Shown here piece after piece: positions 1 through 64,000 of a DNA stretch of 64,000 nucleotides (positions are counted from its first letter, which is position 1; each line of letters begins with the position of its first letter). Below the pieces are notes generated by a model. The model searched no databases, was not told where the DNA came from, and saw only the letters and a program-made list of their open reading frames with translations. The DNA lies in contig JBCAZT010000002.1 in NCBI GenBank assembly GCA_038532855.1, positions 1,557-65,556 of the forward strand, in the 5' to 3' direction. Position numbers and translations under genes: made by a program. The DNA comes from Pseudomonadota bacterium (lineage in GTDB: Bacteria > Pseudomonadota > Alphaproteobacteria > Sphingomonadales > Sphingomonadaceae).

Positions 1-396
<396 letters not shown>

Positions 397-503
397 TCAG
401 GTTTGATGGCAGGAAAATGATGCAAGTGGAGTGATTAGTCCAATCGATTAATGTGGCGAGATTGATTTACTGGGTCGATTGAATGACCGTTCGCGCACTC
501 CTT

Positions 504-586
504 GTCATCCCCGCGAAAGCGGGGACCCAGTTGTGCAGATGGTATCTTTAGGCAAAAAGCTGGGTTCCCGCTTTCGCGGGAATGAC
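504..586. repeat. pair of inverted REP-like palindromic units (GTCATYCCCGCGAAAGCGGGRACCCAG)
   Basis: 504-530 gtcatccccgcgaaagcggggacccag. 560-586 is the reverse complement of gtcattcccgcgaaagcgggaacccag. Each unit contains its own CCCGC-GAAA-GCGGG hairpin. Lies between katG and ahpF. Confidence 0.75.
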
Positions 587-602
587 GAATATTAGGCGCA
601 GC

Positions 603-2207
603 CTAAGCCGCTTGGGCTACATCCTCATCCACCACTTCATTGCGGATAAGGTAATCAAACGCGCCAAGGCCTGCGGTGGCCCCTTCGCCCATTGCCACCA
701 CAATTTGTTTGTTCGGAACAATGGTCGCATCGCCTGCGGCATAAATTCCGGGCAGATTGGTAGCGCCATGCGCGTCGATCACGATCTCACCATATTTCGA
801 TAGTTCAAGGCCCGTTTCGGTGAGCCATTCGGTGTTGGGCACGAGGCCGATCTGGATAAAGACGCCTTCAAGATCGATCCGGCGTTCATCGCCCGTCTCA
901 CGGTCTTTCACGACAAGACCATTGCAGCGTTTGTCATCGCCGGTGATCTCGGTCGTCTGGCCGTTTGTGATGATCTCCACATTGGACATTGAACGCAATT
1001 TGGCTTGCAGCACTTCATCTGCGCGCAGCTTGGTGTCGAATTCCACCAAAGTTACGTGGCCGACAATACCGGCCAAATCGATAGCCGCTTCGACACCAGA
1101 ATTTCCGCCGCCGATGACAGCAACGCGCCTGCCTTTGAACAGTGGGCCATCGCAATGCGGGCAATAGGCAACGCCTTTATTGCGGTATTCCGCTTCGCCC
1201 GGCACGCCGAGGTTTTTCCAGCGTGCACCCGTTGATAGGATGATCGAGCGCGCTTTCAATACCGCGCCATTGGCAAATGTGATCTCGTGCATGCCGCCAA
1301 CTTGCGTAGCAGGCTTAAGCTGGGTTGCGCGCGAAAGGTCCATCAGGTCGATATCGTAGTCGCCGACATGTTTTTTGAGGTCGTCTGCTAGTTTTGGACC
1401 TTCGGTGTACGTCGTGCCCGGCAGGTTTTCGATGCCCAAAGTGTCCATCAACTGACCGCCGAACCGTTCTGCGGCAATGCCAGTGCGAAAGCCCTTGCGC
1501 GCCGTGTAGACGGCCGAGGCCGCGCCAGCGGGACCGCCACCGATGACGAGCACTTCAAATGGGTCTTTTGCGCGAAGTTTCCCAGCTGCTTTCTCATCCG
1601 CGCCGCTGTCCAATTTGGAAAGGATTTCAGCCAGTTCGATCTTGCCGTTGTAAAAACTTTCCCCGTTCAGGAATGTTGCTGGCACTGCGAGGATATCGCG
1701 GCCTTCGACCTCGTCCTGAAATGTCCCGCCTTCAATCAGTGTCGCGGTGATGCGCGGGTTTTCGAGCGCCATCAGGGTGAGCGCTTGCACAACATCGGGG
1801 CAGTTGTGGCAGGTGAGTGAGAAGAACATCTCAAACTCAAAATCGCCTTCCAATGCGCGAACTTGTTCGATGAGGTCCGCATCAACCTTGGGGGGGTGTC
1901 CGCCCGCCCACAGCAGCGCGAGCACCAGGGATGTGAATTCGTGGCCCATAGGAAGGCCAGCAAAGCGCACCCATTTGGCAGGGTCAGAGGCGCGCCGGAT
2001 CACAAAGCTGGGGCGGCGCCCGCCTGCAATTTGATCATCACCATCAAAGCTGGCTGTCACCATGTCGTGCAGCTCAGCAATCTGGGTCAGCAACTCGCGA
2101 GTTTGCTCTGATTTCGCGCTGTCATCCAATGCCGCAACCAGCTCAATCGGCTCGCGCAAATTAGCGAGATATTGCTTAAGCTGGGTCTGCATATTGGCAT
2201 CTAGCAT
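603..2207 (-). CDS. ahpF: alkyl hydroperoxide reductase subunit F
   Basis: 534 aa. N-terminus [23 protein letters not shown] is typical of AhpF. CHNCP and CPHCDG redox centres, GGGPAG and GGGNSG dinucleotide folds. Sits downstream of ahpC. Confidence 0.95.
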
Positions 2208-2381
2208 GATGAGTGTCCTAAAATATCAAAGCGGAAAGATGAAAAGACCCGGACCGCTTCGGGAGGGGTAGGGGGTGAAGCGATCCGGGCCAATTATATG
2301 TCCGAGCAGGCCCAATATTGGGGTGCACCCGGACGAAGGGCAGCGCGCAACTAGATGAAGACGCCGCCTTAAATGGTTGGT

Positions 2382-2948
2382 TTAGATCTTGCCAACAAGA
2401 TCAAGCGATGGGGCAAGCGTGTCAGCGCCTTCTTCCCATGCAGCCGGGCAGACCTGACCGGGGTTAGCGCGCACATATTGAGCTGCTTTGATTTTGCGGG
2501 TCAGTTCGTTGGCATTGCGGCCCACGCCTTCGCAGGTGATTTCCATGATTTGGATCACGCCATCGGGGTCGACCACAAAGGTCGCACGATCAGCAAGGCC
2601 TACGCCTTCGCGCAGAACGCCAAACTGGTTCGACAAAGTGTGCATCTGGTCGCCAAGGAATGGGAATTGCAGCTTGCCGATTTTGTCAGAGCTGTCGTGC
2701 CATGCTTTGTGGCTGAAATGCGTGTCGGTTGAAACGCCGTACACTTCGACGCCCATGTCTTGGAGCATGGAATATTTCTCACCCATGTCCTCAAGCTCGG
2801 TTGGGCACACGAATGTGAAGTCTGCAGGATAGAAGAAGAAAACCGCCCATTTGCCTTCGATGTCTTTTTCAGTGACGTCGAAAAAGTCTTTCCCGGCCTG
2901 AAAAGCGGTTGCGGTGAAAGGTTGGATGGTTGAACCGATAATGCCCAT
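2382..2948 (-). CDS. ahpC: peroxiredoxin AhpC (alkyl hydroperoxide reductase C)
   Basis: The track ORF 2382..3191 is over-extended. Internal ATG at 2948 ([17 protein letters not shown]...) is preceded by an [17 protein letters not shown] peroxidatic Cys motif and a C-terminal resolving Cys (GQVCPAAW). Confidence 0.95.
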
Positions 2949-3102
2949 ATTGTGTATTCCTCCTAAGGGGTTGGGGTGTTTTGCCTTGTTGAAAGGCGAA
3001 ATAGGGATTGTTGCAGCGCAGCAAAATTGATTTGTGCGATTGCGAAGATCGAAAATCTCAATGAGTAAAAACGGGAACCTTTCGGGTTGGTTCCCGACCC
3101 GG

Positions 3103-4221
3103 TTAAGCCGGGATACGCCGTGCCTCTTTAAAGCTGACAAGCTTGCGGGAATCTTCGTCCCACAGCGCAAGCCACATCGCAGAAAACGCATCGCGCGCGC
3201 TCATGCGATTGACCTCGGTTAGTTCCGGATGCGCTTTTAACGCGGCAGGCAGCCGGTAAAACGGAATACGGCTTACCAAATGATGCACATGGTGGATCGC
3301 GATATTGCCGGTGAACCAGTTGAGCACTGCGGGCAGATGCAGATAAGAGCTGCTGTGGACAGCCGAGCTATGATAATCCCAATCCTCACGGTTCTCCCAA
3401 TGCGCATCTTCAAACTGATGCTGGATATAGAACAGCCAAACACCCACGCTTGCTGCGGTTAAAAGCACGGGCAGAAATACGATCAGCGCTTCAAAAATGC
3501 CGAACACAAAAAACAAAGTGACCAGCACGCCAGCGGTCGCTGCATTGGTCGCTAGCGCACTGATCCAATAGGTCCAGCCTGCCTTCATCAGGCCAATTGG
3601 CAATCGGTGGCGAAGGAGGAAAAGATAGGCCGGGCCCAAACCCATCAACACAACGGGATGCCTGTACAGCCTGTATCCGAACCGCCCCAGCCAGCCTTTT
3701 GCGCGGTATTCACGCACTGTCAGCGTATCAACATCACCAAATCCGCGCGCGTCCAGATTGCCCGTGCTTGCGTGATGCAATTCATGGCTGCGCCGCCAGC
3801 AATCATAAGGCGTCAGCGTCAACACGCCGATAGATCGGCCAAGCCATGTGTTGGCAAGCTTGCTTTTGAAGAACGACCCATGCCCGCAATCATGCTGGAT
3901 AATAAACATGCGAAGAAGCAACATTCCGCCCAATGGGATCAGTGCGAGCGCAGGGTAAAACCGCTGCTGCGCCGCCACCAGCATGAGCCCCATGACAATG
4001 GCAAAAGGAATAAGCGTAGAAGCCACTTCCCAAATGCTGCGAGAAACACGCGGGGTGCGATGCGCGGCAAGTTGGCGAGCGAGCTTTTTGGGGTCGAGCT
4101 CAGCGGGGTTGAGCTTGGTTTGGGCTAAGGGCTCTATCGTAGAGATGGGATCACCTGCTGCACATTGCTTGGGGAGGGCGGGGTCTTGCAAGCGCCCTAT
4201 CAAGCGTGCGTGACGGTGCAA
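3103..4221 (-). CDS. membrane fatty acid desaturase family protein
   Basis: Three histidine boxes (HDCGH, HELHH, HHVHH) and several TM segments. ORF start is a TTG, so the true start is uncertain. Confidence 0.8.
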
Positions 4222-4287
4222 GAGGGAATGCGGAATTTACGCGTTTGTGCGGTGTTTTGTGGGATATCTAGCTGGGCCCACCCACAA

Positions 4288-4377
4288 CCCCTCCCGCAAG
4301 CGGGAGGGGAGTGAAGTAGCATCTTTCCAACCCCTCCCGCTTGCGGGAGGGACAGTGAGACTTGGCAGCTGGCTGCC
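4288..4377. repeat. cluster of GC-rich REP-like hairpins (CCCCTCCCGC-AA-GCGGGAGGGG and its inverted copy)
   Basis: 4288-4309 is a perfect 10-bp stem. 4332-4351 holds the same palindrome in the opposite orientation (centre TT instead of AA). 4364-4377 is a ggcagc/gctgcc hairpin. Confidence 0.7.
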
Positions 4378-4438
4378 TAGTCGCAGCGGGGTGGGGGTTG
4401 GCATGTAATGGTATGCACAAAAAATAGAATCTGGCTCG

Positions 4439-5335
4439 CTAATCCTGCTTTCCCCATCGTCGCAAACGCCGCAATGACGCTATCAGGTTCACAGTTTCAA
4501 TTGCCCTGTCCTCATCAAAACCAAGTAGCAGGTTGGTGGCCTGTATTGCGTGAATGTTGTCTGGGTCATCCACCAGTATTCCTTCCAAAGCAGCAGCAGA
4601 TCGGCGGTCCCGTCTTTTTCCCAACCCGATCGCTGCTTCAAAGCGAACGTCGTCATCGGCATCGTTGAGAGCCTCCGCTAACGCGCGTCGAATCCTCGGG
4701 CTGTCAGCATCTCCTAGTGAGCCTAGGCTAAATGTAGCCCAGTCACGAACCGAGTTATCCTTGTCGCCCATCAATTCGAGCAAAGCATCTATGCAGATTT
4801 CTTCGTCTGCGAAGGAACCAAGCGAAAAGGCTACAGCGTGCCTTACGTCGGGATCAAAGTGGTGAGTTAGCCTCACAATTGCCGGGATAGCATCACGCAA
4901 ACCTATGTGGCCCAAAGCGTATATAGCGGATGCTTTGGGACGGCCCGCTTTTTCGGTTTGGAGGAGTTTTAGTATTACCGGAACGGCTTTCTTGCCAATT
5001 GATCGCATGGTATCAGCATCGCTGCCACTTCCAAGCTGAGCAAGTATATCGACGCCGCGCGACCTTCGAAGTTCGTCTTTCGATTTGCACCAAGCAGCCG
5101 CGAGTACGAAAACCTCATCGGTGCCTAGTTTTCTAAGGGCGTGAATAGCATCCCAAGGTTCATCATCGTCATATTCGCCATCCAAGGTTTTGGCGAAAAG
5201 GCTGTGAACTTCATTTTCGGACAATCTCTTTTCCTTTGTCGCTTGTTTTTCGACAATTGCGCCATCAGGGTAACAGAGCACCAAATCTATGCATCGCACC
5301 CTGCCCACTCCAGCAATCGGGCCAAGGCCATGCAT
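4439..5335 (-). CDS. HEAT-repeat (PBS-lyase-like) protein
   Basis: 298 aa with repeated units such as DPDVRHAVAFSLGS, DKDNSVRDWATFSLGSLG and DADDDVRFEAAIGLG, typical of HEAT_2 repeats. Confidence 0.7.
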   Translation of the reverse strand: MHGLGPIAGVGRVRCIDLVLCYPDGAIVEKQATKEKRLSENEVHSLFAKTLDGEYDDDEPWDAIHALRKLGTDEVFVLAAAWCKSKDELRRSRGVDILAQLGSGSDADTMRSIGKKAVPVILKLLQTEKAGRPKASAIYALGHIGLRDAIPAIVRLTHHFDPDVRHAVAFSLGSFADEEICIDALLELMGDKDNSVRDWATFSLGSLGDADSPRIRRALAEALNDADDDVRFEAAIGLGKRRDRRSAAALEGILVDDPDNIHAIQATNLLLGFDEDRAIETVNLIASLRRLRRWGKQD

Positions 5336-5425
5336 CTACTCGCCTCACGTAAATGTAAAAGCCACGCACACTTTACAACATCTTATGGCGCTACACTATT
5401 TGATCGTTTATCATCATCGCTTCGG

Positions 5426-6448
5426 ATGAGAAAAAATGTACTCCTCTCTTTAAAGACAGCCCTTGCAATCATCGGCCTTTGCTTGGGAACGGCAGGTTTT
5501 GCTCAATCCACCGTTATCTACCAAGATGATTTTGAAGGGGCAGTGACTGGTTGGTCGGTCAACAACACGGATTTCGACCCTGACGTAACGACCTTTCTTG
5601 GCCGTTTTGATAACTCACCAAACAGCACAAGCCGAACCTTTACGATCCCACCCAGCACTGACCGTGCCGAAATCGTTTTTGATTTCTACCGTTTTGATAG
5701 CTGGGACAACACCGCTCGATGGGGGTTTGACCGGTTTCAAATTGACATCGACGGCACCCAGATCTTCTCGCTCCCCTTTCCCAATCCGCAAGCGGCGCGT
5801 TCAGGCAGTCTTGGAAATGTGGATTGGGAACACACGCCTTTAACCGGCACTGTTGAGCTTGCCTTTGGTACGGGGCAATTTTGGTTTGATCAGCTTCACA
5901 GATTCACGATTACGGTCGATAATCCCGGCGCCACTTTGGATCTGACTTTGCGCTGCGCTTTAAACCAAGGCGGCAATGATGAATCGTGCGGGTTTGACAA
6001 TATGACCGTGACGGCTTTTCCCATCTTGCCAGAAATTGACGCGCAAAAGGTTTCCGCCATTGTTGGGAACAGTTTCGCCATTCCCGGCAATATGGTCGAC
6101 TACACGATCTCGGTGAGCAATACGGGTGGCACCGCGGATACGGACTCTCTTGTGATCGTTGACGCGATACCGCCTGAATTGACGATGTTTACGGGCGATT
6201 TTGATGGATCAGGCAATTCAGTTCAATTCGTGGATTCAAGCACGCCGCCATCCGGCCTAAGCTGCTGCACTTCAGCGCAAATCGAGTACTCAAATTCAAC
6301 CACAACGCCGCCCGTGTTCGGATATACGCCCGTTTCCAATTTTGATCCGGCCATCACCTATCTCAGGATCACGCCCAGCGGCACATTGCGAGACGCGCAA
6401 ATCGATCCGGTGGATGTGGATTTTGTTTTCAGGGCAATGATCAAGTAG
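5426..6448 (+). CDS. secreted protein with DUF11-like (conserved repeat) C-terminal domain
   Basis: Track ORF starts at 5141. The internal ATG at 5426 gives a signal peptide MRKNVLLSLKTALAIIGLCLGTAGFAQ. The C-terminal segment GNMVDYTISVSNTGGTADTDSLVIVDAIPPELT resembles DUF11 repeats. Confidence 0.6.
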   Translation: MRKNVLLSLKTALAIIGLCLGTAGFAQSTVIYQDDFEGAVTGWSVNNTDFDPDVTTFLGRFDNSPNSTSRTFTIPPSTDRAEIVFDFYRFDSWDNTARWGFDRFQIDIDGTQIFSLPFPNPQAARSGSLGNVDWEHTPLTGTVELAFGTGQFWFDQLHRFTITVDNPGATLDLTLRCALNQGGNDESCGFDNMTVTAFPILPEIDAQKVSAIVGNSFAIPGNMVDYTISVSNTGGTADTDSLVIVDAIPPELTMFTGDFDGSGNSVQFVDSSTPPSGLSCCTSAQIEYSNSTTTPPVFGYTPVSNFDPAITYLRITPSGTLRDAQIDPVDVDFVFRAMIK

Positions 6449-6552
6449 CCTGAAGAAACCGTTGGTATGCCCAACCAAAAAACTACCCCTTTATCGTAAC
6501 TTAACCACCACGCCGTATCTCAGCTCCCAAATTGAGTGGCCGATCAAGGGGC

Positions 6553-6969
6553 ATGGGCATGATGAAAGAAATTGTTGGAGGCATTGCCTTCGTTGCAGTC
6601 GCGGCAGGGCTTTACACCGTCTTTGACAAAGGCGGCGCTCCGGGTGTTTCAAGCGATTATGAACGCAGTGCCTTTTACGATCGCTGCGATCGCGACTATG
6701 TGCAAAGCGCAAGTCATCTGGGCTTTTCAGCCTCTTCTGCCGAATGCGAGTGCTTTGATGAAAAACTGCAAGCGCTCAGACCGTCTCAACAGGCTGCTGC
6801 TTATAAGACGCTGGAAGATAGCCTGACTTTGGCGTTTATGGGCAAAGCCGGCGCTGAGGTGAGCGGTAACAATGTGAGTTTTCAGGATGGTGAGTTGGGC
6901 GAAGTGAACGCCACAGTAACCCCAGAGACAAGCGGCAAAGCGATTATCCAAAGTTGCGCGATGTTTTGA
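6553..6969 (+). CDS. hypothetical membrane-anchored protein
   Basis: ORF 6532..6969. ATG cluster at 6553-6562 follows AAGGGG. N-terminal TM KEIVGGIAFVAVAAGLY. No recognisable family. Confidence 0.4.
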   Translation: MGMMKEIVGGIAFVAVAAGLYTVFDKGGAPGVSSDYERSAFYDRCDRDYVQSASHLGFSASSAECECFDEKLQALRPSQQAAAYKTLEDSLTLAFMGKAGAEVSGNNVSFQDGELGEVNATVTPETSGKAIIQSCAMF

Positions 6970-6981
6970 GTGCGGTTGACT

Positions 6982-8073
6982 TCAGCTATCCCAATCCAAC
7001 CAAACGCACTGGGCTTCGTCGATATTTCCTTCGTGCATGGCGCAGGCTGGAATTGCGAAATGCAAGGTCCCAACGTCGGGATGTGTTCGCATCGTTATCA
7101 AACGTCGGTGATTTTCGTCGGGTGACCGATCGCTGCCTGTTGTCCCGTGCAGGTATCCTCCCATTCCGAAGATGCTTCGCTGACTTGCGCTTTGTAGAAT
7201 TTGATAGAGGTCAAAAAAGGGTTCGCCCCATTTGCATCCTCGAATTTGATCAGAGAATGGGCCGTAACTGGCGTCTGGCAGTGAGAGTCTTTCTGTCATG
7301 ATAATATCGTGGATCGGCTGCGGGGCATTCACACCGTCTCCAAGCTTGTCATTGACCAATTCTTGCGGGGTTGTCGTCCGTATTAGCGGTGCTTGATTTA
7401 ACCAAGGCAAGGCTACCCCCTCGCGAATTCCGACCTCATGGACCTCATCAATTGAAAAGATTAGAAAACCACCATGCTCAGGAAGGCGCTGGCCGAGCAC
7501 TGTTTCAGAGAAATCCTGAAACGCAAATAGGCCTACAAAGCTGCATGGATGATCCTGAGGAAGATCATCCCGGCAATCCGACCAATTTGATGTTTGGGCA
7601 ATCGTAGGCCAGTCAAAGCCTTCAGGAAGATCTGGCTCTCCCCAAAGTCGGCTTGTGCCGATTGGCGGATCCGTCGAGGCAGCTGTGTAATCCAATGCAA
7701 GAGAGGGGGCGAGCGCCGAAAAAAGCGCCTCCTTGAACTCAGATATATCTTTGTGGTTGAATGCAGCTGACCTTTCGCAAAGCGCTTGAAGAAGCGGCAA
7801 ACCGACAAGGTTTTTCCAGCTTTCATTCAACGGACGTGAACGTAACCGCTGAAAAAGGTTGGGAGCCATCCAAGGTGACAAAACCTTTGGGTCAAGAGAC
7901 TGGTAGGCCTCGATCGTTGCAAGAACGGCGTTTGCGCGATGTGTTTCACCGTTTTCTAAAAGCCAACTTGCATATTCTCGGCGCGCACCGTTTTCGGAAA
8001 AATCAGCTATCGCTTCGTTTAGAAGCCGGCTCTCGCCCTGCAATTCGCAGGCATGGTTTATTGTAATCCCCAA
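6982..8073 (-). CDS. DUF1963 (YwqG-like) domain protein with TIGR02996-like N-terminal segment
   Basis: 363 aa. The N-terminus LLNEAIADFSENGARREYASWLLENGETHRANAV resembles the TIGR02996 repeat-companion motif. The C-terminal half (GGFLIFSID..., GGYLHG..., GTLHFAIPACAM) resembles DUF1963. TTG start, uncertain. Confidence 0.55.
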   Translation of the reverse strand: MGITINHACELQGESRLLNEAIADFSENGARREYASWLLENGETHRANAVLATIEAYQSLDPKVLSPWMAPNLFQRLRSRPLNESWKNLVGLPLLQALCERSAAFNHKDISEFKEALFSALAPSLALDYTAASTDPPIGTSRLWGEPDLPEGFDWPTIAQTSNWSDCRDDLPQDHPCSFVGLFAFQDFSETVLGQRLPEHGGFLIFSIDEVHEVGIREGVALPWLNQAPLIRTTTPQELVNDKLGDGVNAPQPIHDIIMTERLSLPDASYGPFSDQIRGCKWGEPFFDLYQILQSASQRSIFGMGGYLHGTTGSDRSPDENHRRLITMRTHPDVGTLHFAIPACAMHEGNIDEAQCVWLDWDS

Positions 8074-8076
8074 AGG

Positions 8077-9159
8077 TTACCTCTTCTCATCCCCCACCTG
8101 CGCCCGGTGCAGCAGCTTATGATCCGCAAGCACCAGCGCCATCATGGCTTCCACAACTGGTGCCCCGCGAATGCCGACGCACGGGTCGTGGCGGCCTTTC
8201 GTGCGGACTTCGGTTGCCTCTCCATCTGAGGTGATAGAAGGGACGGGGGTGAGGATGGAGGAGGTGGGTTTGAACGCGGTTCTCACCACTACGGGTTGCC
8301 CGGTTGAGATACCACCTGCCGTGCCGCCTGCGTGATTGCTGGCGTAAACTGGTTTGCCATTTGGGCCCGGGCTCATCGCATCGGCGTTTTGTTCGCCTGT
8401 GAGACGTGCAGCTTCAAACCCGTCGCCGATCTCTACGCCTTTGGTCGCGTTGATTGTCATCATGGCGGCTGCAAGGTCACTGTCGAGCTTTGCATAGACC
8501 GGCGCGCCCCATCCGGCGGGGACGCCTGTGGCAACGCATTCCACGACTGCGCCAAGAGATGAGCCAGACTTGCGTGCATTATCGACCTTTTCTTCCCAGC
8601 GCTTGGCCGCTTCTGCGTCAGGACAGAAAAAAGGATTGCGGTTGATCTCCTCCGCGTCGAAATTCTTAAGCTCGATTTTGTCGCCGCCCAGCTCGCATAC
8701 ATAAGCGGTGACGGTCACTTCCGGGATGATCGCCCGCGCCACAGCGCCAGCCGCGACCCTCGCTGCGGTTTCGCGTGCGCTAGACCTGCCGCCGCCGCGA
8801 TAATCGCGGATCCCGTATTTCGCATCATAGGTGTAATCGGCATGGCCGGGGCGATAGCTTTTGGCGATTTCGGAATAGTCTTTGGAACGCTGATCGGTGT
8901 TCATGATCATCAAGTGAATGGGCGTGCCGGTGGTCGTATCTTCAAACACGCCCGACATGATTTGCACCTGATCCGCCTCTTGCCGCTGTGTCGTGTATTT
9001 GCTTTGCCCAGGCCGGCGCGCATCAAGGAATGGCTGGATCGCCTCTGCTGTCAAAGAAAGCCCCGGCGGGCACCCATCAACCACTACGCCAAGTCCCGGT
9101 CCATGGCTCTCGCCCCAAGTGGTAAAGCGCAATGCGCGTCCGAATGTGTTCCAGCTCAT
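8077..9159 (-). CDS. aroC: chorismate synthase
   Basis: 360 aa. [42 protein letters not shown] and [11 protein letters not shown] are canonical AroC motifs. Confidence 0.96.
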
Positions 9160-9236
9160 ATTGGCCTAATACCTCAATTGCGTAGCTTGAAAAGCGCGCG
9201 TTTATTGTAGTGCGCTCAGGCATGCGCCTGAGCTTT

Positions 9237-9327
9237 GCCAAGCCACCCGCTCCCTCCACCCTTCCACCCGGATTTTCACACCGGAGTATGATCCGGGTGG
9301 AAGGGTGGAGGGAGCGGGTGGCTTGGC
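9237..9327. repeat. 37-bp perfect inverted repeat with 17-nt spacer
   Basis: 9237-9273 (gccaagccacccgctccctccacccttccacccggat) is the exact reverse complement of 9291-9327. A smaller 8-bp hairpin (9214-9233) lies adjacent. Confidence 0.9.
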
Positions 9328-9403
9328 CCTCAAGAAGACAACCGCTGCGCAAAACAATCACTCCCCTCTAGAATTGCCGCGCGCCTTGCTCCAAGAACAG
9401 ACC

Positions 9404-10012
9404 ATGATCGCAAAGCTATCAGGCCGATTGGACGAGACGGGCGAGGATTGGGCCATCGTGGATGTGCAAGGGGTGGGATACCTCGTGCATTGTTCGGCGC
9501 GCACTTTGTCGGCTTTGGGCGAAGTGGGTGAGGCGTGCACAGTGCACACCGATTTGCAGGTCAGCGAAAACGATATGCGCCTCTTGGGCTTTGCCGAAAG
9601 CGCAGAGCGTGATTGGTTCCGGCTTTTGACGCAGGTTCAGGGTGTGGGCTCGAAAGTCGGCTTGGCGATCCTATCAGCGCTGTCCACCGGAGAATTGCGC
9701 GATGCATGTGCTGCAGGCGATGCAGCGAGTGTGGCGAGAGCCAACGGCGTGGGCCCAAAACTGGCGGGCAGGATTGTGAATGAACTAAAGGACAAAGCAG
9801 GCGCATTGCCCGGCGGCGGAATGGCCGGGGTTGCGGTCGCGGGTGCTGCAGCTGGAGGCGGAGCGAGCGCAGATGCAGTCTCCGCTTTGGAAAATCTCGG
9901 CTTCAAACCAGCAGTGGCCGCCCAAGCCGTCGCCCGCGCCGCCGAAGAATTGGGTGATGGCGCAGCGGAAGGCGACCTGATCCGAGTGGCGCTGAAAAAG
10001 GCGGCTGGGTGA
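9404..10012 (+). CDS. ruvA: Holliday junction branch migration complex subunit RuvA
   Basis: Track ORF starts at 9305 inside the inverted repeat. The ATG at 9404 gives [31 protein letters not shown], the typical RuvA N-terminus. HhH motifs ([27 protein letters not shown]). Confidence 0.95.
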
Positions 10013-10482
10013 TGGGTGAACTAGTGGTAAGCGAAACTGAGGCGGACAAGGTCACAAAGAAATTTGCAGACGCTGCGGCAGATAAGTCCAAATACGCTCA
10101 GGAACTTATAGTTTCGGGATTCAAGTCTCTGTTTCTCGCAAATGGAGGAGCAATACTGGCGTTACTGACCGTCTTGGGAAACTCTGAAGCAAGTGTCGAG
10201 GTTGGGCCATTGTCATGGTCTTTTGGTTGCTTGTCGGTTGGGCTAACTGCAGCCATGATCGGGCAGTGGTGCGCCGCTTATCAAGCATCAAACGGTTCAA
10301 TATCCTTGTGGTTGGAAAGTTTAAAAGCATTGCCTTCGTCAGATTTGAACGAGCTTCAGTCGCTCGGAAACCCTTACGATCAAAGGTCAAAGTTTTTTGG
10401 GCTTGGAGCGAAGACCGGTGTAGTGTTGTCGCTTGCGAGTTTTATCACTGGGATCTTCGTCGCATTGGATGCCGTTGTGTGA
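10012..10482 (+). CDS. hypothetical membrane protein (3 predicted TM) between ruvA and ruvB
   Basis: ATG at 10012 overlaps the ruvA TGA by 1 nt (GTGATG). Hydrophobic segments LFLANGGAILALLTVLG, FGCLSVGLTAAMIGQW and GVVLSLASFITGIFVAL. No family recognised. Confidence 0.5.
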   Translation: MGELVVSETEADKVTKKFADAAADKSKYAQELIVSGFKSLFLANGGAILALLTVLGNSEASVEVGPLSWSFGCLSVGLTAAMIGQWCAAYQASNGSISLWLESLKALPSSDLNELQSLGNPYDQRSKFFGLGAKTGVVLSLASFITGIFVALDAVV

Positions 10483-10525
10483 CAGAAGCTGACCTTCTCA
10501 TCGACTCGCCTACCAGCCAGCACCC

Positions 10526-10930
10526 CCGTCATCCTGAACTCGTTTCAGGATCCATCTTGCCTTTTGCTCAGGTCCAAAGGAGGCAGGCCGAGGCCCACAG
10601 CCAAATCATGCCAATCAGGGTTTTCGCTTTGGATAAGGTTGATCTTCCACTGCCGGTGCCATCGTTTCAGCTGTTTCTCACGGTGTATCGCCTCTTCCAT
10701 GCTGCCGAATACTTCGTATCGAGCAAGAACATGAACCGAATACCGTTTGGTAAAGCCGTCGATTTCATCGTTTCGATGTTGCCACAGGCGAGCAATAAGG
10801 TCGCTTGTAACGCCAATATAGAGCGTCCCATAGGCTTTGCTCGCGAGGATGTAGACGCAGGGCTCGCGTTTGGCGTTCATCATTCACAGAGTGCTGAAGA
10901 ATGGATCCTGAAACAAGTTCAGGATGACGG
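10526..10930. mobile_element. GIY-YIG cassette bounded by 30-bp terminal inverted repeats (putative selfish/REP-associated element)
   Basis: 10526-10555 ccgtcatcctgaactcgtttcaggatccat matches the reverse complement of 10901-10930 at 29/30 positions. Each arm is itself a hairpin. The GIY-YIG stop codon lies inside the left arm. Confidence 0.45.
10545..10883 (-). CDS. GIY-YIG nuclease family protein (COG2827/YhbQ-like)
   Basis: 112 aa. CVYILASKAYGTLYIGVTSDLIARLWQHR...EEAIHREKQLKRW matches the GIY-(x10)-YIG plus R...E...N pattern of small URI-domain nucleases. Confidence 0.85.
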   Translation of the reverse strand: MMNAKREPCVYILASKAYGTLYIGVTSDLIARLWQHRNDEIDGFTKRYSVHVLARYEVFGSMEEAIHREKQLKRWHRQWKINLIQSENPDWHDLAVGLGLPPLDLSKRQDGS

Positions 10931-10951
10931 TTCAGGGATTAAAGCGCTGTC

Positions 10952-12007
10952 ATGACTGACGATCAGCCCATCCATTCCCCCGATCGGCAAATAGGCGATC
11001 CCGATACCGCGCTTCGCCCCAAAAGCTTGTCCGAATTTATCGGGCAAGAGGCCGCACGCGATAACCTTCGTGTCTTCATCGAAAGCGCCAAAGCGCGCGG
11101 GGAGGCGATGGATCATACGCTGTTCTTTGGGCCTCCAGGATTGGGCAAGACCACGCTTGCGCAGATTGTTGCCGGCGAACTGGGCGTTGGGTTTCGTGCG
11201 ACGTCAGGCCCTGTCATCGCTAAAGCGGGCGATCTTGCAGCGCTCCTCACAAATTTAGAGCCGCATAACGTTCTATTTATTGATGAAATTCATCGCCTCA
11301 ATCCCGTCGTGGAAGAAGTGCTCTACCCTGCGATGGAAGACCGCGCGCTTGATATAATTATTGGCGAGGGGCCGTCTGCGCGCAGTGTGCGGATCGATCT
11401 GCCGCCTTTCACGTTGATCGGCGCGACCACACGGCAAGGCCTGCTAACAACACCCTTACGCGACCGTTTTGGCATTCCCGTGCGCTTGCAATTCTACACT
11501 CATGATGAGCTTGATCGGGTCGTGACAAGGGGCGCACGGCTGCTGGGAATGGCGATTGATGAAACAGGCGCGCGCGAAATTGCGCGCCGTTCGCGCGGGA
11601 CGCCAAGGGTGGCAGGGCGATTGCTGAGGCGGGTTCGGGACTTTGCGCAGGTCGCTGGTGCAGCGACTATTACGCGCGCGATTGCTGACGATGCGCTGAC
11701 GCGGTTGGAGATCGATTCATTGGGTCTAGATGCTATGGATCGCAAATATCTCACAATGATAGCAAAGACTTACAAAGGTGGCCCTGTTGGCGTTGAAACG
11801 CTTGCGGCGGGTCTGGCGGAGCCGCGTGATACAGTGGAAGACGTGGTGGAGCCTTACCTTATCCAGCTTGGCTTGCTCGCCCGCACCGCGCGCGGGCGCG
11901 TTCTCAACGATGCGGGGTGGGAGCATTTGGATATGACTGCGCCGAGACAATCTGCTGAAAATTCGAATCACTCAACACCAGATTTCTTTAACGATCCGCC
12001 AAATTGA
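10952..12007 (+). CDS. ruvB: Holliday junction DNA helicase RuvB
   Basis: 351 aa. Walker [10 protein letters not shown], Walker [16 protein letters not shown] near the C-terminus. Canonical RuvB. Confidence 0.97.
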
Positions 12008-12242
12008 GCTCGAATTTTGTTAACCGATGTAAAATAGCTAAACCAAAACTAACCGAAAGGTCTCAAAACGGGACAAATGAGTGTAAAATCAGGCTATTTC
12101 TCCATTTTGGGGGAGATATCGCTCGCTAAATATGGTTAAACAGATTGCAGTGTGACGTCCATAATGGGCATCACAGGGTTGCAAGAGGCACAGATGCAGG
12201 TTCGCTGCACATGGCCTGAGGTAAAAAGCAAGGTATAAGCTT

Positions 12243-13778
12243 ATGTCGTTCAAACTGGCTGCTGCAAAGCTCTCCGCCGCCGTCGCAGGTGTCGCTCTGG
12301 TTCAGGGTGGTGCTGTTCGTGTGGCTGAGCCGTTGAACACGGAAAACCCCGATTACACGACCAATCTTGATGTGCCGCGCGATGGTACGAAGCTGCAAAC
12401 GCTTCCCAATCAGCCGCGCTACATCAAAACGCGTGAGCGTGTGATTCCAGAGCAACGCCGCCGTATTGTAGAGCGCACTGTCGAATGTCAGCCGCTCGCA
12501 CCTGGCGTTGTGGCTGCTTCTGCACCTCTGCCTGCTGGCGCAAGCAATGCGTATATCGATCCGATCGAATGTCCTCCAATTGCGCAGGTCGCTTATGCTC
12601 CTGCACCGCTTCCACCACTTCCGCCTGTCTCTGGCAGTGGCGGCGTTGGCGCGGCACCTGTAGTCGTTGGCGGCGGTGGCGGCTTCGGCGGCTTTGGTGG
12701 CGGGTTCCTGCCCGGCTTCTTTGGTGGCGGTGGCTCATCTTCGGGTGATGTGACTGTCAACAATTTCCTCGATGGGGAGCCTGTTGCAGTCGATGGCACT
12801 ACTACGACCACAACCACAAGTGGCGGCACAACCACCACAACTGGCGGTGAGAATGGTGAAGGTATCACCATCACAATTGACATCGACAATTCAAGCTCAA
12901 GCACAACCTCCACTGGTGAGATCAGCTCTTCAACAGGTGAAGTTTCGACCAGCACGGGCACTGTTTCATCAAGCACTGGCGAAGTGTCCACGTCTACCGG
13001 AACGGTCTCTTCGAGCACTGGCGAAGTCTCTTCTTCAACGGGCGAAGTTTCGTCCTCAACCGGCGCCGTTTCGTCGAGCACGGGTGAAGTGAGCACCAGC
13101 ACCAGCACCAGCACTGGCGCGGTCAGCACCAGCACGGGCTCAGTAAGTACGAGCACTAGCACTGGCGCGGTTAGCACAAGCACAGGTGCAGTGAGCAGCA
13201 GCTCTAGCACCAGCACCGGCGCGGTAAGTTCTTCAACAGGCGCGGTTTCAAGCTCGACTTCGACATCGTCCTCAAGCTCATCTTCGTCGAGCTCTTCAAG
13301 CAGCGGTGGTGACACCAGCACGTCGGGCGGAGACACGTCGACTTCAAGCTCGAGCTCAAGCTCCTCAGGCGGCGACACTTCAACCTCGTCATCGTCTTCA
13401 ACGAGCGGCGGTGACACGAGCACATCGGGCGGTTCAAGCTCTGGCGATATGACCAGCAGCACAAGCTCTTCCTCAAGCTCAAGCACCACATCAACATCGA
13501 CGACATCGACATCGACAAGTGGCGGTGACACCAGCACTTCGGGCGGATCCACTACGACTTCGGGTGGTTCGACCTCAGGCGGCGACACGTCTACGACCAC
13601 AACGTCAAGCTCAAGCACGAGCACATCTTCGAGCTCGGGCGGCGATACGTCGACGTCAAGCGGTGGAACCGAGGTTCCTGCACCGCCCATGATGATCTTG
13701 TTCGGTGCAGCAGCGGCAGCGGTCCTTGGTCGAAAAAAGTTTGGCCTCAAAGCTGGCAGCGAAGGCGCCGCGGTCTAA
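12243..13778 (+). CDS. Ser/Thr/Gly-rich tandem-repeat surface protein with PEP-CTERM-like C-terminal anchor
   Basis: N-terminal signal-like MSFKLAAAKLSAAVAGVALVQGGA. Gly-rich stretch, then more than 15 heptads STG(E/A/T)VS(S/T), then GGDTSTS(S)n repeats. C-terminal EVPAPPMMILFGAAAAAVLGRKKF (P-x-P, TM, basic cluster). Confidence 0.75.
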   Translation: MSFKLAAAKLSAAVAGVALVQGGAVRVAEPLNTENPDYTTNLDVPRDGTKLQTLPNQPRYIKTRERVIPEQRRRIVERTVECQPLAPGVVAASAPLPAGASNAYIDPIECPPIAQVAYAPAPLPPLPPVSGSGGVGAAPVVVGGGGGFGGFGGGFLPGFFGGGGSSSGDVTVNNFLDGEPVAVDGTTTTTTTSGGTTTTTGGENGEGITITIDIDNSSSSTTSTGEISSSTGEVSTSTGTVSSSTGEVSTSTGTVSSSTGEVSSSTGEVSSSTGAVSSSTGEVSTSTSTSTGAVSTSTGSVSTSTSTGAVSTSTGAVSSSSSTSTGAVSSSTGAVSSSTSTSSSSSSSSSSSSSGGDTSTSGGDTSTSSSSSSSSGGDTSTSSSSSTSGGDTSTSGGSSSGDMTSSTSSSSSSSTTSTSTTSTSTSGGDTSTSGGSTTTSGGSTSGGDTSTTTTSSSSTSTSSSSGGDTSTSSGGTEVPAPPMMILFGAAAAAVLGRKKFGLKAGSEGAAV

Positions 13779-13799
13779 GACCTAATTGATCAAACAAAA

Positions 13800-13834
13800 G
13801 GGGCGGCATTCCGATTGGAACGCCGCCCCTTTTT
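13800..13834. terminator. bidirectional rho-independent terminator
   Basis: The 8-bp GC stem ggggcggc (13800-13807) / gccgcccc (13822-13829) is flanked by AAAA upstream and TTTTT downstream. It sits between convergent genes. Confidence 0.7.
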
Positions 13835-13848
13835 AATTGGCTCATGGA

Positions 13849-14160
13849 TCAGCTGCCGTTGGGATCGAGGCCTTTGCCCCTGCGCTGCATGGCGTCTGTC
13901 TTTTCTTTGGCGTCGCGCGTTAGCTCGCGCCATTCTTTTTTTGTCGCACATCTGCGCTTTGTAAAACGTGACCCCACCACAGCAGTTCGGCGACAAACCA
14001 CTTTATTGTCATCGTTTGCTTCTTCTGCATCGGCGGCTGCTTCCACAACTTCGGGCTTTTCCTGAGCTGGTGTTGGCGTACTAGGAGGTGGCACACTTTC
14101 TGTCGTTTCGGGAGCAGCTTGCATGGCAAGCAGCGTGCTTGCGATAACGGTGTAAAGCAA
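13849..14160 (-). CDS. small secreted hypothetical protein (Pro/Glu-rich linker, basic Cys-pair C-terminus)
   Basis: 103 aa. TTG start 9 nt after GGAGG. Signal-like LYTVIASTLLAMQAAP. C-terminal VVCRRTAVVGSRFTKRRCATKKEW. Confidence 0.5.
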   Translation of the reverse strand: MLYTVIASTLLAMQAAPETTESVPPPSTPTPAQEKPEVVEAAADAEEANDDNKVVCRRTAVVGSRFTKRRCATKKEWRELTRDAKEKTDAMQRRGKGLDPNGS

Positions 14161-14260
14161 AATGAATTCCTCCTGTTTGAATGCCTGACTTGGTATAAAT
14201 AGCTGATTGAGGGCCAGTTTGCCTAACTCTGTTCGACGAACTGCTGCAAACGACTGTTAT

Positions 14261-14815
14261 TCACCGAGGCAATTGCGCCGCAAAAAGGCCTTGCGTGCTG
14301 GTCCCGACCCAATCGACATCCTTTGTCGTCACAGTGTCACCCAACTCCCAGACATTGGTGTAGCCGTATCCGACCAGATTGATGAAGGTTGGGATGTTGA
14401 GCGCAAGCGGGGCTTTTTTCAGCAGAACGGGCGGAGCGTTGTCGCTGAAATTGTTGTTGCAATAGATCAGGATTTTACGGGTTTTGTCGGAGCCGATCAC
14501 TTCTGTGAGCTTTTCCTCGGTGAAGTCTGAAAACGGCAAATTGACCGCGCCTTTGACGTGACCTTGCTTGAAAGCAGCCACAGAGCGTGTGTCCAAAATG
14601 AGAGTGCCTTCTTCGGCCGCAAACTTCTGAAAATCACCAAGAGGCAGAAGGCGTTCTTGCCGGATACTGGCGACTTCGTTGGTGAGAAGCGCAAAGCCTG
14701 CATAGTCAATTTCCTGCGCTTCAGCAGCTGCGTTCTGCGCTAGGCTTGGCGTGTTGGTCATGGCAAGTGAACCTAATAGGCACGCTGCCAAGCTTGCTTT
14801 TGAAATTTGTTTCAA
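14261..14815 (-). CDS. rhodanese-like domain protein, secreted
   Basis: Signal peptide MKQISKASLAACLLGSLAMTNTPSLAQN. Rhodanese-type core LILDTRS...GHVKGAVNLP...KILIYCNNN. Confidence 0.75.
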   Translation of the reverse strand: MKQISKASLAACLLGSLAMTNTPSLAQNAAAEAQEIDYAGFALLTNEVASIRQERLLPLGDFQKFAAEEGTLILDTRSVAAFKQGHVKGAVNLPFSDFTEEKLTEVIGSDKTRKILIYCNNNFSDNAPPVLLKKAPLALNIPTFINLVGYGYTNVWELGDTVTTKDVDWVGTSTQGLFAAQLPR

Positions 14816-14901
14816 CCCTGCCTCCTCCTGACTGAACGCATGTCATGCGCCATGAGGCATTGCGGATCGATGAATGCGAAAAGCCGTGCGTCTCGCCTCT
14901 T

Positions 14902-15414
14902 TTACTTATCGATTTGAGCAGCGATGTCCTTGCCTGATGCCTGCCACGCCAAAATGCCGCCCGCTAAATGGGTCACAGGTTTCCCGGTATGCGCAGCGAG
15001 TTTCTCTGCGACTTGGCCAGAACGTCCTCCAGACCGACAATAGAGGATGATGGGCCTGTCATCGCCGGCCAAGACAGTAGCGGGGTCAAAATCATCTTTT
15101 GCGATGTGTTCCGCCCCCGGGATCATACCTTCGGCGACTTCCTCATCGGTGCGCACATCGATGAGGCGGATGTTTTCTGCTGCAAGCTGTTCGGCCAATT
15201 CTTCCGCGCTGATCTCGATCAGCTTGTCATTTTGGGCCGCTATGTCAGCGCCAGTTTGGCCCAAACCTTCGCGCACTTCCAATTCAGCGGCTGCTGCCAT
15301 TTCAGGGAAAGGCAAGACCTCTCCACCGCCGTCATCATCGGATTGCGGCGCGCACGCTGCCAAGGCCAGGCCGCAATAGCCTATGCCAGCAAGCAAGTCA
15401 GCGCGCCGCATCAT
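14902..15414 (-). CDS. rhodanese-like sulfurtransferase domain lipoprotein
   Basis: Lipobox LALAAC. RLIDVRTDEEVAEGMIPGAEHI and active-site loop ILYCRSGGRSG. Confidence 0.8.
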   Translation of the reverse strand: MMRRADLLAGIGYCGLALAACAPQSDDDGGGEVLPFPEMAAAAELEVREGLGQTGADIAAQNDKLIEISAEELAEQLAAENIRLIDVRTDEEVAEGMIPGAEHIAKDDFDPATVLAGDDRPIILYCRSGGRSGQVAEKLAAHTGKPVTHLAGGILAWQASGKDIAAQIDK

Positions 15415-15420
15415 CGAAGG

Positions 15421-18093
15421 TTACGCTGCCAGCTTGCGCAGAACGTAATGGAGGATGCCGCCATTGCGATAATATTCCATCTCGTTCGCGGTATCGATCC
15501 GGCAAAGCGCGGTGAAAGTGAAGCTGGTGCCATCGCCGCGGGTTGCTTCAATTTCAATATCTTGGCCGGGGGTCAGATCCGCCAGACCTTTGATCGAGAA
15601 TGTGCAATCGGCATCAAGGCCGAGCGACAAACGTGTATCACCGTCTTTGAATTGGAGCGGCAAAACGCCCATGCCGACAAGGTTTGAACGGTGAATACGC
15701 TCAAAGCTCTCAACGATGACCGCGCGTACGCCCAAAAGGATCGTGCCTTTCGCCGCCCAGTCGCGTGAAGAGCCCGTGCCGTATTCCTTGCCGCCTACAA
15801 CGATCAGCGGAGTGCCGTCCTCTTTGTGGCGCATGGCCGCGTCATAGATCGGCATTTGCTCGCCATTGTAAACGGTCTCTCCGCCTTCGACGCCGGGGAC
15901 CATTTCGTTTTTGATGCGGATATTGGCGAAAGTGCCGCGCATCATCACGTCATGGTTGCCGCGGCGTGATCCGTAGGAGTTGAAGTCCTTCTTAGCGACT
16001 TGGTTGCTGTTCAAGTAGGAGCCAGCAGGGCTGTCTTCTTTAATTGCGCCAGCAGGCGAGATGTGGTCGGTCGTCACCGAATCCCCAAGGATGGCGAGTG
16101 GTTTTGCCCCCTCAATATCGGTGACAGGCGCAGGCTCCATGCCCATGCCTTCAAAGTAAGGTGGGTTTGCAACATAGGTGCTGCCAGCGCGCCACTGATA
16201 GGTGTCTGATGGCTCGACCGTGATCGCCTGCCAGTGCTCATCGCCATCATAGACGTTGGCATAGCGGGTTTCGAACATCGAACGATCGATATTGGCTGCG
16301 CGGTGCTCTGCGATCTCGGCATTGGTGGGCCACAAATCGGCGAGCATCACATCATTGCCGTCTTTATCTTGGCCCAAAGGTGTCGTGGTGATGTCTTCGG
16401 TGACCGTGCCTTTCAGCGCATAGGCCACAACCAGCGGAGGTGATGCCAAGAAGTTGGCGCGCACGTCTTGCGACACGCGGCCTTCGAAATTGCGGTTACC
16501 GGAAAGAACGGATGCCGCCACGATGTCATTGCCATTGATCGCTTTGCTGATCGGCGCGGCGAGCGGGCCGGAGTTGCCGATGCAGGTTGTGCAGCCATAG
16601 CCGACAAGGTCAAAGCCAACGGCATCAAGATCATCTTGCAGGCCGGACTTGACGAGATAATCGGTCACAACCTGAGAACCTGGCGCGAGCGATGTCTTCA
16701 CCCAAGGCTTGGGCTTCATGCCGCGCTCATTCGCTTTCTTAGCGACCAGACCCGCTGCGATTAGCACGTCTGGGTTTGAGGTGTTGGTGCAGCTGGTGAT
16801 CGCAGCAATCACAACATCGCCATCGCCAATATCGTGTTCTGTATCAGCGACATCGACGCGAACGGGTGCATCTTTCTTATAAACTTTAGCCAGGTCGCCG
16901 TTGAACAGCTCGTCCACCTCAGGAAGGATCACGCGGTCTTGCGGGCGCTTTGGCCCGGCAAGGCTTGGCACGACAGTTGAGACGTCCAAAGACAATGTGT
17001 TGGTGAACACAGGCTCATGCGCAGGGTCAAACCACATGCCTTGTGCCTTTGCGTATGCTTCAACCAGAGCAAGGTTCTCTTCTGAACGGCCCGTCAGGCG
17101 CATGTAATCGATGGTCTTGTCATCAATACCGAAGAAGCCGCAGGTCGCGCCATATTCTGGCGCCATATTGGCGATGGTCGCGCGGTCTGCGAGAGTGAGG
17201 TTGGCAACGCCTTCGCCGTAAAATTCAACAAACCGGCCCACAACGCCCACTTCGCGCAGCATTTGGACGCAAGTGAGAACCAGATCGGTTGCGGTCACGC
17301 CTTCGGCCATTTTGCCGGTGAGTTTGAAGCCGACGACTTCGGGGATCAGCATCGAAATCGGCTGGCCAAGCATGGCCGCTTCCGCTTCGATCCCGCCAAC
17401 GCCCCAGCCCAAAACGCCAAGGCCGTTGATCATGGTGGTGTGGCTGTCAGTGCCAACGCATGTGTCAGGATAAGCGACCATTTCGCCATTTTCATCCGCG
17501 CTCGACCAAATGCCTTGCGCGATGTGTTCAAGGTTCACTTGGTGGCAAATGCCTGTGCCGGGAGGAACAGCGGAGAAGTTTTCAAACGACTTCGAACCCC
17601 ATTTCAGAAAGTCATAACGTTCCGCATTGCGCTCATATTCGAGCGCCATATTCGCTTCCATCGCCTGTGGGTGGCCAAATTCATCGACCATGACCGAGTG
17701 GTCAATCACAAGATTTACAGGGACTTGTGGGTTGATTTTGGCCGTATCACCGCCAAGCTCTTTGATCGCATCGCGCATTGCCGCCAAGTCAACAACGCAA
17801 GGCACGCCAGTGAAATCTTGAAGCAGCACGCGTGCAGGCCGGTACTGAATTTCATTGCCAGTCTTTGGATTCTTTTGCCAATCTACAATCGCTTGAATAT
17901 GCTCTTTGCCGACAGTGAAGCCTTCATCTTCAAAGCGCAGCAGGTTTTCCAAAAGCACTTTCATGGAATTCGGCAACTTGGAAACATCGCCCAATTGCTC
18001 CGCTGCCTTGTCGAGCGAATAGTAAGCGTATTGCTTGCCGTTTACGTCAAGCGTTGAGCGGGTGGCGAGCGTGTCCTTGCCGGTTGCTGTCAT
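15421..18093 (-). CDS. acnA: aconitate hydratase AcnA
   Basis: Track ORF extends to 18189. The ATG at 18093 gives [27 protein letters not shown]. Aconitase motifs present ([23 protein letters not shown]). About 890 aa. Confidence 0.97.
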
Positions 18094-18303
18094 GGCGTCG
18101 AAAATCCCTTTTTTCTGGTTAGATGCGCCCCGATCCAAAAGAGCACACATTTGCTTGTGCCACCTGCTCTTTCGCGCCCGCGTCGTCAAGTGGGGGATTG
18201 GCCCCGAGGGCGAGACAAAATGTTACTAGAGTTTACTACCTAGAATCATCCAAACCGTGCCAAGGGCCGGTCAGTTGTGAAACGCAGGGAGGAGTCGCAC
18301 AGC

Positions 18304-18492
18304 ATGGACACGGACCAAAACATCGCGGCGCCCCAAACCAGCCTTAAAGCGGGTTTGACAGCAGCGATTATGCTTGTGGCCTTCTGTTTTACAATCGCCC
18401 TCATAATGTCGGGCAGTGCGTCAGTTGCGGCCGATACTGAGCCGCACGCCACTGACCAGCAGAGTGAAGGCACTCCTTCGGGATCGCATTAG
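18304..18492 (+). CDS. small hypothetical membrane protein (62 aa)
   Basis: ATG at 18304 lies about 9 nt after GGGAGGAG. One TM LTAAIMLVAFCFTIALIMSG. No family recognised. Confidence 0.35.
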   Translation: MDTDQNIAAPQTSLKAGLTAAIMLVAFCFTIALIMSGSASVAADTEPHATDQQSEGTPSGSH

Positions 18493-18598
18493 TTGAGGAA
18501 AGTTTCGCGTTTCCGCCCCTGACCCAAGGAAGCGCGATGCCGGGGTGGCAGCCGAAAGGCAGCTACCCCGGTATTTCCTCAAATCCTCTTTTCGGCGT

Positions 18599-19504
18599 TT
18601 AGACTTGTTCGACTGGTTGCTTTTGCTCCCGTGAAGTACGTGCAGCTATCAAACATCCGCTCACAATCAGCGCTGTCCCGATCAGCGTCGTGACAGTGAC
18701 GCCTTCTTTGAAGAACAGCCAGCCAAACAGGCTTGCCCATAAGAACCCCGAATATTCAATGGGAACAAGTGTTTGCGCTTCTGCTCGCGCATAAGCCCAG
18801 GCGATAGCCATCGCGCCCAAAACCGTGAGCAGGCCAGCGGCTGCAATATCGCTCGCGATGGTTACGGGTGGGGTTGCCCAAAGGAGCGGGGCAAAAACCA
18901 ACATAACCAGCCCGCCAATCCCACTGTGAAAGGTCGCTATCTCTATTGGACCTGCGATTTGCGATTGGCGGCGAATGACTATGAAATTGTACGCATAAAG
19001 CAGCGCTGAAAACGCCATTGCGGCCAAGCCGAGCGCAGCATCTTCATCAAATGCCCCATCTCCAATACGTCCGCCAACGATGATGAGCGTGCCTATGAAG
19101 CCCAAAATGCTTGCCAAAATGGCTGCGCGCTTAATCTCTTCGCCGAGCAATATGCGCGCGAGGTACAGCGCTAAAAGCGGGGCGATAAAGCTCAAAGCGA
19201 TGGCTTCTGCCAAAGGCAGTTTGGTGAGCGCGTAAAAGAAGCTCAGCGCCATAAAGGCTGAGATAATCCCGCGCTCTAGATGGAGTTTCATAACCGGCCA
19301 GCTGGGCCATTTGGGGCGCCGCAGGGCCCATACCGGACCAATAAAAGCGGTTGCAGCGGCGGATCGCAACAATGTTGCTGTATAAGCGCCCGCCACCAAA
19401 GCTGCCTCTTTCATAAAGGCGTCCATCAATGACAGAAATCCCACACCAGCAAGCGCGAAAAGGATCGCGCTGATGGGAGGGGGTAAGGGGGATGATGGCT
19501 GCAT
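18599..19504 (-). CDS. DMT superfamily (EamA-like) transporter
   Basis: 301 aa, about 10 TM, two-fold internal repeat typical of EamA domains. Confidence 0.85.
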   Translation of the reverse strand: MQPSSPLPPPISAILFALAGVGFLSLMDAFMKEAALVAGAYTATLLRSAAATAFIGPVWALRRPKWPSWPVMKLHLERGIISAFMALSFFYALTKLPLAEAIALSFIAPLLALYLARILLGEEIKRAAILASILGFIGTLIIVGGRIGDGAFDEDAALGLAAMAFSALLYAYNFIVIRRQSQIAGPIEIATFHSGIGGLVMLVFAPLLWATPPVTIASDIAAAGLLTVLGAMAIAWAYARAEAQTLVPIEYSGFLWASLFGWLFFKEGVTVTTLIGTALIVSGCLIAARTSREQKQPVEQV

Positions 19505-19712
19505 CGCGCCGCCCTCCTACTCACGAGCGCAGCACAGGTCACGCGCGGGTGCATGAAATTGCTAAATGTCCTGAATTTATGTGTAGGATTCAGCACATAG
19601 AAAGGCTCTTTGGTTGATAACGGCTTCATTGGGTATATGAGACCTGCTGTTTGTCGAGCTTGGACGCTTTGAAACACGATGATCGGCGGGATTGGACAAT
19701 TGGTAGGGTAAT

Positions 19713-21074
19713 ATGCGCAACTGGATCGGCAAAAACTCAATTGGCATTGCAGCGGCGGCTTTGGTCGCGGGCTCATCAGGCGTGGGGCTGGCGCAGGAGG
19801 CGCAAACTTCCGCTGATCAAGAAACAGAGACGCCAAGCACGCCGGCCATGGTGTCAGAGCCTGTTGTGCAGGGCGGGATTGAGCCGCCTGCGCCTTTGGT
19901 TCAGCAATGGGACGTTGAAGACGCGCAAAAACTGATCGCGGTGATCGAAGGGATTGGTGCAGAAGGCCTTGATCCTGCTGATTACGACCTCCAAGCTCTC
20001 AAAACCGCAATTGCATCGGCCCCGTCGGCGGAGCTCAACCAGATTGCGTCTCAGAATTTTGTCTGGCTGGTCGAAGATTTGCGCGATGGCCGCACCCCGC
20101 AGGATGCGCGCAAGCAATGGTTTGTTGAAGATCCTGACCGCAACATCAATCGCACGGGCGACCTTTTGACCGAAGCTTTGGCGACGGGTGATATTGCGGG
20201 CACTTTGATGGGCCTCAACCCATCGCACCCAGATTATGCGATGCTGAAAGCGGAACTGGCTGCAACGCCCGAGGCCGAGACCGCGAAACGCAAATTGATC
20301 CGCGCGAATATGGATCGTTGGCGCTGGTTGGGTCGCGATTTGGGCAAAGTGTACCTCATCAGCAATGTGCCCGAATATAAGCTGCGCCTGACCGTCGGTG
20401 ACAAGATTATCAAAAGCTACCGCACTGTTGTTGGCAAGCCTGGGCGCACCGCGACCCCGCAACTGGCCGAAGATGTATCAGGCGTTGTCTTCAATCCCAC
20501 TTGGACAGTGCCGCAAAGCATTGTGAAAGGCGAAGGCCTGGGCCAGCGCGTGCTCAACAATCCCGGCTGGGCGAAAGCTAAGGGCTACAAGGCCACGCGC
20601 GGCGCCAATGGTTGGATATCGGTTGTGCAGCAACCTGGCCCCACCAATTCACTGGGCCGGATGAAGCTGGAAATGCCTAATCGCCACGCGATTTTCTTCC
20701 ACGATACGCCCTCGCGTCATCTGTTCAGCCGCGCAGAACGCGCGCTAAGCCATGGCTGCATTCGCACTGAGAACGCTTTGGAAGTGGCGATGATGGTCGC
20801 GATCCTTGGCAAAGGCGCGACCAAGGATGAAGCGGTCGAAATCTCAACCTCGGGTAAATACACCAAGGTGATGAACAAGCGGAAGCTACCCGCCTATATC
20901 ACCTATTTCACCATGGCGAGCGATACGAACGGCGAAATGACGACGTTCAAAGACATCTATGATCGCGATGCCCCGGTGCTGGCGAGCCTCGACAAGCCCC
21001 GCGAACGTGATCGCAGCTATGAGATTACCGATGAGGTGATCGTGATTGAGAACAACCCTCTGGCTGAGGGTTAG
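19713..21074 (+). CDS. L,D-transpeptidase family protein (YkuD domain)
   Basis: Signal peptide, then the catalytic motif HDTPSRHLFSRAERALSHGCIRTENA near the C-terminus. Confidence 0.85.
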   Translation: MRNWIGKNSIGIAAAALVAGSSGVGLAQEAQTSADQETETPSTPAMVSEPVVQGGIEPPAPLVQQWDVEDAQKLIAVIEGIGAEGLDPADYDLQALKTAIASAPSAELNQIASQNFVWLVEDLRDGRTPQDARKQWFVEDPDRNINRTGDLLTEALATGDIAGTLMGLNPSHPDYAMLKAELAATPEAETAKRKLIRANMDRWRWLGRDLGKVYLISNVPEYKLRLTVGDKIIKSYRTVVGKPGRTATPQLAEDVSGVVFNPTWTVPQSIVKGEGLGQRVLNNPGWAKAKGYKATRGANGWISVVQQPGPTNSLGRMKLEMPNRHAIFFHDTPSRHLFSRAERALSHGCIRTENALEVAMMVAILGKGATKDEAVEISTSGKYTKVMNKRKLPAYITYFTMASDTNGEMTTFKDIYDRDAPVLASLDKPRERDRSYEITDEVIVIENNPLAEG

Positions 21075-21562
21075 TCGCAAGCTTCCTCAAGTCTGATTTG
21101 ACGCCAGTAGCAAATGCCTGCCGGCAGGGCGTAAGCGAGCACGATCAAACCTATCATGTTGGTGAAAACAAAGGTCGCCAAGCATGCGGCTGCTAGCGTT
21201 GCGGTCGAAATTGCTACTGAAAGTCCGTATGGCGCCGCCAATAGTCGTCTTAACATGATCGCGATTGGGAAACCGAGAGCTGTGAGCGCGGCGCCTACAG
21301 CGAGTGTTCCAAAGACCAAACCAAACAATAGCGCAGCCGGCAAAAAGACTAGTCCGAGAAAGACACCTGACCAAAGCTGGTCGGCAAATGTTATCTGCGT
21401 GGATGGGTCGCCGTCGCCAAAAGACGACAAAATGCTTGCTGCTTTGCCGCTAAAGATTAAGCCTACAACCAATATCAAATGCGAAAGAAGCGAACCAATT
21501 AGAGCCCCTTGCAGGCTTGCCACACCTAGAGCACGAGCCTCTGGGTTCGGCGCAAAGTGCAA
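21071..21562 (-). CDS. hypothetical integral membrane protein
   Basis: 163 aa, 4-5 hydrophobic helices. TTG start directly after the upstream stop, so the start is uncertain. Confidence 0.4.
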   Translation of the reverse strand: MHFAPNPEARALGVASLQGALIGSLLSHLILVVGLIFSGKAASILSSFGDGDPSTQITFADQLWSGVFLGLVFLPAALLFGLVFGTLAVGAALTALGFPIAIMLRRLLAAPYGLSVAISTATLAAACLATFVFTNMIGLIVLAYALPAGICYWRQIRLEEACD

Positions 21563-21565
21563 AGC

Positions 21566-22279
21566 CTAAAACGTCCCCGGCGCGTAACGCTGCGTTGCAT
21601 TGGGATTATCGGGTTGGAGCACCCCATATTGCGGCCCGCGCGCCAAGCTGCCGTCTTCCATCAGCCCCAAGCTATCGGCATAAATCAACCGCCCGCCAGA
21701 AAGCTGCAAAAGCGCTTTTCTGAAATCTTCGGCTCCCAGCACAAAGCATCCCAGCGATCGGCCCATCCGGCCATATTGTGCGACGTGTGAAGGCTCTGCG
21801 TATTTCGCGGTGTGCATCACGATATAGCGTTGTAATGCCGCGCTATTGCTCGGGTCCAATCCGCCAAGGCGCACAGACGTGCCATAGCGCCCCTGATACC
21901 ATTCCCACGTCACATAATTGCCGCGACTGGTGGCGTGCGATCCTTCGACATTGGAGTAAGATTTGAGCCAACCATCATGTTCACGATCAGAGCCTTTGCC
22001 ATGGCTGACGCGGTGGCTGGTGACCTCTTGCCGATCTAGATTGACGAAATGAAAGCGCGGCATGGCTGAATGCAGGCCGTAATCAGCGATGCCAACAATA
22101 TCGCGCTTCCAAATATGGCCGCCTGCGCGTTGCAATTGCTGCGCGGCGATTTCAAACAGTTTGCGATCGCGCACAGACCCTTTGGCAGGTTGTGCTGCAA
22201 GTTTGGCAGGCAAGGTCGCGGGCAGCGCGAGCGCTGCGCCAGTGGCCAAAGTGCCTTTAAGAAGATCACGGCGCTTCAT
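21566..22279 (-). CDS. L,D-transpeptidase catalytic domain family protein (YkuD_2-like), Tat-exported
   Basis: ATG at 22279 gives the Tat signal MKRRDLLKGTLATGAALALPA. Putative catalytic GRSLGCFVL. Confidence 0.7.
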   Translation of the reverse strand: MKRRDLLKGTLATGAALALPATLPAKLAAQPAKGSVRDRKLFEIAAQQLQRAGGHIWKRDIVGIADYGLHSAMPRFHFVNLDRQEVTSHRVSHGKGSDREHDGWLKSYSNVEGSHATSRGNYVTWEWYQGRYGTSVRLGGLDPSNSAALQRYIVMHTAKYAEPSHVAQYGRMGRSLGCFVLGAEDFRKALLQLSGGRLIYADSLGLMEDGSLARGPQYGVLQPDNPNATQRYAPGTF

Positions 22280-22387
22280 AGAATACCAATATATAGCCAA
22301 AGGATGAGGTTCCCGTGAACGGGGAAATACCGAGGCATGCACAGGTGTTTTTCCCGATATGGGACACAGTCATGCGCGGATTACAGA

Positions 22388-23836
22388 TCATGCCGCTTCA
22401 TGAATGGCTTTGGCTTTCATGCCAAGCTTTATAACGCCGGGCATATGCTCGCGGATTTTCGCACCAACATTGGCAAATTTGGCCAGTTCGGGATCGTTTT
22501 CTGCCATCATCTTGGCAATCGCAGGCCCTGTCGGGTGCAAACGGCATCGCGCGTTGAACGCATTGGTCTTTTCATTGCCGGATAGGATCGCGGTGCTCAT
22601 CAGGTTTGACATCACCGCGTAGGGGTATGTGTCTGTAGTATCGGTAAGCGGGGCAGGGGGCAGGAGATTGTTTTTCTCCTCATCGGTTTCGAAATTCGCC
22701 TCAACAAAGGCGGCCAAAGCTGCGGAATACGGCACAAACGGGGTCTGCGCGAGTTGCAGTGTGATCGTGTCTCCTTTGAAGAAGGGCCCGGTCTGGTCCC
22801 TCAGTTCAAACGGCACGGCGGTTGCGGTGCAGTCGATGAAGAGCGTGTTTTGCGGGAGGCTGACGATTTCATCTCCAAAATGCATTTCGCCGGGTGCAAT
22901 TTTGGTAACGCGGCCTTGGCGATAGACGCTCTCAATCCCGCGCAGCATATCAACCTCGCCTTCGGATATGACAGCGAAGTGGAACATTTTGGGCGTGACG
23001 CTCTCATCAAGGCGCAGCATCACGCCGCGCTCGCCCAGCTTGGCTAACATTTCATCGCCAGTTTCAGAGGAATCGGCGCATTCGACCAACGCGACCTGAA
23101 ACTCGATCAAGCCTTCCAATCCGACATGGGCAGGCTGCAACAGCTTTCGATTGAACATCCAGCTATCGCGCGGGCGGACCCAGCCGATTTTGTGTGCTGG
23201 CACGCCCGTTTCCAAAAGCCAAACGCCTGTATCCATCGCGGTTTTGCCGCCGCCGATGATCACATAATGATCGGGCAGGTTATCAATCTGCTGCCAAAGG
23301 CTGGGCAGATCCCGCGGCGTTGCAAAGCGGGTGTCTGATGCGATTTCAAAAGCGGGTGTATGCGTGGAGGGAACCGAGGTTTGGAACCATGTGCCATCGA
23401 CCAGCTTTCGCCGAACGTGCACGGTCTGCTCTTCGCCTGATAGGATGCCTTTGACGTGATGCTGGCCGCTTTCACAGCCTTCATATGAGGTGAGCGGGAG
23501 ATATTCGACCCGCCCGGTTGGGATCATTCGGTCCATCATCAGCTTGTGATAATAGGCAAGGATTTCCGCATGTTTTGCGAGCGGATACATGCCCGCATTG
23601 TGGCCGTGCGTGTCCACTCGGTCTGGGCACATCTCCATTGAGGCAACGCCATAGGTTGCGCTGGGCTGATGGAGCGCGACGAATGGATAGGCATCGTTCC
23701 AATGGCCGCCAGGACGCGCGTGTTTATCAACGATGGTGATGTGGCAATCGGGATCTTCATCCAAAAGCGTATCGGCAAAAGCCATACCCACGGCGCCTGC
23801 GCCAATGATAAGATAATCGGTTTCCAGCTGAGCCAT
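22388..23836 (-). CDS. FAD/NAD(P)-binding oxidoreductase (flavin monooxygenase-like)
   Basis: N-terminal DYLIIGAGAVGMAFA...IVDKHARPGGHW dinucleotide fold and a second Rossmann motif VIIGGGKTAMD. Confidence 0.75.
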   Translation of the reverse strand: MAQLETDYLIIGAGAVGMAFADTLLDEDPDCHITIVDKHARPGGHWNDAYPFVALHQPSATYGVASMEMCPDRVDTHGHNAGMYPLAKHAEILAYYHKLMMDRMIPTGRVEYLPLTSYEGCESGQHHVKGILSGEEQTVHVRRKLVDGTWFQTSVPSTHTPAFEIASDTRFATPRDLPSLWQQIDNLPDHYVIIGGGKTAMDTGVWLLETGVPAHKIGWVRPRDSWMFNRKLLQPAHVGLEGLIEFQVALVECADSSETGDEMLAKLGERGVMLRLDESVTPKMFHFAVISEGEVDMLRGIESVYRQGRVTKIAPGEMHFGDEIVSLPQNTLFIDCTATAVPFELRDQTGPFFKGDTITLQLAQTPFVPYSAALAAFVEANFETDEEKNNLLPPAPLTDTTDTYPYAVMSNLMSTAILSGNEKTNAFNARCRLHPTGPAIAKMMAENDPELAKFANVGAKIREHMPGVIKLGMKAKAIHEAA

Positions 23837-23905
23837 ATTGCGTTTATCCTATTAGAACGGCGTGTAACACGCGGGTAGGCGATTTGGGTTTCGGGGGGAA
23901 GAGAA

Positions 23906-24565
23906 ATGGTTGCGCGCTCAGTTTCAGCTTTGGTGATTGTGGCAGCGCTTACAGGATGCTCGGCAACAGGGGGGGCTGGAGTGAATTCTGCTGACCAGGC
24001 CGTGCAAAGTGCGCCTGAAGCGGTCGAGGATATCGCCGCCGAGGTCGCGGCACCCCAGCCAGCGCCAAAGCCTGCGGAGTTGAGCAGACCGCCACAGATT
24101 GAATATCGCGAGCTCACATTGGTGCGCAGCAGCCGGACGGATGCGCCTTCCACCATCACGGTGAGCGCGGATGAAATGCCCGCTGAGCCAACCAAAATCC
24201 TTGATCCGGCCATGGCAGAGCGTCTGTTTGGTAACACCGGGATCACCCTCCAATGGATCGGCTGGGAAGAACGCGGTCCTACATGGGTTTCGGTGGATGA
24301 GAATGGCTATTGGATGCTTTTGGGCGGGCAGGAAAGCGGAGATGGCGGCCTTCTTGATATTGAAGGTTTTATCACCGAAATCGGGCCTGATTACTTCTTG
24401 TATGATGGCACGATCAAAATGTTCGGCACGCCGGATAAAGATCGCCAGTGCAATATGTCAAAGCGCGGCTGGCGATTTGGTATCACGCAAAACCGAAAAT
24501 ATTGGCGGCTGCGCGAATTTGAGTGGTGCGATTATCTGACCGACTACATCGATATCTATTTTTAG
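23906..24565 (+). CDS. hypothetical lipoprotein
   Basis: Lipobox VAALTGCSA after a GA-rich RBS. No family recognised. Confidence 0.55.
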   Translation: MVARSVSALVIVAALTGCSATGGAGVNSADQAVQSAPEAVEDIAAEVAAPQPAPKPAELSRPPQIEYRELTLVRSSRTDAPSTITVSADEMPAEPTKILDPAMAERLFGNTGITLQWIGWEERGPTWVSVDENGYWMLLGGQESGDGGLLDIEGFITEIGPDYFLYDGTIKMFGTPDKDRQCNMSKRGWRFGITQNRKYWRLREFEWCDYLTDYIDIYF

Positions 24566-25110
24566 TCAGCGGTGAGTGTCATCCGGTCATCTGCAATTTC
24601 AACCGAGCCGATTTGCGAAAGATAGGATTGGCCAAGCAGTGATATGCTGAGGCCTTGAGGGATCACCACGGCTTGCACATTGCGGCGCACCATCCCGCCA
24701 ATTTCGACATCGTTCAATGTGACAGGCACACCATAAACCGCGCCGCTTGCCCCTTGCCCGATATTGCGGATTTCATTGTCATCCCAAAAGACACCGGCAG
24801 CTCTCGCATCATCGCCTGTTAGCGCGATCACGCTGGCGCCGGTATCGACCAGCATACGCATATGCGCGCCGTCGACACTGGCAGAAGCGTAGAAGTGGCC
24901 GTCAGCCTCGCGATTGAGAATATGCTCACCGCTAAATCCGCTTGAATTGGAATTTGCCGCAAAAGTCTTGTTGCTCGAACCGGAAAAGGGGGACGCGCTG
25001 GCGGCTTCATTACTGGATGCAGCCTCTTGCGCTTTGTCGTCCGCTGAAGGCACAATAAGGATGGCTAAAACGCACACAGCGCCAGCAAAGGCTATGGTCT
25101 TTTCGATCAT
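24562..25110 (-). CDS. retropepsin-like clan AA aspartic protease (TIGR02281-like), membrane anchored
   Basis: N-terminal TM. GHFYASASVDGAHMRMLVDTGASVIALT contains the DTG active-site signature. Confidence 0.75.
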   Translation of the reverse strand: MIEKTIAFAGAVCVLAILIVPSADDKAQEAASSNEAASASPFSGSSNKTFAANSNSSGFSGEHILNREADGHFYASASVDGAHMRMLVDTGASVIALTGDDARAAGVFWDDNEIRNIGQGASGAVYGVPVTLNDVEIGGMVRRNVQAVVIPQGLSISLLGQSYLSQIGSVEIADDRMTLTAD

Positions 25111-25174
25111 CAGGTCTGCGAGAATAAACCGCGATGCTTAAAGCACCCTAAAGACCGAGTGAGATTATCGATGC

Positions 25175-26086
25175 CTAAGCGGGCGGGGAATACTGCGCGT
25201 TGCGCCGCGCCATAGTCAGCATGGAACGCGCATGACGGGCGGCCACTTCATGCGGGTCGCCATAGCCTCCGCCAAGGGCCGAAGCGATTGCAAGCCCCCG
25301 TGATCTGGCCGTATCAAGGACGTAAGTATCGCGTTGTTCGAGGCCGGTATCGGTCAATGAAAGTCTGCCCAGCCTGTCATCTTCATGAGGATCAACGCCT
25401 GCTTGATAGAGCACAAGATCGGGCTCAAATTCGGCAAAAATAGGCGGCAAGCATTTGTCGAGCGCCTCGAGATAGCCTTCATCATCGAGGTGATCGGGCA
25501 GAGCGATATCGAGATTTGAGCGCGCTTTTCTAACTGGGAAATTCTTTTCAGCATGCAGCGAGAGCGTGAAGATATCCTCTCGTCCCGCGCTAAGGCTGGC
25601 GGTCCCATCACCCTGATGCACGTCGAGATCGATGATGAGTATGCGGGTCGCATCGCCTTCAGCAATCAAACGATTGGAAGCGACCGCAAGATCGTTGAAC
25701 ACGCAGTACCCCGCGCCCGTATCGGCAAGCGCATGGTGGCTGCCGGCGGCTGAATTGGCAGCATATCCGTGCTTCTTCGCCAATTGGGCTGCAAGCCAAG
25801 TGCCGCCATTGGTGTGGCGCACACGGTCACGGATTTTGGCGGTGACCGGAAAGCCGATGCGGCGTTCTTTCTCTTGCGGAACCTGGGCGCGGAAGACTTC
25901 ATCGACGTAAGATGGATCATGCACCGCCTCTAACCATTCGCGCGGGCAGGGATCAGGCGCGTGCTGGGTGATCGCCTCCCCGCTTTCCCGAAGCGCTTCC
26001 ATCACGAGATAGTATTTGTCGAACTTGAAGGTTCCGCGCGTGGGTTGCGGTGCCATGTAATCGGCGTGGTGGACAACGTGGAGCAT
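25175..26086 (-). CDS. histone deacetylase family protein (acetoin utilisation/AcuC-like deacetylase)
   Basis: GSHHALADTGAGYCVFNDLAV, IIDLDVHQGDGT and GGGY motifs. Confidence 0.9.
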   Translation of the reverse strand: MLHVVHHADYMAPQPTRGTFKFDKYYLVMEALRESGEAITQHAPDPCPREWLEAVHDPSYVDEVFRAQVPQEKERRIGFPVTAKIRDRVRHTNGGTWLAAQLAKKHGYAANSAAGSHHALADTGAGYCVFNDLAVASNRLIAEGDATRILIIDLDVHQGDGTASLSAGREDIFTLSLHAEKNFPVRKARSNLDIALPDHLDDEGYLEALDKCLPPIFAEFEPDLVLYQAGVDPHEDDRLGRLSLTDTGLEQRDTYVLDTARSRGLAIASALGGGYGDPHEVAARHARSMLTMARRNAQYSPPA

Positions 26087-26388
26087 TAGGTAAACAGCGG
26101 CCCCAAATCGCGGCTGCCATGAAGCACACGCACAATTGCGACTTTACCAGCAATCGTGTCAACGCGGTAGAGGATGAGATAGCGTTCATAAACTAGACTG
26201 CGCAAATTTGGCGCTAGTTCGTCTCTAGATCTGCCCATGAAAGGCAGATCACGGAGCGCTTCCGCCTTGGTGTTAAGCGCGCGAATATGCTTCGTAGCGG
26301 CCTCAGGATTGTCTTGCGCAATGGCCAGCCAAATGTCGTCGAGGTCTCTGGTGGCCGCGTTGGACCACGCAATACTCAACGTCATCAA
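26086..26388 (-). CDS. parE: type II toxin, RelE/ParE family
   Basis: 100 aa. Pattern A..DL..IW.YIA.DNP.AA......L......L...P..GR......P.LR......Y.I.YR. 4-nt overlap with the upstream antitoxin gene. Confidence 0.85.
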   Translation of the reverse strand: MMTLSIAWSNAATRDLDDIWLAIAQDNPEAATKHIRALNTKAEALRDLPFMGRSRDELAPNLRSLVYERYLILYRVDTIAGKVAIVRVLHGSRDLGPLFT

Positions 26389-26654
26389 TCGGACTTTAGC
26401 CGTTCGCGGCCACGCGTTATGATGCCCTCCACATCAAGCGGCCCTTCGATATACCCACTCGCATCGCCTTCCGCGATTAAAGCGCGCAGTTCTGCAATCG
26501 CAGCGTCTTTTTTGACCTTTTGTTCTTTCCAATCGCGCAAAGCTTCGCGAACGACTTCGCTGGTGGATGCGTAATCGCCTGTCGCGACGGCTTGCTGAAC
26601 ATCGGCCAGCAATTCTTCGGTAAGTGATACTGAGATTTTTTCGACTTTGCCCAT
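26385..26654 (-). CDS. parD: type II antitoxin, ParD/CopG (ribbon-helix-helix) family
   Basis: ATG at 26654 gives MGKVEKISVSLTEELLADVQQAVATGDYASTSEVVREALRDW, typical of ParD. Confidence 0.8.
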   Translation of the reverse strand: MGKVEKISVSLTEELLADVQQAVATGDYASTSEVVREALRDWKEQKVKKDAAIAELRALIAEGDASGYIEGPLDVEGIITRGRERLKSD

Positions 26655-26690
26655 AGCGAGATTGGTAGCACTTTTTGCTACTCGGGGCAA

Positions 26691-27224
26691 TTATGGCGCT
26701 GGTTTGGGACTTTTGTCGTCTGCCAGCGTTGCCAACTCCTCAAAAATCGCATCTTCCTCGCGGCTGGCGGTGTTGCGCCATGTGGTTGCAGTATCGGCGT
26801 TGAGAGGCTCCCCTTCAGCTGTCAGCACCAGCAAGTTTGGTGTGCCGGGCAGTTCCTCAAGACCAAACCTGCGGGCGATCTCTAGATTGTGCCCATCGCC
26901 TGTCTGCGGCATTCCGATATTGACGAAGACGAGTTCGTATCTCTCGTCGATCAAAGCTCTAAAACGGTCTGTCGCGAGCCAACCCGCCAAGGCGCGACTG
27001 TCATGGCACCAGTTTGCGCCCATCACGAGCAGGACGCGTCTGTCGTTTTCAGCAGCGCGCGAGAGAGCCGCATCCACTTCGGCCGAGGGGTCATCGGATA
27101 CGGTGTAGCTTTCGGCCTCAGGGTAATCATGCCCTCCTGCGGAGGAGGATATCTTGCTTGCTAATGCCGCACCCCCACCGAGCAAAAGCGCAGCTAACAC
27201 GCCGCTCAAAAGCGCTTTTATCAT
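26691..27224 (-). CDS. secreted thioredoxin-fold protein (WCxxS motif)
   Basis: Signal peptide [38 protein letters not shown] thioredoxin-like motif. ATGA overlap with the ispG stop. Confidence 0.65.
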
Positions 27225-28360
27225 TCAGCAGCTTCCGCAGCATGCGGATCGAAAGCGACCTCTTCGCCCGCTTCGATCTTGGCCGCTTTTTCCTCGACCA
27301 GTTTCACGATGTGATTGAGCATATCCTCATCATCGATGGCATGCGCTTTCATGCCCGATAGGTAGACCATATGCTTGCCATTGCCGCCGCCTGTGAGGCC
27401 AATATCGGTCTCGCGTGCTTCGCCAGGGCCATTGACCACGCAGCCAAGGACGGAAAGCGACATGGGCGTTTTGATATGTTCGAGCCGCTTTTCGAGGGTC
27501 TCAACCGTGCGGATGACATCGAAGCCTTGGCGAGAGCAGCTGGGGCAAGAAACTACGCGAACGCCGCGTGTCCTGAGGCCCAAAGCTTTGAGCATCTCGT
27601 ACCCAACCTTCACCTCTTCCTCAGGCTCAGCCGAGAGCGAGACGCGGATTGTGTCGCCAATGCCTGCCCATAGCAACGAACCCATACCGATGGAGGACTT
27701 AACCGTCCCTCCGATCAGCCCGCCAGCCTCAGTAATGCCAAGGTGCAGCGGGCAGTCCACCGCATCTGCTAGGCCATGATAGGCAGCGACCGCGAGGAAC
27801 ACGTCGGAGGCTTTCACAGCGACTTTGAAATCGTGGAAATCGTGGTCTTGCAAAAGCTTGATATGGTCGAGAGCGCTTTCGATCAGCGCCTCTGGGCAAG
27901 GCTCGCCGTATTTTTCGAGCAGGTCCTTTTCTAGGCTGCCCGCATTCACGCCGATACGGATAGCGCAGCCATTGGCTTTTGCTGCGCGCACCACTTCGGC
28001 AACGCGGTCTGATGATCCGATATTGCCGGGATTGATGCGCAGACACGCCGCCCCGCCATCTGCCGCTTCCAAAGCGCGCTTGTAGTGAAAGTGGATGTCG
28101 GCAACGACCGGAATGTTAGATGCGCGCGTAATCAGCGGAAAGGCTGCTGTGGCCTCTTCTGTTGGGCAAGAGACGCGGATTATATCGCAGCCCACCTCTT
28201 CGCAGCGGCGGATCTGATCAATTGTCGCGGCTGCATCTTCGGTGGGGGTGTTGGTCATGGTTTGCACCGTGATCGGCGCATTGCCGCCCACAGGCACATT
28301 GCCCACCATAATCTGACGGCATTGCCGCCGCTCTATATCGCGCCAAGGTCGAACAGACAT
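27221..28360 (-). CDS. ispG: 4-hydroxy-3-methylbut-2-en-1-yl diphosphate synthase (flavodoxin)
   Basis: 379 aa. [45 protein letters not shown]. Confidence 0.97.
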
Positions 28361-28445
28361 AGCCCGCTATATAGGCGTGCAAAGAAGAAGGGGCAATGAC
28401 GCGTGTTGCGTGCATTGCCCCTTCTCCAAAATGGGATGAGAAGGT

Positions 28446-29126
28446 TTACCAGCGGATCAGTGGCGGAACCGCGATCCGCGCTGCGACAGCCCAAATAAGG
28501 ACGGGCGCGGTATGCCAGATGCCGACATGTGCAATCGTATCGAGCGGGCATGTGATGTTATCTGCGAGTGCTCCCAGCGAACCAGAAGCAAGTCCCGTAA
28601 GCCAGCCTGCACGTTCGAGCGAGACCGGCGCGCCGCGACGCAAGAACAAGACCGCAGCAACAGCTACGAGAAAACCAGCCATGGAGCCATAAGCCGCACA
28701 CTCCCAATACCAAGTCGCTGCGTCATTCCAGACGCTTTGCACATGGGCTGCGTGGTCATGATTGGCTTCGAGCGCAGTGATGGTGATAAGTGCCGCTATC
28801 GGGACCACCCCAAGCATTGCAGCGCTCCAGAACGGGGCTGAACCGCGCGCCCCAACTTTCGGGAGAGCAGACGAGATTAAAGCCGACGTGCTCGCAGCGC
28901 CCAAAACCAAAAGCAGCAGGTTTGTGATCCAGTAAAAGGCCGAAGCCTCACCCGTGATCATGCCGCTCCAAAATTCAAAAATTGCGATGCAGGCTATGCC
29001 TGCCACCAAGGTGGCAAAACCGATAAGGAACGCCCCATCGCGCGGTTTTATCCGGCTAACGGGCTCCAGTTCTTGCGTAAGGGACGCAATCAGATCTTCG
29101 CGGTTCGCTTGCTTTTCCATTGTCAT
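28446..29126 (-). CDS. nrsF: NrsF-like (DUF1109) anti-sigma factor, 6-TM
   Basis: N-terminal LIASLTQELEPVSR motif, six hydrophobic helices, two periplasmic-loop Cys (WYWECAAYG, NITCPLD). ATGA overlap with the ECF sigma gene. Confidence 0.8.
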   Translation of the reverse strand: MTMEKQANREDLIASLTQELEPVSRIKPRDGAFLIGFATLVAGIACIAIFEFWSGMITGEASAFYWITNLLLLVLGAASTSALISSALPKVGARGSAPFWSAAMLGVVPIAALITITALEANHDHAAHVQSVWNDAATWYWECAAYGSMAGFLVAVAAVLFLRRGAPVSLERAGWLTGLASGSLGALADNITCPLDTIAHVGIWHTAPVLIWAVAARIAVPPLIRW

Positions 29127-29653
29127 TCGACTTCCTCAACCAACGTGGCCAGCTTTTTAAGGCCGCGATGGATATTCACTTTTACCAGGCTTTCGCTTTG
29201 CCCTGTTTTGTCCGCTGCCTCGCGGATTGATAGTCCGTTTATCTTCACAAGCTCTATCGCTTCGGCCTGTTTATCAGGCAGTTGCGTAAACAACCGGTCA
29301 AGACTGACCCGCGCCAAAACAACCTCTTCTTCGCTGTCTTCAACCGCGTCATCTTCCATCAGCTCGTTTGCATCGTGTTTGTACACTTTGCGCAAATGAT
29401 CGACCCAGCGGTACCGTGCGATGGCCGCAAGCCAAGGCAGAAAAGGACGTTTCGGGTCCCATGTGGCGCGTTTGGTGTAAAACGCAATAAGCACTTCCTG
29501 CACTAGATCATCAATCTGATGCGGAGGCACTCGGCGGCGAAAATACCGCTCCAGCCACACACCCACCTCGGTAAGCAGCACATTGGCGGCGGCTTTATCA
29601 CCGTCCTGTGCTGCCACCATTAGGCGGGAGAGGGTTGGTTCGTCAGCGACCAT
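29123..29653 (-). CDS. sigF: ECF-type RNA polymerase sigma factor (SigF-like)
   Basis: 176 aa. Region 2 (DDLVQEVLIAFY...FLPWLAAIARYRWVDHLR) and region 4 (LPDKQAEAIELVKINGLSIREAADKTGQSESLVKVNIHRGLKKL). Confidence 0.9.
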   Translation of the reverse strand: MVADEPTLSRLMVAAQDGDKAAANVLLTEVGVWLERYFRRRVPPHQIDDLVQEVLIAFYTKRATWDPKRPFLPWLAAIARYRWVDHLRKVYKHDANELMEDDAVEDSEEEVVLARVSLDRLFTQLPDKQAEAIELVKINGLSIREAADKTGQSESLVKVNIHRGLKKLATLVEEVE

Positions 29654-29664
29654 CGTTCTGGGCC

Positions 29665-30138
29665 TTATGCCGACTTTTCAGCGAAAAGGCGATCAGAGAT
29701 GCGATCAAGGCTAAACAGTCCGCCACCGCGTGAGATCAATACGAGAGCCAAGGCAATCGGCGTAATAGCCCAACCCCAGAAATGGTCCGCCGTTGGGAAG
29801 ACGAAAATCTGAATGACCAGCGTCATGACCATCAATGCAACCGCCGAAAAGCGCGTGAACAAGCCAACAAACAAGAGCAGCGGAAACGCAAACTCTGCAT
29901 AGGTGGCCATTGGCACTGCCAAATCGGTTGGAAGTGGCAATCCGGCAAACTCATTTTCGAACAGGAAATACTGGATTTCATCGATTTCGAACCAAGTGCC
30001 TTCAACCACTTTGGTTTTGTAGGAACGCCAGAAAATCAACGCCAGCGCACAGCGCGCAAGCACCAGGCCAACGGCTTCCATGAAAGTGCCGGAAAGAAAG
30101 CTAACAAGGCTGCGATATAAAGAAGTGATTGTGTTCAT
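29665..30138 (-). CDS. DoxX family membrane protein
   Basis: 157 aa, 4 TM. ARCALALIFWRSYKTK...FAFPLLLFVGLFTRFSAVALMVMT is typical of DoxX. Confidence 0.85.
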   Translation of the reverse strand: MNTITSLYRSLVSFLSGTFMEAVGLVLARCALALIFWRSYKTKVVEGTWFEIDEIQYFLFENEFAGLPLPTDLAVPMATYAEFAFPLLLFVGLFTRFSAVALMVMTLVIQIFVFPTADHFWGWAITPIALALVLISRGGGLFSLDRISDRLFAEKSA

Positions 30139-30208
30139 TGTGTCCTCCTAAGACCGAAGGCGCGGTGTTACATGCCTGAGCACCGCCGCCCTCGCCTCTT
30201 TCTATACG

Positions 30209-30490
30209 TTACCGTTTGATCGGCTTGAGTGAACCATTGCCTTTGGGCGTTTTGATTTTGGTGCAGGTGCCCTTGTTTACCAATTTCCAGGCATTGCCCT
30301 GCCAGTCCCGAGTGGAAGTGCCAGCGCAGCTTGTGCCTGGGCCTGCGGCGCAATCATTTTTGCCGGCTTTCGATACGCCGTAGCATTTTTCTTTTGCGCC
30401 TTGTGCTGCAACCGGAGTTGTCGCGAGGCCTGCTGCAATACCTGCGGTAAGCGCAAGGCCTGCAAAATTTGTGATCGTCTTGGTGTTCAT
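30209..30490 (-). CDS. bufA: DUF2282-type Cys-rich secreted peptide (bufferin-like RiPP precursor)
   Basis: Track ORF 30209..30718 is over-extended. The ATG at 30490 gives 93 aa: a Sec signal [31 protein letters not shown], then [43 protein letters not shown] (4 Cys). Confidence 0.8.
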
Positions 30491-30553
30491 CAGGGGTCTC
30501 CAAAAAAATTCTATTTCGTCGTGTCCGGCGCGATTGCCGGTGATGACATGCCA

Positions 30554-30579
30554 TTCGCCGCGAGACGCAAGACGGTTAC
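30554..30579 (-). promoter_or_regulatory. putative ECF (SigF-type) promoter GTAACC-N16-CGAA for bufA-doxX-sigF-nrsF
   Basis: Plus strand reads TTCG(30554-57)-N16-GGTTAC(30574-79), which is GTAACC-N16-CGAA on the minus strand. It lies about 63 nt upstream of the bufA ATG. Confidence 0.5.
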
Positions 30580-30635
30580 AAACGGACCGATATTTTTCGA
30601 ATTTTTGTGAATTTACGCTCTGATCCAGGCACTTT

Positions 30636-30661
30636 GTAACGCTTGGCCGCTCCAGCGCGAA
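30636..30661 (+). promoter_or_regulatory. putative ECF (SigF-type) promoter GTAACG-N16-CGAA for DUF692-DUF2063
   Basis: GTAACG 30636-41, a 16-nt spacer by direct count, CGAA 30658-61. Back-to-back with the minus-strand copy. Confidence 0.45.
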
Positions 30662-30883
30662 TTGCTGCATATAACATGCCCGATTGGGCGGTTTGCGCGC
30701 TCTATCGGTTTGCTTCATTGCCTTTCAGAGCGTTGGCCGTCCGGCAGTCTGACGATGGCTTATGCGTTTTTATCTCTTGCACCTGACCACCCCACCGCAG
30801 GGGTGAAAGCGCGCAGGTTATTCGCCAGACTGCCACCTTTATTGGGCCAAGAAATTTCAAGCGAACCCTGTTAGGAACACATT

Positions 30884-31756
30884 ATGGCTCAGCCACAAAC
30901 ACAGATCGCCCCCTTTGCAGGCTTTGGCCTTGGCTTTCGATCCGAGCACTTTGCTGATTTTTTGGACGCGCCCAACGATGCGCGTGTCCCTGTCGATTTT
31001 CTCGAAGTGATCAGTGAAAACTACATGGTCGATGGCGGCCGTCAGCTTCGCATTTTAGATGAAGCGCGCGCGCTATATCCCGTGATCTTACATGGCGTTT
31101 CGATGTCGATCGGTTCGGCTGAGGGGTTGGATCGTGATTACCTTGCGCGGTTGAGAGCCTTGGCTGACAGAATAGAGCCGCTTTGGGTGTCGGATCATTT
31201 GTGCTGGACCCGAACGAGCGCGCATAACAGCCACGATCTGCTCCCCCTACCGCTTACCGAAGCGGCGCTTGGCGCAGTGTGCGACAATATCGACCACGCG
31301 CAGGAAACGCTGGGCCGTGCGATGCTGTTTGAGAACCCATCGAGCTATCTAACCTTCCCCGAAGACGAGATGAGTGAGTGGGAGTTCCTCAGTGAGATGA
31401 CCCGCCGCACTGGCTGTTATTTGCTACTTGATGTGAACAATATCTATGTCTCTAGCCAGAACCATGGATTTTCAGCCGATGATTACCTGACCGGGCTTCC
31501 TCTCGACAGAGTGCGGCAAATTCATCTTGCGGGGCATGATCCTGCAACCCCTGAACGCGATATCATTATCGACACGCACGACCGCGAGGTCTGCGATGAT
31601 GTTTGGGCGCTTTATGCCAAGGCTTTATCGATGCTGCCCGGACCGGTGGCCACGATGATTGAGCGCGATGACAACATCCCGCCATTGGTTGATCTTTTGG
31701 AAGAGCTGGATCGGGCGCGGGGCATTGCGCGCGGGCATGCCTTGGAACCTGCTTAG
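30884..31756 (+). CDS. bufB: DUF692 / MNIO family (multinuclear non-heme iron oxidative) enzyme
   Basis: 290 aa. GFGLGFRSEHF...FLEVISENYM...HGVSMSIGS...VSDHLCW...FENPSSY...LLLDVNNIYVS...IHLAGH is typical of UPF0276/DUF692. Confidence 0.9.
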   Translation: MAQPQTQIAPFAGFGLGFRSEHFADFLDAPNDARVPVDFLEVISENYMVDGGRQLRILDEARALYPVILHGVSMSIGSAEGLDRDYLARLRALADRIEPLWVSDHLCWTRTSAHNSHDLLPLPLTEAALGAVCDNIDHAQETLGRAMLFENPSSYLTFPEDEMSEWEFLSEMTRRTGCYLLLDVNNIYVSSQNHGFSADDYLTGLPLDRVRQIHLAGHDPATPERDIIIDTHDREVCDDVWALYAKALSMLPGPVATMIERDDNIPPLVDLLEELDRARGIARGHALEPA

Positions 31757-31758
31757 AT

Positions 31759-32550
31759 ATGGCTTCATCTGGTCTTGCCGAACGCCAAGCGGCTTTTATG
31801 CGTGCTATTCTGGATGATGGCGCACCACTGCCTGAAGGCTGGGGCAATTCGCAAAGCGCAGGCATGGCTGTTTATCGCGGCAATTACCGGTCCGCGGTAA
31901 TGGATGCGCTTGCCAGCAGTTTTGAACGCACCGCTCGCTATGTTGGCGGTGATGCTTTCCAGCAAGCCAGCATGCACCATGCGATCACCCATCCGCCATC
32001 GCATTGGACAATCGATGCGGTGGGCGAAGGGTTTGATGCAACCTGCGCTCAATTGTTTGCAGACAATCCCGAAGTGGCTGAGCTTGCATGGCTCGAATGG
32101 ACCATGCTGAACGCGTCGCGGTCAGCCGATAGCGAAGCGGTACAAGCTGCCCCGTTCGCTGAAGCCTCTGTCAATTTTGGCGATGAGGATTGGACATCCT
32201 TGATGCTTACCTTTCAGCCCAGATCCGCTGCTCGAATAGTGGAGCATGATCTGGCTGGCATGTGGCGTATGCTTGATGAGGAGGCTGAGGAAACCGCTGA
32301 ACTGGGGCCACAACAGCCGCGAGGCGTTCTGGTTTGGCGAGAGGGCGAACGCCCCACATTCCTGATGGTTGATCCCGATAACGCGCTCGCATTTTCTGCG
32401 ATGATCGAAGGCGCAAATTATGGCGAGGTCGTTGGCTTATTGGCGGGCGAAGAACCAGATGCAGACAGCATACAAGCAGCAGCGATGAAAGCGGGTGAGG
32501 CGCTTGGTCTGTGGCTGAATGAAGGGCTGATCGCTTCGTTCCAGACTTGA
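31759..32550 (+). CDS. bufC: DUF2063 domain protein (MNIO partner, BufC-like)
   Basis: 263 aa. N-terminal RQAAFMRAILDD...GMAVYRGNYRSAVMDALASSFERTARYVGGDAF is characteristic of DUF2063. Starts 2 nt after the DUF692 stop. Confidence 0.8.
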   Translation: MASSGLAERQAAFMRAILDDGAPLPEGWGNSQSAGMAVYRGNYRSAVMDALASSFERTARYVGGDAFQQASMHHAITHPPSHWTIDAVGEGFDATCAQLFADNPEVAELAWLEWTMLNASRSADSEAVQAAPFAEASVNFGDEDWTSLMLTFQPRSAARIVEHDLAGMWRMLDEEAEETAELGPQQPRGVLVWREGERPTFLMVDPDNALAFSAMIEGANYGEVVGLLAGEEPDADSIQAAAMKAGEALGLWLNEGLIASFQT

Positions 32551-32599
32551 CTTAAGCGCGCATCGCTTCACTCTCTCCCACAAGAGAGAGGGTCATCGC

Positions 32600-33538
32600 A
32601 TGCTTACCACACCAATCACACAAATACGCAGCCAAAAGCCGAGCCTTTTGCTCAAAACCGTGAAGTGGGTGATGTCGCGTCGCACGCCCGTATTCCCGCA
32701 TACCAGCGCGGAATTTCGCGAGTATATGGCCAGCCGAACCTTACCGCTTGATGCCCCCATGCCGTCGAAATTCGCGCAAAAGTACGATGTGAGCGAATGG
32801 GAAGCTGCGGGGCAAAAAGTTGTGACACTGCACCCCAAATCTGGCCCTGCTGAATGGCACATGCTCTATTTTCATGGCGGTGGTTTTGTGCGCCCGATGT
32901 TTAAAGAACATTGGCCGCTGGTTGCAGCGATGATCGATACGTGCGGGGTCAGCGTGACTGTGCCGCTTTATGAAGTAGTGCCTGAAAGCTCGCATCAAGT
33001 GCAGGATGATCTGGCTGATGCGGCTTTTGCCAAGCTTGCTGAAAGCCACGATCCTCAAAAAATCATCCTAAATGGGGATAGCGCTGGCGGGCATATGGCG
33101 TTGAGCCTTGCTTTAAGATTGGCGCGAGCCGGCGGTCCGCAGCCCGGCAAGCTTGCTCTGTTTGCGCCGTGGCTTGATCTCACCATGGCAGACCCAGCTA
33201 TCGAAGCCGTTGAGCCCCACGATATCATGCTGAAAATCGGCACTTTGCGTGAATGCGGTCGAATGTTTGCGGGCGCGCGCGATCCTGCGAGTGGGGAATG
33301 CAGCCCGCTTTTTGCGTCGTCTGAAGACTTATCACTCCTCCCGCCAACGCGCATTTGGACCGGGCAGCACGATCTTTTTATCGTGGATTCGCGCAAATTT
33401 GCCGCGCGCCTCAACGAAGTTGGCGTTGATGCAAAACTGTACGAATATGCCGAAGCCCCGCATGTGTTTATGGCCGTGGTGCCCACACGCGAGGCTAAGG
33501 ATACGCTTAAGCTTTTGAATGAATTTATCGCCGAATAG
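32600..33538 (+). CDS. alpha/beta hydrolase, hormone-sensitive-lipase-like esterase
   Basis: HGGGF oxyanion motif and the GDSAGG nucleophile elbow. Confidence 0.85.
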   Translation: MLTTPITQIRSQKPSLLLKTVKWVMSRRTPVFPHTSAEFREYMASRTLPLDAPMPSKFAQKYDVSEWEAAGQKVVTLHPKSGPAEWHMLYFHGGGFVRPMFKEHWPLVAAMIDTCGVSVTVPLYEVVPESSHQVQDDLADAAFAKLAESHDPQKIILNGDSAGGHMALSLALRLARAGGPQPGKLALFAPWLDLTMADPAIEAVEPHDIMLKIGTLRECGRMFAGARDPASGECSPLFASSEDLSLLPPTRIWTGQHDLFIVDSRKFAARLNEVGVDAKLYEYAEAPHVFMAVVPTREAKDTLKLLNEFIAE

Positions 33539-33544
33539 CCAAGC

Positions 33545-34495
33545 TTAGTCGGAAAATACAGTCCCTGTCATCTCTTCGCTAAGCGCCCACAATTGGTTGG
33601 CTGCATCGGGATCCAGCGCATAGGAACGCACGCCTCCTCTGCGGTTTTCATCGTCAACCTCGGCAACATGGCAATCTTCGCAATAAACGCCGCCTTTGCC
33701 TTCCAATTCGTCAGCCGTGGCAGCCCAGCATGAAGTGGCCGCGCCTTGCGCTTCGTCTTTAAACTGGAAGTCGGGTTCATTGGCCATGATATTCGCCATC
33801 AACCCCTCGCGCATCTTATCATCCATATGGCGGCCCAGATTGGTGTTTATCCCGCCCGGATGCACAGCATAGGCATGGATGCCTTTATCGGCAAAGCGCT
33901 GTTCAAGCCCCACTGAAAACAGCACATTGGCTGTCTTTGAGTGCCCATAGCTTAAGAAAGGATCGTAATCGCGGTTTTCGAAATTGGGATCTTCGAGATT
34001 AACCGGCGCGATTTGGTGGCCACGGCTGGATAGGTTGACGATGCGCTTGTTTGCGCCCGCTTCAACCAAGGGCATCAGTTCTTTGGTGAGCACAAAATGG
34101 CCAAGGTGATTCGTGCCAAATTGGCTTTCAAACCCGTCTTTCGTGTGCGTCTTGGGTGTCGCCATAACGCCTGCATTGTTGATGAGCAGATCGATTGCCT
34201 CAAACCGTTCACGCGCTTCTGCCCCGCATGCACGCACGCTTTCCAATGAGCTTAGATCGCACACAATAGTGTCTAGTTTCGCATCGGGATTTGCGGCGGT
34301 AATCTCTCCAACTGCTGCATCAAGAGTTTCCTGATTTCGGCCCGCGAGGATCACTTTTGCACCCTTGGCTGCCATCGCGCGGACGGTTTCTTTGCCCAGG
34401 CCCGATGTTGCCCCTGTTACAAACACGCGCGTGCCCGAAAGGTCTTTGCCTTCCAGCACTTCGTCGGCGGTGCTGGTTTTTCCAAAAGCGCTCAT
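33545..34495 (-). CDS. SDR family oxidoreductase
   Basis: TGATSGLG cofactor motif, NNAG, YGHSK catalytic motif. Confidence 0.9.
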   Translation of the reverse strand: MSAFGKTSTADEVLEGKDLSGTRVFVTGATSGLGKETVRAMAAKGAKVILAGRNQETLDAAVGEITAANPDAKLDTIVCDLSSLESVRACGAEARERFEAIDLLINNAGVMATPKTHTKDGFESQFGTNHLGHFVLTKELMPLVEAGANKRIVNLSSRGHQIAPVNLEDPNFENRDYDPFLSYGHSKTANVLFSVGLEQRFADKGIHAYAVHPGGINTNLGRHMDDKMREGLMANIMANEPDFQFKDEAQGAATSCWAATADELEGKGGVYCEDCHVAEVDDENRRGGVRSYALDPDAANQLWALSEEMTGTVFSD

Positions 34496-34575
34496 TTTTC
34501 TCTCCCAAAACGATGAAGGGCGCGGATAGCATTGCTACCCGCGCCCCGTCATGTGGTTTTAGTGAGAAAGTCGGA

Positions 34576-35739
34576 TCAGCTCTTTTTGTCGAACTCTTCC
34601 AATTTCTTCGCAGCCCATTCGCGGCCGCCCATACCGAAGGCAAGAGCGCCTGCGACCGACAGGCCGATAACCAGAGCGCCAAAGCCGATGGTCACGATCT
34701 CTTCACCGATATTCATGTTGTTAAGACCCATGAAGGTGAAGACCAGCATCGCACCATAGTGCACTACGGTTCCAGCCATGCTGTTTTCGTTGCCAGCAGA
34801 AACCAGCTTGCCAAGCAGATTGGCAATCAGGAAGCCGACACCGATGATCACTGCGCCGAATGCGACGTTACCGCCGATAGCGAGGACTTGGTTGAGGATG
34901 TTGGTCACCTCTGGGAAGCCAAGCAGGCGTGTCGCAGCGATTGCGAAGAACAAGATGATGCCAACTTGAACGATGCGGGCGATCACTGCTGATGCGCTGG
35001 TGTTTGCTGGAAGCAGACCCATTGCAGCAATCGGACCATCAACGCCCAGGCCGCCAAGAACTTCGGTCAGCAGACTGACGACAAAGCGGCTGATCATATA
35101 ACCAATGCCAAGCAGGATGCCTGCTGCGATGATGTTCGGAATTGCGCCCATGATCATTTCGAGCATGTTGGTCGCAGGCACTGAGATCGACTGAATATCG
35201 AGCACGCCCAATGCACCGATACCGACCGGAATTGCGATCAAAGCATAGATGATCACGCCCAGTGTTTTGGTGATGGTGTTGTTGCCGGTCACTTCATCAG
35301 CGCCCGCTTTGTTAGCCCAGCGATCAAGATCGAGGGTTTGCATAGCAGTCACTGCGATGTCGCGAACGATCCCTGCGATCATCAAGCCGATGAACATCAA
35401 CAGGCCTGCGCTAAAGAGGCGCGGTACATAAGCCATGATGGTGTTCAAAAGTTCGTTGATTGGCCCAGCAACGCCGCCCAGTTCCAGCACATCAAGAATG
35501 GCGAGAAGGCCGAACAGCCAGACAAGCAGCGAAACGATCTTGCCAAGCGACATGCCGACGCTGGTGCCGCTGCTGGTGTTGCGATCAAGGAATGGAACGC
35601 GGCTGACAAGAGCGGCAAAAGCGCGCTTTGCAATGCCAGCGATGATCCAGGTGACGAGTAAGATGCCAAGCGCAAAGAGCGCTTTCTGACCTAAGGCCAA
35701 AGCCAGGTCGGCATCAAAAGTGTATTGTCCAATTTGCAT
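34576..35739 (-). CDS. polytopic membrane protein with repeated conserved-TM-helix units (mechanosensitive-channel-related?)
   Basis: 387 aa made almost entirely of repeated helix pairs with G/A-rich faces. Resembles TM_helix repeat proteins. Assignment is tentative. Confidence 0.5.
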   Translation of the reverse strand: MQIGQYTFDADLALALGQKALFALGILLVTWIIAGIAKRAFAALVSRVPFLDRNTSSGTSVGMSLGKIVSLLVWLFGLLAILDVLELGGVAGPINELLNTIMAYVPRLFSAGLLMFIGLMIAGIVRDIAVTAMQTLDLDRWANKAGADEVTGNNTITKTLGVIIYALIAIPVGIGALGVLDIQSISVPATNMLEMIMGAIPNIIAAGILLGIGYMISRFVVSLLTEVLGGLGVDGPIAAMGLLPANTSASAVIARIVQVGIILFFAIAATRLLGFPEVTNILNQVLAIGGNVAFGAVIIGVGFLIANLLGKLVSAGNENSMAGTVVHYGAMLVFTFMGLNNMNIGEEIVTIGFGALVIGLSVAGALAFGMGGREWAAKKLEEFDKKS

Positions 35740-35859
35740 TGATATCCCCTTTTACAATGGTGTGGTAAAACGCTTGCCCAGGGTTTGGGCGTGATTTACG
35801 CGGATGTTAAACCATTTTGCCAAGTCCGTAGGTAAAACCCTGTAAAGGTCGAAAGTGCC

Positions 35860-36951
35860 ATGCCGAAAATCCCTCTTTTCCAAACTCTTAGATCCCTAAT
35901 TTTGCTTAACGCAGCCCTTGCAGGCTTTTGGATTTTGCCCGCTAATGGACAGGATCAGGGGCAAGAAGAGGCGCAAGAACCCAAATGGTCCATCGCGATC
36001 CATGGTGGCGCGGGCACGATCCTTCGCGACAACACGACGCCTGAACAAATCGCACAATATGAGGCGGCTTTGCAGCAAGCGCTGGATGCTGGCGCTGCTA
36101 TCTTGGCTGATGGCGGAAGCGCAATGGATGCGGTCAAAGCCGCGATTGTTCCAATGGAAGACAATCCGCTGTTCAATGCAGGGCGCGGCGCGGTCTTCAC
36201 TTGGGAGGGCGAAAACGAGCTGGATGCCTCGATTATGGATGGCCGTGATCGCAGCGCAGGGGCGGTTTCGGGCGTCAAATCGATCAAGAACCCGATCCTT
36301 CTGGCTGACTCCGTACGAACAGACAGCCCGCATGTTTTCCTAAGCGGCGCTGGCGCAGAACAATTTGCAGGCGACAAGGGATTGGAAACCGCACCGCCAC
36401 AATGGTTCGCAACCGAGGGACGCAAGAAATCGCTCGAACGCATGAAAGCCAGAGCGCTGTCATCGCTTGATGTGGATTTGAAATTCGGGACTGTTGGCGC
36501 TGTCGCTATGGATCAGGATGGTAATCTTGCAGCTGGCACATCCACCGGCGGGATGACAGGCAAACGCTGGGGCCGGATTGGCGATAGCCCGGTCATTGGC
36601 GCGGGCACCTATGCTGACAATCGCAGCTGTGCGGTTTCTGCGACAGGCTGGGGCGAATATTTCATCCGTGTTGGGGTCGCGCAGGAGATATGCACCCGGT
36701 TGCGCATGCTAGAAGGCTCCAATTACTTGCGCATGGGACCCGGCGATGTGCCCCGGCAAGAAATCGTCGCAATGACGCAATTTGCAGCTGATGCAGTGAT
36801 GGAAGAGGTGAAAGAGCTTGGTGGGGATGGCGGTATCATTCTTGTCACTCGCAATGGCGATGCGCTTTACAGCTTTAACACACCGGGCATGTACCGGGGC
36901 CGCGCGACGAGTGAAGGCGTTAGCGAGGTCGCGATATTCGATGAGGAATAG
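35860..36951 (+). CDS. iaaA: isoaspartyl peptidase / L-asparaginase (Ntn hydrolase)
   Basis: Signal peptide. IAIHGGAG, autoprocessing site GTVGAVAMD, GAGTYA. Confidence 0.9.
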   Translation: MPKIPLFQTLRSLILLNAALAGFWILPANGQDQGQEEAQEPKWSIAIHGGAGTILRDNTTPEQIAQYEAALQQALDAGAAILADGGSAMDAVKAAIVPMEDNPLFNAGRGAVFTWEGENELDASIMDGRDRSAGAVSGVKSIKNPILLADSVRTDSPHVFLSGAGAEQFAGDKGLETAPPQWFATEGRKKSLERMKARALSSLDVDLKFGTVGAVAMDQDGNLAAGTSTGGMTGKRWGRIGDSPVIGAGTYADNRSCAVSATGWGEYFIRVGVAQEICTRLRMLEGSNYLRMGPGDVPRQEIVAMTQFAADAVMEEVKELGGDGGIILVTRNGDALYSFNTPGMYRGRATSEGVSEVAIFDEE

Positions 36952-36977
36952 ACCGCGCCTTTACGCTCAGTCGATCG

Positions 36978-37931
36978 TTAGAACGGATTGATCTTGGACC
37001 AGCGATAATCGCCAAGGACAAAATCGGTGATGACTTTACCGACTTGTTCCAACACTGCCTCTGATGCGGGATCAAGATTGTCGTGCGTTTCACGCGTTCT
37101 GTAATAGGTGGCAAAGGTGACAGGCGCTCTTGGTGTGTCCCCTTTGGGTGGGGCTTCTGCAAAACCAATGTCGACATAGATGCTGCCTGCGCCCGGAATG
37201 AAGGCGGTGCCCGTTTTGTCACCCCCAATCCAGCCTTCTTCAAGGCCTGCGCGCACACGGTTTTTGCCCGTGTTCGTATCGATCATCCATTGCCTTAACG
37301 TTGCCCGCTGGGCTTCCGGCAGAACATCGCCATAAACCAGTTTCGCCACCGTTCGCGCCATTGCCGTTGGCGTGGTCGTATCGCGCACTTCGGTTATGGG
37401 GACATTGTTGAGTGATGGCTCCAACCGATCAATCCGGCTCACATCATCACCAATAGAACGCCAAAAGCCCGTAAGTGCCGCTGGCCCGCCGAACTCGCGC
37501 AACAGAACATTGGCTGCGGTGTTGTCAGATGTGACCTGCGTTGCCCGCGCCAGATCGAGCATGCTTGCCCCTTCTACGACGCGCTCTTTTGTATAGGGTG
37601 AGAAAAACACCAGTTCATCCTCGCTCCAGCGCACGATGCGGTTGCCATCGATTTCGCCGTTTGCATGGCTGCTCAACACCTTGGCAGCGAGGGACAATTT
37701 GAATGAAGAGCAATGGCCAAAGCGCATTGTCCGGTTAAGCCCGATCGATAGGCCGCTTTGCGGGTCGAACACTTCTGCGCCCAGTGTCCCGCCTGCATTA
37801 GCTTCAATAATCCGCAACCGCGACTGGAGCCTTCCCAAGGGGCTCTGATCAGGCGGGAGGCAACCGGACAGGCCAAGCGCGAAGCCTGATCCAATCGCTG
37901 CGCGGCGTGTGAAATTTGGCGTGCGGGTCAT
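36978..37931 (-). CDS. class A beta-lactamase, Tat/lipoprotein-type leader
   Basis: All four class A signatures are present: S-x-x-K (CSSFK), SDN, E-x-x-LN (RLEPSLN) and KTG (GDKTGT). Leader FTRRAAIGSGFALGLSGC. Confidence 0.85.
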   Translation of the reverse strand: MTRTPNFTRRAAIGSGFALGLSGCLPPDQSPLGRLQSRLRIIEANAGGTLGAEVFDPQSGLSIGLNRTMRFGHCSSFKLSLAAKVLSSHANGEIDGNRIVRWSEDELVFFSPYTKERVVEGASMLDLARATQVTSDNTAANVLLREFGGPAALTGFWRSIGDDVSRIDRLEPSLNNVPITEVRDTTTPTAMARTVAKLVYGDVLPEAQRATLRQWMIDTNTGKNRVRAGLEEGWIGGDKTGTAFIPGAGSIYVDIGFAEAPPKGDTPRAPVTFATYYRTRETHDNLDPASEAVLEQVGKVITDFVLGDYRWSKINPF

Positions 37932-38866
37932 GAAAACTTATCGGCCTTTCTTTTGCCAAAGCGCATGTCCCCTTCGAGCTTGGCCCGCAATTGCGCGTAA
38001 AAGGATTCTAGGAATGCGCGTTCATCGCCAGCGCCCGGGTCCCAACCGATTTTGCGGCAAATTGTTTCATGCACCGCAGATAACGCTTCTGGTTCGGCCT
38101 CGCGAAGCATCCGTTCCAAGGTCTGCAATTCGCGTTCGCCATAGATCGACAATTCTTCATCGCCAAAGTCATAGCGAACACCGGTTACCGCGCTTGTGCC
38201 TTTGGCCGCACCTTGGGTGGAAAGCGTGTCAGCGAGCTTGGTTCGCGGGGCTTCAACCACCCATGTACCAGCAATAACATCGCCGGCTCGCAGGGCATCT
38301 TTGTTGAAGAAGGGAAACAGCAAGAAGATTAAGAACCAAATCGTCGCCGCCCAAATCGCGCCGCCCAAATCCTGTTCAACGGAACTCATGACTGCCAGTG
38401 TCAGCAAAAAAACGAGCGGGTAGAATATCTCGATATCGCGAAGCAGGTTGCGCGCGATCACCGCTTCTGGTGTCAGCCTTGCCCCTCCATGGGCTGCGAC
38501 CCTGATCCCGACAGCGCGCTTGCCCAAGGTGGCACCGCGTGGCCCCAATTCCTGCGCTAAGAAATATCCATACCAAGCGACAAATCCTGAAATAATCGCC
38601 ATGACTGCCAAAAATTCGCGGGCATTGGAGGCCTCTGCATCATCGGCGATAACGCCTGTGTCAAACAGCCCGCCTGCAATCCAGCTAATGATCCAAATGG
38701 CCAAGATAAGCGCCAGCATGAGGATCAAGAAATCTAAGATCAGCGCCCCAGCACGCGACCCGCGCGAGGCGACAACCATCGGCACAGCGATCCCTTCCGG
38801 CGTGATGAGTGTGCGCTCTCTTTTGTTGGCTGGTGTGCCGTTTGCAATCGCAGCGCTCGTGCTCAT
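37928..38866 (-). CDS. RDD family membrane protein
   Basis: 312 aa. RAGALILDFLILMLALI...LGKRAVGIRV is typical of an RDD domain, followed by a soluble C-terminal domain. ATGA overlaps on both sides. Confidence 0.75.
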   Translation of the reverse strand: MSTSAAIANGTPANKRERTLITPEGIAVPMVVASRGSRAGALILDFLILMLALILAIWIISWIAGGLFDTGVIADDAEASNAREFLAVMAIISGFVAWYGYFLAQELGPRGATLGKRAVGIRVAAHGGARLTPEAVIARNLLRDIEIFYPLVFLLTLAVMSSVEQDLGGAIWAATIWFLIFLLFPFFNKDALRAGDVIAGTWVVEAPRTKLADTLSTQGAAKGTSAVTGVRYDFGDEELSIYGERELQTLERMLREAEPEALSAVHETICRKIGWDPGAGDERAFLESFYAQLRAKLEGDMRFGKRKADKFS

Positions 38867-40011
38867 CCGCTCACTCCCACAGGGCGAGGGCGGTAAAGGT
38901 AGAAATAGGCAAGCCAGAAAGCGAGCATCATCCCGCCGATCAAAAAGCGGTTTTGTGCCCCATCAACCAATTGGCGCGGGAACGCCTCGAGCAAAGCGGC
39001 AGCTACCATCATCAGCACAACGCCCACCATCACAACTGCACCGCGACGCCCGGCTTCAGACGCAGCCTGAAGCACACTGCGATCGCCAGGAAATGCCATT
39101 GAACGGCCAATGTGAAGCCCAGCAGCGCCTGATAACAAGATGCCAAACAGCTCAGTCGTCCCATGAACGCTGAGCCATGCGGCAAATTCAACCTCCAGCC
39201 CTTGGCCTGCAAACAGCCACATCATCGCGCCCAACAAAGCGAGATTGTAGATCAACAGCAATAAGGTCGGAATGCCGAATGCAAATCCCAACGCGAAGGC
39301 GAGAATGCAAACGCCTGCATTGTTGCTGAAAAGGCTGGCAGCAAAGACCGATAGCCCCCCTGCATCTTGCTCCACTGCCAGTGTTTCAGCGAGCGCCTCG
39401 CGGCTGGCACCGGGAACACGCGCATCAAGGAAGTTGGAAGGGACAAGGCGGTAATACCATTCCTCATCGCGCACGACGAGCAGCCAGCCAACGAGAGTGC
39501 CTGCCACCATCACAAACAGCGCAATGCACGATTCCAGCCATATGCCGCGCACAGCCCAGCTCCATCCGCCGAAAAAGAATTCTCTAAGCCATCCAAATAA
39601 CCCTTTGCGAGGGCCATAGACCTGAAACCAAGCGCGCTGGACGAGGCTTTCTAGATAGCTGAGTGTTGCAGAATCGAGCGAAGTCTCTCGCGCCACAGAA
39701 AGGCTGGATGCGGCCGTGCGATAGAGTGTGGGTAGAGCGAGCAAATCGTCATCATCTATGCGCCGCAATCCGCCGCGTTCCATGCGCTGGACAATATCTT
39801 CAAGCCTGCGCCAATCGCCCTCGCGTTCAAGCCTGAACCTGTCCGAACGCAAAGCGGCGCTTTCGATATCGGCGGGCGCTGCGATTTCGCTTTTGCCAAA
39901 GAGGCTCGCAAACCGGCCTTTAGACTTTGCGGGCGTCGCAGAATTGGGTTCTTTTTCGGGCAGGGGAGCGCCCGGCACCGCATCAGGGTTTTTGGTCGCA
40001 GGCTCAATCAT
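38863..40011 (-). CDS. SpoIIM-like (DUF95) integral membrane protein
   Basis: 382 aa. N-terminal cytoplasmic helix domain (FRLEREGDWRRLEDIV...LPTLYRTAASSLSVAR) followed by 5-6 TM with HGTTELFGILLSGAAGL. Confidence 0.7.
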   Translation of the reverse strand: MIEPATKNPDAVPGAPLPEKEPNSATPAKSKGRFASLFGKSEIAAPADIESAALRSDRFRLEREGDWRRLEDIVQRMERGGLRRIDDDDLLALPTLYRTAASSLSVARETSLDSATLSYLESLVQRAWFQVYGPRKGLFGWLREFFFGGWSWAVRGIWLESCIALFVMVAGTLVGWLLVVRDEEWYYRLVPSNFLDARVPGASREALAETLAVEQDAGGLSVFAASLFSNNAGVCILAFALGFAFGIPTLLLLIYNLALLGAMMWLFAGQGLEVEFAAWLSVHGTTELFGILLSGAAGLHIGRSMAFPGDRSVLQAASEAGRRGAVVMVGVVLMMVAAALLEAFPRQLVDGAQNRFLIGGMMLAFWLAYFYLYRPRPVGVSG

Positions 40012-41369
40012 CCGATTGCCTCCGAGTTTTTGATTTCAAAATAGCGATCAATCAGCTGATAGCCGATCTGGTTCCATGGCGCCTCAATCACATCGACGCC
40101 CATACGGCGCAGGCGTTGCAGCACGATGGAACGCTGGGTGGCTAGTGTGTCAGCAGTGACGCTGCGCGCCATCGTCGCGATATCGCCGGGTTCTTCTTCG
40201 ATGATCTCTTCAAGCTCGCTGTCTGCGATGGTCACGAACAGAACCAGATGTTTGTCGACCAGCCTGCCAATGCTCTCAATCATCAGTTCAGCGGCTGTGG
40301 GATCAGTGAAATCGGAAAACAGGACAATCAACGATCGCCTCTGAAGTTTGGCTGTAAGAGTGGCAAGAGCGAGAGTGAAATTGGGCTCTGTCGCTTCATA
40401 ATCGAGGCCTGCCGCCGCGCTTTGCAACCGGTGAAACGCGCGCGCATCGCTGACGAAAGGTGTCATAATTTGGGGGCGCTGCGCAAAACCAAACAGCGAT
40501 ACTTTGTCAGAGCTTTTGAGCGCTACAAACGCGCAGGTCAGCGCTGCGGTAACAGCCCGGTCAATGCGCGGCATTCCGTCAGCGGGCTCGCACATGGCTT
40601 GGCCGCAATCGAATGCGAACACGATCTGATTGTTGCGCTCACTTTCATTTTCGCGCGCATAAAGGTGGACATGCCGCGCGCTGGCTTTCCAATCGATCCG
40701 GCGGCGATCCATGCCTGGTTCGTATTCGGTTAGCGATTCAAACTGGGTGCCTTCGCCTCTGATACGCCGCGCAATAAGGCCGGTTTGGGCATCGCGAAGG
40801 AATGTTTGAAGCTCTTTGCTGCGGACCGGCGACAAATCAGGCCATATGCGGATTTCAGTGTCGAGCGTTCTATGGGTCGTGCGAGCGCCAAGCCCCAATG
40901 GCCCGGCCCAACGCAGCCAAGCGCGTGTTACATTGGCAGTGCCGCGCCGTTTCGGTTTTAACTCAACGTTGCCGGTGTGTCCGTTGTCGAATCGGTCCGA
41001 TTGCAAGGCAAATGCGGCTCTGCCTGCCATTCCTAGGCGGGGGTCAAATTCCAAAGCAGCGCGAACAACAGCGCGTGATCCTCTTTTAAAGTGGGCTGTC
41101 ACTGTCACAGGCGTTGATTGGCCCACTTCTGTATCGTTTGGTGCGCCCACATCCCATTGCTCAACAGCGCCCGCCATGGTCGCATCGAGCAAGATCAGCA
41201 CAAACAGGGCAACAGCTGCAATCGGTGCGATCAGCCACAATTGCGGCGCGGTGGCCGCAATAATAACCGCGACAGGTGCAAAGCCTGCAATCACCCATGC
41301 CGAACGCTCTGTCGGGACGACAGGCACGGGGGGCAAATTCGCCAGAAATGCGGGGCGTGACAGCGCCAT
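40008..41369 (-). CDS. DUF58 domain protein (vWA-like, MoxR partner)
   Basis: N-terminal 2 TM. RRIDWKASARHVHLYARENESERNNQIVFAFDCGQAM is the DUF58 signature. Confidence 0.85.
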   Translation of the reverse strand: MALSRPAFLANLPPVPVVPTERSAWVIAGFAPVAVIIAATAPQLWLIAPIAAVALFVLILLDATMAGAVEQWDVGAPNDTEVGQSTPVTVTAHFKRGSRAVVRAALEFDPRLGMAGRAAFALQSDRFDNGHTGNVELKPKRRGTANVTRAWLRWAGPLGLGARTTHRTLDTEIRIWPDLSPVRSKELQTFLRDAQTGLIARRIRGEGTQFESLTEYEPGMDRRRIDWKASARHVHLYARENESERNNQIVFAFDCGQAMCEPADGMPRIDRAVTAALTCAFVALKSSDKVSLFGFAQRPQIMTPFVSDARAFHRLQSAAAGLDYEATEPNFTLALATLTAKLQRRSLIVLFSDFTDPTAAELMIESIGRLVDKHLVLFVTIADSELEEIIEEEPGDIATMARSVTADTLATQRSIVLQRLRRMGVDVIEAPWNQIGYQLIDRYFEIKNSEAIG

Positions 41370-41374
41370 TGGCT

Positions 41375-42337
41375 TTATCGAGGTGCCTCTGTGCTTTCGA
41401 CGAGTTCGGCCACCAAAGCTTCGATATCGCGGCCTTCGATTTCGGCAGCTGGGCTGAGCGTTAGGCGGTGGCGCAGGACGGGCACGGCCAAAGCTTTAAC
41501 ATCATCAGGAATGATATAAGCGCGCCCCTCGAGCGCAGCGCGTGCCCGCGCAGCATTGGCCAAAAGGACAGCAGCGCGCGGGCTGGCGCCCACAGAAAGC
41601 TCAGCATGTTCTCGCGTCGCGCGAACGAGGCGGACGACATATTGCGTGATCTCTTCAGCCACTGTCACGTGATCAAGCGCGCCGCTGGCAGCGACCAATT
41701 TTGCGGCATCTGCGACCGCTGTAACTCCCAAATCCGCTGGCCGCTGGGGCCCTTGCCGCGATCCAAAGCTGGTGACAATGCGCACTTCTTCCGCTTCGTC
41801 AGGGTAGGGAACAAGCAGTTTAAACAGGAACCGGTCCAGTTGCGCTTCAGGAAGCGGGTAGACACCTTGGTTCTCGATGGGGTTCTGGGTTGCCACCACC
41901 ATAAACCTCTCAGGCAATTGGTGGGTTTCGCCATCCAAGGTGACGCGGCGTTCCTGCATTGCCTCTAGCAAAGCAGCCTGCGTTTTGGGCGGGGTGCGGT
42001 TGATTTCATCTGCCAAAAGCAATTCGCAAAATATGGGCCCGCGCGTCAGCGTGAATTGGCTGGTCTGAAAGTTGAACAAATTCGATCCCAGAATATCTCC
42101 GGGCAGCAGATCAGGCGTGAATTGGATGCGTCCGAAATCGAGGCCAAGCGCGGTTGAAAACGCATTGGCGAGAAACGTCTTGGCAGTTCCCGGAGGGCCT
42201 TCCAAAAGCACGTGTCCTTCGCTGACCATAGCGACGAGCAATTGATCGATAATCTCTTCCTGCCCGACAATCGCCTTTGCGACTTCGGCGCGGATGCTGT
42301 CCGCTAGCGCGCGTAGATCTTCTAGGCTCATACTCAT
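41375..42337 (-). CDS. MoxR-family AAA+ ATPase
   Basis: 320 aa. Walker [11 protein letters not shown], Walker [28 protein letters not shown]. Confidence 0.95.
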
Positions 42338-43653
42338 GTCGCAGGTTTCCCCTTATTGCTCTTTGTATCTTCAATTGTTGTGACCAAATCGGTCAATGAT
42401 TTCGCCGCGCGCACAATGTCGCCAGCGCTCGTTGCGCTGCGCAGTTTGGCGGCGCGGTGGGTAAACGGTTCTTCTTGCGGGAAGCGTGATTGCATGGCTG
42501 CATCAATCGCTTCGGGGTCAGGTTTTTGAAGGCCCATGGCTTTCGCAACGCGGTTGGCAGACAAGTTCGCGTAAGGTTCAGCCAAAAGACGCAAACGGCC
42601 CGCTCGAACGATCAGCCCTGCGCCATTGCCAACAAGACGTTTCTTCCCAAACGCAATGTCAGGCCCGCTGGCAGCAGCAGGTCCAAAGCGGAGGAATGCG
42701 CGCCATCCGACAATGAACATCGCAAGGATCAGGCACAACGTGGCGGCCAAGAATGGAGGCCGGAATGCTAACGTTAGAAGATTGGTGGTCCCGCCGAAAC
42801 CGTTCAGCGTCAGATCAAATGTGATGTTTGTATCCGGCCCATATCCCGCTTCTTGAACCAGCGCGAGCGCGGCAGCCGCCCGCGTTTCATCTGCCAGCCC
42901 GTAATTGTTCATCAAATCGGGTTCGACTACAAAAATGGTCCATTGGGCATCGTTGTAATAATCGCTGTCTTCTTCACCCAGCACATTCATGGCGAGAACA
43001 TGACCCGCCGCATCGGTCACAAGCGGCTCAAACGTGTCACCGGTTTCGGCATAAGCGATAGTGCGTGTGGGAAGCTCGCCTGATAGACCAAAGCCGTCCC
43101 AGCCGGGTTCTTCATCTTCTTCAAGCTGCTCAATCTTGTGCTCAAAAGAGAAGGGGTTGGGGAGGTCTCTGCTCCAGTCCACCGGGAATCCATCGCCCAA
43201 TTGCACCCAGCCGCGCTTGAATTCCTCTGCCACTTCGTCAGGCAAGTTGCGCGGGGGCAGCCGTGCAAACCACTTTGGCAATATCACGAGTGTAGGACCA
43301 GTGTATTCGCGGTCCCACAATATGTCCGCAATATCATCAGGATCCATGTAGCTGGGCGGCGTGAGGATCAGAAGGTCGTTGGTCTCAAGACCGCTCGGGG
43401 AGCGGGATGTGGTGACATCGTACCCTTCATTTTCGAGCAGACGGACCAGGCCCGCGTAACCGTTCAACCCAGTTGAAGCTGCATGGGCTGCGCCATTGTT
43501 GTCACGGCTTCCATCGTCTCCGCCTGACAGAAAGTACAAAAGCGCAAAGAAGGCAGCAAAGCCAACGAGCAATACGAACAAAAGAGTGGCTTTGCCAAAA
43601 GGCGATCCCCCTCGGCCTGATTGCGCAGTGGTGAGGGCATCAGTTTCGCTCAT
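42334..43653 (-). CDS. DUF4350-like membrane-anchored protein
   Basis: N-terminal TM, then [19 protein letters not shown]...NDLLILTPP, typical of DUF4350. A second TM lies near residue 300. Confidence 0.65.
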
Positions 43654-44405
43654 ACGGCACCTCTTTGGATCAGGCGTCCCTCAATTTTGGCGAGCGCAAA
43701 TTCGGCATAGGCCGCGCGCGCGGTCTCCCAATCAGATCGGTCGAGAGATCGCAGGGCGAAAAGGCTTCGCTCAACCCGTTCTGCAATGGTGCCAAAGGCT
43801 TTGCGTGCGGCATCGGGAAGCGATTTTAGCGCGGCCAACTCGCGCGCAGTGCTTGATGGTTCCACCCAGTCTGGCCTCGCCCTCGCGATCTGCCCAACGC
43901 TGCGTTTAAGCAGTAGATGGGTTGCTTCATCAAATTTGCCTTCGGCTGCCAGCCGGTCTGCATCTTCCAAAAGGGCAAGGCTTTCCTGCCTATCAGGCTG
44001 CCATTGGGGGATATCTTCTTCCTCACCCTTGGCGTTCTTGCCCGGCGCCAAAGGCCCATACATGCGCACGATCAAATACAGGATGAAGGCGATCAGCAGT
44101 GCGAGCAAAACCCATTGAAGAAACCACCAGGAATTGGCGAGTGCCGTTCCAATCGGCGCGAACAAATCGCCCAGCCAATCAAAAACGCTTTCGAGCCAGC
44201 GTTCAAAAGCAGACGGTTCGCGAGGGGGAATGGGCGGAATTTCAATTGGTTCAAATTGAATATCACCATCATTGCGCAACCCATCCCAGCTTTCCTCCAG
44301 TGTTTCAGAAGGGATAGGCTGAGCGGATTGAGCCGCATCTTGGTTGTCTTCAAAAGTCGGTTGTACCGCGAAAGTCATTCGAGTTGCTTCGTGGCACGGC
44401 AACAC
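43650..44405 (-). CDS. DUF4129-like membrane protein
   Basis: Acidic N-terminus, one TM (WWFLQWVLLALLIAFILYLIV). The C-terminal helical domain with STARELAALKSLPDAARKAF...ERSLFA...DWETARAAY resembles DUF4129. Confidence 0.6.
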   Translation of the reverse strand: MLPCHEATRMTFAVQPTFEDNQDAAQSAQPIPSETLEESWDGLRNDGDIQFEPIEIPPIPPREPSAFERWLESVFDWLGDLFAPIGTALANSWWFLQWVLLALLIAFILYLIVRMYGPLAPGKNAKGEEEDIPQWQPDRQESLALLEDADRLAAEGKFDEATHLLLKRSVGQIARARPDWVEPSSTARELAALKSLPDAARKAFGTIAERVERSLFALRSLDRSDWETARAAYAEFALAKIEGRLIQRGAV

Positions 44406-44472
44406 GGCATGCGCAACAGGTTAGGTTTGCGAATAGTATGGAATTGTTCACCTTTATTGCAGGCGCTAAGCA

Positions 44473-45366
44473 CTATCCGCGTCTTCGTGCCATCGGATAC
44501 GTGCCAAGGATGCGCAATTGCTTGGAATAAAAAGAGCATTCCTCCAAAGCACGGTCGACCGCCGGGTCGCCCGGAGCGCCAATAATATCGGCATAGAATT
44601 GCGTCGCTGAAAAGCTGGTGCCTTTCTGGTAGCTTTCGAGCTTCGTCATGTTCACGCCATTGGTCGCAAATCCGCCCAGCGCTTTATAAAGAGCGGCAGG
44701 AATATTGCGCACTTCAAAGATGAATGTCGTCATCGCTGCGACATCGGCATCATGGGTAAGAAATGCAGGCTGATCTGCAAGGATGACGAAGCGCGTCATG
44801 TTATCGGCGCTGTCTTCTACGTTTTCATCGACGATGGTCAGGCCATAATGCTCCGCTGCGATAGCTGGAGCAATGGCCGCGATGGTGGGGTCTTTGCTTT
44901 CCGCAACGAAAGCGGCAGCGCCCGCGGTGTCAGCGTAGCTGAGCGGGACAATGCCCTTTTTCCGCAAATACATGCGCGATTGGCCGAGAGCTTGTGGATG
45001 GCTGTAAGCCGCCTCGAATGGTCCAGTACCAATGCCCATCAATGCATGATGAATTGGCATGAAATACTCACCCGTGATCGAAAGACCGCTTTCAGGCAGC
45101 AAGAAGTGTATATCGGCAACGCGCCCATTTTGAGAATTTTCAATCGGTATGATGGCTTGGCCCGCTCGGCCATCTTTTACAGCCTCTAAAGCGTCGGCGA
45201 AGCTAAAGCAGGGTAGAGGCAGCGCGTCATCAAGCGCATGCATAGCAGCGTAGTGGGAATTGGCTCCGGGTGATCCTTGGAAAGCTATCGCTCGCGCTGG
45301 ATTCGTTGCGGCCTCGGCGCGAAGAGCATCGACAATCGGCAAAGCGGGTGCAGGAAATGATCGCAT
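44473..45366 (-). CDS. pheA: prephenate dehydratase
   Basis: 297 aa. IAFQGSPGANSH, IPIENSQNGRV, TRF motif and a C-terminal ACT domain. Confidence 0.9.
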   Translation of the reverse strand: MRSFPAPALPIVDALRAEAATNPARAIAFQGSPGANSHYAAMHALDDALPLPCFSFADALEAVKDGRAGQAIIPIENSQNGRVADIHFLLPESGLSITGEYFMPIHHALMGIGTGPFEAAYSHPQALGQSRMYLRKKGIVPLSYADTAGAAAFVAESKDPTIAAIAPAIAAEHYGLTIVDENVEDSADNMTRFVILADQPAFLTHDADVAAMTTFIFEVRNIPAALYKALGGFATNGVNMTKLESYQKGTSFSATQFYADIIGAPGDPAVDRALEECSFYSKQLRILGTYPMARRRG

Positions 45367-45509
45367 GACTAGAGGGCGTGCTAATGCCCAGCGCTCCTAA
45401 CAGCAAGTGTGCAAAAGGCGCGAAATGTTGACGAATTGCAATTCGTGCAATGCGTGATGCCCCTATAGGTCTTGCGCAGCACGAAACGCACGATTATGGG
45501 GCGCTCGGG

Positions 45510-46223
45510 ATGACTAACGAAACCACATCAAAAAGCACGCCGGACGCGAAAGCAGACCAAGGCGATTTGTTCAACACGGCAGCGGGCTGGGTCCTGTTTG
45601 CTGGCATTGTCGGGCTGGGCCTGTCGGTGCTGAGCGAAATGTATTTTCATGGCTCTTCGCCTGAACGCCCAGAGCAATTGGGTTACGTTATCGAAGGCGT
45701 CGAAGAAGAAGGCGGCGCCGTCGCTGCTGAAATGAGTATGGAAGAGGCTTTGAACATGGCTTCTGTCGATATTTCCGCAGGCGAAAAAGTTTATGCCAAA
45801 TGTTCCAGCTGCCATTCGATCGATGCGGGCGGTGCAAACGGCATCGGGCCCAACCTTCACGGAATCATGGGTGCAGCGGTCGGCAAGAAAGCCGGTTATC
45901 AATATTCAGACGCGATGGCTGGTTTTGGCGGCAATTGGGGCTGGGAAGAAATGAACCAATGGCTCAAATCTCCTAAGCGCTATATGGACGGAACTAAGAT
46001 GGGCTTTGCCGGACTTTCTAAAGTCGAAGATCGTGCTGCTGTGGCGCTTTATATGAATTCACAGGGGTCTAGTTTGCCGGTGCCTGATTTTGTTGCAGCT
46101 GCCGCGGAAACCGATGACGTCGCCGATGCAGAGGCTGAAGCAAACGCTGACGCGGTGGAAGCAGCCGAAGATGCACAGAACGCAGCCGAAGAAACATCCG
46201 AAGAAACCGCTGCAGCTGAGTAA
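45510..46223 (+). CDS. membrane-anchored c-type cytochrome (CycM-like) with acidic Ala/Glu tail
   Basis: ATG at 45510. One TM (AGWVLFAGIVGLGLSVL). Heme motif CSSCH, distal GTKMGFAG. C-terminal AEAEANADAVEAAEDAQNAAEE. Confidence 0.85.
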   Translation: MTNETTSKSTPDAKADQGDLFNTAAGWVLFAGIVGLGLSVLSEMYFHGSSPERPEQLGYVIEGVEEEGGAVAAEMSMEEALNMASVDISAGEKVYAKCSSCHSIDAGGANGIGPNLHGIMGAAVGKKAGYQYSDAMAGFGGNWGWEEMNQWLKSPKRYMDGTKMGFAGLSKVEDRAAVALYMNSQGSSLPVPDFVAAAAETDDVADAEAEANADAVEAAEDAQNAAEETSEETAAAE

Positions 46224-46243
46224 TCTGATCTGGGCCAGCTGAA

Positions 46244-46912
46244 CTACTTGGTTTTGCCCTTGAAGCCCTGAGCAATCACATACCACTCTGATGAGCCTTT
46301 GCGGCTTGCGGGTGGTTTTGCGTGCTTGACCGATTTGAAATGCTGCTTGAGCAGGGTTAGCAAATCTTTATCCGTACCACCGGCAAGAACTTTAGCTACA
46401 AACGCGCCGCCTTCGCTTAATGTCTCGGCCGCAAACCAGGCGGCTGCTTCAACGAGGCCCATGGTGCGCAGGTGATCGGTTTGTTTGTGACCGACCGTGT
46501 TCGCCGCCATATCTGACAAGATCAGATCGGGCGCGCCATCCAATGCCTCTTCCAGTTTTTGTGGTGCGGCATCATCCAGAAAATCCATTTCGAAAATAGT
46601 CACGCCCTCAATCGGCTCTGTGGGCAAAAGATCGATCCCAACGACGCTGGCTTTCGGCGCTTTCTTGCGCACAACCTGCGCCCATCCGCCCGGCGCTATG
46701 CCCAAATCAACGACGCGCTGCGCGCCTATGATGAGGCTGAATTTCTCATCGAGCTCGATCAATTTGTAAGCAGCGCGGCTGCGATATCCGTCCGCTTTTG
46801 CTTGTTTGACATAGGGGTCATTCAACTGCCGCTCTAACCAACGTGTGGAAGAGGCTGTGCGTTTCTTCGCCGTTTTAACGCGGCGATCAGGATTGCGACC
46901 AGACCGGCTCAT
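46244..46912 (-). CDS. rlmE: 23S rRNA (uridine-2'-O)-methyltransferase RlmE/FtsJ
   Basis: ATG at 46912. WLERQLNDPYV, YRSRAAYKLIELDEKF, VVDLGIAPGGW, ILSDMA. Confidence 0.9.
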   Translation of the reverse strand: MSRSGRNPDRRVKTAKKRTASSTRWLERQLNDPYVKQAKADGYRSRAAYKLIELDEKFSLIIGAQRVVDLGIAPGGWAQVVRKKAPKASVVGIDLLPTEPIEGVTIFEMDFLDDAAPQKLEEALDGAPDLILSDMAANTVGHKQTDHLRTMGLVEAAAWFAAETLSEGGAFVAKVLAGGTDKDLLTLLKQHFKSVKHAKPPASRKGSSEWYVIAQGFKGKTK

Positions 46913-46916
46913 CGCC

Positions 46917-48170
46917 TTATCCCTCGCCCTTTTGTGAGCGCAATTGCTCAAGCGCCTTCAAAGATCTTTCGCTCTGGCGTTCCGACGCCATTAGGCTGCG
47001 CAAAATACCCTCACGAATGCCGCGATCCGCAACGCCCAGCCGCTCTGCTGGCCACAGGTCCAGAATGCTCTCCAAGATGGCGCAGCCCGCCACAACCAAA
47101 TCGGCTCGATCTGAGCCAATGCAAGGCAGTGTGCTGCGCTTCTCAGCTGACATGCCAGCAAGATCAGCGCTAATGTCGCGCATCGAAGTTGATGGGACAA
47201 TCAGACCATCAACGGCCTTGCGGTCGTAATGGGGCAATTCCAGATGCAGGCTCGCCAATGTGGTGACGGTGCCGCTTGTACCCAGAAGTCTTATATCCGG
47301 ATGCGCGGCTGCATCAGCAATGCGTTCCGCAAACGGAGCAAAGCTTTCTGAAACCAATTCGCGCATTTTGGCATAACGCGCCAATCGCGCATCGCGCCCG
47401 TCCCCATTGCGCGCCACAGTGTCGGTTAATGAGACCACGCCCCATGGCACGCTCTGCCAATCAATAATGCGCGGGACTTTGCCGCCGGGCTCTAACAAGA
47501 CGAGTTCGGTAGATCCTCCGCCGATATCGAATATAACCGCCGGACCATTGCCAGCTTCGAGCAGAATATGGCAGCCCAAGACAGCCAGCCGCGCCTCTTC
47601 GCCCGCGCTGATAATATCGAGGACAATACCGGTTTCGCGTTTAACACGCTCGATAAAGGCCTCACCATTGCTGGCTCTGCGACAGGCCTCGGTCGCCACG
47701 GATCGCGCCAAACGCACTTTGCGCCTGCGCAATTTGTCAGCGCAAACCGACAAAGCGCTCATCGCGCGGTCCATTGCTTCATCCGACAACTTGCCTGTGG
47801 TCGCCAAATCCTCGCCCAGTTTGACCACTCGGCTAAAAGCATCAATGACAGTAAAATCTTTACCCGATGGGCGTGCGATCAATAGGCGGCAATTATTGGT
47901 GCCAAGATCAAGTGCGGCGTAGGCCTCGTTAGGGTTGTGCTGCTTGGCTTTATGCGCTGTTGGCTGCGCCTTTTCGATAGAAGGCGCGCGCGTTGCCGCA
48001 TTGGAAGTACGACCACCGCCACCATTTGCGCGATTGCCCTTGCGGCGCTTGGATTGCGCTCGTTTTGGCTGGCTAGGGCGTTTGTAGCGAAAATCAGCTA
48101 CATTCCCGGACTTCTTGCCCCTTTTTTTACCAGCGCCTCTATTTGCGTCCGGCGGATGCGTCTCCGCCAT
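46917..48170 (-). CDS. Ppx/GppA family phosphatase with basic N-terminal extension
   Basis: ALDLGTNNCRLLIA, DIGGGSTEL. The ORF starts at a TTG (48185). The first ATG is at 48170. About 85 aa of K/R/G-rich sequence precede the ASKHA fold. Confidence 0.85.
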   Translation of the reverse strand: MAETHPPDANRGAGKKRGKKSGNVADFRYKRPSQPKRAQSKRRKGNRANGGGGRTSNAATRAPSIEKAQPTAHKAKQHNPNEAYAALDLGTNNCRLLIARPSGKDFTVIDAFSRVVKLGEDLATTGKLSDEAMDRAMSALSVCADKLRRRKVRLARSVATEACRRASNGEAFIERVKRETGIVLDIISAGEEARLAVLGCHILLEAGNGPAVIFDIGGGSTELVLLEPGGKVPRIIDWQSVPWGVVSLTDTVARNGDGRDARLARYAKMRELVSESFAPFAERIADAAAHPDIRLLGTSGTVTTLASLHLELPHYDRKAVDGLIVPSTSMRDISADLAGMSAEKRSTLPCIGSDRADLVVAGCAILESILDLWPAERLGVADRGIREGILRSLMASERQSERSLKALEQLRSQKGEG

Positions 48171-48326
48171 ACATATTGCCTTCAATTATCACGCAGGCTG
48201 CTTTGCCTGTGCACCTAGCGACTAAACTAAACGAAGGCGCGGGTTAGAGCAAGTTGGACGCTGGGTTAGGGTTAATGGCCGGGCATGCAGCGTCAATCGA
48301 GAAAGAAATCCGCTTGGGGCAGATAG

Positions 48327-48893
48327 TCAAAACTGCTCTGTTTCCTGTGCTAATGCGCGGTACTCTTGATATTTTTTGAAAGGCACCCAATCGCGGTCGT
48401 GGCCGTATTTTTTTAGCCGATAACGGTGCATGGCTACGCCTCCTATAACGCACAGTGTAACAAAGGCCGTTGGGTAGGCTTCGAAATCGACGTAGGACTG
48501 GCCAAGCATGGGGCGGAAACCATGGGTCAGGTGGGCTAAGACCGCTATCAGTTGCATAGCAGCGGCGAACAGGGGCCATATTCTGTTTGCGCTTAGAGCT
48601 ATCGCCGTGAAGCCAAGCAGGCCAATGGCATCTGTAATCACTCCAACAAAATCGATTTCATCAAACGTTGGATCAGAGATCGTGGAATAGAGAATGAGCT
48701 GGACAGAAAAGATTGATGCAAGAGTGAGAGCGCCGCACCGTTCAGGTTTCCCGCCCAACACCCAGCCCAGCGCTACTGCCGCACCGAAAATAGAATAAAA
48801 TACAGCAATAGCTGGGTGGGTGAAGTCGGGAAGAGACAAAAAAATTAACCCACAGCGCGCAGATTTGGAGCGATAATGCGTGCTTCTGGGCAA
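48327..48893 (-). CDS. hypothetical integral membrane protein
   Basis: About 5 hydrophobic helices. TTG starts only (48893 or 48839). Overlaps the upstream ORF if the longer form is used. Confidence 0.45.
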   Translation of the reverse strand: MPRSTHYRSKSARCGLIFLSLPDFTHPAIAVFYSIFGAAVALGWVLGGKPERCGALTLASIFSVQLILYSTISDPTFDEIDFVGVITDAIGLLGFTAIALSANRIWPLFAAAMQLIAVLAHLTHGFRPMLGQSYVDFEAYPTAFVTLCVIGGVAMHRYRLKKYGHDRDWVPFKKYQEYRALAQETEQF

Positions 48894-49159
48894 TCCCAGA
48901 GGGCTTCCGTCTTTTTCGCATCCTTTTCAGCCGAACTATGTGCCAGCGTGATGCTTTTACGCGTTTCAGTTGCGCGGGAGAGCGCCTCTGTGAGGTGGGC
49001 GATTGTCCGCTGGCTTTCAACACCTGTCAGGCAAGTCTCGCGGCGAACTTGTGTTGCGTTGGCAAGCTGCAGCGAAAGCGATTCGATCAAGCTGTCTAGA
49101 CTGTCAGTAAGCGCGTGGAATTCATCACTCATATGCTGAACGGTTTGGTTTAGTTCCAT
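48845..49159 (-). CDS. hypothetical small helical protein
   Basis: 104 aa. ATG start. Heptad-like DSLDSLIESLSLQLANATQ. No family recognised. Confidence 0.35.
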   Translation of the reverse strand: MELNQTVQHMSDEFHALTDSLDSLIESLSLQLANATQVRRETCLTGVESQRTIAHLTEALSRATETRKSITLAHSSAEKDAKKTEALWDCPEARIIAPNLRAVG

Positions 49160-49179
49160 GTCTTCGTCTCCAGTTAAGG

Positions 49180-49749
49180 TTACGAAGGCTCCACGGTTTG
49201 CCTCGCATCAAGAGCATTGGCCAAAACAAGCGAACTGCCGGCCAAAACCAGCGTGATAGCGGCAATCAGGACGATGGGCACAACGCGCCATGATCGTCCG
49301 TATTTTGCATCCCAAGCCTTCGGGCCTGTCGACCGGAGATCTCTCACGAATCCTTTGAATTCTTCTGAGGTGTAGAATTCAGGACTGACCTCGGCCGGCA
49401 GTGACCGAGACAGTTTTTGGATGACAGCTTCGCCCAGTTCGAGGTCTCCAGGACCCCACGTGGGGTCTCCCACAAGGGCGCGCGCCATGATGAATTCGAC
49501 AACCGCATCATCGATGCTGAGTGCACCCATCTTAATCTTGGCACGCGTCAGGTGCTTCTCGACCATGCTGGCGGAAATAGGCTCGCCCGAAACCATGCGA
49601 GCAATTTCTTTATTCGAAGGAGTAGGACGCCGCGATTTCAACTCAAGGACTTCGGTCTGGCGATCTGAAAGAGAACCCAGCATAGAAAACGCATCTTGGC
49701 GAACGCCATCGAGGGGATCGATCATATTTGGTGAAGCGGTTTCAATCAT
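49180..49749 (-). CDS. LuxR-type HTH regulator with C-terminal membrane anchor
   Basis: LSDRQTEVLELKSRRPTPSNKEIARMVSGEPISASMVEKHLTRAKIKMG resembles a GerE/LuxR HTH. C-terminal TM VVPIVLIAAITLVLAGSSLVL. Confidence 0.6.
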   Translation of the reverse strand: MIETASPNMIDPLDGVRQDAFSMLGSLSDRQTEVLELKSRRPTPSNKEIARMVSGEPISASMVEKHLTRAKIKMGALSIDDAVVEFIMARALVGDPTWGPGDLELGEAVIQKLSRSLPAEVSPEFYTSEEFKGFVRDLRSTGPKAWDAKYGRSWRVVPIVLIAAITLVLAGSSLVLANALDARQTVEPS

Positions 49750-49937
49750 GTTGAGCAGTTAACTAAATGAATGAGAAATTGGAAGTGTCTATTTCTTAAT
49801 TCTTTTCCTTGGTTGGATCTTCAAATCCAAATTCTGTACTGCTTTGTAGATATAAAAGTATTGAAATAGAACCAAAATAATAACTCATTACTGAGTTTCA
49901 GGCCGAACGGAGGGTGCTGAAACGCGCTGTGATCCCC

Positions 49938-50206
49938 AGGGTCAGGACTCATTAATCCCACCTTCGAGGCATCGGAATGACGAACATATCGGGCGAAAGC
50001 GCGCGCGGGTAAGGCTGGATGCCTTTGCCAAGCGTGCTTTTGGTCGAGATGGAAGTCATTCCGGTGTCCTTTTGAGGATTTGACCAAAATGGCTGATCGC
50101 AGCGTCGCAAAGGTTTGAAAGACCGCCGGTCTTCCTGCACCTTTGCTCCTCGCACTCAGCCATTTTGCTTCAAACCTCGATGGTGGGATTAATGGGTCCT
50201 GACCCT
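49938..50206. mobile_element. 269-bp MITE-like element with 32-bp terminal inverted repeats and nested internal hairpins
   Basis: 49938-49969 agggtcaggactcattaatcccaccttcgagg matches the reverse complement of 50175-50206 at 30/32 positions. Internal inverted pairs: cggaatgac/gtcattccg and caaaatggctga/tcagccattttg. Confidence 0.5.
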
Positions 50207-50286
50207 AGTAAATTCCTGATCTTGTGTTGCGCCCCTGATCGCGGCAGATTGCCGTGCAGTCTAGTCAGCGCGAGGGGGGAGCAGGC

Positions 50287-52485
50287 ATGGGCAAAAGCGA
50301 CAAAGGTTTCATGGCAACATCCGCGCCGGATGCGGGTTTCTTGGCCTCTGCTGAAAGCGGGGAAATCGTTGGCAATTGGCGCATTGTAAATGAACTGGGC
50401 ACGGGCGCGATGAGCGCGGTCTATTCAGCAGAGCGCGCAGATGGACTGTTTACGCAAAGCGCTGCTTTGAAACTCATGGCGCCGGGCGGTTCCCATCGCC
50501 GGGATAGGTTCGACAAAGAGCGGCAAGCACTTGCATTGCTCGACCATCCCTCCATCGCGCGGATTATTGATGGCGGAAGCGATGCGAAAGACCGGCCATT
50601 TCTTGTCATGGAACTGGTTGATGGTGAGACAATCGATGATTGGGCTGAGGCAGAAAAGCCATCGAGGCGTGCGATTATAGAGCAATTGTGCGAATTGTGC
50701 GGGGCTCTTAATCATGCCCATGCGCGTATGATTCTGCACCGCGACATCAAACCTTCCAACATTCTGATTGATAGAAAGGGACGATTGCGGCTTGTTGATT
50801 TTGGCATTTCGGTATCTTTGGAAGACGATGAAAATGAGGCGTCTTACGCAGCTCACACGCCTGCCTTTGCCGCCCCTGAACAGCTCGAAGGCGAGGCTGA
50901 GACCAGCGCCTCTGATATCTTTGCCATTGGGTGCGTTGCCAATTTCTTGTTGTCAGGCAATGTCCCCGAGCGCAAAAACGATGGCAGTGTTACCATAAGT
51001 GCAGCTGGGATCGGCGACAAAGATCTCGCGGCTATCTTGGCCCAAGCAACCCACCTAGACTCTAATCTCAGATACCAAAGCGCCAATGCCCTGCGCGATG
51101 ACTTTCAAGCCTGGCTCGATAAGCGCCCCGTTTCTGCTCGTGATGGAGGCGCGGCCTATCGCTTTGAGCGTTTTCTGCGACGCAATCCTCTCGAAACAGC
51201 TCTAGGTTCGCTTGCGCTTGTTTCGCTGATTGGCGGGTTGGTTGTGAGCCTTGTTCTGGCAGACCGCGCGCGTGATGAGCGCGATCAGGCGATTTTGGCG
51301 AAAGCGGAAACGCAATGGTCGCTTGATCGCAGCAACTACTTTAACCAATCAACATCCGCTTATGCCGATTTGATGCAGCGTATTTTTGGCGAGAGCGACG
51401 ATGTTGAACGTCTAACTGCATTGTTGCTGGAGCGTTTGGAAGAGGTGCAGGCGCAGGCCGATAAAGATGGCGATACAGCTGCCTTCCTATCCTATGCCGT
51501 GGGTCGCCACTTTCTGTTTCGCAATGATTATCCAAACAGTATCACGGCCATGGAGCATTGGGTGCAAGGAGCCTATGGTCCTGAAAAGTTTCATCTGCAC
51601 GGCAAACAGCTTTTGGCAATTGCGTATAGAAGAACGGGAAGGACTGAAGAGGCGATCGATCTTGAGCGGCAGCTCGAGCGGCAGATGACCGGCACCTTCG
51701 ATGAAAACACTCCTGATCACGCAGCAACAGCATCCAATTTGGCTCTAACGACTTTCGATCCAGCTGACCTGGAGCGCGCTCAGCAAGTTGTGGTGGCGAC
51801 AATCCCCGGGGAGGAAGATCCCAGCATTACCATGTTCCTGCAAAACCAATTGTCTAAACTCTATGAGGCAAGCGGCGATTTTGATCGTGGTTATGAAGCC
51901 ATGAAGGGCGTCGTCGAGATCATCGACAAGGATGAGCTGGGCGAAATTTCTGGGCAAGACACCGGTCGCCTGAACCTGATCGCCTACGAGCTGTTTCATT
52001 CCGAGGATTTGGAACGCGCCGAAGAATTGTTGGCTTTCGTGTTCCGGGACGCCGAAATTCGCGGGGCGTCAAGCGAGCTAGCGCGTGCCCAATGGTACAG
52101 GGCAGAAATCGAATGGCGGCGTGGGGACATGAAGGCTGCAAAATCAAGCTTCGAAACAGCGCTTCCTCTTTCTGTTCAATTCACAGGTGAAGAAGCACCG
52201 CTCACGAAAGATATTCGCCATGCCTATGCGGAGCTTCTTGCCGGAATGGACGAGTTTGATGCTGCGGGCGCTATGCTGGACCAAGCAGGAGACAGCGAAT
52301 CCGTCCGACATCAGCTCGCCAGTCTGCGATTGATGCTTGAGCAAGAAGGGGCTGAGGCGGCTCTTGGCGCGATGTCGGCCGATAACCCAATATTGGCGGA
52401 AAAGATCAATTCTGCGGAGAAAAACTGGCGTTACGAAAAGCTGCGCGCTGATGGGCTGAAGCTTCCAGACTTGTCTGCTCGTTGA
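50287..52485 (+). CDS. Ser/Thr protein kinase with TM segment and TPR-like sensor domain
   Basis: ATG at 50287 after GAGGGGGGA. Kinase motifs HRDIKPSNILI, VDFGIS, FAAPEQ. TM ALGSLALVSLIGGLVVSLVLA, then about 400 aa of helical repeats. Confidence 0.9.
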   Translation: MGKSDKGFMATSAPDAGFLASAESGEIVGNWRIVNELGTGAMSAVYSAERADGLFTQSAALKLMAPGGSHRRDRFDKERQALALLDHPSIARIIDGGSDAKDRPFLVMELVDGETIDDWAEAEKPSRRAIIEQLCELCGALNHAHARMILHRDIKPSNILIDRKGRLRLVDFGISVSLEDDENEASYAAHTPAFAAPEQLEGEAETSASDIFAIGCVANFLLSGNVPERKNDGSVTISAAGIGDKDLAAILAQATHLDSNLRYQSANALRDDFQAWLDKRPVSARDGGAAYRFERFLRRNPLETALGSLALVSLIGGLVVSLVLADRARDERDQAILAKAETQWSLDRSNYFNQSTSAYADLMQRIFGESDDVERLTALLLERLEEVQAQADKDGDTAAFLSYAVGRHFLFRNDYPNSITAMEHWVQGAYGPEKFHLHGKQLLAIAYRRTGRTEEAIDLERQLERQMTGTFDENTPDHAATASNLALTTFDPADLERAQQVVVATIPGEEDPSITMFLQNQLSKLYEASGDFDRGYEAMKGVVEIIDKDELGEISGQDTGRLNLIAYELFHSEDLERAEELLAFVFRDAEIRGASSELARAQWYRAEIEWRRGDMKAAKSSFETALPLSVQFTGEEAPLTKDIRHAYAELLAGMDEFDAAGAMLDQAGDSESVRHQLASLRLMLEQEGAEAALGAMSADNPILAEKINSAEKNWRYEKLRADGLKLPDLSAR

Positions 52486-52493
52486 GCTGAAAA

Positions 52494-53087
52494 TCAGGTT
52501 GCGACGCCCAATTGTTCTCCAATCCATTCACGCGCATTGCGCCATTCGCGTCTTACGGTTCGCGCGCTGATATTTAAAGCGCCTGCCGCCTCGTCTTCGG
52601 TCATGCCTGCAAAATAGCGCGCATCAACAATTCGCATCCAACGCGGATTGGACGCCTCCAGCTTTTCCATCATCTGCCCGATTTGCAAAAGCTGTTCGGG
52701 TGTTTCGGAAAATTCTGGGAAAGCGCGTTCCTCATCCAAGGTTTCCGCCTTTGATCCTCCGCCGCGTTTATCCGCCTTGCGGCGGCGAAGATGGTCAATG
52801 ATGACATGGCGCATGGCCAAAACGGCAGCGCGGATGAAGTGCTCTTCGGAATTCCATTGCCGTTTGCCATCCAGCTTCAACCAGCATTCGTGGAGCAGAT
52901 CGCTTGTTTGCAATGTATCGCCCAGATCGGCGCGTCTGCGTTTTGCACGCGCAATGTCGATCAGAGTGTCATAGTTTTCAGCGATGATACGTTCAGCGAG
53001 TGCGCGATCATTATCATTATAGCTTGCCAGCGCCATCAATGCCTTTCCCCAACAGGCCCGTTTATCTCGGTCCGGATATAAAAACAT
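52494..53087 (-). CDS. ECF sigma factor of the kinase-associated (TIGR02999/ECF43-like) type
   Basis: TLQTSDLLHECWLKL...W.SEEHFIRAAVLAMRHVIIDHLRRRKADKRGG and region 4 IVDARYFAGMTEDEAAGALNISARTVRREW. Convergent with and adjacent to the kinase. The start may be the internal Met at residue 18. Confidence 0.85.
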   Translation of the reverse strand: MFLYPDRDKRACWGKALMALASYNDNDRALAERIIAENYDTLIDIARAKRRRADLGDTLQTSDLLHECWLKLDGKRQWNSEEHFIRAAVLAMRHVIIDHLRRRKADKRGGGSKAETLDEERAFPEFSETPEQLLQIGQMMEKLEASNPRWMRIVDARYFAGMTEDEAAGALNISARTVRREWRNAREWIGEQLGVAT

Positions 53088-53352
53088 CTATATCGCAAAA
53101 GCTTGTAAGGGTCCGACACAATTTCCCTGAAAAAATTTGGCCGGGTTTCGGCCTGCAATGCGTGAATGTTGGTGAGCAAGTTGATTGCGATTGTTCCAGG
53201 CCGATTACCCGACGGCCTATCCCGGACATTCGTGTCAACTTGCTCGCAACATTCGGCTGAAAGAACATTGCTGTCTGTGGTTAAGAAAATTCAGGTCAAC
53301 TGAAGAATTAAACGCAGAAATAGGGGGCGGTGGGGCCGGGGAAGGGCATATA

Positions 53353-55713
53353 ATGGAACAGTACCGGCCACCCATTTTCGATTCTGGATTTGGGCCACCA
53401 AAGAGTTTTACTGACAGCTTCATAGAGTTGGTTATGAAGCGCAAAGTTCTGACGGTGATCGTCTCGATTTTACCGGTTATTTTTCTTGCGCTTGGTTTTA
53501 CCAATCTGAGCCGCGATCCATCGGTTGACGCCTTTGTCAGCGAAGATCACACCGCTTTTGTCGCTCGTGAAAAGGCGAAAGTGACTTTTGGATTGGAAGA
53601 TCCCGTCGTTGTCGTCTTTGCCGAAAAGGAAGGCGTAGACGCCTTTAACGCCCGGACTTTGCGGGCTTTGGCAGAATTTACCGATCAGGTGGGCTTCATT
53701 GAGGGCGTTGATGAAGGCGTTGTCAGCCTCGCATCAGAAAAAGCCATACTTGCAAATACGGCAGGTGATCTCGAAGCGCCGATGATCCTTGATCCTTTTG
53801 GTTTCGAACCAGAACGCGTCCGTGAGCTTTATTTGGCGATGCCGCAATACAAGGATTTGCTGGTTTCGAGTGAGCAAGATGCGTTTTCGGTTATCATCCC
53901 GGTGGTCGATCCAAACCGCGCCGAAGACGATGTGCGCGCTATCCGAGAGCTGGCCACTAATCTGGCGCCTGATGGCGTAAGCGTCCACATCTCAGGTGTT
54001 GCGGCGATGAATGCGAGCCTTGCAGAGCACATCGCCCAAGATACGCGCATTTTCATACCCGCTGCGTTCCTCACTATTGTCTTTGTTCTGTTGTTTGCGC
54101 TTCGGCGGTTGAAGGCGCTTGTCGGTCCGCTGATTGTTATTGCTGGCGCTGCCATTTCCGCCGTGGGTGCGATTGGTATGTTCGGCTCCAGTTATTTTCT
54201 CATCACCACCGCGCTTCCGGTTGTTCTGGTGGCGATTGCCGTGGCGGATAGCATCCATTTAACGCTCGCCTACCAGCGCCAGTTGCGCCTGGGCAAAGTT
54301 GCTGGGCGTGAGCAATGCATGGTCAAAGCTATGCAGGAAGTGGCCATGCCGATTTTCCTTACAAGCTTGACAACGGCTTGCGGATTTATTGGCCTTTCGC
54401 TTGGCACTCCGATGGAGCCGATTGCCCATTTCGGCCTCTTTGCGGCTTTGGGAACTATGGTGGCTTGCCTTTTGAGCCTTACCTTGCTGCCCATCATTCA
54501 ATTGCGGCTTGGCGAAGGGCATATAGATCTTCGCGACACCTTCGTGATCGATAAAGCGCTCAAGAAACTCGCATTGTGGAGCGCGAGCCAGCCTCGGGTC
54601 TCATTGGCCTTGTCTGGTGGGATTATCGCCGCTGCTTTTGTAGGCGCTAGCTTTGTATCCTTCGATTATGCCCGGCCCAACTACTTCACTCCGGGCGATC
54701 CCGTTTTGACAGCGGATGAAGTGCTGGCAGATCGGTTTGTCGGAACCAATGTGCTTGATGTGGTCATTGACGCAGGCGAGGAAGAAGCACTTCTAACAGC
54801 GTCCTCGGTGGCAGCCGTTCAAGATTTGCAGAACCGGATCGAAAGCCTTTCTGGCATCCACAAGACGACCAGCTATGTCGATTCTATCGGGCTTATGCAT
54901 GAACGTTTGGTGGGCGCTCCACGCGGCGCGCTGCCGTCGCGCGAAGATGCGCCTGCGCAATATATGTTCCTGTATGAGGCGAGCGGTGATCCCGATGATT
55001 TTTCCAATCAATTGGATTTTGAGCGCTCGCAAGCTTTGGTACGCAGTTATCTGGCAAGCGGCCGCTACAGCGAGACAAAGCCGTTAATCGCAGATGTTCG
55101 TTCGGTGCTGGATAGCTGGTCCGCTGAAACAGGCTTGAATGCTGAAATCAGCGGGCGGATCCCGGTCAATGAAGGTTGGATGGATTCGCTGCGCGATACG
55201 CATCCGACCAATATCGGGCTGGCCGTAGCGCTGATATTCATCGCCACGTGCATCCTTCAACGCAGCTTCAAATGGTCGGTTGTAGCTTTGCTCCCCGTGC
55301 TGAGCGGCATCGTGATGATGTATGCTGCTATGGGAATTGCGGGCATTGATCTGGCCCCTGCAACCAGCATGTGCGCTGCGATTGCGGCAGGGTTGGGGAT
55401 CGATTTTGGCATCCACCTTGTCAAAGAATTGCGCTCCCATCTTGGGCGCGAGAAAGACCTGATTGCCGCTTTGTCTGGCCATTATGTTGGGGTAATGCGC
55501 GCGTGCTTTTTCAGTGCGGTCAGCCTTGGCCTTGGCTTTGCTGTTCTCATTCTCAGCCGCACACCCGTGCTTGATTGGTTCGGCCTGCTCATCGCTTTTG
55601 CAGCCTTTGGCAGCCTGTTCGGCGCGCTGCTGATTATCCCGGCGATTGCTGCGATCGGCCAAACCAAAACCAAACCTATTTCCACATCATTCGAAAGGCT
55701 TGAACATGCGTAA
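53353..55713 (+). CDS. MMPL/RND-superfamily (sterol-sensing-domain type) transporter
   Basis: ATG at 53353. 12 TM in a 2x(1+5) arrangement with two large periplasmic loops. Resembles HpnN/MMPL-type exporters. Confidence 0.85.
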   Translation: MEQYRPPIFDSGFGPPKSFTDSFIELVMKRKVLTVIVSILPVIFLALGFTNLSRDPSVDAFVSEDHTAFVAREKAKVTFGLEDPVVVVFAEKEGVDAFNARTLRALAEFTDQVGFIEGVDEGVVSLASEKAILANTAGDLEAPMILDPFGFEPERVRELYLAMPQYKDLLVSSEQDAFSVIIPVVDPNRAEDDVRAIRELATNLAPDGVSVHISGVAAMNASLAEHIAQDTRIFIPAAFLTIVFVLLFALRRLKALVGPLIVIAGAAISAVGAIGMFGSSYFLITTALPVVLVAIAVADSIHLTLAYQRQLRLGKVAGREQCMVKAMQEVAMPIFLTSLTTACGFIGLSLGTPMEPIAHFGLFAALGTMVACLLSLTLLPIIQLRLGEGHIDLRDTFVIDKALKKLALWSASQPRVSLALSGGIIAAAFVGASFVSFDYARPNYFTPGDPVLTADEVLADRFVGTNVLDVVIDAGEEEALLTASSVAAVQDLQNRIESLSGIHKTTSYVDSIGLMHERLVGAPRGALPSREDAPAQYMFLYEASGDPDDFSNQLDFERSQALVRSYLASGRYSETKPLIADVRSVLDSWSAETGLNAEISGRIPVNEGWMDSLRDTHPTNIGLAVALIFIATCILQRSFKWSVVALLPVLSGIVMMYAAMGIAGIDLAPATSMCAAIAAGLGIDFGIHLVKELRSHLGREKDLIAALSGHYVGVMRACFFSAVSLGLGFAVLILSRTPVLDWFGLLIAFAAFGSLFGALLIIPAIAAIGQTKTKPISTSFERLEHA

Positions 55714-56491
55714 ACTACTCATTGCACCACTTTTTCTGCTTGCCAGCATGGCTTCTGCCTCCAACGGCCCCAGCCTTGCACAAAAGGTTGCAGAGCGTCC
55801 TTCGAATGATCCGCGCACCGGGGTGATCAGCTTTGCCACCAAGAATTCGAAAGGGCAGGTGCGCCGCCGGACAGCGCGTCTAGCCGTGACGGAGACGGGC
55901 GCAACGCATCGGATGGTCCTCTCCTTCCAAAAACCTGTAAGCATTCGTGAAACCTCTTTCCTCACCCACGATCATAAGAGCCCGAAAGCGGCGGATGAAA
56001 CCTGGTTGTACCTGCCTGCAACCAGCCGAACGCGCCGCATCCCATCATCGGGCCAATCGGATTCTTTCATGGGAACAGAGCTGACTTATGGCGATGTTAA
56101 AGACAGCTTCAAATTCGGGTTGGGGGACTACAAATTCACCTATGGCGGCAAAACCAAAAGCGGCCGCCATATCCTTAAAGGAAAAGCGGTAAGCGCGGCT
56201 AAGGCAAAGAAGCTGGGCTATGGCGGGTTTGTTGCGCATATTGATCCGGCGACCAATTTCCCGCGCTTTATCAGCTTTACCGATCCTTCCGGACGCAAGC
56301 TGAAAACGGTTTCCGTGAAGAAAATGCAGAAAGTGGGCTCCAGCTGGATGGCCACCCAATTCACTGTCGCCAATAGCCGGACGGGCCGGTCAACCACCGT
56401 CACGATTTCCAACCTCACTCGCAGCGGTGGATTGTCCGGGAAATTGTTCGATCCCAAACTGCTCGACCGCGTCGCGAGCCGGATGAAATGA
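55706..56491 (+). CDS. outer-membrane lipoprotein-sorting (LolA-like) protein
   Basis: ATG at 55706 overlaps the MMPL gene end. Signal peptide MRKLLIAPLFLLASMASA. SFMGTELTYGDV is typical of the LolA-like DUF4367/outer membrane lipoprotein-sorting family. Confidence 0.7.
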   Translation: MRKLLIAPLFLLASMASASNGPSLAQKVAERPSNDPRTGVISFATKNSKGQVRRRTARLAVTETGATHRMVLSFQKPVSIRETSFLTHDHKSPKAADETWLYLPATSRTRRIPSSGQSDSFMGTELTYGDVKDSFKFGLGDYKFTYGGKTKSGRHILKGKAVSAAKAKKLGYGGFVAHIDPATNFPRFISFTDPSGRKLKTVSVKKMQKVGSSWMATQFTVANSRTGRSTTVTISNLTRSGGLSGKLFDPKLLDRVASRMK

Positions 56492-57753
56492 AGCTTTGGT
56501 CTGCGGGACTTGCGGTCTGTTCTCTCCTCCATTGCACTGCTGCCTGGGGGCAAGTGCAAGCCTCCGGCAACGTCGAGGTTGCAGTGGATGAAGATGGCTG
56601 GTCCCGCAGCGCACTGCTCGTGGTGCCCAAATGGTCGGCAAGCATCGATGATGATGCGGAAGCCGTTCTTTCCTTCCGCGTAGAAGGCGCTGCGTCAGAA
56701 ACCGGTTTGGGGACCACGAGCAGTTTTTCGCCCATTTCTGAGCCTCTGATTGGCGGCGATGATTTCAGAGTTTCTATCGAGGAAGCATTTGTTGAACTGG
56801 GTTCTGACAATGTCGATGTGATATTGGGCAAACAAAATGTCGCCTGGGGTTCGCTTGATGGGATTAGGATCACGGACAAAGTCAATCCGGAACGGCGAAC
56901 CGAATTTTTAGCGCGCGAACCGCGTCCGGATCGTATTCCTATTTGGGCTGCCCGCGTGAAATTGCGCGCTGGCGATTTTGATCTCGATATCGTCGGCGCG
57001 CCTGACCCGACAGTCAATCAGGTTCCGCAAGTTGGCAGCACCTTCTTTCCGACTGCCCCCCGTCTGCTGGGTGGGCTTATGCCTGTGGGGCAATTTCCGG
57101 CGATAATCCGGCAAGATCGCGGTCGTCTTTTCGAAGATGGGGTTGTAGCAGCGCGGGCTTCGATCAGGGCATCAAGTTTGGATTTGCGAGTGTCCGCGAT
57201 ATCAGCGCCTGATCGCGATGGTATCGTCAGCTTTGATGGACAATCGATCAATATCCTTCACCCTAGAACCCATTCTTTCGGGCTGGAAGCGGTGTGGCAA
57301 ACGGGCAATGTCGTTTTGCGATTGGACAGCGCGTGGACACCTGATGCGGTTCATGTCCTTGATCAAACCTTTGCGACCCAATCCACGAAGGCCGATCAAA
57401 TTGTTGCCGGGATAGGTGCAGATATTGATGGGCCGTTTGAGAGTTTCATCAACATTCAAGTGATCGCAGATCATGTTGCAAGCGATCAAACTCTGGTCCG
57501 CCCAAAAACAGACATCTTCTCATCACTGCGCATTCAAAAGCAAATTGCCAATGGCGATGTTGGTCTCAAAATTGAGGCGATCAATTCGTGGACGGGCGAG
57601 GGACATTTGTTGCGCGCCGAGATGGAGCGGAGGCTGAGTGACAATTTCGATCTGTACTTTGGCGTAGATGCATTTTTTGGGTCTGAGGATGAGTTGATAG
57701 GCCAATTCGAGCGCCGTTCTCGTGTAAAGGCAGGTGTCAGATTTGCTTTTTAA
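56488..57753 (+). CDS. putative outer-membrane beta-barrel protein
   Basis: Signal peptide MKLWSAGLAVCSLLHCTAAWG. Alternating-hydrophobic strands. C-terminal ...KAGVRFAF aromatic terminus. ATGA overlap with the upstream gene. Confidence 0.5.
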   Translation: MKLWSAGLAVCSLLHCTAAWGQVQASGNVEVAVDEDGWSRSALLVVPKWSASIDDDAEAVLSFRVEGAASETGLGTTSSFSPISEPLIGGDDFRVSIEEAFVELGSDNVDVILGKQNVAWGSLDGIRITDKVNPERRTEFLAREPRPDRIPIWAARVKLRAGDFDLDIVGAPDPTVNQVPQVGSTFFPTAPRLLGGLMPVGQFPAIIRQDRGRLFEDGVVAARASIRASSLDLRVSAISAPDRDGIVSFDGQSINILHPRTHSFGLEAVWQTGNVVLRLDSAWTPDAVHVLDQTFATQSTKADQIVAGIGADIDGPFESFINIQVIADHVASDQTLVRPKTDIFSSLRIQKQIANGDVGLKIEAINSWTGEGHLLRAEMERRLSDNFDLYFGVDAFFGSEDELIGQFERRSRVKAGVRFAF

Positions 57754-57799
57754 TACACACTTGCTTGCCGCTCGTGTGTCTCGGCTTTAGGGCGGGGGC

Positions 57800-58672
57800 A
57801 TGACTGATAAAGATCTCACCAATCACAAATTCTACCGCGCAGGCGAAGAAACCCAGTTTTTGGAAGACACGCCGACCAGCACGCCGCAAACAGAGCATCC
57901 TGCCTATAAGCTGGCTTTCAGGGACACGGACTTCTTATTGCGCGATGAATTGCGCCCGGTCCGCTTTCAACTGGAGCTGCTGAAGCCAGAAATGCTGCTG
58001 GATGAGGCCCGCGTTGGTTCAACCATGGTGATGTATGGATCGGCCCGCATCCCTTCGCCCGAAGAGGCTCAGGCCAAAATCGATGCTGCAAAGAATGGGT
58101 CTGAATACGAGCAAACAGTGGCAGCGCGTCTTGCTGAAAAGGCAAAGTACTACGAAGAGGCGTATAAGCTTGCGCGGCTTGTTTCTGAAAAAGCCATCAT
58201 CGAACAGGGCAAGAGGCAATTTGTCGTATGCTCTGGTGGCGGTCCATCAATTATGGAAGCGGCCAATCGCGGGGCAAGCGATGCAGGGGCTGAAAGCATC
58301 GGCCTCAACATCATACTGCCGCATGAGCAGGCTCCCAATTCGTACGTGACGCCCTATCTCAGCCTCAATTTTCACTACTTTGCGCTGCGCAAAATGCACT
58401 TTTTGCTAAGAGCGCGCGCAGTTGCCGTGTTCCCCGGCGGATTTGGTACCTTTGATGAGTTTTTCGAGCTGCTTACTCTTATTCAGACCGGCAAAATGAA
58501 ACCCATCCCGATCCTGCTTTTCGGCAAGGACTTTTGGAACCGCGTCGTCAATTTTGAAGCCATTGCTGAGGAAGGCACGATCTCAAAGAAAGACCTCGAC
58601 CTATTCCAATGGTGCGAAACGGCGGATGAAGCTTGGTCGCATATCGCTGATTTTTACGAGCTCGAGAGCTAG
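57800..58672 (+). CDS. LOG family (TIGR00730) nucleotide phosphoribohydrolase-like protein
   Basis: VVCSGGGPSIMEAANRGA and PGGFGTFDEFFELLTLIQTGK motifs. Confidence 0.85.
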   Translation: MTDKDLTNHKFYRAGEETQFLEDTPTSTPQTEHPAYKLAFRDTDFLLRDELRPVRFQLELLKPEMLLDEARVGSTMVMYGSARIPSPEEAQAKIDAAKNGSEYEQTVAARLAEKAKYYEEAYKLARLVSEKAIIEQGKRQFVVCSGGGPSIMEAANRGASDAGAESIGLNIILPHEQAPNSYVTPYLSLNFHYFALRKMHFLLRARAVAVFPGGFGTFDEFFELLTLIQTGKMKPIPILLFGKDFWNRVVNFEAIAEEGTISKKDLDLFQWCETADEAWSHIADFYELES

Positions 58673-58677
58673 GCTAG

Positions 58678-59565
58678 TCAGCGTTCGATAAGGTCTTCTC
58701 GATCTGCAACGCGTCGGGGTAGCCTTACATCGTAGACCAGACCAAGCCTCATTAGGCCATTAATGATCCACCAACCCGGATCGGCCTGATTGTCCTCAAG
58801 CCCAATTTTCGCGCTTTCTGGAAAGGCGTGATGATTGTTATGCCAGCACTCACCATATGTGAGCAGGCCCAATCCGGGCAGGTTTGATGCTTGTATTCCT
58901 GCATCTTTCACCAGCCACCGGCCTGGCCCGGGGTTGTGGCAAAAGTAGGTCACTGTCCAATGCCCAGCGGTGCTTACAAAAACGCGAGCGCAAATGCCCC
59001 ATAGGACGAACGGCAACCCGCCAGCCCAGTAAAGCAAAGCTGCCAAAGGGAGTTGTTGCCATCGCCATGTCTTATCGAGCCAACGCACAAATCGATCCTC
59101 TGCCAGATGGTTCTCGATTGTAACTTTGGGAGGGCGCTCAAATTCAAATTTGCAGAACAAATTCCAAGCAAGGTCTACTGGTAAAGACCGCCGGTGCGCG
59201 AAGAAATCGTGGCAGTTCGGCTCGCGCTGCGCCCAATCACGCGTGTCATGGATGCGGATTATCCCGCTTGGCCCAGATACGCCAACGATGGCCCCGATAT
59301 AAATCAGCAGTCGCATCAGCCATGGCTTGGCTGAAAATGTGCGATGGATCATCATTCGGTGCATTCCGACACTGTGACCAATTGATAGGGTCAAATAGGT
59401 CGCCACTAAAAACAAAAGCACTGCCTGCCATGTCGCAAATGCAAAAGCCGCTAAAGTACCGGCCACCATTGCTCCGTTCCATATTGTCTTGGACCAATCT
59501 ATCAGTATGGTGCCTTTGCACGGGTCAGCACCGCGCGCATCCACTCTGACGACGGGCTCCATCAT
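58678..59565 (-). CDS. acyl-CoA (delta-9-like) fatty acid desaturase family protein
   Basis: His boxes HSVGMHRMMIH and HNNHH. 4 TM. ATGA overlap with thiD. Confidence 0.8.
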   Translation of the reverse strand: MMEPVVRVDARGADPCKGTILIDWSKTIWNGAMVAGTLAAFAFATWQAVLLFLVATYLTLSIGHSVGMHRMMIHRTFSAKPWLMRLLIYIGAIVGVSGPSGIIRIHDTRDWAQREPNCHDFFAHRRSLPVDLAWNLFCKFEFERPPKVTIENHLAEDRFVRWLDKTWRWQQLPLAALLYWAGGLPFVLWGICARVFVSTAGHWTVTYFCHNPGPGRWLVKDAGIQASNLPGLGLLTYGECWHNNHHAFPESAKIGLEDNQADPGWWIINGLMRLGLVYDVRLPRRVADREDLIER

Positions 59566-60380
59566 AAGTTGCGCACCGCATGATGCCCTAAGGGACCATT
59601 GCCTGCGCCATAGCCGGGCGCTGCTTCAATTGCGCGCACGACGAAATTGCGTGCCAAGCTTACCGCATGATCGAGAGGTTGGCCGTGCGCTACCAAGGTC
59701 GCGATGGCCGATGACAAGGTGCAGCCAGTGCCATGAGTGTGCTGGCTGTCTATCCGGGCATGTGAATAGCGTTCAAACTTGCCGGTCTCGAACACCAAAG
59801 TGTCGATGATTTGCAAATCTTCGGTATGCCCGCCTTTGGCAAGGACTGCGCAGCCATGCAGATCGGCGAGTTCGCCTGCGGCTTCTTCCATCCGATCGGT
59901 GGTGCGCAATGTTCGGCGCATCAAATGTTCAAGCTCTGGCAGATTGGGGGTTATGAGCGTTGCGAGCGGAAACAGTTTTTCGCGCAAGGTCTCGATCGCT
60001 TCGTCAGCAATCAAGGCAGCTCCCGATGTGGCGATCATTACAGGATCAAGAATGATCGGCACCGCATCATCCACTTGGGCAAGCGCGCCGGCTGTGGCGG
60101 TGATAATCTCTGCATCGTGGAGCATACCGATCTTGATTGCATCCACCCCGATATCAGTCACGCATGATGCGATTTGCTTGGCAACAACTTCGCCGCCCAT
60201 TGGTGCAATGGCCTGGACCCCAACACTGTTTTGGGCTGTCACGCTGGTCACTGCGGTCATCGCGTAACCGCCCAGCATGGTGATCGTTTTGATGTCGGCC
60301 TGAATACCAGCCCCGCCTGAGCTGTCTGAACCAGCTATGGCAAGAATACGGGGTGGTTTTTTTATCGTCGCCTTACCCAC
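59562..60380 (-). CDS. thiD: hydroxymethylpyrimidine/phosphomethylpyrimidine kinase
   Basis: ILAIAGSDSSGGAGIQADIKT, KIGML, GTGCTLSSAIA. GTG start abuts the glmM stop. Confidence 0.93.
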   Translation of the reverse strand: MGKATIKKPPRILAIAGSDSSGGAGIQADIKTITMLGGYAMTAVTSVTAQNSVGVQAIAPMGGEVVAKQIASCVTDIGVDAIKIGMLHDAEIITATAGALAQVDDAVPIILDPVMIATSGAALIADEAIETLREKLFPLATLITPNLPELEHLMRRTLRTTDRMEEAAGELADLHGCAVLAKGGHTEDLQIIDTLVFETGKFERYSHARIDSQHTHGTGCTLSSAIATLVAHGQPLDHAVSLARNFVVRAIEAAPGYGAGNGPLGHHAVRNL

Positions 60381-61718
60381 TTACACCGCCGCGCGGACTG
60401 CATCGCAAATTCTGTCAACGACCGCTTCAACTTGAGCGGGATCATCACCCTCAGCCATTACGCGGATGACTGGTTCTGTGCCTGATGGACGAATGACAAG
60501 CCGCCCCTTTCCTTTCAGTTTGATTTCCGCATCGGCGATGACTTTTTTGACTTCGTCATTCTCCAACGGTTTCCCGCCTGAATAGCGCACGTTCTTCAGC
60601 AGCTGCGGGACCGGATCGAACAGATGCAGGATTTCGCTTGCTGGTTTATCGCTTCGCACAAGGCTGGCGATAACGCGCAAAGCGGCAACGGTGCCATCTC
60701 CCGTGGTGGCATGATCCAGCAGGATCATATGGCCCGATTGTTCGCCGCCCACATTGAAACCGCCTTCTTTCATGCGTTCGAGCACATAGCGATCGCCCAC
60801 TTTGGTGCGTTCGAGCGTTAGGCCGATGCTTTCCAAATATCGCTCAAGCCCAAGGTTGGACATGACTGTGGCGACCACGCCGCCGCCTTTGAGGTATCCC
60901 TTTTCATTCATACGCGTTGCGATAAGCGCCATGATCTGATCGCCATCAACTTTGCGCCCCTTTTCGTCGACCACGATAAGACGGTCTGCATCACCATCCA
61001 GAGCAATTCCGATATGAGCGCCCGTTTCGACGACTTTGGCTTGCAATGCCTCAATCGCGGTGGAGCCGACGCCGTCATTGATATTGGTGCCGTTTGGATT
61101 GACGCCCAGAGTGATGACTTCCGCGCCCAATTCCCAGATTGCCGAAGGGGCCACCTGATAGGCCGCGCCATGCGCGCAATCGACCACGACCTTTAGGCCA
61201 TCGAACCGCGTTTCGCTGGATAGGGACTGCTTTACCGCGTGGATGTAGCGCCCACGCGAATCTTCAATCCTGCGCGCGCGGCCAATGCCTTCGGGGGCAG
61301 CGAGTTGGGGCTCTTGTTCAAACAAACGTTCAATTTCTAGTTCCACGTCATCGGACAGTTTAAATCCGTCGGGTCCAAACAGTTTGATGCCATTATCAGC
61401 ATAAGGGTTGTGGCTCGCTGAAATCATCACACCCAAATCCGCGCGCATCTCCCGTGTGAGCAAAGCTATTGCAGGTGTGGGCAGTGGACCTGTCATGATC
61501 ACATCCATGCCCACACTGGTGAAGCCTGCGACCAGCGCGCTTTCCATCATATAGCCAGAAAGCCGCGTGTCTTTGCCGATTACAACGCGGTGGCGGTGGC
61601 CGCCGCGCATAAAGTAATTGCCTGCCGCCTGTCCCATGCGCATCGCAGTGGTTGCGGTCATAACGCCATCATTGGTGCGGCCTCTTATGCCGTCTGTGCC
61701 AAAGAATTTGCGTGTCAT
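60381..61718 (-). CDS. glmM: phosphoglucosamine mutase
   Basis: [13 protein letters not shown], active-site [19 protein letters not shown]. Confidence 0.97.
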
Positions 61719-61859
61719 TTTGTGTGAGCCCTCCCTGCGGGCAATTATGCTGTGATTGTCAGGCGCTTCTGGCGCGGTTATCGCCCAAAGGGAAGAGCAA
61801 TTGCGGCTATCAAGACGCTAAAAAGTGTGACACGAATGATGGAAGAGGGATCATTGACA

Positions 61860-63113
61860 ATGGGCGCTGAAGGAGCAAAGCCGCGCTTTGAATTGGTCAC
61901 GATCAAGCTGCCTGTATTGGCGACTTTTGCGGCTTTGATTTTCGGCCTTGGCGCAGGCGTTGTTTTGTCTGATGCGAGTTTGCCAGCATGGTTGACCGAT
62001 CTTGTGTCGGTAATCGGTACCTTGTGGCTTCGCGCGCTGCAAATGACGATTATCCCGCTTGTGGCAAGCCTTCTTGTGCTTGGCCTTACCCAAATGATCG
62101 AAGCGGCAAGCGCGGGTCGGGCAGCACGGCGGTTTATTCTTTTGGTGTTGGGCGTTGCGATCAGCGGTGGTTTGTTCACTGCTTTGGCTTTGCCGCCTTT
62201 GCTGGAAACCTTCACGATCCCCAAAGATGCAGCGTTCTTTATCGCTGATGGTGCGCAAGAGGGGCAGGAAGTTCCTGGTGCGCTGGAATTTCTCAAATCC
62301 TTAGTTGCGCCCAATATAATCGCTGCTGCGGCAGAAACGGCCATGTTGCCGCTGACGATTTTCTTTGCCCTGTTTGCGATTGCACTTTCCCGCTTGCCAG
62401 ACCAGCAAAGCGCGAGCCTTCTTGGGTTTTTCCACGCGCTTGCCAATGCGATGCTGCTGATTATTGGCTGGGTCTTGTGGATTGCCCCTCTTGGCGTGGC
62501 GGCGCTTGCCTTTGGAGTGGGATTGCGCAGTGGCGGGGGGGCGTTCGCGGCGTTGGCTCATTACATTGTGGTCGTCTCGGCAATGGGCGGATTTATCTTT
62601 GTGCTGGCCTATGGATTGGCATGGGCGCTGGGCGGTGTTGCGCCCTGGCGTTTCGCCAAAGCGATCCTGCCCTCCCAGGCCGTGGCGATTTCCACTCAAA
62701 GCTCGCTTGCGAGCCTTCCTGCGATGTTAGACAGCGCGGCGCGGTTGCGTCTCCGGCCTAGCACGGCAGAATTTGTGCTGCCTTTGGCGGTAGCAATCTT
62801 CCGCGCAACCAGCGTGGCGATGAATTTGGCTGTCGCGCTGTATGTCGCGGAACTGGCTGGCATCACCGTCTCATTCCCGCTGATGCTGGTGGGAATTGGC
62901 GTTGCAGTGATCATCTCGGTCGGTTCTGTCAGTCTTCCTGGATCGATCAGCTTTGTGGTTTCCATTGGCCCAATCGCAATTGCTATGGGCGTCCCGGTTG
63001 AACCGCTCGCCTTGCTTGTCGCTGTTGAAATGATCCCGGACATCATGCGCACGCTTGGCAATGTGACGATGAATTTGGCTGTGACGAGCGCGGTGGATCG
63101 TTCGCAAGAATAG
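61860..63113 (+). CDS. dicarboxylate/amino acid:cation symporter (DAACS family)
   Basis: ORF 61752..63113, with the start uncertain (ATG at 61836 or 61860). LWLRALQMTIIPLV, ISTQSSLASLP and a C-terminal re-entrant-loop-like region are typical of the GltP/DctA family. Confidence 0.85.
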   Translation: MGAEGAKPRFELVTIKLPVLATFAALIFGLGAGVVLSDASLPAWLTDLVSVIGTLWLRALQMTIIPLVASLLVLGLTQMIEAASAGRAARRFILLVLGVAISGGLFTALALPPLLETFTIPKDAAFFIADGAQEGQEVPGALEFLKSLVAPNIIAAAAETAMLPLTIFFALFAIALSRLPDQQSASLLGFFHALANAMLLIIGWVLWIAPLGVAALAFGVGLRSGGGAFAALAHYIVVVSAMGGFIFVLAYGLAWALGGVAPWRFAKAILPSQAVAISTQSSLASLPAMLDSAARLRLRPSTAEFVLPLAVAIFRATSVAMNLAVALYVAELAGITVSFPLMLVGIGVAVIISVGSVSLPGSISFVVSIGPIAIAMGVPVEPLALLVAVEMIPDIMRTLGNVTMNLAVTSAVDRSQE

Positions 63114-63117
63114 CTGG

Positions 63118-63762
63118 TTAAGTGTCGCCGGAGGTGTCTTCAAATCCGGCGGAGACTTCGTCCAATTCTTCCAGAATCGCGCGGTGGGCTGTCGCATCAT
63201 CAGTAGAGCGCTGCGGAATGCTGCCTTCAGCGAGCATGGAATTGAGTGTCGCTCGCGCGCGTCCGACCCGGCTTTTAATCGTTCCCACTGCACAGCCGCA
63301 AATCTGCGCGGCCTCTTCGTAAGAAAAGCCGCCAGCGCCGACAAGCAGCAATGCCTCGCGGCGTTCTGGGGGTAATGTCAGCAAAGCGCGGTGCATATCG
63401 GATAGATGGATCGGCTCTTCTTGCCCCGCTGGTGCCGTGAGAATGCGTTCAGCAACGCCTTCATCATATTCTCCGCGAAAACGGTTGCGGCGCATATCGG
63501 TAAGGTAGGCGTTGCGCAAAATAACAAATGTCCAAGCCCGCATTGATGTGCCCGGTTGAAACCGGTCCTGCGCAGCCCACGCTTTGAGCAGTGCTTCCTG
63601 CACCAAATCATCTGCCATATCCGGACGACCGCAAAGGCCGCGCGCAAACGCACGAAGGTGCGGGACAACTTCGGTGAGTTCGCGTTTAAAGTCCGCTTTT
63701 TGTTTGGCGGTGCGCTTTGGCGGCGATGGGGGCGTGTTGTCTCTGGCTTTACTGTCTGTCAC
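63118..63762 (-). CDS. ecfG: general-stress-response ECF sigma factor (EcfG-like)
   Basis: FKRELTEVVPHLRAFARGLCG.PDMADDLVQEALLKAW and region 4 LPPERREALLLVGAGGFSYEEAAQICGCAVGTIKSRVGRAR. The GTG at 63762 overlaps the nepR TGA (GTGA). The ORF could extend to 63795. Confidence 0.8.
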   Translation of the reverse strand: MTDSKARDNTPPSPPKRTAKQKADFKRELTEVVPHLRAFARGLCGRPDMADDLVQEALLKAWAAQDRFQPGTSMRAWTFVILRNAYLTDMRRNRFRGEYDEGVAERILTAPAGQEEPIHLSDMHRALLTLPPERREALLLVGAGGFSYEEAAQICGCAVGTIKSRVGRARATLNSMLAEGSIPQRSTDDATAHRAILEELDEVSAGFEDTSGDT

Positions 63763-63983
63763 GCCGGGGAACCATCGTCTGGGCCTGCGCCGCACTCTGG
63801 CGGTGCATCATCAAGCTGAGCCAGAAGATCCTTGAATGCATCTGGCAAGTCTTCCTCCACGACGGCATCATAGAGCTGTTTAAGCCCTGCCGCCCAATCA
63901 GGATCATCAGATTTGCCTTTCGGCGAATCCGAGCCCTGCGAAGAGTTGGAAGATTTTTCGTTTGATCCCATAAACACATCCAT
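63759..63983 (-). CDS. nepR: NepR-like anti-sigma factor
   Basis: 74 aa, low-complexity N-terminus. Core LKQLYDAVVEEDLPDAFKDLLAQLD matches the NepR sigma-binding helix pattern. Sits immediately upstream of the ECF sigma gene. Confidence 0.7.
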   Translation of the reverse strand: MDVFMGSNEKSSNSSQGSDSPKGKSDDPDWAAGLKQLYDAVVEEDLPDAFKDLLAQLDDAPPECGAGPDDGSPA

Positions 63984-64000
63984 AGCTTGCTGCGGGTGTT

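Follow-up and report, generated by a model that had tools for sequence, protein, structure and literature searches.

A gene for a small GIY-YIG nuclease, framed by short inverted repeats, lies antisense between ruvA and ruvB in a 64-kb stretch of DNA from a Pseudomonadota bacterium (hereafter the window), which raises the question what kind of element this is and how long it has been there. The initial annotation described positions 10526-10930 as an inserted cassette and suggested that a family of GTCAT-tagged repeats has its cognate enzyme in the nuclease, a pairing that experiments on homologues have demonstrated (Ssn/NTS, PMC11893778). Chenal et al. (Nat Commun 2025; PMC11893778) described Ssn (cd10448) as single-domain GIY-YIG proteins of about 94 aa, SsnA being the N. 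meningitidis protein. Ssn binds NTS/SRM hairpins solely as ssDNA and on one strand only, and cleaves a few nucleotides upstream of the hairpin (PMC11893778). Mutation of Y6, Y17 or E64 abolished activity of N. meningitidis SsnA, which reduces the integration of transforming DNA that carries the repeat (PMC11893778). A SRM is found near 71% of ssnA homologues, and on both sides of 42%; the authors considered the arrangement 'NTS-ssnA-NTS' as IS-like and analogous to RAYT/REP, mobility not having been demonstrated (PMC11893778). The repeats belong to the CGTC-tagged REPs defined by Di Nocera, De Gregorio and Rocco (BMC Genomics 2013; PMC3733652), in which an unpaired CGTC head is followed by a stem of 8-9 bp, its first pairs being A-T, with a loop of 4-5 nt, and then by a CCA tail, and which occur mostly as head-to-head dimers, mainly in Alphaproteobacteria and also in Bacteroidetes, Spirochaetes and others. 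CGTC-1 corresponds to dRS3 of Neisseria, and in 2013 the CGTC-tagged REPs were said to 'apparently lack a dedicated transposase' (PMC3733652). Here we argue that 10526-10930 is very probably an SRM-ssn-SRM module, that is, the gene of an Ssn-family enzyme framed by its own recognition hairpins with their CGTCAT heads facing outward.

The left arm (10526-10555, + strand) is an SRM / CGTC-tagged REP unit that reads CCGTC / ATCCTGAA / CTCGT / TTCAGGAT / CCAT, and the right arm (10901-10930) is the same unit on the - strand, reading CCGTCATCCTGAACTTGTTTCAGGATCCAT. A repeat search of the window returned these two stretches of 30 nt each, 97% complementary and with 345 nt between them, in accordance with the 29 of 30 complementary positions claimed before, and folding gave each arm its claimed hairpin, with an 8-bp stem and a 5-nt loop. 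The arm 30-mer occurs at two sites only within the 64-kb window when up to three mismatches are allowed, two or more matches were obtained in none of 100 dinucleotide shuffles, and both occurrences of the pattern ATCCTGAA-N5-TTCAGGAT in the window are the arms. With folding energies of -6.1 to -6.5 kcal/mol (z about -3) for ssDNA and of -9 to -13 kcal/mol for RNA, the hairpins are real yet modest, and their description as 'two strong hairpins' was overstated. An Rfam scan of 9000-12500 gave no match on the arms. The only Rfam matches in this region were to microRNA models, on an unrelated long palindrome at 9237-9327.

Neither arm matches the published degenerate SRM pattern HGTCWYN(0-2)YYVSBRHN(0-5)WNVSBRGN(0-2)RNCYNB. 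Since that pattern, which requires a G+C-rich stem, is a search tool built from 29 genomes and no definition, the mismatch indicates a subtype rather than exclusion from the family. The arms do correspond to the description of CGTC-tagged REPs, with a CGTC head, an 8-bp stem that opens with A-T and then T-A (ATCCTGAA / CTCGT / TTCAGGAT), a 5-nt loop and a CCA tail, and they may be assigned to CGTC family 2 by nothing more than the lengths that the 2013 paper states for stem and loop (PMC3733652). A difference is that the units in the window frame an enzyme gene, whereas the 2013 paper reported none (PMC3733652). The NTS shares the CGTCAT head and the ATC(C) tail, but has TTCCCGCG/CGCGGGAA and a short loop instead of ATCCTGAA/TTCAGGAT and a 5-nt loop. 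A second pair of units lies at 503-587, where 503-530 (+) and 560-587 (-) form an inverted, head-outward doublet of canonical SRM / CGTC-1-like REP units that folds to -33 kcal/mol (z -9). These are the sole matches to the published SRM pattern in the window. The arms had been said to carry the same signature as these units: the GTCAT start is indeed common to both, but the hairpin subtypes differ, as the arms have an AT-richer 8-bp stem and a 5-nt loop and the units at 503-587, which open with (C/T)GTCAT(C/T)CCCGCG, a GC-rich stem and a 4-nt loop. The latter are a head-to-head dimer of the GC-rich, 4-nt-loop kind of CGTC-tagged REP that includes Neisseria dRS3. In total the window contains four units of the CGTC-tagged superfamily, two arms and two canonical units.

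The gene between the arms, ssn (10545-10883, - strand), encodes a single-domain GIY-YIG nuclease of 112 aa when read from the ATG at 10883, or of 111 aa from the ATG at 10880, as in the database copy P0001. Its stop codon (TGA, 10545-10547) lies in the left arm, as had been noticed, namely in the 3' half of the hairpin. The right arm starts 45 nt upstream of the start codon (10928 to 10883). Pfam GIY-YIG (PF01541) covers residues 8-82 with an E-value of 5e-14 and no further domain was found; NCBIfam, PADLOC and PHROGs gave no informative family. The putative catalytic residues Y11, Y22 and E69 are invariant among 33 homologues. An AF2 model made with these 33 homologues (pLDDT 81.7) has GIY-YIG topology and its best 16 matches in the PDB are all GIY-YIG nucleases, including UPF0213 protein BH0048, the UvrC N-terminal domain and Slx1. 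A PDB search with the sequence of the window protein gave BH0048 as the sole match (E 0.005), and found no solved Ssn structure. A trimmed HMM matches 10548-10883 alone, hence the 64-kb window has one Ssn gene. Two further Ssn-like ORFs, antisense to ruvA (9361-10020, and 5707-6324 in the related locus L068), were discarded as artefacts, since they were obtained with an HMM that included homologue ORFs running beyond the arm into antisense ruvA and the trimmed HMM matches neither.

Family membership was judged by means of a proxy. Scanning the genome collection for inverted pairs of exact NTS cores spaced 280-310 nt apart yielded at least 120 pairs in many phyla, no Neisseria locus being among the pairs listed, and 59 of the 120 listed pairs enclose a protein of 94-98 aa that matches the HMM of the window clade. 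One of these, a Nitrosomonadales protein of 94 aa between exact NTS cores, shares 61% identity with the window protein across 88 ungapped residues (E 8e-44); its Tyr6, Tyr17 and Glu64 align with Y11, Y22 and E69, and the spacings of 11 and 47 residues equal those of Y6/Y17/E64. By sequence, modelled fold and flanking-repeat architecture the window protein thus belongs to the Ssn family, as judged via this Nitrosomonadales NTS-flanked protein. It resembles the described system in its size of about 100 aa, its one GIY-YIG domain and its Tyr/Tyr/Glu spacing, in having inverted hairpins on both sides and, probably, in the dispersal of the repeats in the genome. It differs in an extra C-terminal tail (about residues 95-112), in KRWH instead of KKWN at residues 73-76 and in the conserved position of its gene between ruvA and ruvB.

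The initial annotation proposed to count copies of the arm in the complete genome. In other genomes its 26-nt core, GTCATCCTGAAC-NN-GTTTCAGGATCC, has at least 119 sites when one genome per species is taken. Sphingomonadales account for most of the matches listed, the remainder being from Patescibacteria, Bacteroidota, Campylobacterota, Spirochaetes, Armatimonadota and other groups, and many of the matches are head-outward doublets with units 40-110 nt apart. This agrees with the CGTC-tagged REPs, which are predominantly alphaproteobacterial with additional phyla and form head-to-head dimers that are often heterodimers. The copies are mostly without an ssn gene nearby, one being present within the fetched 8 kb at about six of the core loci listed. 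Sequence of the window was found in four sequencing runs, all of marine-metagenome DNA. There, depth is 3- to 9-fold higher at the arms, where unitigs break, and arm-spacer-arm doublets occur at the depth of the host contig, with other organisms contributing to these signals. A high copy number of the arm in the source genome is likely, though not proven. Apparent excision joints in these data, which skip about 350 nt between the arms, were rejected, as 25-37 unrelated letters separate the arms and the joints correspond to other doublet loci.

The ruvA gene (9404-10012, + strand; Pfam RuvA_N, HHH_5 and RuvA_C) likely starts at the ATG at 9404, the mechanical ORF of 235 aa, in which RuvA_N begins at residue 34, starting from a GTG at 9305. 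The ruvB gene (10952-12007, + strand; Pfam RuvB_N with E 5e-78, AAA_lid_4 and RuvB_C) starts 21 nt after the end of the right arm, as claimed. With the ruvA stop ending at 10012 and the ruvB ATG at 10952, the reported gap of 939 nt is correct, and so is the remark that in many bacteria the two genes are adjacent or overlapping, at least for many other Alphaproteobacteria: across 80 alphaproteobacterial ruvB loci the distance is often 0-30 nt. In Sphingomonadales the spacer is commonly 0.4-2.7 kb, which indicates that DNA was added there. About half of the gap in the window is taken by an ORF that the initial annotation lacked, ORF157 (10009-10482, + strand), which encodes a lineage-specific protein of 157 aa resembling a membrane protein. 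Pfam, NCBIfam, PADLOC and PHROGs gave no match to it, none of 160 related loci has a counterpart, and the GC content of the ORF is 0.485 against 0.549 for the window. A metagenome contig of an abundant relative, from one run, skips ORF157, position 10015 being joined to 10525 with 15 nt between.

In its minimal layout the locus has some 40-50 nt between the stop codons of ruvA and ssn and some 50-75 nt between the starts of ssn and ruvB. Of 51 loci, 15 have extra DNA of up to 1.8 kb beside the arm that faces ruvA, and 29 have it beside the arm that faces ruvB. The best reading is that the arms border a zone of gene turnover in which cargo varies among relatives and consists of ORF157 here. The placement between ruvA and ruvB could itself be functional, either because Ssn works with RuvAB or because the arms, as hot spots of recombination, capture cargo, which we consider doubtful. 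If the former were true, REP hairpins or cruciforms might for instance be processed in recombination intermediates or where forks have stalled or regressed; if the latter, the cargo captured beside the module would be ORF157 here and different genes in relatives. The idea that Ssn replaces RuvC was rejected: ruvC is absent from the 64-kb window, yet 14 loci with the cassette, mostly from Novosphingobium, carry ruvC within the 3-kb flank, and Erythrobacteraceae have no adjacent ruvC whether the cassette is present or not.

Whether the module was inserted recently or is an old resident was studied with the 80 closest Ssn homologues, all from Sphingomonadales-like genomes, and their 3-kb flanks. 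As many as 53 of the 80 lie between ruvA and ruvB, 51 of them antisense and two in the other orientation, to which Sphingobium terrigena, from the ruvB set, adds a further case. A hairpin occurs on both sides of 70 of the 80, and in 46 the arms are spaced head-to-head by exactly 400 nt, as in the window, with one arm 45 nt ahead of the start codon and the other across the stop codon; an upstream arm at -45 is shared by most homologous loci. Furthermore, identity of Ssn to the window protein follows that of RuvA (Spearman 0.70, p 5e-8) and that of RuvB (Spearman 0.51, p 1e-4), correlations that are nearly as strong as the 0.78 between RuvA and RuvB. In the closest genome found, where RuvB is 93%, RuvA 98% and Ssn 82% identical, the module occupies the equivalent place. 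The position, the shared spacing and a divergence that tracks RuvA and RuvB together argue against recent insertion, and the claim of an inserted cassette gives way to that of an old resident. Relatives were also compared in search of an empty site, as had been proposed. The module is missing from some, including one with a RuvB that is 90% identical; the close relatives L120 and L121 lack it. The related loci show no clean empty site or target duplication and instead mosaic replacement: L121, which lacks the cassette, and L122, which has it, differ by a replacement and not by a simple insertion. No duplication was found at the arm borders in the window either. We therefore read the module, from these comparisons, as probably long-resident and largely vertically inherited in Sphingomonadales, with occasional loss and inversion.

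The strongest competitor of this interpretation is an active IS-like element or MITE parent, of which the 405-bp unit moves as a whole with Ssn as transposase, in a recent or repeated insertion, and of which the solo units and doublets found elsewhere are non-autonomous derivatives. The form of the module suits such an element, as its nuclease gene is enclosed by inverted terminal repeats in a fixed geometry of 400 nt, the doublets share the head-outward polarity of the arms and an IS-like architecture was remarked by the authors of PMC11893778. So does its distribution in part: the module is reversed in L136, L244 and L262, and L120 and L121 have none. However, the multiple copies, target-site duplications and clean empty sites that characterise insertion sequences were not encountered. 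The window has one copy, the 53 homologues occupy one and the same locus and Ssn diverges along with its neighbours, and at 64-82% identity the proteins are no recent copies of each other. In addition, the arms carry their recognition strands on opposite strands, which makes single-strand excision of the IS200/IS605 type impossible, and neither strand-transfer nor transposase activity is known for any Ssn. An active transposon is hence unlikely, and the SRM-ssn-SRM module stands as the preferred reading.

The arms themselves were compared in an alignment of 91 distinct arms from beside homologous ssn genes. GTCA, which takes in the three bases that precede the stem, does not vary, the CC that follows the stem reaches at least 90% conservation, and the 8-bp stem is paired in 97.8% of cells. 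Four of the eight stem pairs vary on both sides, with T-A and C-G occurring 50:40 at one and C-G and G-C 52:39 at another; this level of covariation was reached by none of 500 shuffles, and slid registers came nowhere near it. The arms are far more conserved than the gene they enclose (protein identity 64-82%), and their conserved positions are those shown to be critical by mutagenesis of the NTS, those before the stem for cleavage and those after it for binding. Divergent paralogues, 40-47% identical and located beside the main gene in two genomes, have other inverted hairpins, CGTCGCCCCGTGCTTGACACGGGGC and CGTCGCCCCGGGCTTGACCCGGGGTCC, as expected for cognate pairs of enzyme and site. Nevertheless, since the stem variants ATGC, ATCC and ACCC are mixed within one cassette in 25 of 56 cassettes, strict pairing of one enzyme with one sequence is uncertain. 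These mixed cassettes echo the heterodimers of CGTC-2 and suggest that the two stem positions concerned may be read as structure only.

Covariation fits a hairpin but cannot tell RNA from ssDNA, and the arms might instead act as RNA, by terminating transcription, by stabilising mRNA as 3' hairpins or by regulating ruvA, ssn or ruvB, their association with a nuclease being incidental. Their location, one over the stop codon of ssn and the other in the short divergent spacer between ssn and ruvB, as well as the stabilisation of mRNA by REPs in other bacteria (PMC3733652), would be in line with this. Yet no T-run follows either hairpin, and a promoter and terminator consensus scan gave no call at either arm. 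The conserved unpaired CGTC head and CCA tail, located on a defined strand, are also not what such a role predicts, in particular since the arms present opposite strands to one transcript and both retain head and tail, and RNA is not bound by those Ssn proteins for which binding was assayed (PMC11893778). We regard an RNA role as the primary function of the arms as improbable. The module may still affect the expression of ruvB, as the initial annotation suggested. A free-standing, phage-type GIY-YIG homing endonuclease that cuts empty double-stranded alleles at ruvA-ruvB, as its nuclease class and the patchy presence at one conserved intergenic site among related genomes might intimate, is hardly credible for a protein of 112 aa that has no DNA-binding domain, matches no PHROG, has hairpin-flanked Ssn proteins as nearest relatives and diverges along with the adjacent genes.

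For the SRM-ssn-SRM module we infer, by analogy with the characterised homologues, how the window protein would act as an enzyme, where it would cut and what it may do in the cell. Ssn would be a single-domain, Mg-dependent GIY-YIG endonuclease specific for ssDNA, the unit becoming accessible where it turns single-stranded, such as at replication forks, in recombination intermediates or in incoming ssDNA. The single-stranded unit would fold into the 8-bp hairpin, which Ssn is expected to bind in an orientation-specific manner by contacting both the sequence of the hairpin and its unpaired flanks, GTC before and C after the stem, the bound strand being the one that reads CGTCAT...ATCC. Cleavage would then occur a few nucleotides 5' of the CGTCAT head. 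Because the arms carry the recognition strand on opposite strands, Ssn is predicted to cut the flanks rather than the gene, the + strand to the left of 10526 and the - strand to the right of 10930. Elsewhere the hairpin family occurs as scattered solo units and head-outward doublets. The role known from Neisseria, limiting transformation, may not apply in the organism of the window.

In Sphingomonadales the module resembles a RAYT that has been domesticated as a single copy between its REPs more than it does an active insertion sequence. As in RAYT/REP (REPIN) systems, a single-copy and mostly vertically inherited gene lies between inverted copies of the recognised hairpin, the repeats are scattered singly or as inverted doublets, and what is recognised is a ssDNA hairpin with an unpaired tetranucleotide tag. 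The enzymes differ, an HUH/Y1 (IS200-like) transposase for RAYT and a GIY-YIG nuclease here, as do the tags, GTAG versus CGTC, and Ssn is a nuclease that is not known to mobilise the repeats.

The locus is an ordinary new member of the known Ssn system and ordinary for its lineage. As a literature search found nothing that ties GIY-YIG or Ssn genes to ruvA-ruvB, three incremental points appear to be unreported: the CTGAAC hairpin subtype, the order-wide ruvA-ssn-ruvB synteny and the variable cargo beside the arms. The subtype, with core GTCAYSCTGAAC-NN-GTTTCAGSRTCC, is very widespread, from Sphingomonadales to Patescibacteria, Bacteroidota and Spirochaetes, and since it is missed by the published SRM pattern, current counts of Ssn motifs are probably underestimates. 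That the pairing of Ssn and hairpin, demonstrated in 2025, could be recovered independently from raw sequence alone is a further point of interest. The compensatory variation at two stem positions predicts which positions of the hairpin would be read as sequence and which as structure, which may be useful where Ssn enzymes are considered as ssDNA tools. Finally, the conserved home of ssn between two recombination genes offers a tractable setting in which the role of Ssn outside naturally competent Neisseria may be studied.

Between the ruvA stop, which its start overlaps, and the left arm, which it adjoins, lies a forward-strand reading frame, ORF157 (10009-10482, +), with a GC content of 0.485 and three hydrophobic stretches in its product. 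A family match was sought for ORF157 and none was found, and the frame is missing from every related locus fetched and likewise from an abundant metagenomic relative; it looks like cargo of a recent acquisition beside the left arm. In the closest genome found (L200; reverse-complement coordinates) the orthologous cassette has a left arm (2979-3008) without its head, GTCAT having become ATCAT, and an additional degenerate arm (2450-2485) is situated on the ruvA side between two unrelated cargo ORFs.

Two further features border this locus. The aroC-ruvA intergenic region contains a perfect palindrome (9237-9327; stem 36-37 bp), C-rich in one arm and G-rich in the other, with an ssDNA folding energy of -55 kcal/mol (z -14.7) and a single occurrence within the 64-kb window. 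The microRNA matches that it yields in Rfam, on either strand, are spurious, and the palindrome is unrelated to the CGTC-type hairpins. Directly downstream of ruvB, a 511-aa ORF (12243-13778) w​ithout Pfam match consists over nearly its whole length of Ser/Thr/Gly repeats, with STGEVSS and GGDTSTS units, and closes with a hydrophobic segment and, after it, basic residues, an end reminiscent of a PEP-CTERM-like sorting tail.

Two Ssn-homologue loci carry a second, divergent paralogue (40-47% identity) less than 3 kb from the ruvA-ruvB copy (L213, 5637-5891; L232, 5554-5856), each flanked by inverted hairpins of its own, which differ from those of the main copy and have a CGTCGCCCC head. Of the canonical NTS inverted pairs spaced 280-310 nt, which number at least 120, 120 were examined (L280-L399), and about half of these (61) enclose no recognisable Ssn ORF; such pairs may represent decayed genes, other small cargo or mere repeat clusters.

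Ssn proteins flanked by CTGAAC-type hairpins display KRWH and a C-terminal tail (AVGLGLPP...), corresponding to residues 73-76 and 95-112 of the window protein; those flanked by the canonical NTS core display KKWN and end some 18 residues earlier. Residues 73-76 and the tail are candidate specificity determinants, in a comparison that is confounded by phylogeny.

Among the matches listed (L001-L119), very distant phyla share the arms' 26-nt hairpin core without a single change, isolates (Treponema bryantii NK4A124, Mucilaginibacter sp. SG564) included; the core often forms a head-outward pair with a different GTCAY-tagged hairpin, e.g. GTCACCCCGAATTTATTTCGGGGTC or GTCATGCTGAATTTATTTCAGCATC. 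This identity across phyla may have its source in horizontal transfer or in constraint imposed by the enzyme.

Follow-up and report, generated by a model that had tools for sequence, protein, structure and literature searches.

A predicted stress-switched bufferin gene cluster that is a hybrid of two bufferin families

The gene cluster at positions 28,446 to 32,550 of a 64,000-nt stretch of DNA from a Pseudomonadota bacterium (GCA_038532855.1, JBCAZT010000002.1; the whole stretch is called the window below) is predicted to be a stress-switched cluster for a copper-binding modified peptide (bufferin), and it is a hybrid of two bufferin families. Its enzymes are of the Buf2 type, its precursor and DoxX protein are of the Buf1 type, and the two units share twin promoter motifs, so the cluster joins both families under one ECF16 switch. 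Earlier publications describe bufferins, their control by SigF-NrsF and the sigma genes adjoining Buf1 clusters. The back-to-back pair of ECF16 motifs, the clade-wide split layout and the Buf2 lineage of the MNIO/DUF2063 pair are new.

The cluster includes six ORFs, which were found at exactly the coordinates of the first-pass annotation. On the minus strand, bufA1 (30209..30490, start codon ATG at 30490) encodes a 93-aa DUF2282 bufferin precursor (Pfam DUF2282/BufA1, 4.7e-24, 84.6 bits). It is followed by doxX (29665..30138), coding for a BufD-like membrane protein (Pfam DoxX, 1.5e-13), by the gene of an ECF16-type (SigF-like) sigma factor (29123..29653), which matched only Pfam Sigma70_r2 and r4_2, and by nrsF (28446..29126), coding for an anti-sigma factor of the NrsF/DUF1109 family (full-length match to Pfam NrsF, 1.1e-29). 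The gaps of 70 nt (bufA-doxX) and 11 nt (doxX-sigF) and the 4-nt ATGA overlap of sigF and nrsF are also as first described. On the plus strand, bufB (30884..31756) encodes an MNIO (DUF692) bufferin maturase (Pfam MbnB_TglH_ChrH, 1.1e-104), and bufC (31759..32550), after a gap of 2 nt, encodes the DUF2063 partner of the MNIO (Pfam DUF2063, 1.9e-15, N-terminal domain). Profile-HMM searches thus agreed with the family first named for each of the six proteins, including the significant DUF2282 and DUF692-type matches. In addition, the dN/dS values of all six genes (0.03-0.24) showed purifying selection. The Pfam and NCBIfam families, together with the ECF16 motifs, bear out the original reading of the locus as bufferin-type RiPP genes that have a SigF/NrsF (ECF16) switch of their own.

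The spacer between the divergent bufA and bufB genes is 393 nt long. We found that the motif (T/C)GTAAC-N17-CGAA occurs just twice in the 64 kb window, against 0.21 expected occurrences, both times in this spacer, back to back. P_bufA (TGTAACC-N16-CGAA, 30554..30579, minus strand) lies 64-89 nt before the start codon (ATG) of bufA, and P_bufB (TGTAACG-N16-CGAA, 30636..30661, plus strand) lies 223-248 nt before that of bufB. The motif is the ECF16 consensus (PMC3511200, PMC8315932) and the experimentally mapped sigmaF motif of Caulobacter, which P_bufA matches exactly (PMC3511200). One ECF16/SigF-type promoter is predicted in front of each operon. Furthermore, an equivalent of P_bufA is kept in 43 of 44 related loci, 63-111 nt 5′ of bufA in a spacer of unconserved sequence, and P_bufB is kept in 42 of the 44, standing in 16 of them before a bufA2 gene, which the window lacks. 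In 537 kb of related loci, 92 ECF16 sites were found, and all but six were within the bufA/bufB spacer.

The precursor was correctly recognized at first pass as a DUF2282-type peptide with a 4-Cys core. Besides its Pfam score, the core cysteines C36, C47, C55 and C76 are invariant in 41/41 orthologues, the dN/dS of bufA1 is about 0.06, and BufA1 is 65% identical to the BufA1 of Asticcacaulis. A Sec signal peptide is predicted from the N-terminal hydrophobic segment (residues 9-27) and from family knowledge. BufA1 is homologous to BufA2, and each of its four cysteines aligns with a cysteine there. DoxX shares 46% identity with its counterpart in the Asticcacaulis buf1 operon, scores below the cut-off for the NCBIfam HvfX equivalog, and is encoded directly downstream of bufA1 in 43/43 genomes with the split layout. 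Thus a DUF2282 precursor, an MNIO with its DUF2063 partner and a DoxX gene, as in a Bufferin 1 cluster, are all present. However, the Buf1-lineage enzymes co-linear with the precursor (bufA1-bufB1-bufC1-doxX) are not, because the enzymes are on the opposite strand and group with BufA2-adjacent enzymes.

Sequence comparison places the MNIO/DUF2063 pair in the Buf2 lineage, not in Buf1. BufB reached 369 bits with the NCBIfam MNIO_BufB equivalog (cut-off 310). Its sequence identity is 60% with Asticcacaulis BufB2 and drops to 43% with BufB1 and 45% with the BufB1 of S. meliloti. In a neighbor-joining tree rooted with a BufB1, it nests among the BufA2-adjacent enzymes. BufC matched Asticcacaulis BufC2 with 97 bits and BufC1 with 54 bits, and its 25 bits for the HvfC equivalog are below the cut-off of that model. 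The earlier description took the two proteins for the precursor's own enzymes, which they are not. The window BufB also carries the Buf2 signature, an Asp (D263) after the catalytic Asp in the motif IERD(D263)N. In Buf2-type enzymes this Asp contacts the Lys of the substrate (PMC13097082, section 14). All 52 BufA2-adjacent enzymes have D at this position, where three Buf1-type enzymes have H, G or S.

Of a Bufferin 2 cluster, the window therefore has the BufB2-orthologous MNIO with its Asp and lacks the MNIO-adjacent BufA2 precursor. A BufA2 gene (NCBIfam NF050166, 103 bits, cut-off 60) stands 5′ of bufB in 16 split-layout relatives, and also in nearly all outgroup loci, but it is missing in the window and in 27 split-layout relatives. 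In the bufB leader of the window, neither tblastn nor nhmmer detected a BufA2 gene or its remains, and tblastn detected none anywhere in the 64 kb. Since the adjacent precursor gene has been lost, bufB and bufC might be regarded as functionless leftovers of a decayed buf2 operon. This is very improbable and is effectively refuted by the selection data: both ORFs are intact in all 27 genomes without bufA2, and dN/dS is 0.055-0.073 for bufB and 0.089-0.154 for bufC, a fast-evolving gene that is still under purifying selection. The promoter is also retained, and the metal-ligand and catalytic motifs of BufB are invariant.

It is rather unlikely that the two halves share a regulator and not a substrate. 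BufB and BufC would then modify a BufA2 encoded elsewhere, and BufA1 would be matured by a distant Buf1-type MNIO, or would serve unmodified as a Cys-rich periplasmic metal-binder with DoxX. The retained Asp263 fits this explanation, and the central cysteines of BufA1 lack a Cys-Lys motif; both points count against an action of BufB and BufC on BufA1. Moreover, sizeable fractions of bufferin precursors are genetically unlinked to an MNIO gene (PMC12452194), and our view covers 64 kb of the genome, so that a bufA2 or a Buf1-type MNIO gene could lie outside. However, the window itself holds neither a BufA2 gene nor a second MNIO, and the twin promoters link both units in 42-43 of 44 loci. In addition, among the 30 enzymes with no bufA2 beside them the Asp is relaxed in 11 (D19/E9/A2), compared with 0/52 of those that have one. 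This speaks for a genuine loss of BufA2 in at least some members of the clade, although a Fisher test overstates the difference because the changes are mostly D to E and phylogenetically clustered.

The divergence of precursor and enzymes had been taken as a peculiarity of this locus. Our synteny survey showed that the split layout is clade-wide: it occurs in 43 species-level genomes of related marine bacteria, most of them Erythrobacteraceae or other Sphingomonadales. Also widespread are bufA1-doxX pairs that lack an MNIO of their own and adjoin bufA2BC. Given the Buf2-lineage enzymes and the BufA2 gene upstream of bufB in 16 relatives, the layout is best read as a remnant of two divergent bufferin operons and not as a rearranged buf1 operon. 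An ancestor with Asticcacaulis-like divergent operons (doxX<C1<B1<A1 <> A2>B2>C2) would have lost bufB1-bufC1. A second loss, that of bufA2 in the clade of the window, would have left the Buf2-lineage enzymes serving a Buf1 precursor.

The regulatory genes have the features of an ECF16/NrsF system, namely a sigma factor with regions 2 and 4 only, a downstream multi-pass DUF1109/NrsF gene, two conserved anti-sigma cysteines and (T/C)GTAAC-N17-CGAA targets. The sigma factor is 43% identical to that of the Asticcacaulis buf cluster. In NrsF, C143 and C193 are invariant in 41/41 orthologues and lie 50 residues apart, the spacing of C131/C181 in Caulobacter NrsF (PMC3511200) and of C129/C179 in the Brucella anti-sigma factor. 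The protein scored 24.5 bits with the NCBIfam NrsF equivalog (cut-off 300) and is therefore a member of the NrsF family, not the Caulobacter equivalog. The association of the sigma/anti-sigma pair with buf genes, called unusual at first, had already been documented for Caulobacter buf1, S. meliloti RpoE7 and Buf1 clusters generally (PMC11626156, PMC6180224, PMC12452194).

Co-transcription of sigF-nrsF with bufA-doxX, as the first-pass annotation had suggested, is well supported by genome comparison. In 43 genomes, neighboring genes of this unit overlap or are closely spaced, and nearly all relatives have a doxX-sigF gap between -11 and +28 nt. A further ECF16 motif 5′ of sigF was found in only four relatives, those with a doxX-sigF gap of 36-70 nt, and not in the window or the remaining relatives. 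The bufA-doxX spacer contains only a hairpin (30155..30194, minus strand) and the doxX Shine-Dalgarno sequence. The hairpin folds with -27.5 kcal/mol (z = -2.3), and its CAGGCA loop is conserved: in 19 of 20 Erythrobacter-clade orthologues the loop YCAGGCAAA is closed by a stem of 7-19 bp, whose pairs are kept in 147 of 152 cases with 3-5 pair types per position (covarying). It has no Rfam match, and no further copies were found elsewhere. It probably serves to hold the level of bufA mRNA above that of the regulator genes.

If the hairpin were a real terminator, which is possible, sigF-nrsF would need an unseen promoter. An unrecognized housekeeping promoter could then drive doxX-sigF-nrsF, and the cassette would not be one self-amplifying unit. 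A stable GC-rich hairpin 3′ of bufA is what this explanation expects, and ECF16 sigma genes of Caulobacter and Brucella have basal expression independent of their own sigma factor (PMC3511200, PMC8315932). We consider it unlikely, because the hairpin has no U-tract, its spacer leaves only the Shine-Dalgarno sequence, relatives without the hairpin have bufA-doxX spacers of 20-50 nt, a dedicated motif precedes sigF only where the gap is enlarged, and no sigma-70-like site was found in 28000-33000.

Overall, the locus is probably a stress-inducible gene cassette that yields a copper-binding bufferin in the periplasm and is built from parts of two bufferin families and one ECF16 pair. The membrane protein NrsF, with its two invariant cysteines, would hold SigF inactive until metal or oxidant stress. 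The freed SigF-RNA polymerase would then fire both promoters of the spacer. The leftward transcript would carry bufA1, the hairpin, doxX, sigF and nrsF, so the switch would amplify and then reset itself; the weak autoregulation of the Caulobacter sigF operon (PMC3511200) counts against such amplification. The rightward transcript would supply BufB and BufC. We infer that these Buf2-type enzymes mature BufA1 from the opposite strand, turning its central C47 and C55 into 5-thiooxazoles in the cytoplasm; PMC11626156 gives reference data on this conversion and on copper binding. BufA1 would then be exported by Sec, its signal peptide removed and a C36-C76 disulfide formed, and the mature product would sequester copper in the periplasm. 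A more specific version is conceivable but falls a little short of probable: the Buf2 MNIO/DUF2063 pair was reassigned to a Buf1 precursor after loss of the Buf1-type enzymes and BufA2, DoxX is functionally tied to BufA1 and not to the enzymes, and the previously undescribed CAGGCA-loop hairpin sets the precursor:regulator ratio in a self-amplifying ECF16 operon.

Caulobacter vibrioides buf1 (bufA1B1C1D1, CCNA_03363-03366) resembles the window in its 4-Cys, Sec-signal DUF2282 precursor, MNIO, DUF2063 protein and DoxX, and in its SigF control through GTAACC-N16-CGAA and a two-Cys NrsF (PMC11626156, PMC3511200). However, Caulobacter has one co-linear buf operon and a separate sigF-nrsF operon with its own promoter, whereas the window joins bufA1-doxX to sigF-nrsF and has its enzymes, which are outside the Buf1 lineage, on the other strand. 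With Caulobacter buf2 (bufA2B2C2) and Buf2-type clusters it shares orthologous BufB and BufC, including the Lys-contacting Asp (PMC13097082), but not the precursor. A published survey reported Buf2 clusters without sigma/anti-sigma genes (PMC12452194); the Buf2-type enzymes of the window have SigF/NrsF alongside.

The dual cluster of Asticcacaulis excentricus pASEM-1 also has divergent units. One side encodes BufA1 and DoxX, and the locus further contains BufB2, BufC2 and SigF/NrsF. However, both of its units are complete (bufB1C1 and bufA2 are present), and its sigF-nrsF follows bufC2; this arrangement looks like the ancestral state. Plasmid pBSY17_1 of Sphingobium sp. RAC03 and 15 other split-layout genomes share the order nrsF<sigF<doxX<bufA1 <> bufB>bufC and the twin ECF16 promoters with the window. 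Unlike the window, they have no bufA-doxX hairpin and keep bufA2 between promoter and bufB, so two precursor classes there have one enzyme pair. In Sinorhizobium meliloti, the ECF16 pair RpoE7-EcfR7 is divergent from a bufferin-type operon (SMb20527-SMb20530), and both sides have an ECF16 promoter (PMC6180224). Its divide lies between the regulators and a complete buf1 operon, whereas that of the window separates precursor, DoxX and regulators from the enzymes.

The bufferin locus in the window is a hybrid that places a Buf1 module (precursor and DoxX) and a Buf2 module (enzymes) under one ECF16 switch with twin promoters, and it is a new architectural variant. The six ORFs were found where the first-pass annotation had placed them: nrsF (28446-29126), sigF (29123-29653), doxX (29665-30138), and bufA1 (30209-30490) on the minus strand, and bufB (30884-31756) and bufC (31759-32550) on the plus strand. 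The gaps of 70 nt and 11 nt and the ATGA overlap were also as described, and the bufB-bufC gap is 2 nt. Profile searches returned the families that had been proposed, namely DUF2282/BufA1 (4.7e-24), MNIO/MbnB_TglH_ChrH (1.1e-104), DUF2063 (1.9e-15), DoxX (1.5e-13), ECF sigma regions 2 and 4, and a full-length NrsF (1.1e-29). Furthermore, the MNIO reached 369 bits against the NCBI curated bufferin maturase equivalog and passes its cut-off of 310 bits. The window proteins scored below the cut-off of the NrsF, HvfC, and HvfX equivalog models; thus, these three belong to the families without being equivalogs. In PDB sequence searches, neither BufA nor BufC had a relative, and the search with BufB matched 3BWW and MbnB entries. 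The locus is a genuine, well-described instance of a known system, and no feature of it runs against current understanding.

Bufferins form a very large class of copper-binding RiPPs that was recognised only recently. They have been characterised in Caulobacter vibrioides, where the two central Cys of BufA1 become 5-thiooxazoles through the action of BufB1 (MNIO) and BufC1 (DUF2063), with a mass change of -10 Da including a disulfide; the Sec signal peptide is not required for this modification, and DoxX is dispensable for both modification and copper protection (PMC11626156). The Caulobacter SigF regulon includes both buf operons, and sigF-nrsF adjoins buf1 (PMC11626156). The GTAACC-N16-CGAA SigF motif and two essential NrsF Cys were mapped earlier (PMC3511200), and (T/C)GTAAC-N17-CGAA is the ECF16 consensus (PMC8315932). 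S. meliloti has the ECF16 pair RpoE7-EcfR7 facing away from a buf1-like operon of four genes, and both sides carry an ECF16 promoter (PMC6180224). In addition, a survey of MNIO clusters listed sigma and NrsF genes for Buf1, not Buf2, clusters, and noted tandem precursors as well as precursors unlinked to the MNIO gene (PMC12452194). Thus, neither the gene set nor its control by a sigma factor is new.

The BufB of the window was used to scan one genome per species, and 80 loci were returned. The top matches came from Erythrobacter, Porphyrobacter, Qipengyuania, Altererythrobacter, and Pontixanthobacter, the best being 86% identical. This places the source of the window in the Erythrobacteraceae, as a species outside the scanned representatives; an identical BufB sequence is recorded only in the Logan assembly SRR22824336. 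The first-pass annotation had suggested a synteny survey and had regarded two features as unusual: the precursor divergent from its enzymes, and the sigma/anti-sigma pair joined to the precursor unit. Both features are real, but they are clade-wide and not peculiar to the window, since the layout nrsF<sigF<doxX<bufA <> bufB>bufC occurred in 43 of the 80 loci; each has a different explanation, which for the divergent precursor is the Buf1/Buf2 hybrid. The split layout is also found on a Sphingobium megaplasmid (RefSeq annotation), and bufA1-doxX without its own MNIO adjoins bufA2BC in Pseudomonas, Burkholderiales, Lysobacter, Novosphingobium, and Sphingobium. Two loci labelled as gammaproteobacterial Halieaceae (L042, a Congregibacter MAG, and L048, a Pseudohaliea MAG) have the Sphingomonadales-type split layout with bufA2 and a BufB identity of 64-69%, which points to either horizontal transfer or mis-binning. 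The genome GCF_000013005 is presumably that of Erythrobacter litoralis HTCC2594. As far as Table S2 of the MNIO-cluster survey goes, this relevant Erythrobacteraceae entry, labelled only 'Bacteria', is without MNIO (PMC12452194).

The enzymes of the window belong to the Buf2 lineage. BufB is 60% identical to Asticcacaulis BufB2, 43% to Asticcacaulis BufB1, and 45% to S. meliloti BufB1, and BufC aligns with BufC2 at 97 bits and with BufC1 at 54 bits. By identity, BufA1 (65%) and DoxX (46%) instead correspond to proteins of the buf1 half of the Asticcacaulis cluster. In 16 split-layout relatives, a second precursor of about 95 aa, containing six Cys, is encoded in the long leader that separates the rightward promoter from bufB; it belongs to the BufA2 family (NF050166, 103 bits, cut-off 60). 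A BufA2 gene also lies directly upstream of bufB in nearly all of the more distant relatives (L045-L080), and the window and 27 split-layout relatives have no bufA2 upstream of bufB. No BufA2 gene was found anywhere in the 64 kb window, and neither tblastn (word size 2) nor an nhmmer profile of 15 bufA2-bearing leaders detected a bufA2 relic in the bufB leader. Thus, the loss was either clean or old. Some small ORFs in the 223-nt bufB leader were rejected as genes, as they are unconserved even between the window and the related loci L001 and L002 (DNA identity 0.4-0.56).

In a neighbor-joining tree rooted with BufB1, the bufA2-carrying lineages were basal and the bufA2-less ones were nested within them. 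Unlike the window, the Asticcacaulis cluster has full Buf1 and Buf2 sets in the order doxX<C1<B1<A1 <> A2>B2>C2>sigF>nrsF. In the simplest history, an Asticcacaulis-like ancestor would have lost bufB1-bufC1, sigF-nrsF would then have moved behind doxX, and bufA2 would finally have been lost in the Erythrobacter clade. In Asticcacaulis excentricus pASEM-1 (L081, 8115-9421), the sigma gene is followed by a tandem pair of NrsF-family genes, and bufA2B2C2 runs co-linearly with the sigma/anti-sigma genes. In addition, five relatives (L051, L058, L060, L072, and L075) have the order sigF>nrsF>bufA2>bufB>bufC. These loci sit awkwardly with the published assignment of sigma and NrsF genes to Buf1 and not Buf2; they are composite, with bufA1-doxX present as well.

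Purifying selection acts on all six genes (dN/dS 0.03-0.24, with dS partly saturated), and the four BufA1 Cys, the metal and catalytic motifs of BufB, and the two NrsF Cys are invariant. In addition, BufA1 is homologous to BufA2, its four Cys aligning with Cys I, III, IV, and VI of the latter, and published models of the two peptides were described as very similar (PMC11626156). A selectivity determinant lies just after the catalytic Asp, where Buf2-type (Cys-Lys) MNIOs have an Asp contacting the substrate Lys that is unconserved in DUF2282-type MNIOs (PMC13097082). All 52 BufA2-adjacent enzymes have Asp at this residue, and three Buf1-type enzymes have H, G, or S; among 30 enzymes without adjacent bufA2 it is D in 19, E in nine, and A in two. 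This relaxation is in line with BufA2 having really been lost as a substrate in the clade; the changes at this residue are mostly conservative and phylogenetically clustered, and the window BufB itself retains Asp263. The main rival explanation is that the true partners are encoded elsewhere in the genome, outside the 64 kb window. From the selection, the invariant motifs, the homology of BufA1 and BufA2, and the Asp relaxation taken together, we infer that BufB and BufC mature BufA1 supplied from the opposite strand. An Arg-Arg site near the BufB N-terminus (FonB R15/R16) was also considered and dropped, because it did not separate enzymes with and without adjacent bufA2 (p=0.07).

The locus bears on both the substrate choice of the MNIO and its partner and the function of DoxX. 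There are three natural grades: the enzyme pair with two precursor classes (16 genomes), the pair left with the 'wrong' class alone (27 genomes plus the window), and both full sets (Asticcacaulis). These grades make the cross-family substrate tolerance of the MNIO and its partner directly testable, as a clean natural test. Furthermore, the pairing of bufA1 with doxX is constant even without Buf1 enzymes, which points to a DoxX role after export, linked to the peptide.

Searched on both strands, the 64 kb window has only two matches to the pattern GTAAC-N17-CGAA, where 0.21 would be expected. They stand back to back in the 393-nt divergent spacer, each facing its own unit: TGTAACC-N16-CGAA leftward (30579..30554, minus strand) and TGTAACG-N16-CGAA rightward (30636..30661, plus strand). 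Of the 44 related loci in which bufA and bufB are divergent, 43 have the leftward motif, at 63-111 nt before the bufA start, and 42 have the rightward motif; the sequence between the two elements is unconserved. In 537 kb of related loci there are 92 ECF16 sites, and all but six lie within the bufA/bufB spacer. There is thus strong comparative support for predicted control of both units by SigF, and the co-transcription of sigF-nrsF with bufA-doxX in the window, also a prediction, is supported. Four of the six other sites lie directly before sigF, in exactly the four loci with a doxX-sigF gap of 36-70 nt (L033, L034, L037, and L038); the gap is -11 to +28 nt in all other relatives, with no motif before sigF, and in L037 the motif before bufA is missing. 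Where the tight coupling to doxX was lost, sigF seems to have gained or kept a promoter of its own. A sigma-70 promoter scan of 28000-33000 found no sites and is uninformative for an alphaproteobacterium. This self-contained twin-promoter layout is a compact sense-and-respond module that could go into other hosts as one piece.

The two closest relatives have a third ECF16 motif about 3 kb downstream of bufC (L001 10771, L002 10763, both plus strand). The window has no counterpart at the equivalent position, about 35.6 kb, close to where a mechanosensitive-channel-like gene begins; this motif may be a lineage-variable extra SigF target or due to chance. Just downstream of nrsF, between a histone-deacetylase-family gene and ispG, the window carries a parDE toxin-antitoxin pair (ParE 3.4e-19, ParD 4.1e-10) and a secreted thioredoxin-like protein (Thioredoxin_7, with WCHDS replacing the CxxC motif) at 26086-27224 on the minus strand, without an associated ECF16 motif.

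The 70-nt bufA-doxX spacer contains a GC-rich RNA hairpin (30155-30194, minus strand; -27.5 kcal/mol, z = -2.3) without a U-tract, and the doxX Shine-Dalgarno sequence comes next. Of 20 orthologous spacers in the Erythrobacter clade, 19 have a conserved YCAGGCAAA loop closed by a stem of 7-19 bp of varying sequence, and this covarying hairpin is recorded for the orthologous spacers of L001-L024 and L044. Stem pairs are kept in 147 of 152 cases, each stem position shows 3-5 pair types, and the 19 sequences have 16 distinct arms, in a loop-anchored count made in Python that was fitted to the structure and is to be read accordingly. RNAalifold on MAFFT alignments recovered no structure, as differences in loop length throw the arms out of register. 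An Rfam search of 27500-33500 (E<=1) gave no match. In about 1 Mb of loci and the window, strong hairpins of this type are found almost only in the bufA-doxX spacer, and the bufA2-carrying relatives have short spacers and no hairpin. We read the hairpin as stabilising or attenuating the message and so raising bufA mRNA relative to the regulator genes, and the conservation of the loop hints at a partner that binds it specifically.

The nrsF gene looks mosaic, as if this sensor gene had been exchanged between lineages by recombination. Within 28011-29210, which covers nrsF and the start of ispG, the nrsF segment is 93-96% identical in DNA to L002 (dS 0.24), and its flanks are 75-85% identical (dS 0.7 or more). 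L001 is equally close to the window, and its nrsF is only about 50% identical in DNA and 55% in protein. The adjacent sigF has about 91% protein identity to the window in both relatives.

Follow-up and report, generated by a model that had tools for sequence, protein, structure and literature searches.

What does a tightly packed run of six minus-strand genes around one MoxR ATPase do in an Erythrobacter-like bacterium? The genes, in the order DUF4129, DUF4350, MoxR, DUF58, SpoIIM-like, and RDD by ORF calls, lie in a window of 64,000 nucleotides, the whole stretch of DNA analyzed here (Table 1). An initial annotation regarded them as a good candidate for an undescribed system, a membrane-embedded chaperone/insertion machine, a label extrapolated from the MoxR family. 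A full-text literature search found no experiment assigning a function to the module and no function assigned to the combination, as had been supposed, but the neighborhood is not wholly undescribed, parts of it having been noted by Makarova et al. in 2015.

Table 1. Features of the locus (positions in the window)
Feature	Position	Strand	Basis
Intergenic pheA/gene 1	44406..44472	-	67 nt
Gene 1 (A), small bitopic membrane protein, DUF4129	43650..44405	-	Pfam, hydropathy
Gene 2 (B), DUF4350 protein	42334..43653	-	Pfam 41.7 bits (cut-off 30.4)
Gene 3, soluble MoxR AAA+ ATPase	41375..42337	-	AAA_3 207.6 bits, AAA_lid_2 81.8 bits
Gene 4, long DUF58 protein (453 aa)	40008..41369	-	DUF58 87.5 bits, VWA_2 28.1 bits
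Gene 5, SpoIIM-like polytopic membrane protein	38863..40011	-	SpoIIM 108.1 bits
Gene 6, RDD-family membrane protein	37928..38866	-	RDD 54.8 bits
Gene 7, class A beta-lactamase, intact	36978..37931	-	NCBIfam bla_class_A 216.3 bits (cut-off 200)

Operon structure and conserved gene neighborhood

The junctions from gene 1 to gene 6 are, successively, ATGA, ATGA, a 5-nt gap, ATGA, and ATGA, exactly the four overlaps and one gap claimed by the initial annotation, and the six genes are co-translated or almost so. They do not make up the complete coupled unit, since a previously overlooked class A beta-lactamase gene is joined to the RDD gene via a fifth ATGA, giving seven genes here. Across 81 alphaproteobacterial loci, NTGA overlaps occur at the A/B (68/68), B/MoxR (51/72), DUF58/SpoIIM (74/81), and SpoIIM/RDD (71/80) junctions, and of 73 MoxR/DUF58 junctions, 20 are overlaps and 49 are gaps no longer than 20 nt. 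The six-gene order is retained in all ~70 alphaproteobacterial loci with sufficient flanking sequence, Rhizobium and Paracoccus replicons included. This arrangement is far beyond chance. Within Sphingomonadales, ppx-rlmE-cytc-pheA is stably syntenic upstream of the module, the locus is inherited vertically, and in each of the 51 loci with a detected pheA homolog this gene directly precedes the module in the same orientation. The spacer between pheA and gene 1 yielded neither a consensus promoter or terminator above chance nor an Rfam element; either it carries the operon's own promoter or the module is transcribed by read-through from pheA.

Gene neighborhoods confirm co-conservation well beyond close relatives, in other Alphaproteobacteria, Gammaproteobacteria, and Bacteroidota. 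The order is RDD-SpoIIM-(X)-A-B-MoxR-DUF58 in Gammaproteobacteria and SpoIIM-X-A-B-MoxR-DUF58 beside a divergent RDD gene in Bacteroidota, where X is an extra polytopic membrane protein found outside Alphaproteobacteria, and a "Deltaproteobacteria" MAG links the same families in a rearranged order. The similar actinobacterial gene order mentioned in the initial annotation is supported by an annotation table for Mycobacterium chelonae, in which BB28_RS01875-01900, equated with Rv3689-Rv3695, comprises SpoIIM, RDD, DUF58, MoxR, and DUF4350 (PMC8191103). In one M. chelonae strain, log2FC values for the whole block lie between -6 and -9, which we read as a possible deletion; if this is true, the system is dispensable in culture. 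The module is real and widespread, and it is of the MoxR-vWA kind.

Is it one system or two? The RDD-SpoIIM pair and the DUF4129-DUF4350-MoxR-DUF58 unit could be independent modules that are merely co-located, given that the pair occurs without a nearby MoxR half in Bernardetia and on a Kapaibacterium contig, so that it may work without the ATPase. The pair also precedes the ATPase half in Gammaproteobacteria and Bacteroidota but trails it in Alphaproteobacteria, is divergently transcribed in Bacteroidota, and in Mycobacterium tuberculosis the names Rv3694c versus Rv3693 and Rv3695 imply different strands. However, the linkage has outlasted three or more distinct reorderings across phyla, the DUF58/SpoIIM boundary is the one that is NTGA-coupled in 74/81 alphaproteobacterial loci, and in Gammaproteobacteria and Bacteroidota SpoIIM either overlaps its neighbor from the ATPase half or directly adjoins it. 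Gene fusions bridge both halves as well: X is sometimes fused to the DUF4129 protein in gamma- and deltaproteobacterial proteins (BLAST E values of 1e-36 to 1e-50), SpoIIM-X fusions occur too, and the SpoIIM proteins of Bernardetia and locus L091 have an additional membrane domain. These fusions point to a physical association, and two separate modules seem distinctly improbable.

The beta-lactamase gene raises a different question. Its product bears the motifs SSFK, SDN, RLEPSLN, and KTG, read off the translation, together with a Tat-like RR motif and a lipobox (LSGC), and the module might serve this enzyme or, more directly, peptidoglycan metabolism, for example as an export or maturation chaperone of a Tat-lipoprotein class A beta-lactamase comparable to MoxR1-RipA in M. 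tuberculosis. The ATGA coupling of bla to RDD, present here and in 23 related loci, agrees with such a role, as do the recruitment of peptidoglycan hydrolases by Bacillus subtilis SpoIIM (PMC5898192) and a report on MoxR1, RipA, and Tat that stands in the reference list of PMC11834572. But bla follows RDD only in Erythrobacteraceae (32 loci), and it does not adjoin the module in Novosphingobium, Hyphomonadaceae, Rhizobium, Paracoccus, Gammaproteobacteria, or Bacteroidota. Even within Erythrobacteraceae, an intergenic gap, ~400 to 800 nt where measurable, parts the two genes in 9 of the 32 loci. The association of bla with the module is therefore recent and local, and gene 7 is a lineage-specific passenger outside the conserved module, confined to part of Erythrobacteraceae; that the module works for it is very hard to credit.

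Domain content and predicted topology

Five of the six products have at least one transmembrane (TM) segment by hydropathy, MoxR being the exception, which agrees with the earlier count of membrane proteins. The domain assignments likewise hold in Pfam profile searches, DUF4129 falling slightly below threshold here (23.2 bits; cut-off, 24.8) and rising above it in positional equivalents, whose C-terminal DUF4129 domains score 30.5 bits in Solitalea and 29.4 bits in the delta MAG; further equivalents score 20.3, 18.8, and 16.9 bits. Gene 1 is likely to start at the ATG at 44378 rather than the GTG at 44405, because a relative with 81% identity (L001) has a gene call of 241 amino acids. Its product has an acidic N-terminal tail (4 K/R versus 17 D/E), a single TM segment at residues 95 to 113, and a DUF4129 domain predicted from charge bias to be cytoplasmic. 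DUF4129 adjoins MoxR-DUF58 elsewhere too, in a three-gene unit of Thermomicrobium and in TgpA-like transglutaminase proteins (the latter also in PMC3495828), and a role as a docking module would fit. The DUF4350 protein is anchored by an N-terminal TM segment and continues with an acidic alpha/beta domain in the periplasm (residues ~60 to 280), a second TM segment (301 to 319), and a cytoplasmic helical C-terminal domain (~344 to 433). A profile search recovered 1,806 representative clusters, with conservation highest in the C-terminal half. The periplasmic domain is of the GldG/GIFT, class I glutamine-amidotransferase-like type; an AF2 model of the protein (pLDDT of 72.9) resembled PabA, GH42, and the N-terminal domain of IFT52 only weakly in Foldseek (E value of 5.6e-3 at best), and DUF4350 has been likened to GldG via HHpred (PMC5898192).

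The catalytic motifs of the MoxR protein, a 16-letter set (not shown) plus GASPR, are all intact by regular-expression search, with LLADEINR read off the translation as Walker B, and the protein matches PDB entry 2r44 from C. hutchinsonii, deposited as "Uncharacterized protein" (E value of 6e-71). Module MoxRs are 41 to 48% identical across classes, no closer than the 43 to 46% shared with a co-resident Bat-type MoxR, and a dedicated MoxR lineage for the module is not demonstrated. The DUF58 protein has an N-terminal TM hairpin (residues 23 to 61), a middle region, and a vWA-like domain with a conserved D-x-G-x-x-M in place of the MIDAS DxSxS in alignments from three classes/phyla. A sequence search for a solved relative of this protein found none, and charge bias alone leaves the side of its vWA-like domain, cytoplasmic or periplasmic, ambiguous.

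The SpoIIM-like protein combines an N-terminal helical domain, predicted to be cytoplasmic and matched by Pfam DUF8413 in relatives (PF28475 plus PF01944), with a membrane domain in which N231, N256, H283, E287, and E342 are invariant among 54 aligned sequences. Its AF2 model (pLDDT of 84.2, pTM of 0.74), a confident one, resembled no fold in the PDB (lowest E value, 0.25). The RDD protein has four predicted TM segments followed by a C-terminal domain of ~110 amino acids, predicted to be cytoplasmic, and it keeps the invariant R/D/D positions of its family in a cross-phylum alignment. By the positive-inside rule, most large soluble domains of these four membrane proteins are predicted to be cytoplasmic (DUF4129, the helical C terminus of DUF4350, DUF8413, and the RDD C terminus), with only the GldG-like domain and the acidic tail of the DUF4129 protein predicted to face the periplasm.

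A putative membrane AAA+ machine

We tentatively propose, with a probability of about 0.4 for the whole, that the unit works as a self-contained AAA+ machine of the inner membrane; every mechanistic step past domain content and topology is one that we infer. A cytoplasmic MoxR hexamer ring would be tethered at the membrane by the membrane-anchored DUF58 protein, which would offer the cytoplasmic domains of its partners to the ATPase, steps extrapolated from what is established for the MoxR-vWA pairs RavA-ViaA, NorQ-NorD, CbbQ-CbbO, and Mg-chelatase BchI-BchD. ATP hydrolysis would then assemble, activate, or reset a SpoIIM-like/RDD/DUF4350 membrane complex acting on the envelope, and the end function would not be performed by MoxR itself. 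The working parts may be the polytopic SpoIIM-like/RDD pair and the periplasmic GldG-like domain; the invariant polar residues of the pair within the membrane (N, N, H, E, E and R, D, D) hint at a site that binds, or acts catalytically on, an ion or a small substrate related to the envelope. The output would most likely be housekeeping envelope or membrane homeostasis rather than defense or mobility. A known defense system was rejected, PADLOC giving nothing on the locus beyond generic AAA matches.

Alternatively, the complex could be a transport or secretion device with MoxR as its motor, in which the GldG-like domain handles a polymer or protein crossing the inner membrane through SpoIIM-like, RDD, and X; we consider this possible but rather unlikely. 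Such a device could draw on the several polytopic membrane proteins of the unit and their invariant polar residues, and an RDD protein of Halobacillus is reportedly a cation/proton antiporter. However, MoxR-family ATPases are known as remodeling chaperones and not as translocation motors, and no conserved cargo, outer-membrane component, or secreted protein lies nearby in any lineage examined. The idea extends the prediction of Makarova et al. for an archaeal DUF4350-MoxR-vWA neighborhood, and both the HHpred similarity to GldG (PMC5898192) and the weak Foldseek matches to GIFT and class I amidotransferase-like domains agree with it, but the module lacks the archaeal system's S-layer and Ig-like proteins.

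Another view would make the unit a membrane-proximal quality control or degradation system, modeled on the MoxR-vWA-transglutaminase-like peptidase operon of Zhang and Aravind, with the SpoIIM-like protein replacing the peptidase as an intramembrane hydrolase (H283, E287, and E342). MoxR, DUF58, and DUF4129 are indeed common to the TgpA/YebA-type system (PMC3495828), and the TM helices that hold the invariant His/Glu/Glu/Asn/Asn cluster belong to a fold without a solved relative. Yet ion or ligand binding fits this polar cluster equally well, Pfam and NCBIfam detected no peptidase family in any of the proteins, an HExxH-type or other known protease motif is absent, and B. subtilis SpoIIM is known as a scaffold, not an enzyme (PMC5898192). 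We hold this view to be unlikely.

Comparison with known systems

Like the module, Bat/MRP-type operons (MoxR-DUF58-BatA-E in R. anatipestifer, F. tularensis, and B. fragilis) place an MRP-like MoxR directly before DUF58 and are membrane associated, and their phenotypes are related to stress and the envelope (PMC11834572). Unlike them, the module has a long DUF58 protein with a TM hairpin instead of one of ~290 to 314 amino acids, and its partners are DUF4129, DUF4350, SpoIIM-like, and RDD. It lacks BatA/BatB-type vWA membrane proteins and TPR proteins, and identity with the Bat operon was rejected; the earlier statement that this is not a BatA-E arrangement stands, with no TPR or secreted vWA domain found by Pfam in any unit protein. 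The two systems are distinct, because Pseudoalteromonas has both side by side.

The YebA/TgpA-like transglutaminase operon (Zhang and Aravind 2012, PMC3495828) shares MoxR, DUF58, a membrane protein with a cytoplasmic C-terminal DUF4129, and a periplasmic domain between TM segments, but the periplasmic domain of the module is GldG-like and on a separate polypeptide, and SpoIIM-like and RDD are extra. No unit protein matched the transglutaminase core or DUF3488 in Pfam, and a TgpA-type system was rejected. The archaeal neighborhood (Makarova et al. 2015, PMC5898192) combines DUF4350, as an extracytoplasmic GldG-like domain with a C-terminal TM segment, with a COG0714 ATPase and vWA, and bacterial SpoIIM homologs are placed there beside vWA and COG0714 genes. 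Its predicted S-layer/Ig-like membrane proteins (arCOG02884 and others) have no counterpart in the module, whereas RDD and DUF4129 are not described in that work. B. subtilis SpoIIM, of the SpoIID-SpoIIM-SpoIIP engulfment machine, has the same PF01944 membrane domain, but the module's host is a nonsporulating alphaproteobacterium, the locus lacks SpoIID and SpoIIP genes, and the module protein has an N-terminal DUF8413 and shares an operon with MoxR, as has been described for nonsporulators (PMC5898192).

RavA-ViaA, NorQ-NorD, and CbbQ-CbbO also pair a MoxR-family ATPase with a vWA protein but belong to other MoxR subfamilies, and identity with RavA-ViaA was rejected, the module MoxR scoring 27 bits against NCBIfam RavA (cut-off, 681). 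Their adaptors have a canonical MIDAS, replaced by D-x-G-x-x-M in the module, and known soluble or respiratory-complex clients, whereas the candidate clients of the module are the co-encoded membrane proteins.

Operon structure and inheritance in Alphaproteobacteria

The six genes running from the DUF4129 gene to the RDD gene were found at exactly the positions, and on the minus strand, assigned by the initial annotation. Direct reading of the sequence confirmed its junctions, from gene 1 to gene 6, as ATGA, ATGA, a gap, ATGA and ATGA, the gap being 5 nt between the MoxR stop codon and the start of the DUF58 gene. The unit does not end at six genes, as had been proposed: a seventh coupled ORF, a class A beta-lactamase gene (bla), had been overlooked and overlaps the RDD gene by ATGA. 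The longest ORF of gene 1 begins with GTG at 44405, with an alternative ATG at 44378; a start at this ATG agrees with a relative at 81% identity (L001), in which the gene is called at 241 aa, and ATG 44378 is probably the true start. Neither codon has a clear Shine-Dalgarno sequence ahead of it. GC content is even throughout the region, consensus scans for promoters and terminators inside or upstream of the operon gave nothing exceeding chance, and Rfam detected no regulatory RNA element anywhere in the window. The gene pheA lies on the same strand, 67 nt upstream of the module.

Coordinates of the operon genes and of related features in other loci
Feature	Sequence	Coordinates	Strand	Evidence or remark
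Gene 1, DUF4129 protein (A)	window	43650-44405	-	ORF call
Gene 2, DUF4350 protein (B)	window	42334-43653	-	ORF call, Pfam
Gene 3, MoxR	window	41375-42337	-	ORF call, Pfam
Gene 4, DUF58	window	40008-41369	-	ORF call, Pfam
Gene 5, SpoIIM-like	window	38863-40011	-	ORF call, Pfam
Gene 6, RDD	window	37928-38866	-	ORF call, Pfam
Gene 7, class A beta-lactamase (bla)	window	36978-37931	-	NCBIfam bla_class_A, 216.3 bits vs cut-off 200
387-aa membrane protein	window	34576-35739	-	polytopic
DUF805 membrane protein gene (Rhizobium, Paracoccus replicons)	L003; L002	3248-3694; 3365-3805		directly upstream of module
X	L088	8950-9834		polytopic membrane protein
X	L089	8962-9795		polytopic membrane protein
X	L093	9963-10721		polytopic membrane protein
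X	L006	8941-10398		polytopic membrane protein
X	L004	8941-10488		polytopic membrane protein
Bat-type MoxR and short DUF58 pair (Pseudoalteromonas)	L006	1-1332	-	second pair, ~6 kb from module
Three-gene MoxR-DUF58-DUF4129 unit (Thermomicrobium roseum megaplasmid)	L095	6953-10591		compact; DUF4129 protein 469 aa

Proteins of Erythrobacter sp. YT30 and related MAGs share 81-84% identity with the DUF4350 protein, and in YT30 all seven genes recur with order and flanks unchanged. A genome scan by SpoIIM alignment, with one genome per species, confirmed 470 of the initial 600 pattern matches and returned the best 80 loci, which belong to Erythrobacteraceae, Novosphingobium and Hyphomonadaceae; their ORFs were annotated by iterated profile searches seeded with the window proteins. 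Every one of these loci with sufficient flank has the order DUF4129-DUF4350-MoxR-DUF58-SpoIIM-RDD. Among the alphaproteobacterial loci, an NTGA overlap is possible at the A/B (68/68), B/MoxR (51/72), DUF58/SpoIIM (74/81) and SpoIIM/RDD (71/80) junctions, and the MoxR/DUF58 junction shows an overlap in 20 of 73 loci and a gap of ≤20 nt in 49. Judging from these junctions, translational coupling is conserved along with gene order. The immediate upstream neighbor is pheA in all 51 Sphingomonadales loci with a detected pheA homolog, indicating that the locus belongs stably to the chromosome, is passed on vertically and is not an island. Downstream, just past an isoaspartyl peptidase gene, the window encodes a 387-aa polytopic membrane protein without a family match, a homolog of which lies near the module in 13 related loci. 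Two retrieved contigs, labeled as a "Synechococcus sp. UW140" MAG (L039, an Erythrobacter-like version of the locus at 74% identity) and as "Acidobacteria bacterium Ga0077551" (L077, a Hyphomonas-like version at 45% identity), are probably mis-binned.

Gene 7 has the motifs SSFK, SDN, RLEPSLN and KTG in its translation, with E166 of the omega loop in place, and an N terminus with a Tat-like twin-arginine (RR) motif and a lipobox (LSGC); these features mark its product as an intact beta-lactamase of class A. Among the alphaproteobacterial loci, bla follows RDD in only 32, all in Erythrobacteraceae, with a 4-nt overlap in 23 of them, and it is found downstream of RDD in none of the Novosphingobium or Hyphomonadaceae loci. 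Because bla is confined to part of one family, we rejected the idea that it belongs to the module proper and regard it as a recent passenger. A role of the module centered on the beta-lactamase would explain the coupling in the window but not the many loci without bla, and is extremely improbable.

Linkage and gene fusions across phyla

Searches of plasmids and chromids with the SpoIIM-like protein (tblastn) retrieved relatives from Rhizobium (53 records), Paracoccus, Catenovulum and Bernardetia, and further loci came from other lineages.

Gene orders of the module outside the scanned alphaproteobacterial loci
Lineage or locus	Gene order
Rhizobium, Paracoccus (alpha)	DUF805-A-B-MoxR-DUF58-SpoIIM-RDD
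Catenovulum, Pseudoalteromonas (gamma)	RDD-SpoIIM-A-DUF4350-MoxR-DUF58
L093	RDD-SpoIIM-X-DUF4129-DUF4350-MoxR-DUF58, 4-nt overlaps throughout (2.75-Mb contig)
Solitalea, Dysgonomonas, Saprospiraceae MAG, L091 (retrieved with a Bacteroidota query)	SpoIIM-X-DUF4129-DUF4350-MoxR-DUF58
"Deltaproteobacteria" MAG	RDD-SpoIIM-DUF4129, then contig end
Bernardetia, Kapaibacterium contig	RDD/SpoIIM pair only

The same families are linked in Alphaproteobacteria, Gammaproteobacteria and Bacteroidota, and thus the module is co-conserved outside close relatives, as the initial annotation had supposed. RDD is divergently transcribed beside the module in Solitalea, Dysgonomonas and L091 and was not seen in the Saprospiraceae MAG locus. 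No DUF805 gene lies upstream of the module in the window or in Hyphomonas atlantica (L080). Two independent modules, an ATPase half (DUF4129-DUF4350-MoxR-DUF58) and a SpoIIM/RDD pair, would account for the loci with the pair only; elsewhere the linkage is kept through at least three different rearrangements, and we consider this alternative decidedly unlikely.

An additional polytopic membrane protein (X), labeled DUF7847/UPF0259 in precomputed annotation, is part of the module in Gammaproteobacteria and Bacteroidota, whereas the alphaproteobacterial version in the window lacks it. In the gamma and delta lineages, the N-terminal ~245 residues of the long A proteins share homology with X of L093, which is free-standing (BLAST E, 1e-36 to 1e-50), and X is therefore fused with the DUF4129 protein there. 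Gene fusions are classical evidence of physical association. The SpoIIM proteins of Bernardetia and L091 have an additional C-terminal membrane domain weakly similar to X (E ~0.005).

The actinobacterial counterpart mentioned in the initial annotation was borne out by published annotation only: in Mycobacterium chelonae, the consecutive genes BB28_RS01875-01900 are annotated as SpoIIM, DUF58, MoxR, DUF4350 and an RDD gene and equated with Rv3694c, Rv3693, Rv3692, Rv3691 and Rv3695, respectively (PMC8191103). In our searches, MoxR matches on actinobacterial plasmids were other MoxR systems, tblastn of the DUF4350 protein against plasmids gave no match, and the best 80 genome-scan loci, all alphaproteobacterial, included no Actinobacteria. 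The contiguous M. chelonae block BB28_RS01830-01900, comprising the module and glpF/glpK, shows a log2 fold change of -6 to -9 in a double lysogen (PMC8191103, Table 4). We suspect a genomic deletion rather than regulation, in which case the module would be dispensable in culture.

Protein features and proposed mechanism

The domain assignments of the initial annotation hold by Pfam, with one qualification: gene 1 scores slightly under the DUF4129 cut-off (23.2 versus 24.8 bits). Proteins at the same operon position elsewhere match DUF4129 C-terminally, two of them above the cut-off (Solitalea, 30.5 bits; delta MAG, 29.4 bits), and on this basis we accept the DUF4129 assignment of gene 1 as probable. 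A hydropathy scan found transmembrane (TM) segments in all products but MoxR (one in the DUF4129 protein, two in the DUF4350 protein, an N-terminal hairpin in DUF58, at least four in the SpoIIM-like protein and four in RDD), so the count of five membrane proteins among six was correct. By charge bias, the GldG-like domain of the DUF4350 protein, which is acidic (14 K/R versus 46 D/E), is predicted to be periplasmic, and the DUF4129 domain and the C termini of DUF4350 and RDD are predicted to be cytoplasmic.

MoxR (AAA_3, 207.6 bits; AAA_lid_2, 81.8 bits) matches PDB 2r44, a Cytophaga hutchinsonii protein deposited as "Uncharacterized protein," at E 6e-71. Regular expressions located GPPGTAKT(47), TQNP(150), LDRF(167) and GASPR(250), Walker B (LLADEINR) was read off the translation, and Walker A, Walker B, sensor 1, the Arg finger and sensor 2 are all intact. 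The DUF58 gene adjoins MoxR in every locus examined. Its product (PF01882, 87.5 bits, with a weak VWA_2 match besides) is of the long form, a TM hairpin followed by a middle region and a vWA-like domain, and has the signature RGxGxEF...IDWKxSAR, which is kept across classes. The canonical MIDAS motif DxSxS is missing, the site reading D254-C-G256-Q-A-M259. In 10 sequences from three classes/phyla (Alphaproteobacteria, Gammaproteobacteria and Bacteroidota), the replacement D-x-G-x-x-M is kept, with D and M invariant, G nearly invariant and the Ser pair absent, making canonical metal-mediated ligand binding by DUF58 unlikely. Profile searches of PDB sequences with DUF58 gave no meaningful match.

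Gene 2 matches DUF4350 at 41.7 bits; in its model (pLDDT 72.9), the periplasmic domain is of alpha/beta type and confidently predicted, and there are also a TM helix and a helical domain in the cytoplasm. All Foldseek matches were weak (best E, 5.6e-3) and fell on class I amidotransferase-like, GH42 and IFT52 N-terminal domains; these model-based matches agree with the resemblance to GldG described in Makarova et al. 2015 (PMC5898192). A profile search showed that distant members are most strongly conserved in the TM helix and the cytoplasmic C-terminal half, and the family is large, with 1806 representative clusters at E ≤ 0.001 among 1.84 billion representatives. The possibility that the DUF4129 domain is homologous to the C-terminal cytoplasmic domain of DUF4350 was rejected (hhalign probability, 0.3).

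RDD (PF06271, 54.8 bits) retains the family's Arg and two Asp, with R...D and RxGD as invariant columns when 12 sequences from different phyla are aligned, and all RDD members of the module have a C-terminal soluble domain. The SpoIIM-like protein (PF01944, 108.1 bits) is modeled confidently (pLDDT 84.2; pTM 0.74) and matches no PDB structure (best E, 0.25; TM < 0.2), nor did a SpoIIM profile search of PDB sequences give a meaningful match. The invariant residues of its membrane domain include N231, N256, H283, E287 and E342 (54 sequences, three classes/phyla). Such residues could suit an intramembrane hydrolase in membrane-proximal quality control or degradation, a reading that we consider quite unlikely.

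Starting from the observed co-translation, domain content, topology, cross-phylum linkage and fusions, and extrapolating from the established behavior of MoxR-vWA pairs, we find it most likely (probability, about 0.4) that a DUF58-tethered MoxR remodels a SpoIIM-like/RDD/DUF4350 envelope complex. DUF58 would tether the MoxR hexamer to the membrane and offer it the cytoplasmic domains of the membrane proteins encoded alongside, and ATP hydrolysis would then assemble, activate or reset the complex working on the envelope. A docking role for DUF4129 fits its recurrence beside MoxR-DUF58 in otherwise different systems. More tentatively, the module might represent an envelope machine class so far unrecognized, with a conservation reaching from Proteobacteria and Bacteroidota as far as mycobacteria (Rv3689-Rv3695), in which MoxR/DUF58 gates or powers a SpoIIM-like and RDD intramembrane enzyme or transporter with a GldG-like periplasmic domain, acting on a specific envelope substrate.

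MoxR-vWA pairs are among the most widespread prokaryotic AAA+ systems, and to our knowledge their clients have been established in few cases only. This variant is unusual in having its likely clients within its own operon, and the module is hence directly testable. It occupies a core, syntenic chromosomal position in Sphingomonadales and, by annotation, is also present in pathogenic mycobacteria. With its likely clients in cis and one component without a solved fold relative, it is a well-defined candidate. Its elucidation would assign a function to five DUF-type families at once (DUF4129, DUF4350, DUF58, DUF8413/SpoIIM-like and RDD) and could explain the role of SpoIIM homologs in nonsporulating bacteria.

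Comparison with known systems

Full-text literature searches turned up no functional work on these genes in combination, in line with the initial annotation, whose interpretation was essentially right overall; the nearest descriptions are two passages of Makarova et al. 2015 (PMC5898192) and Zhang and Aravind's 2012 account of a transglutaminase system (PMC3495828). Pfam detected neither a TPR domain (BatC-E) nor a second vWA protein (BatA/BatB) in any of the seven products, and the identity with a Bat aerotolerance operon, already excluded by the initial annotation, was rejected. In Pseudoalteromonas, a second, Bat-type MoxR with a short DUF58 lies beside the module, and two MoxR systems therefore coexist there. 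MoxR identities do not set members of the module apart from a Bat-type MoxR, leaving a dedicated MoxR clade unsupported rather than refuted. RavA-ViaA identity was rejected by NCBIfam. A known defense system was likewise rejected: in PADLOC, MoxR drew only weak, generic AAA matches, at E 3.6e-6 or worse, and the remaining six proteins drew none. Synteny and vertical inheritance of the locus also speak against such a system.

The SpoIIM of the DMP engulfment machinery shares the PF01944 membrane domain with gene 5, whereas neither SpoIID nor SpoIIP is present in the locus, and the Erythrobacter-like host lineage is nonsporulating. The TgpA/YebA system has MoxR, DUF58 and probably a C-terminal DUF4129 in common with the module; it was rejected, as no product matches the transglutaminase-like core or DUF3488 in Pfam. 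The compact unit on the Thermomicrobium roseum megaplasmid also combines DUF4129 with MoxR-DUF58 without an annotated transglutaminase domain. The archaeal arCOG01314 system, predicted to act in secretion or remodeling, shares an extracytoplasmic GldG-like DUF4350 protein with a C-terminal TM segment and MoxR and vWA genes, but its S-layer and Ig-like membrane proteins (arCOG02884 etc.) occur neither in the window unit nor in the bacterial loci examined. A genuine device for transport or secretion, driven by MoxR as its motor, would draw on the former likeness and lacks the latter components, and is unlikely. Among MoxR systems, the window operon is one ordinary member of a widespread MoxR-vWA variant, and the coupled beta-lactamase is the only special trait of its version.
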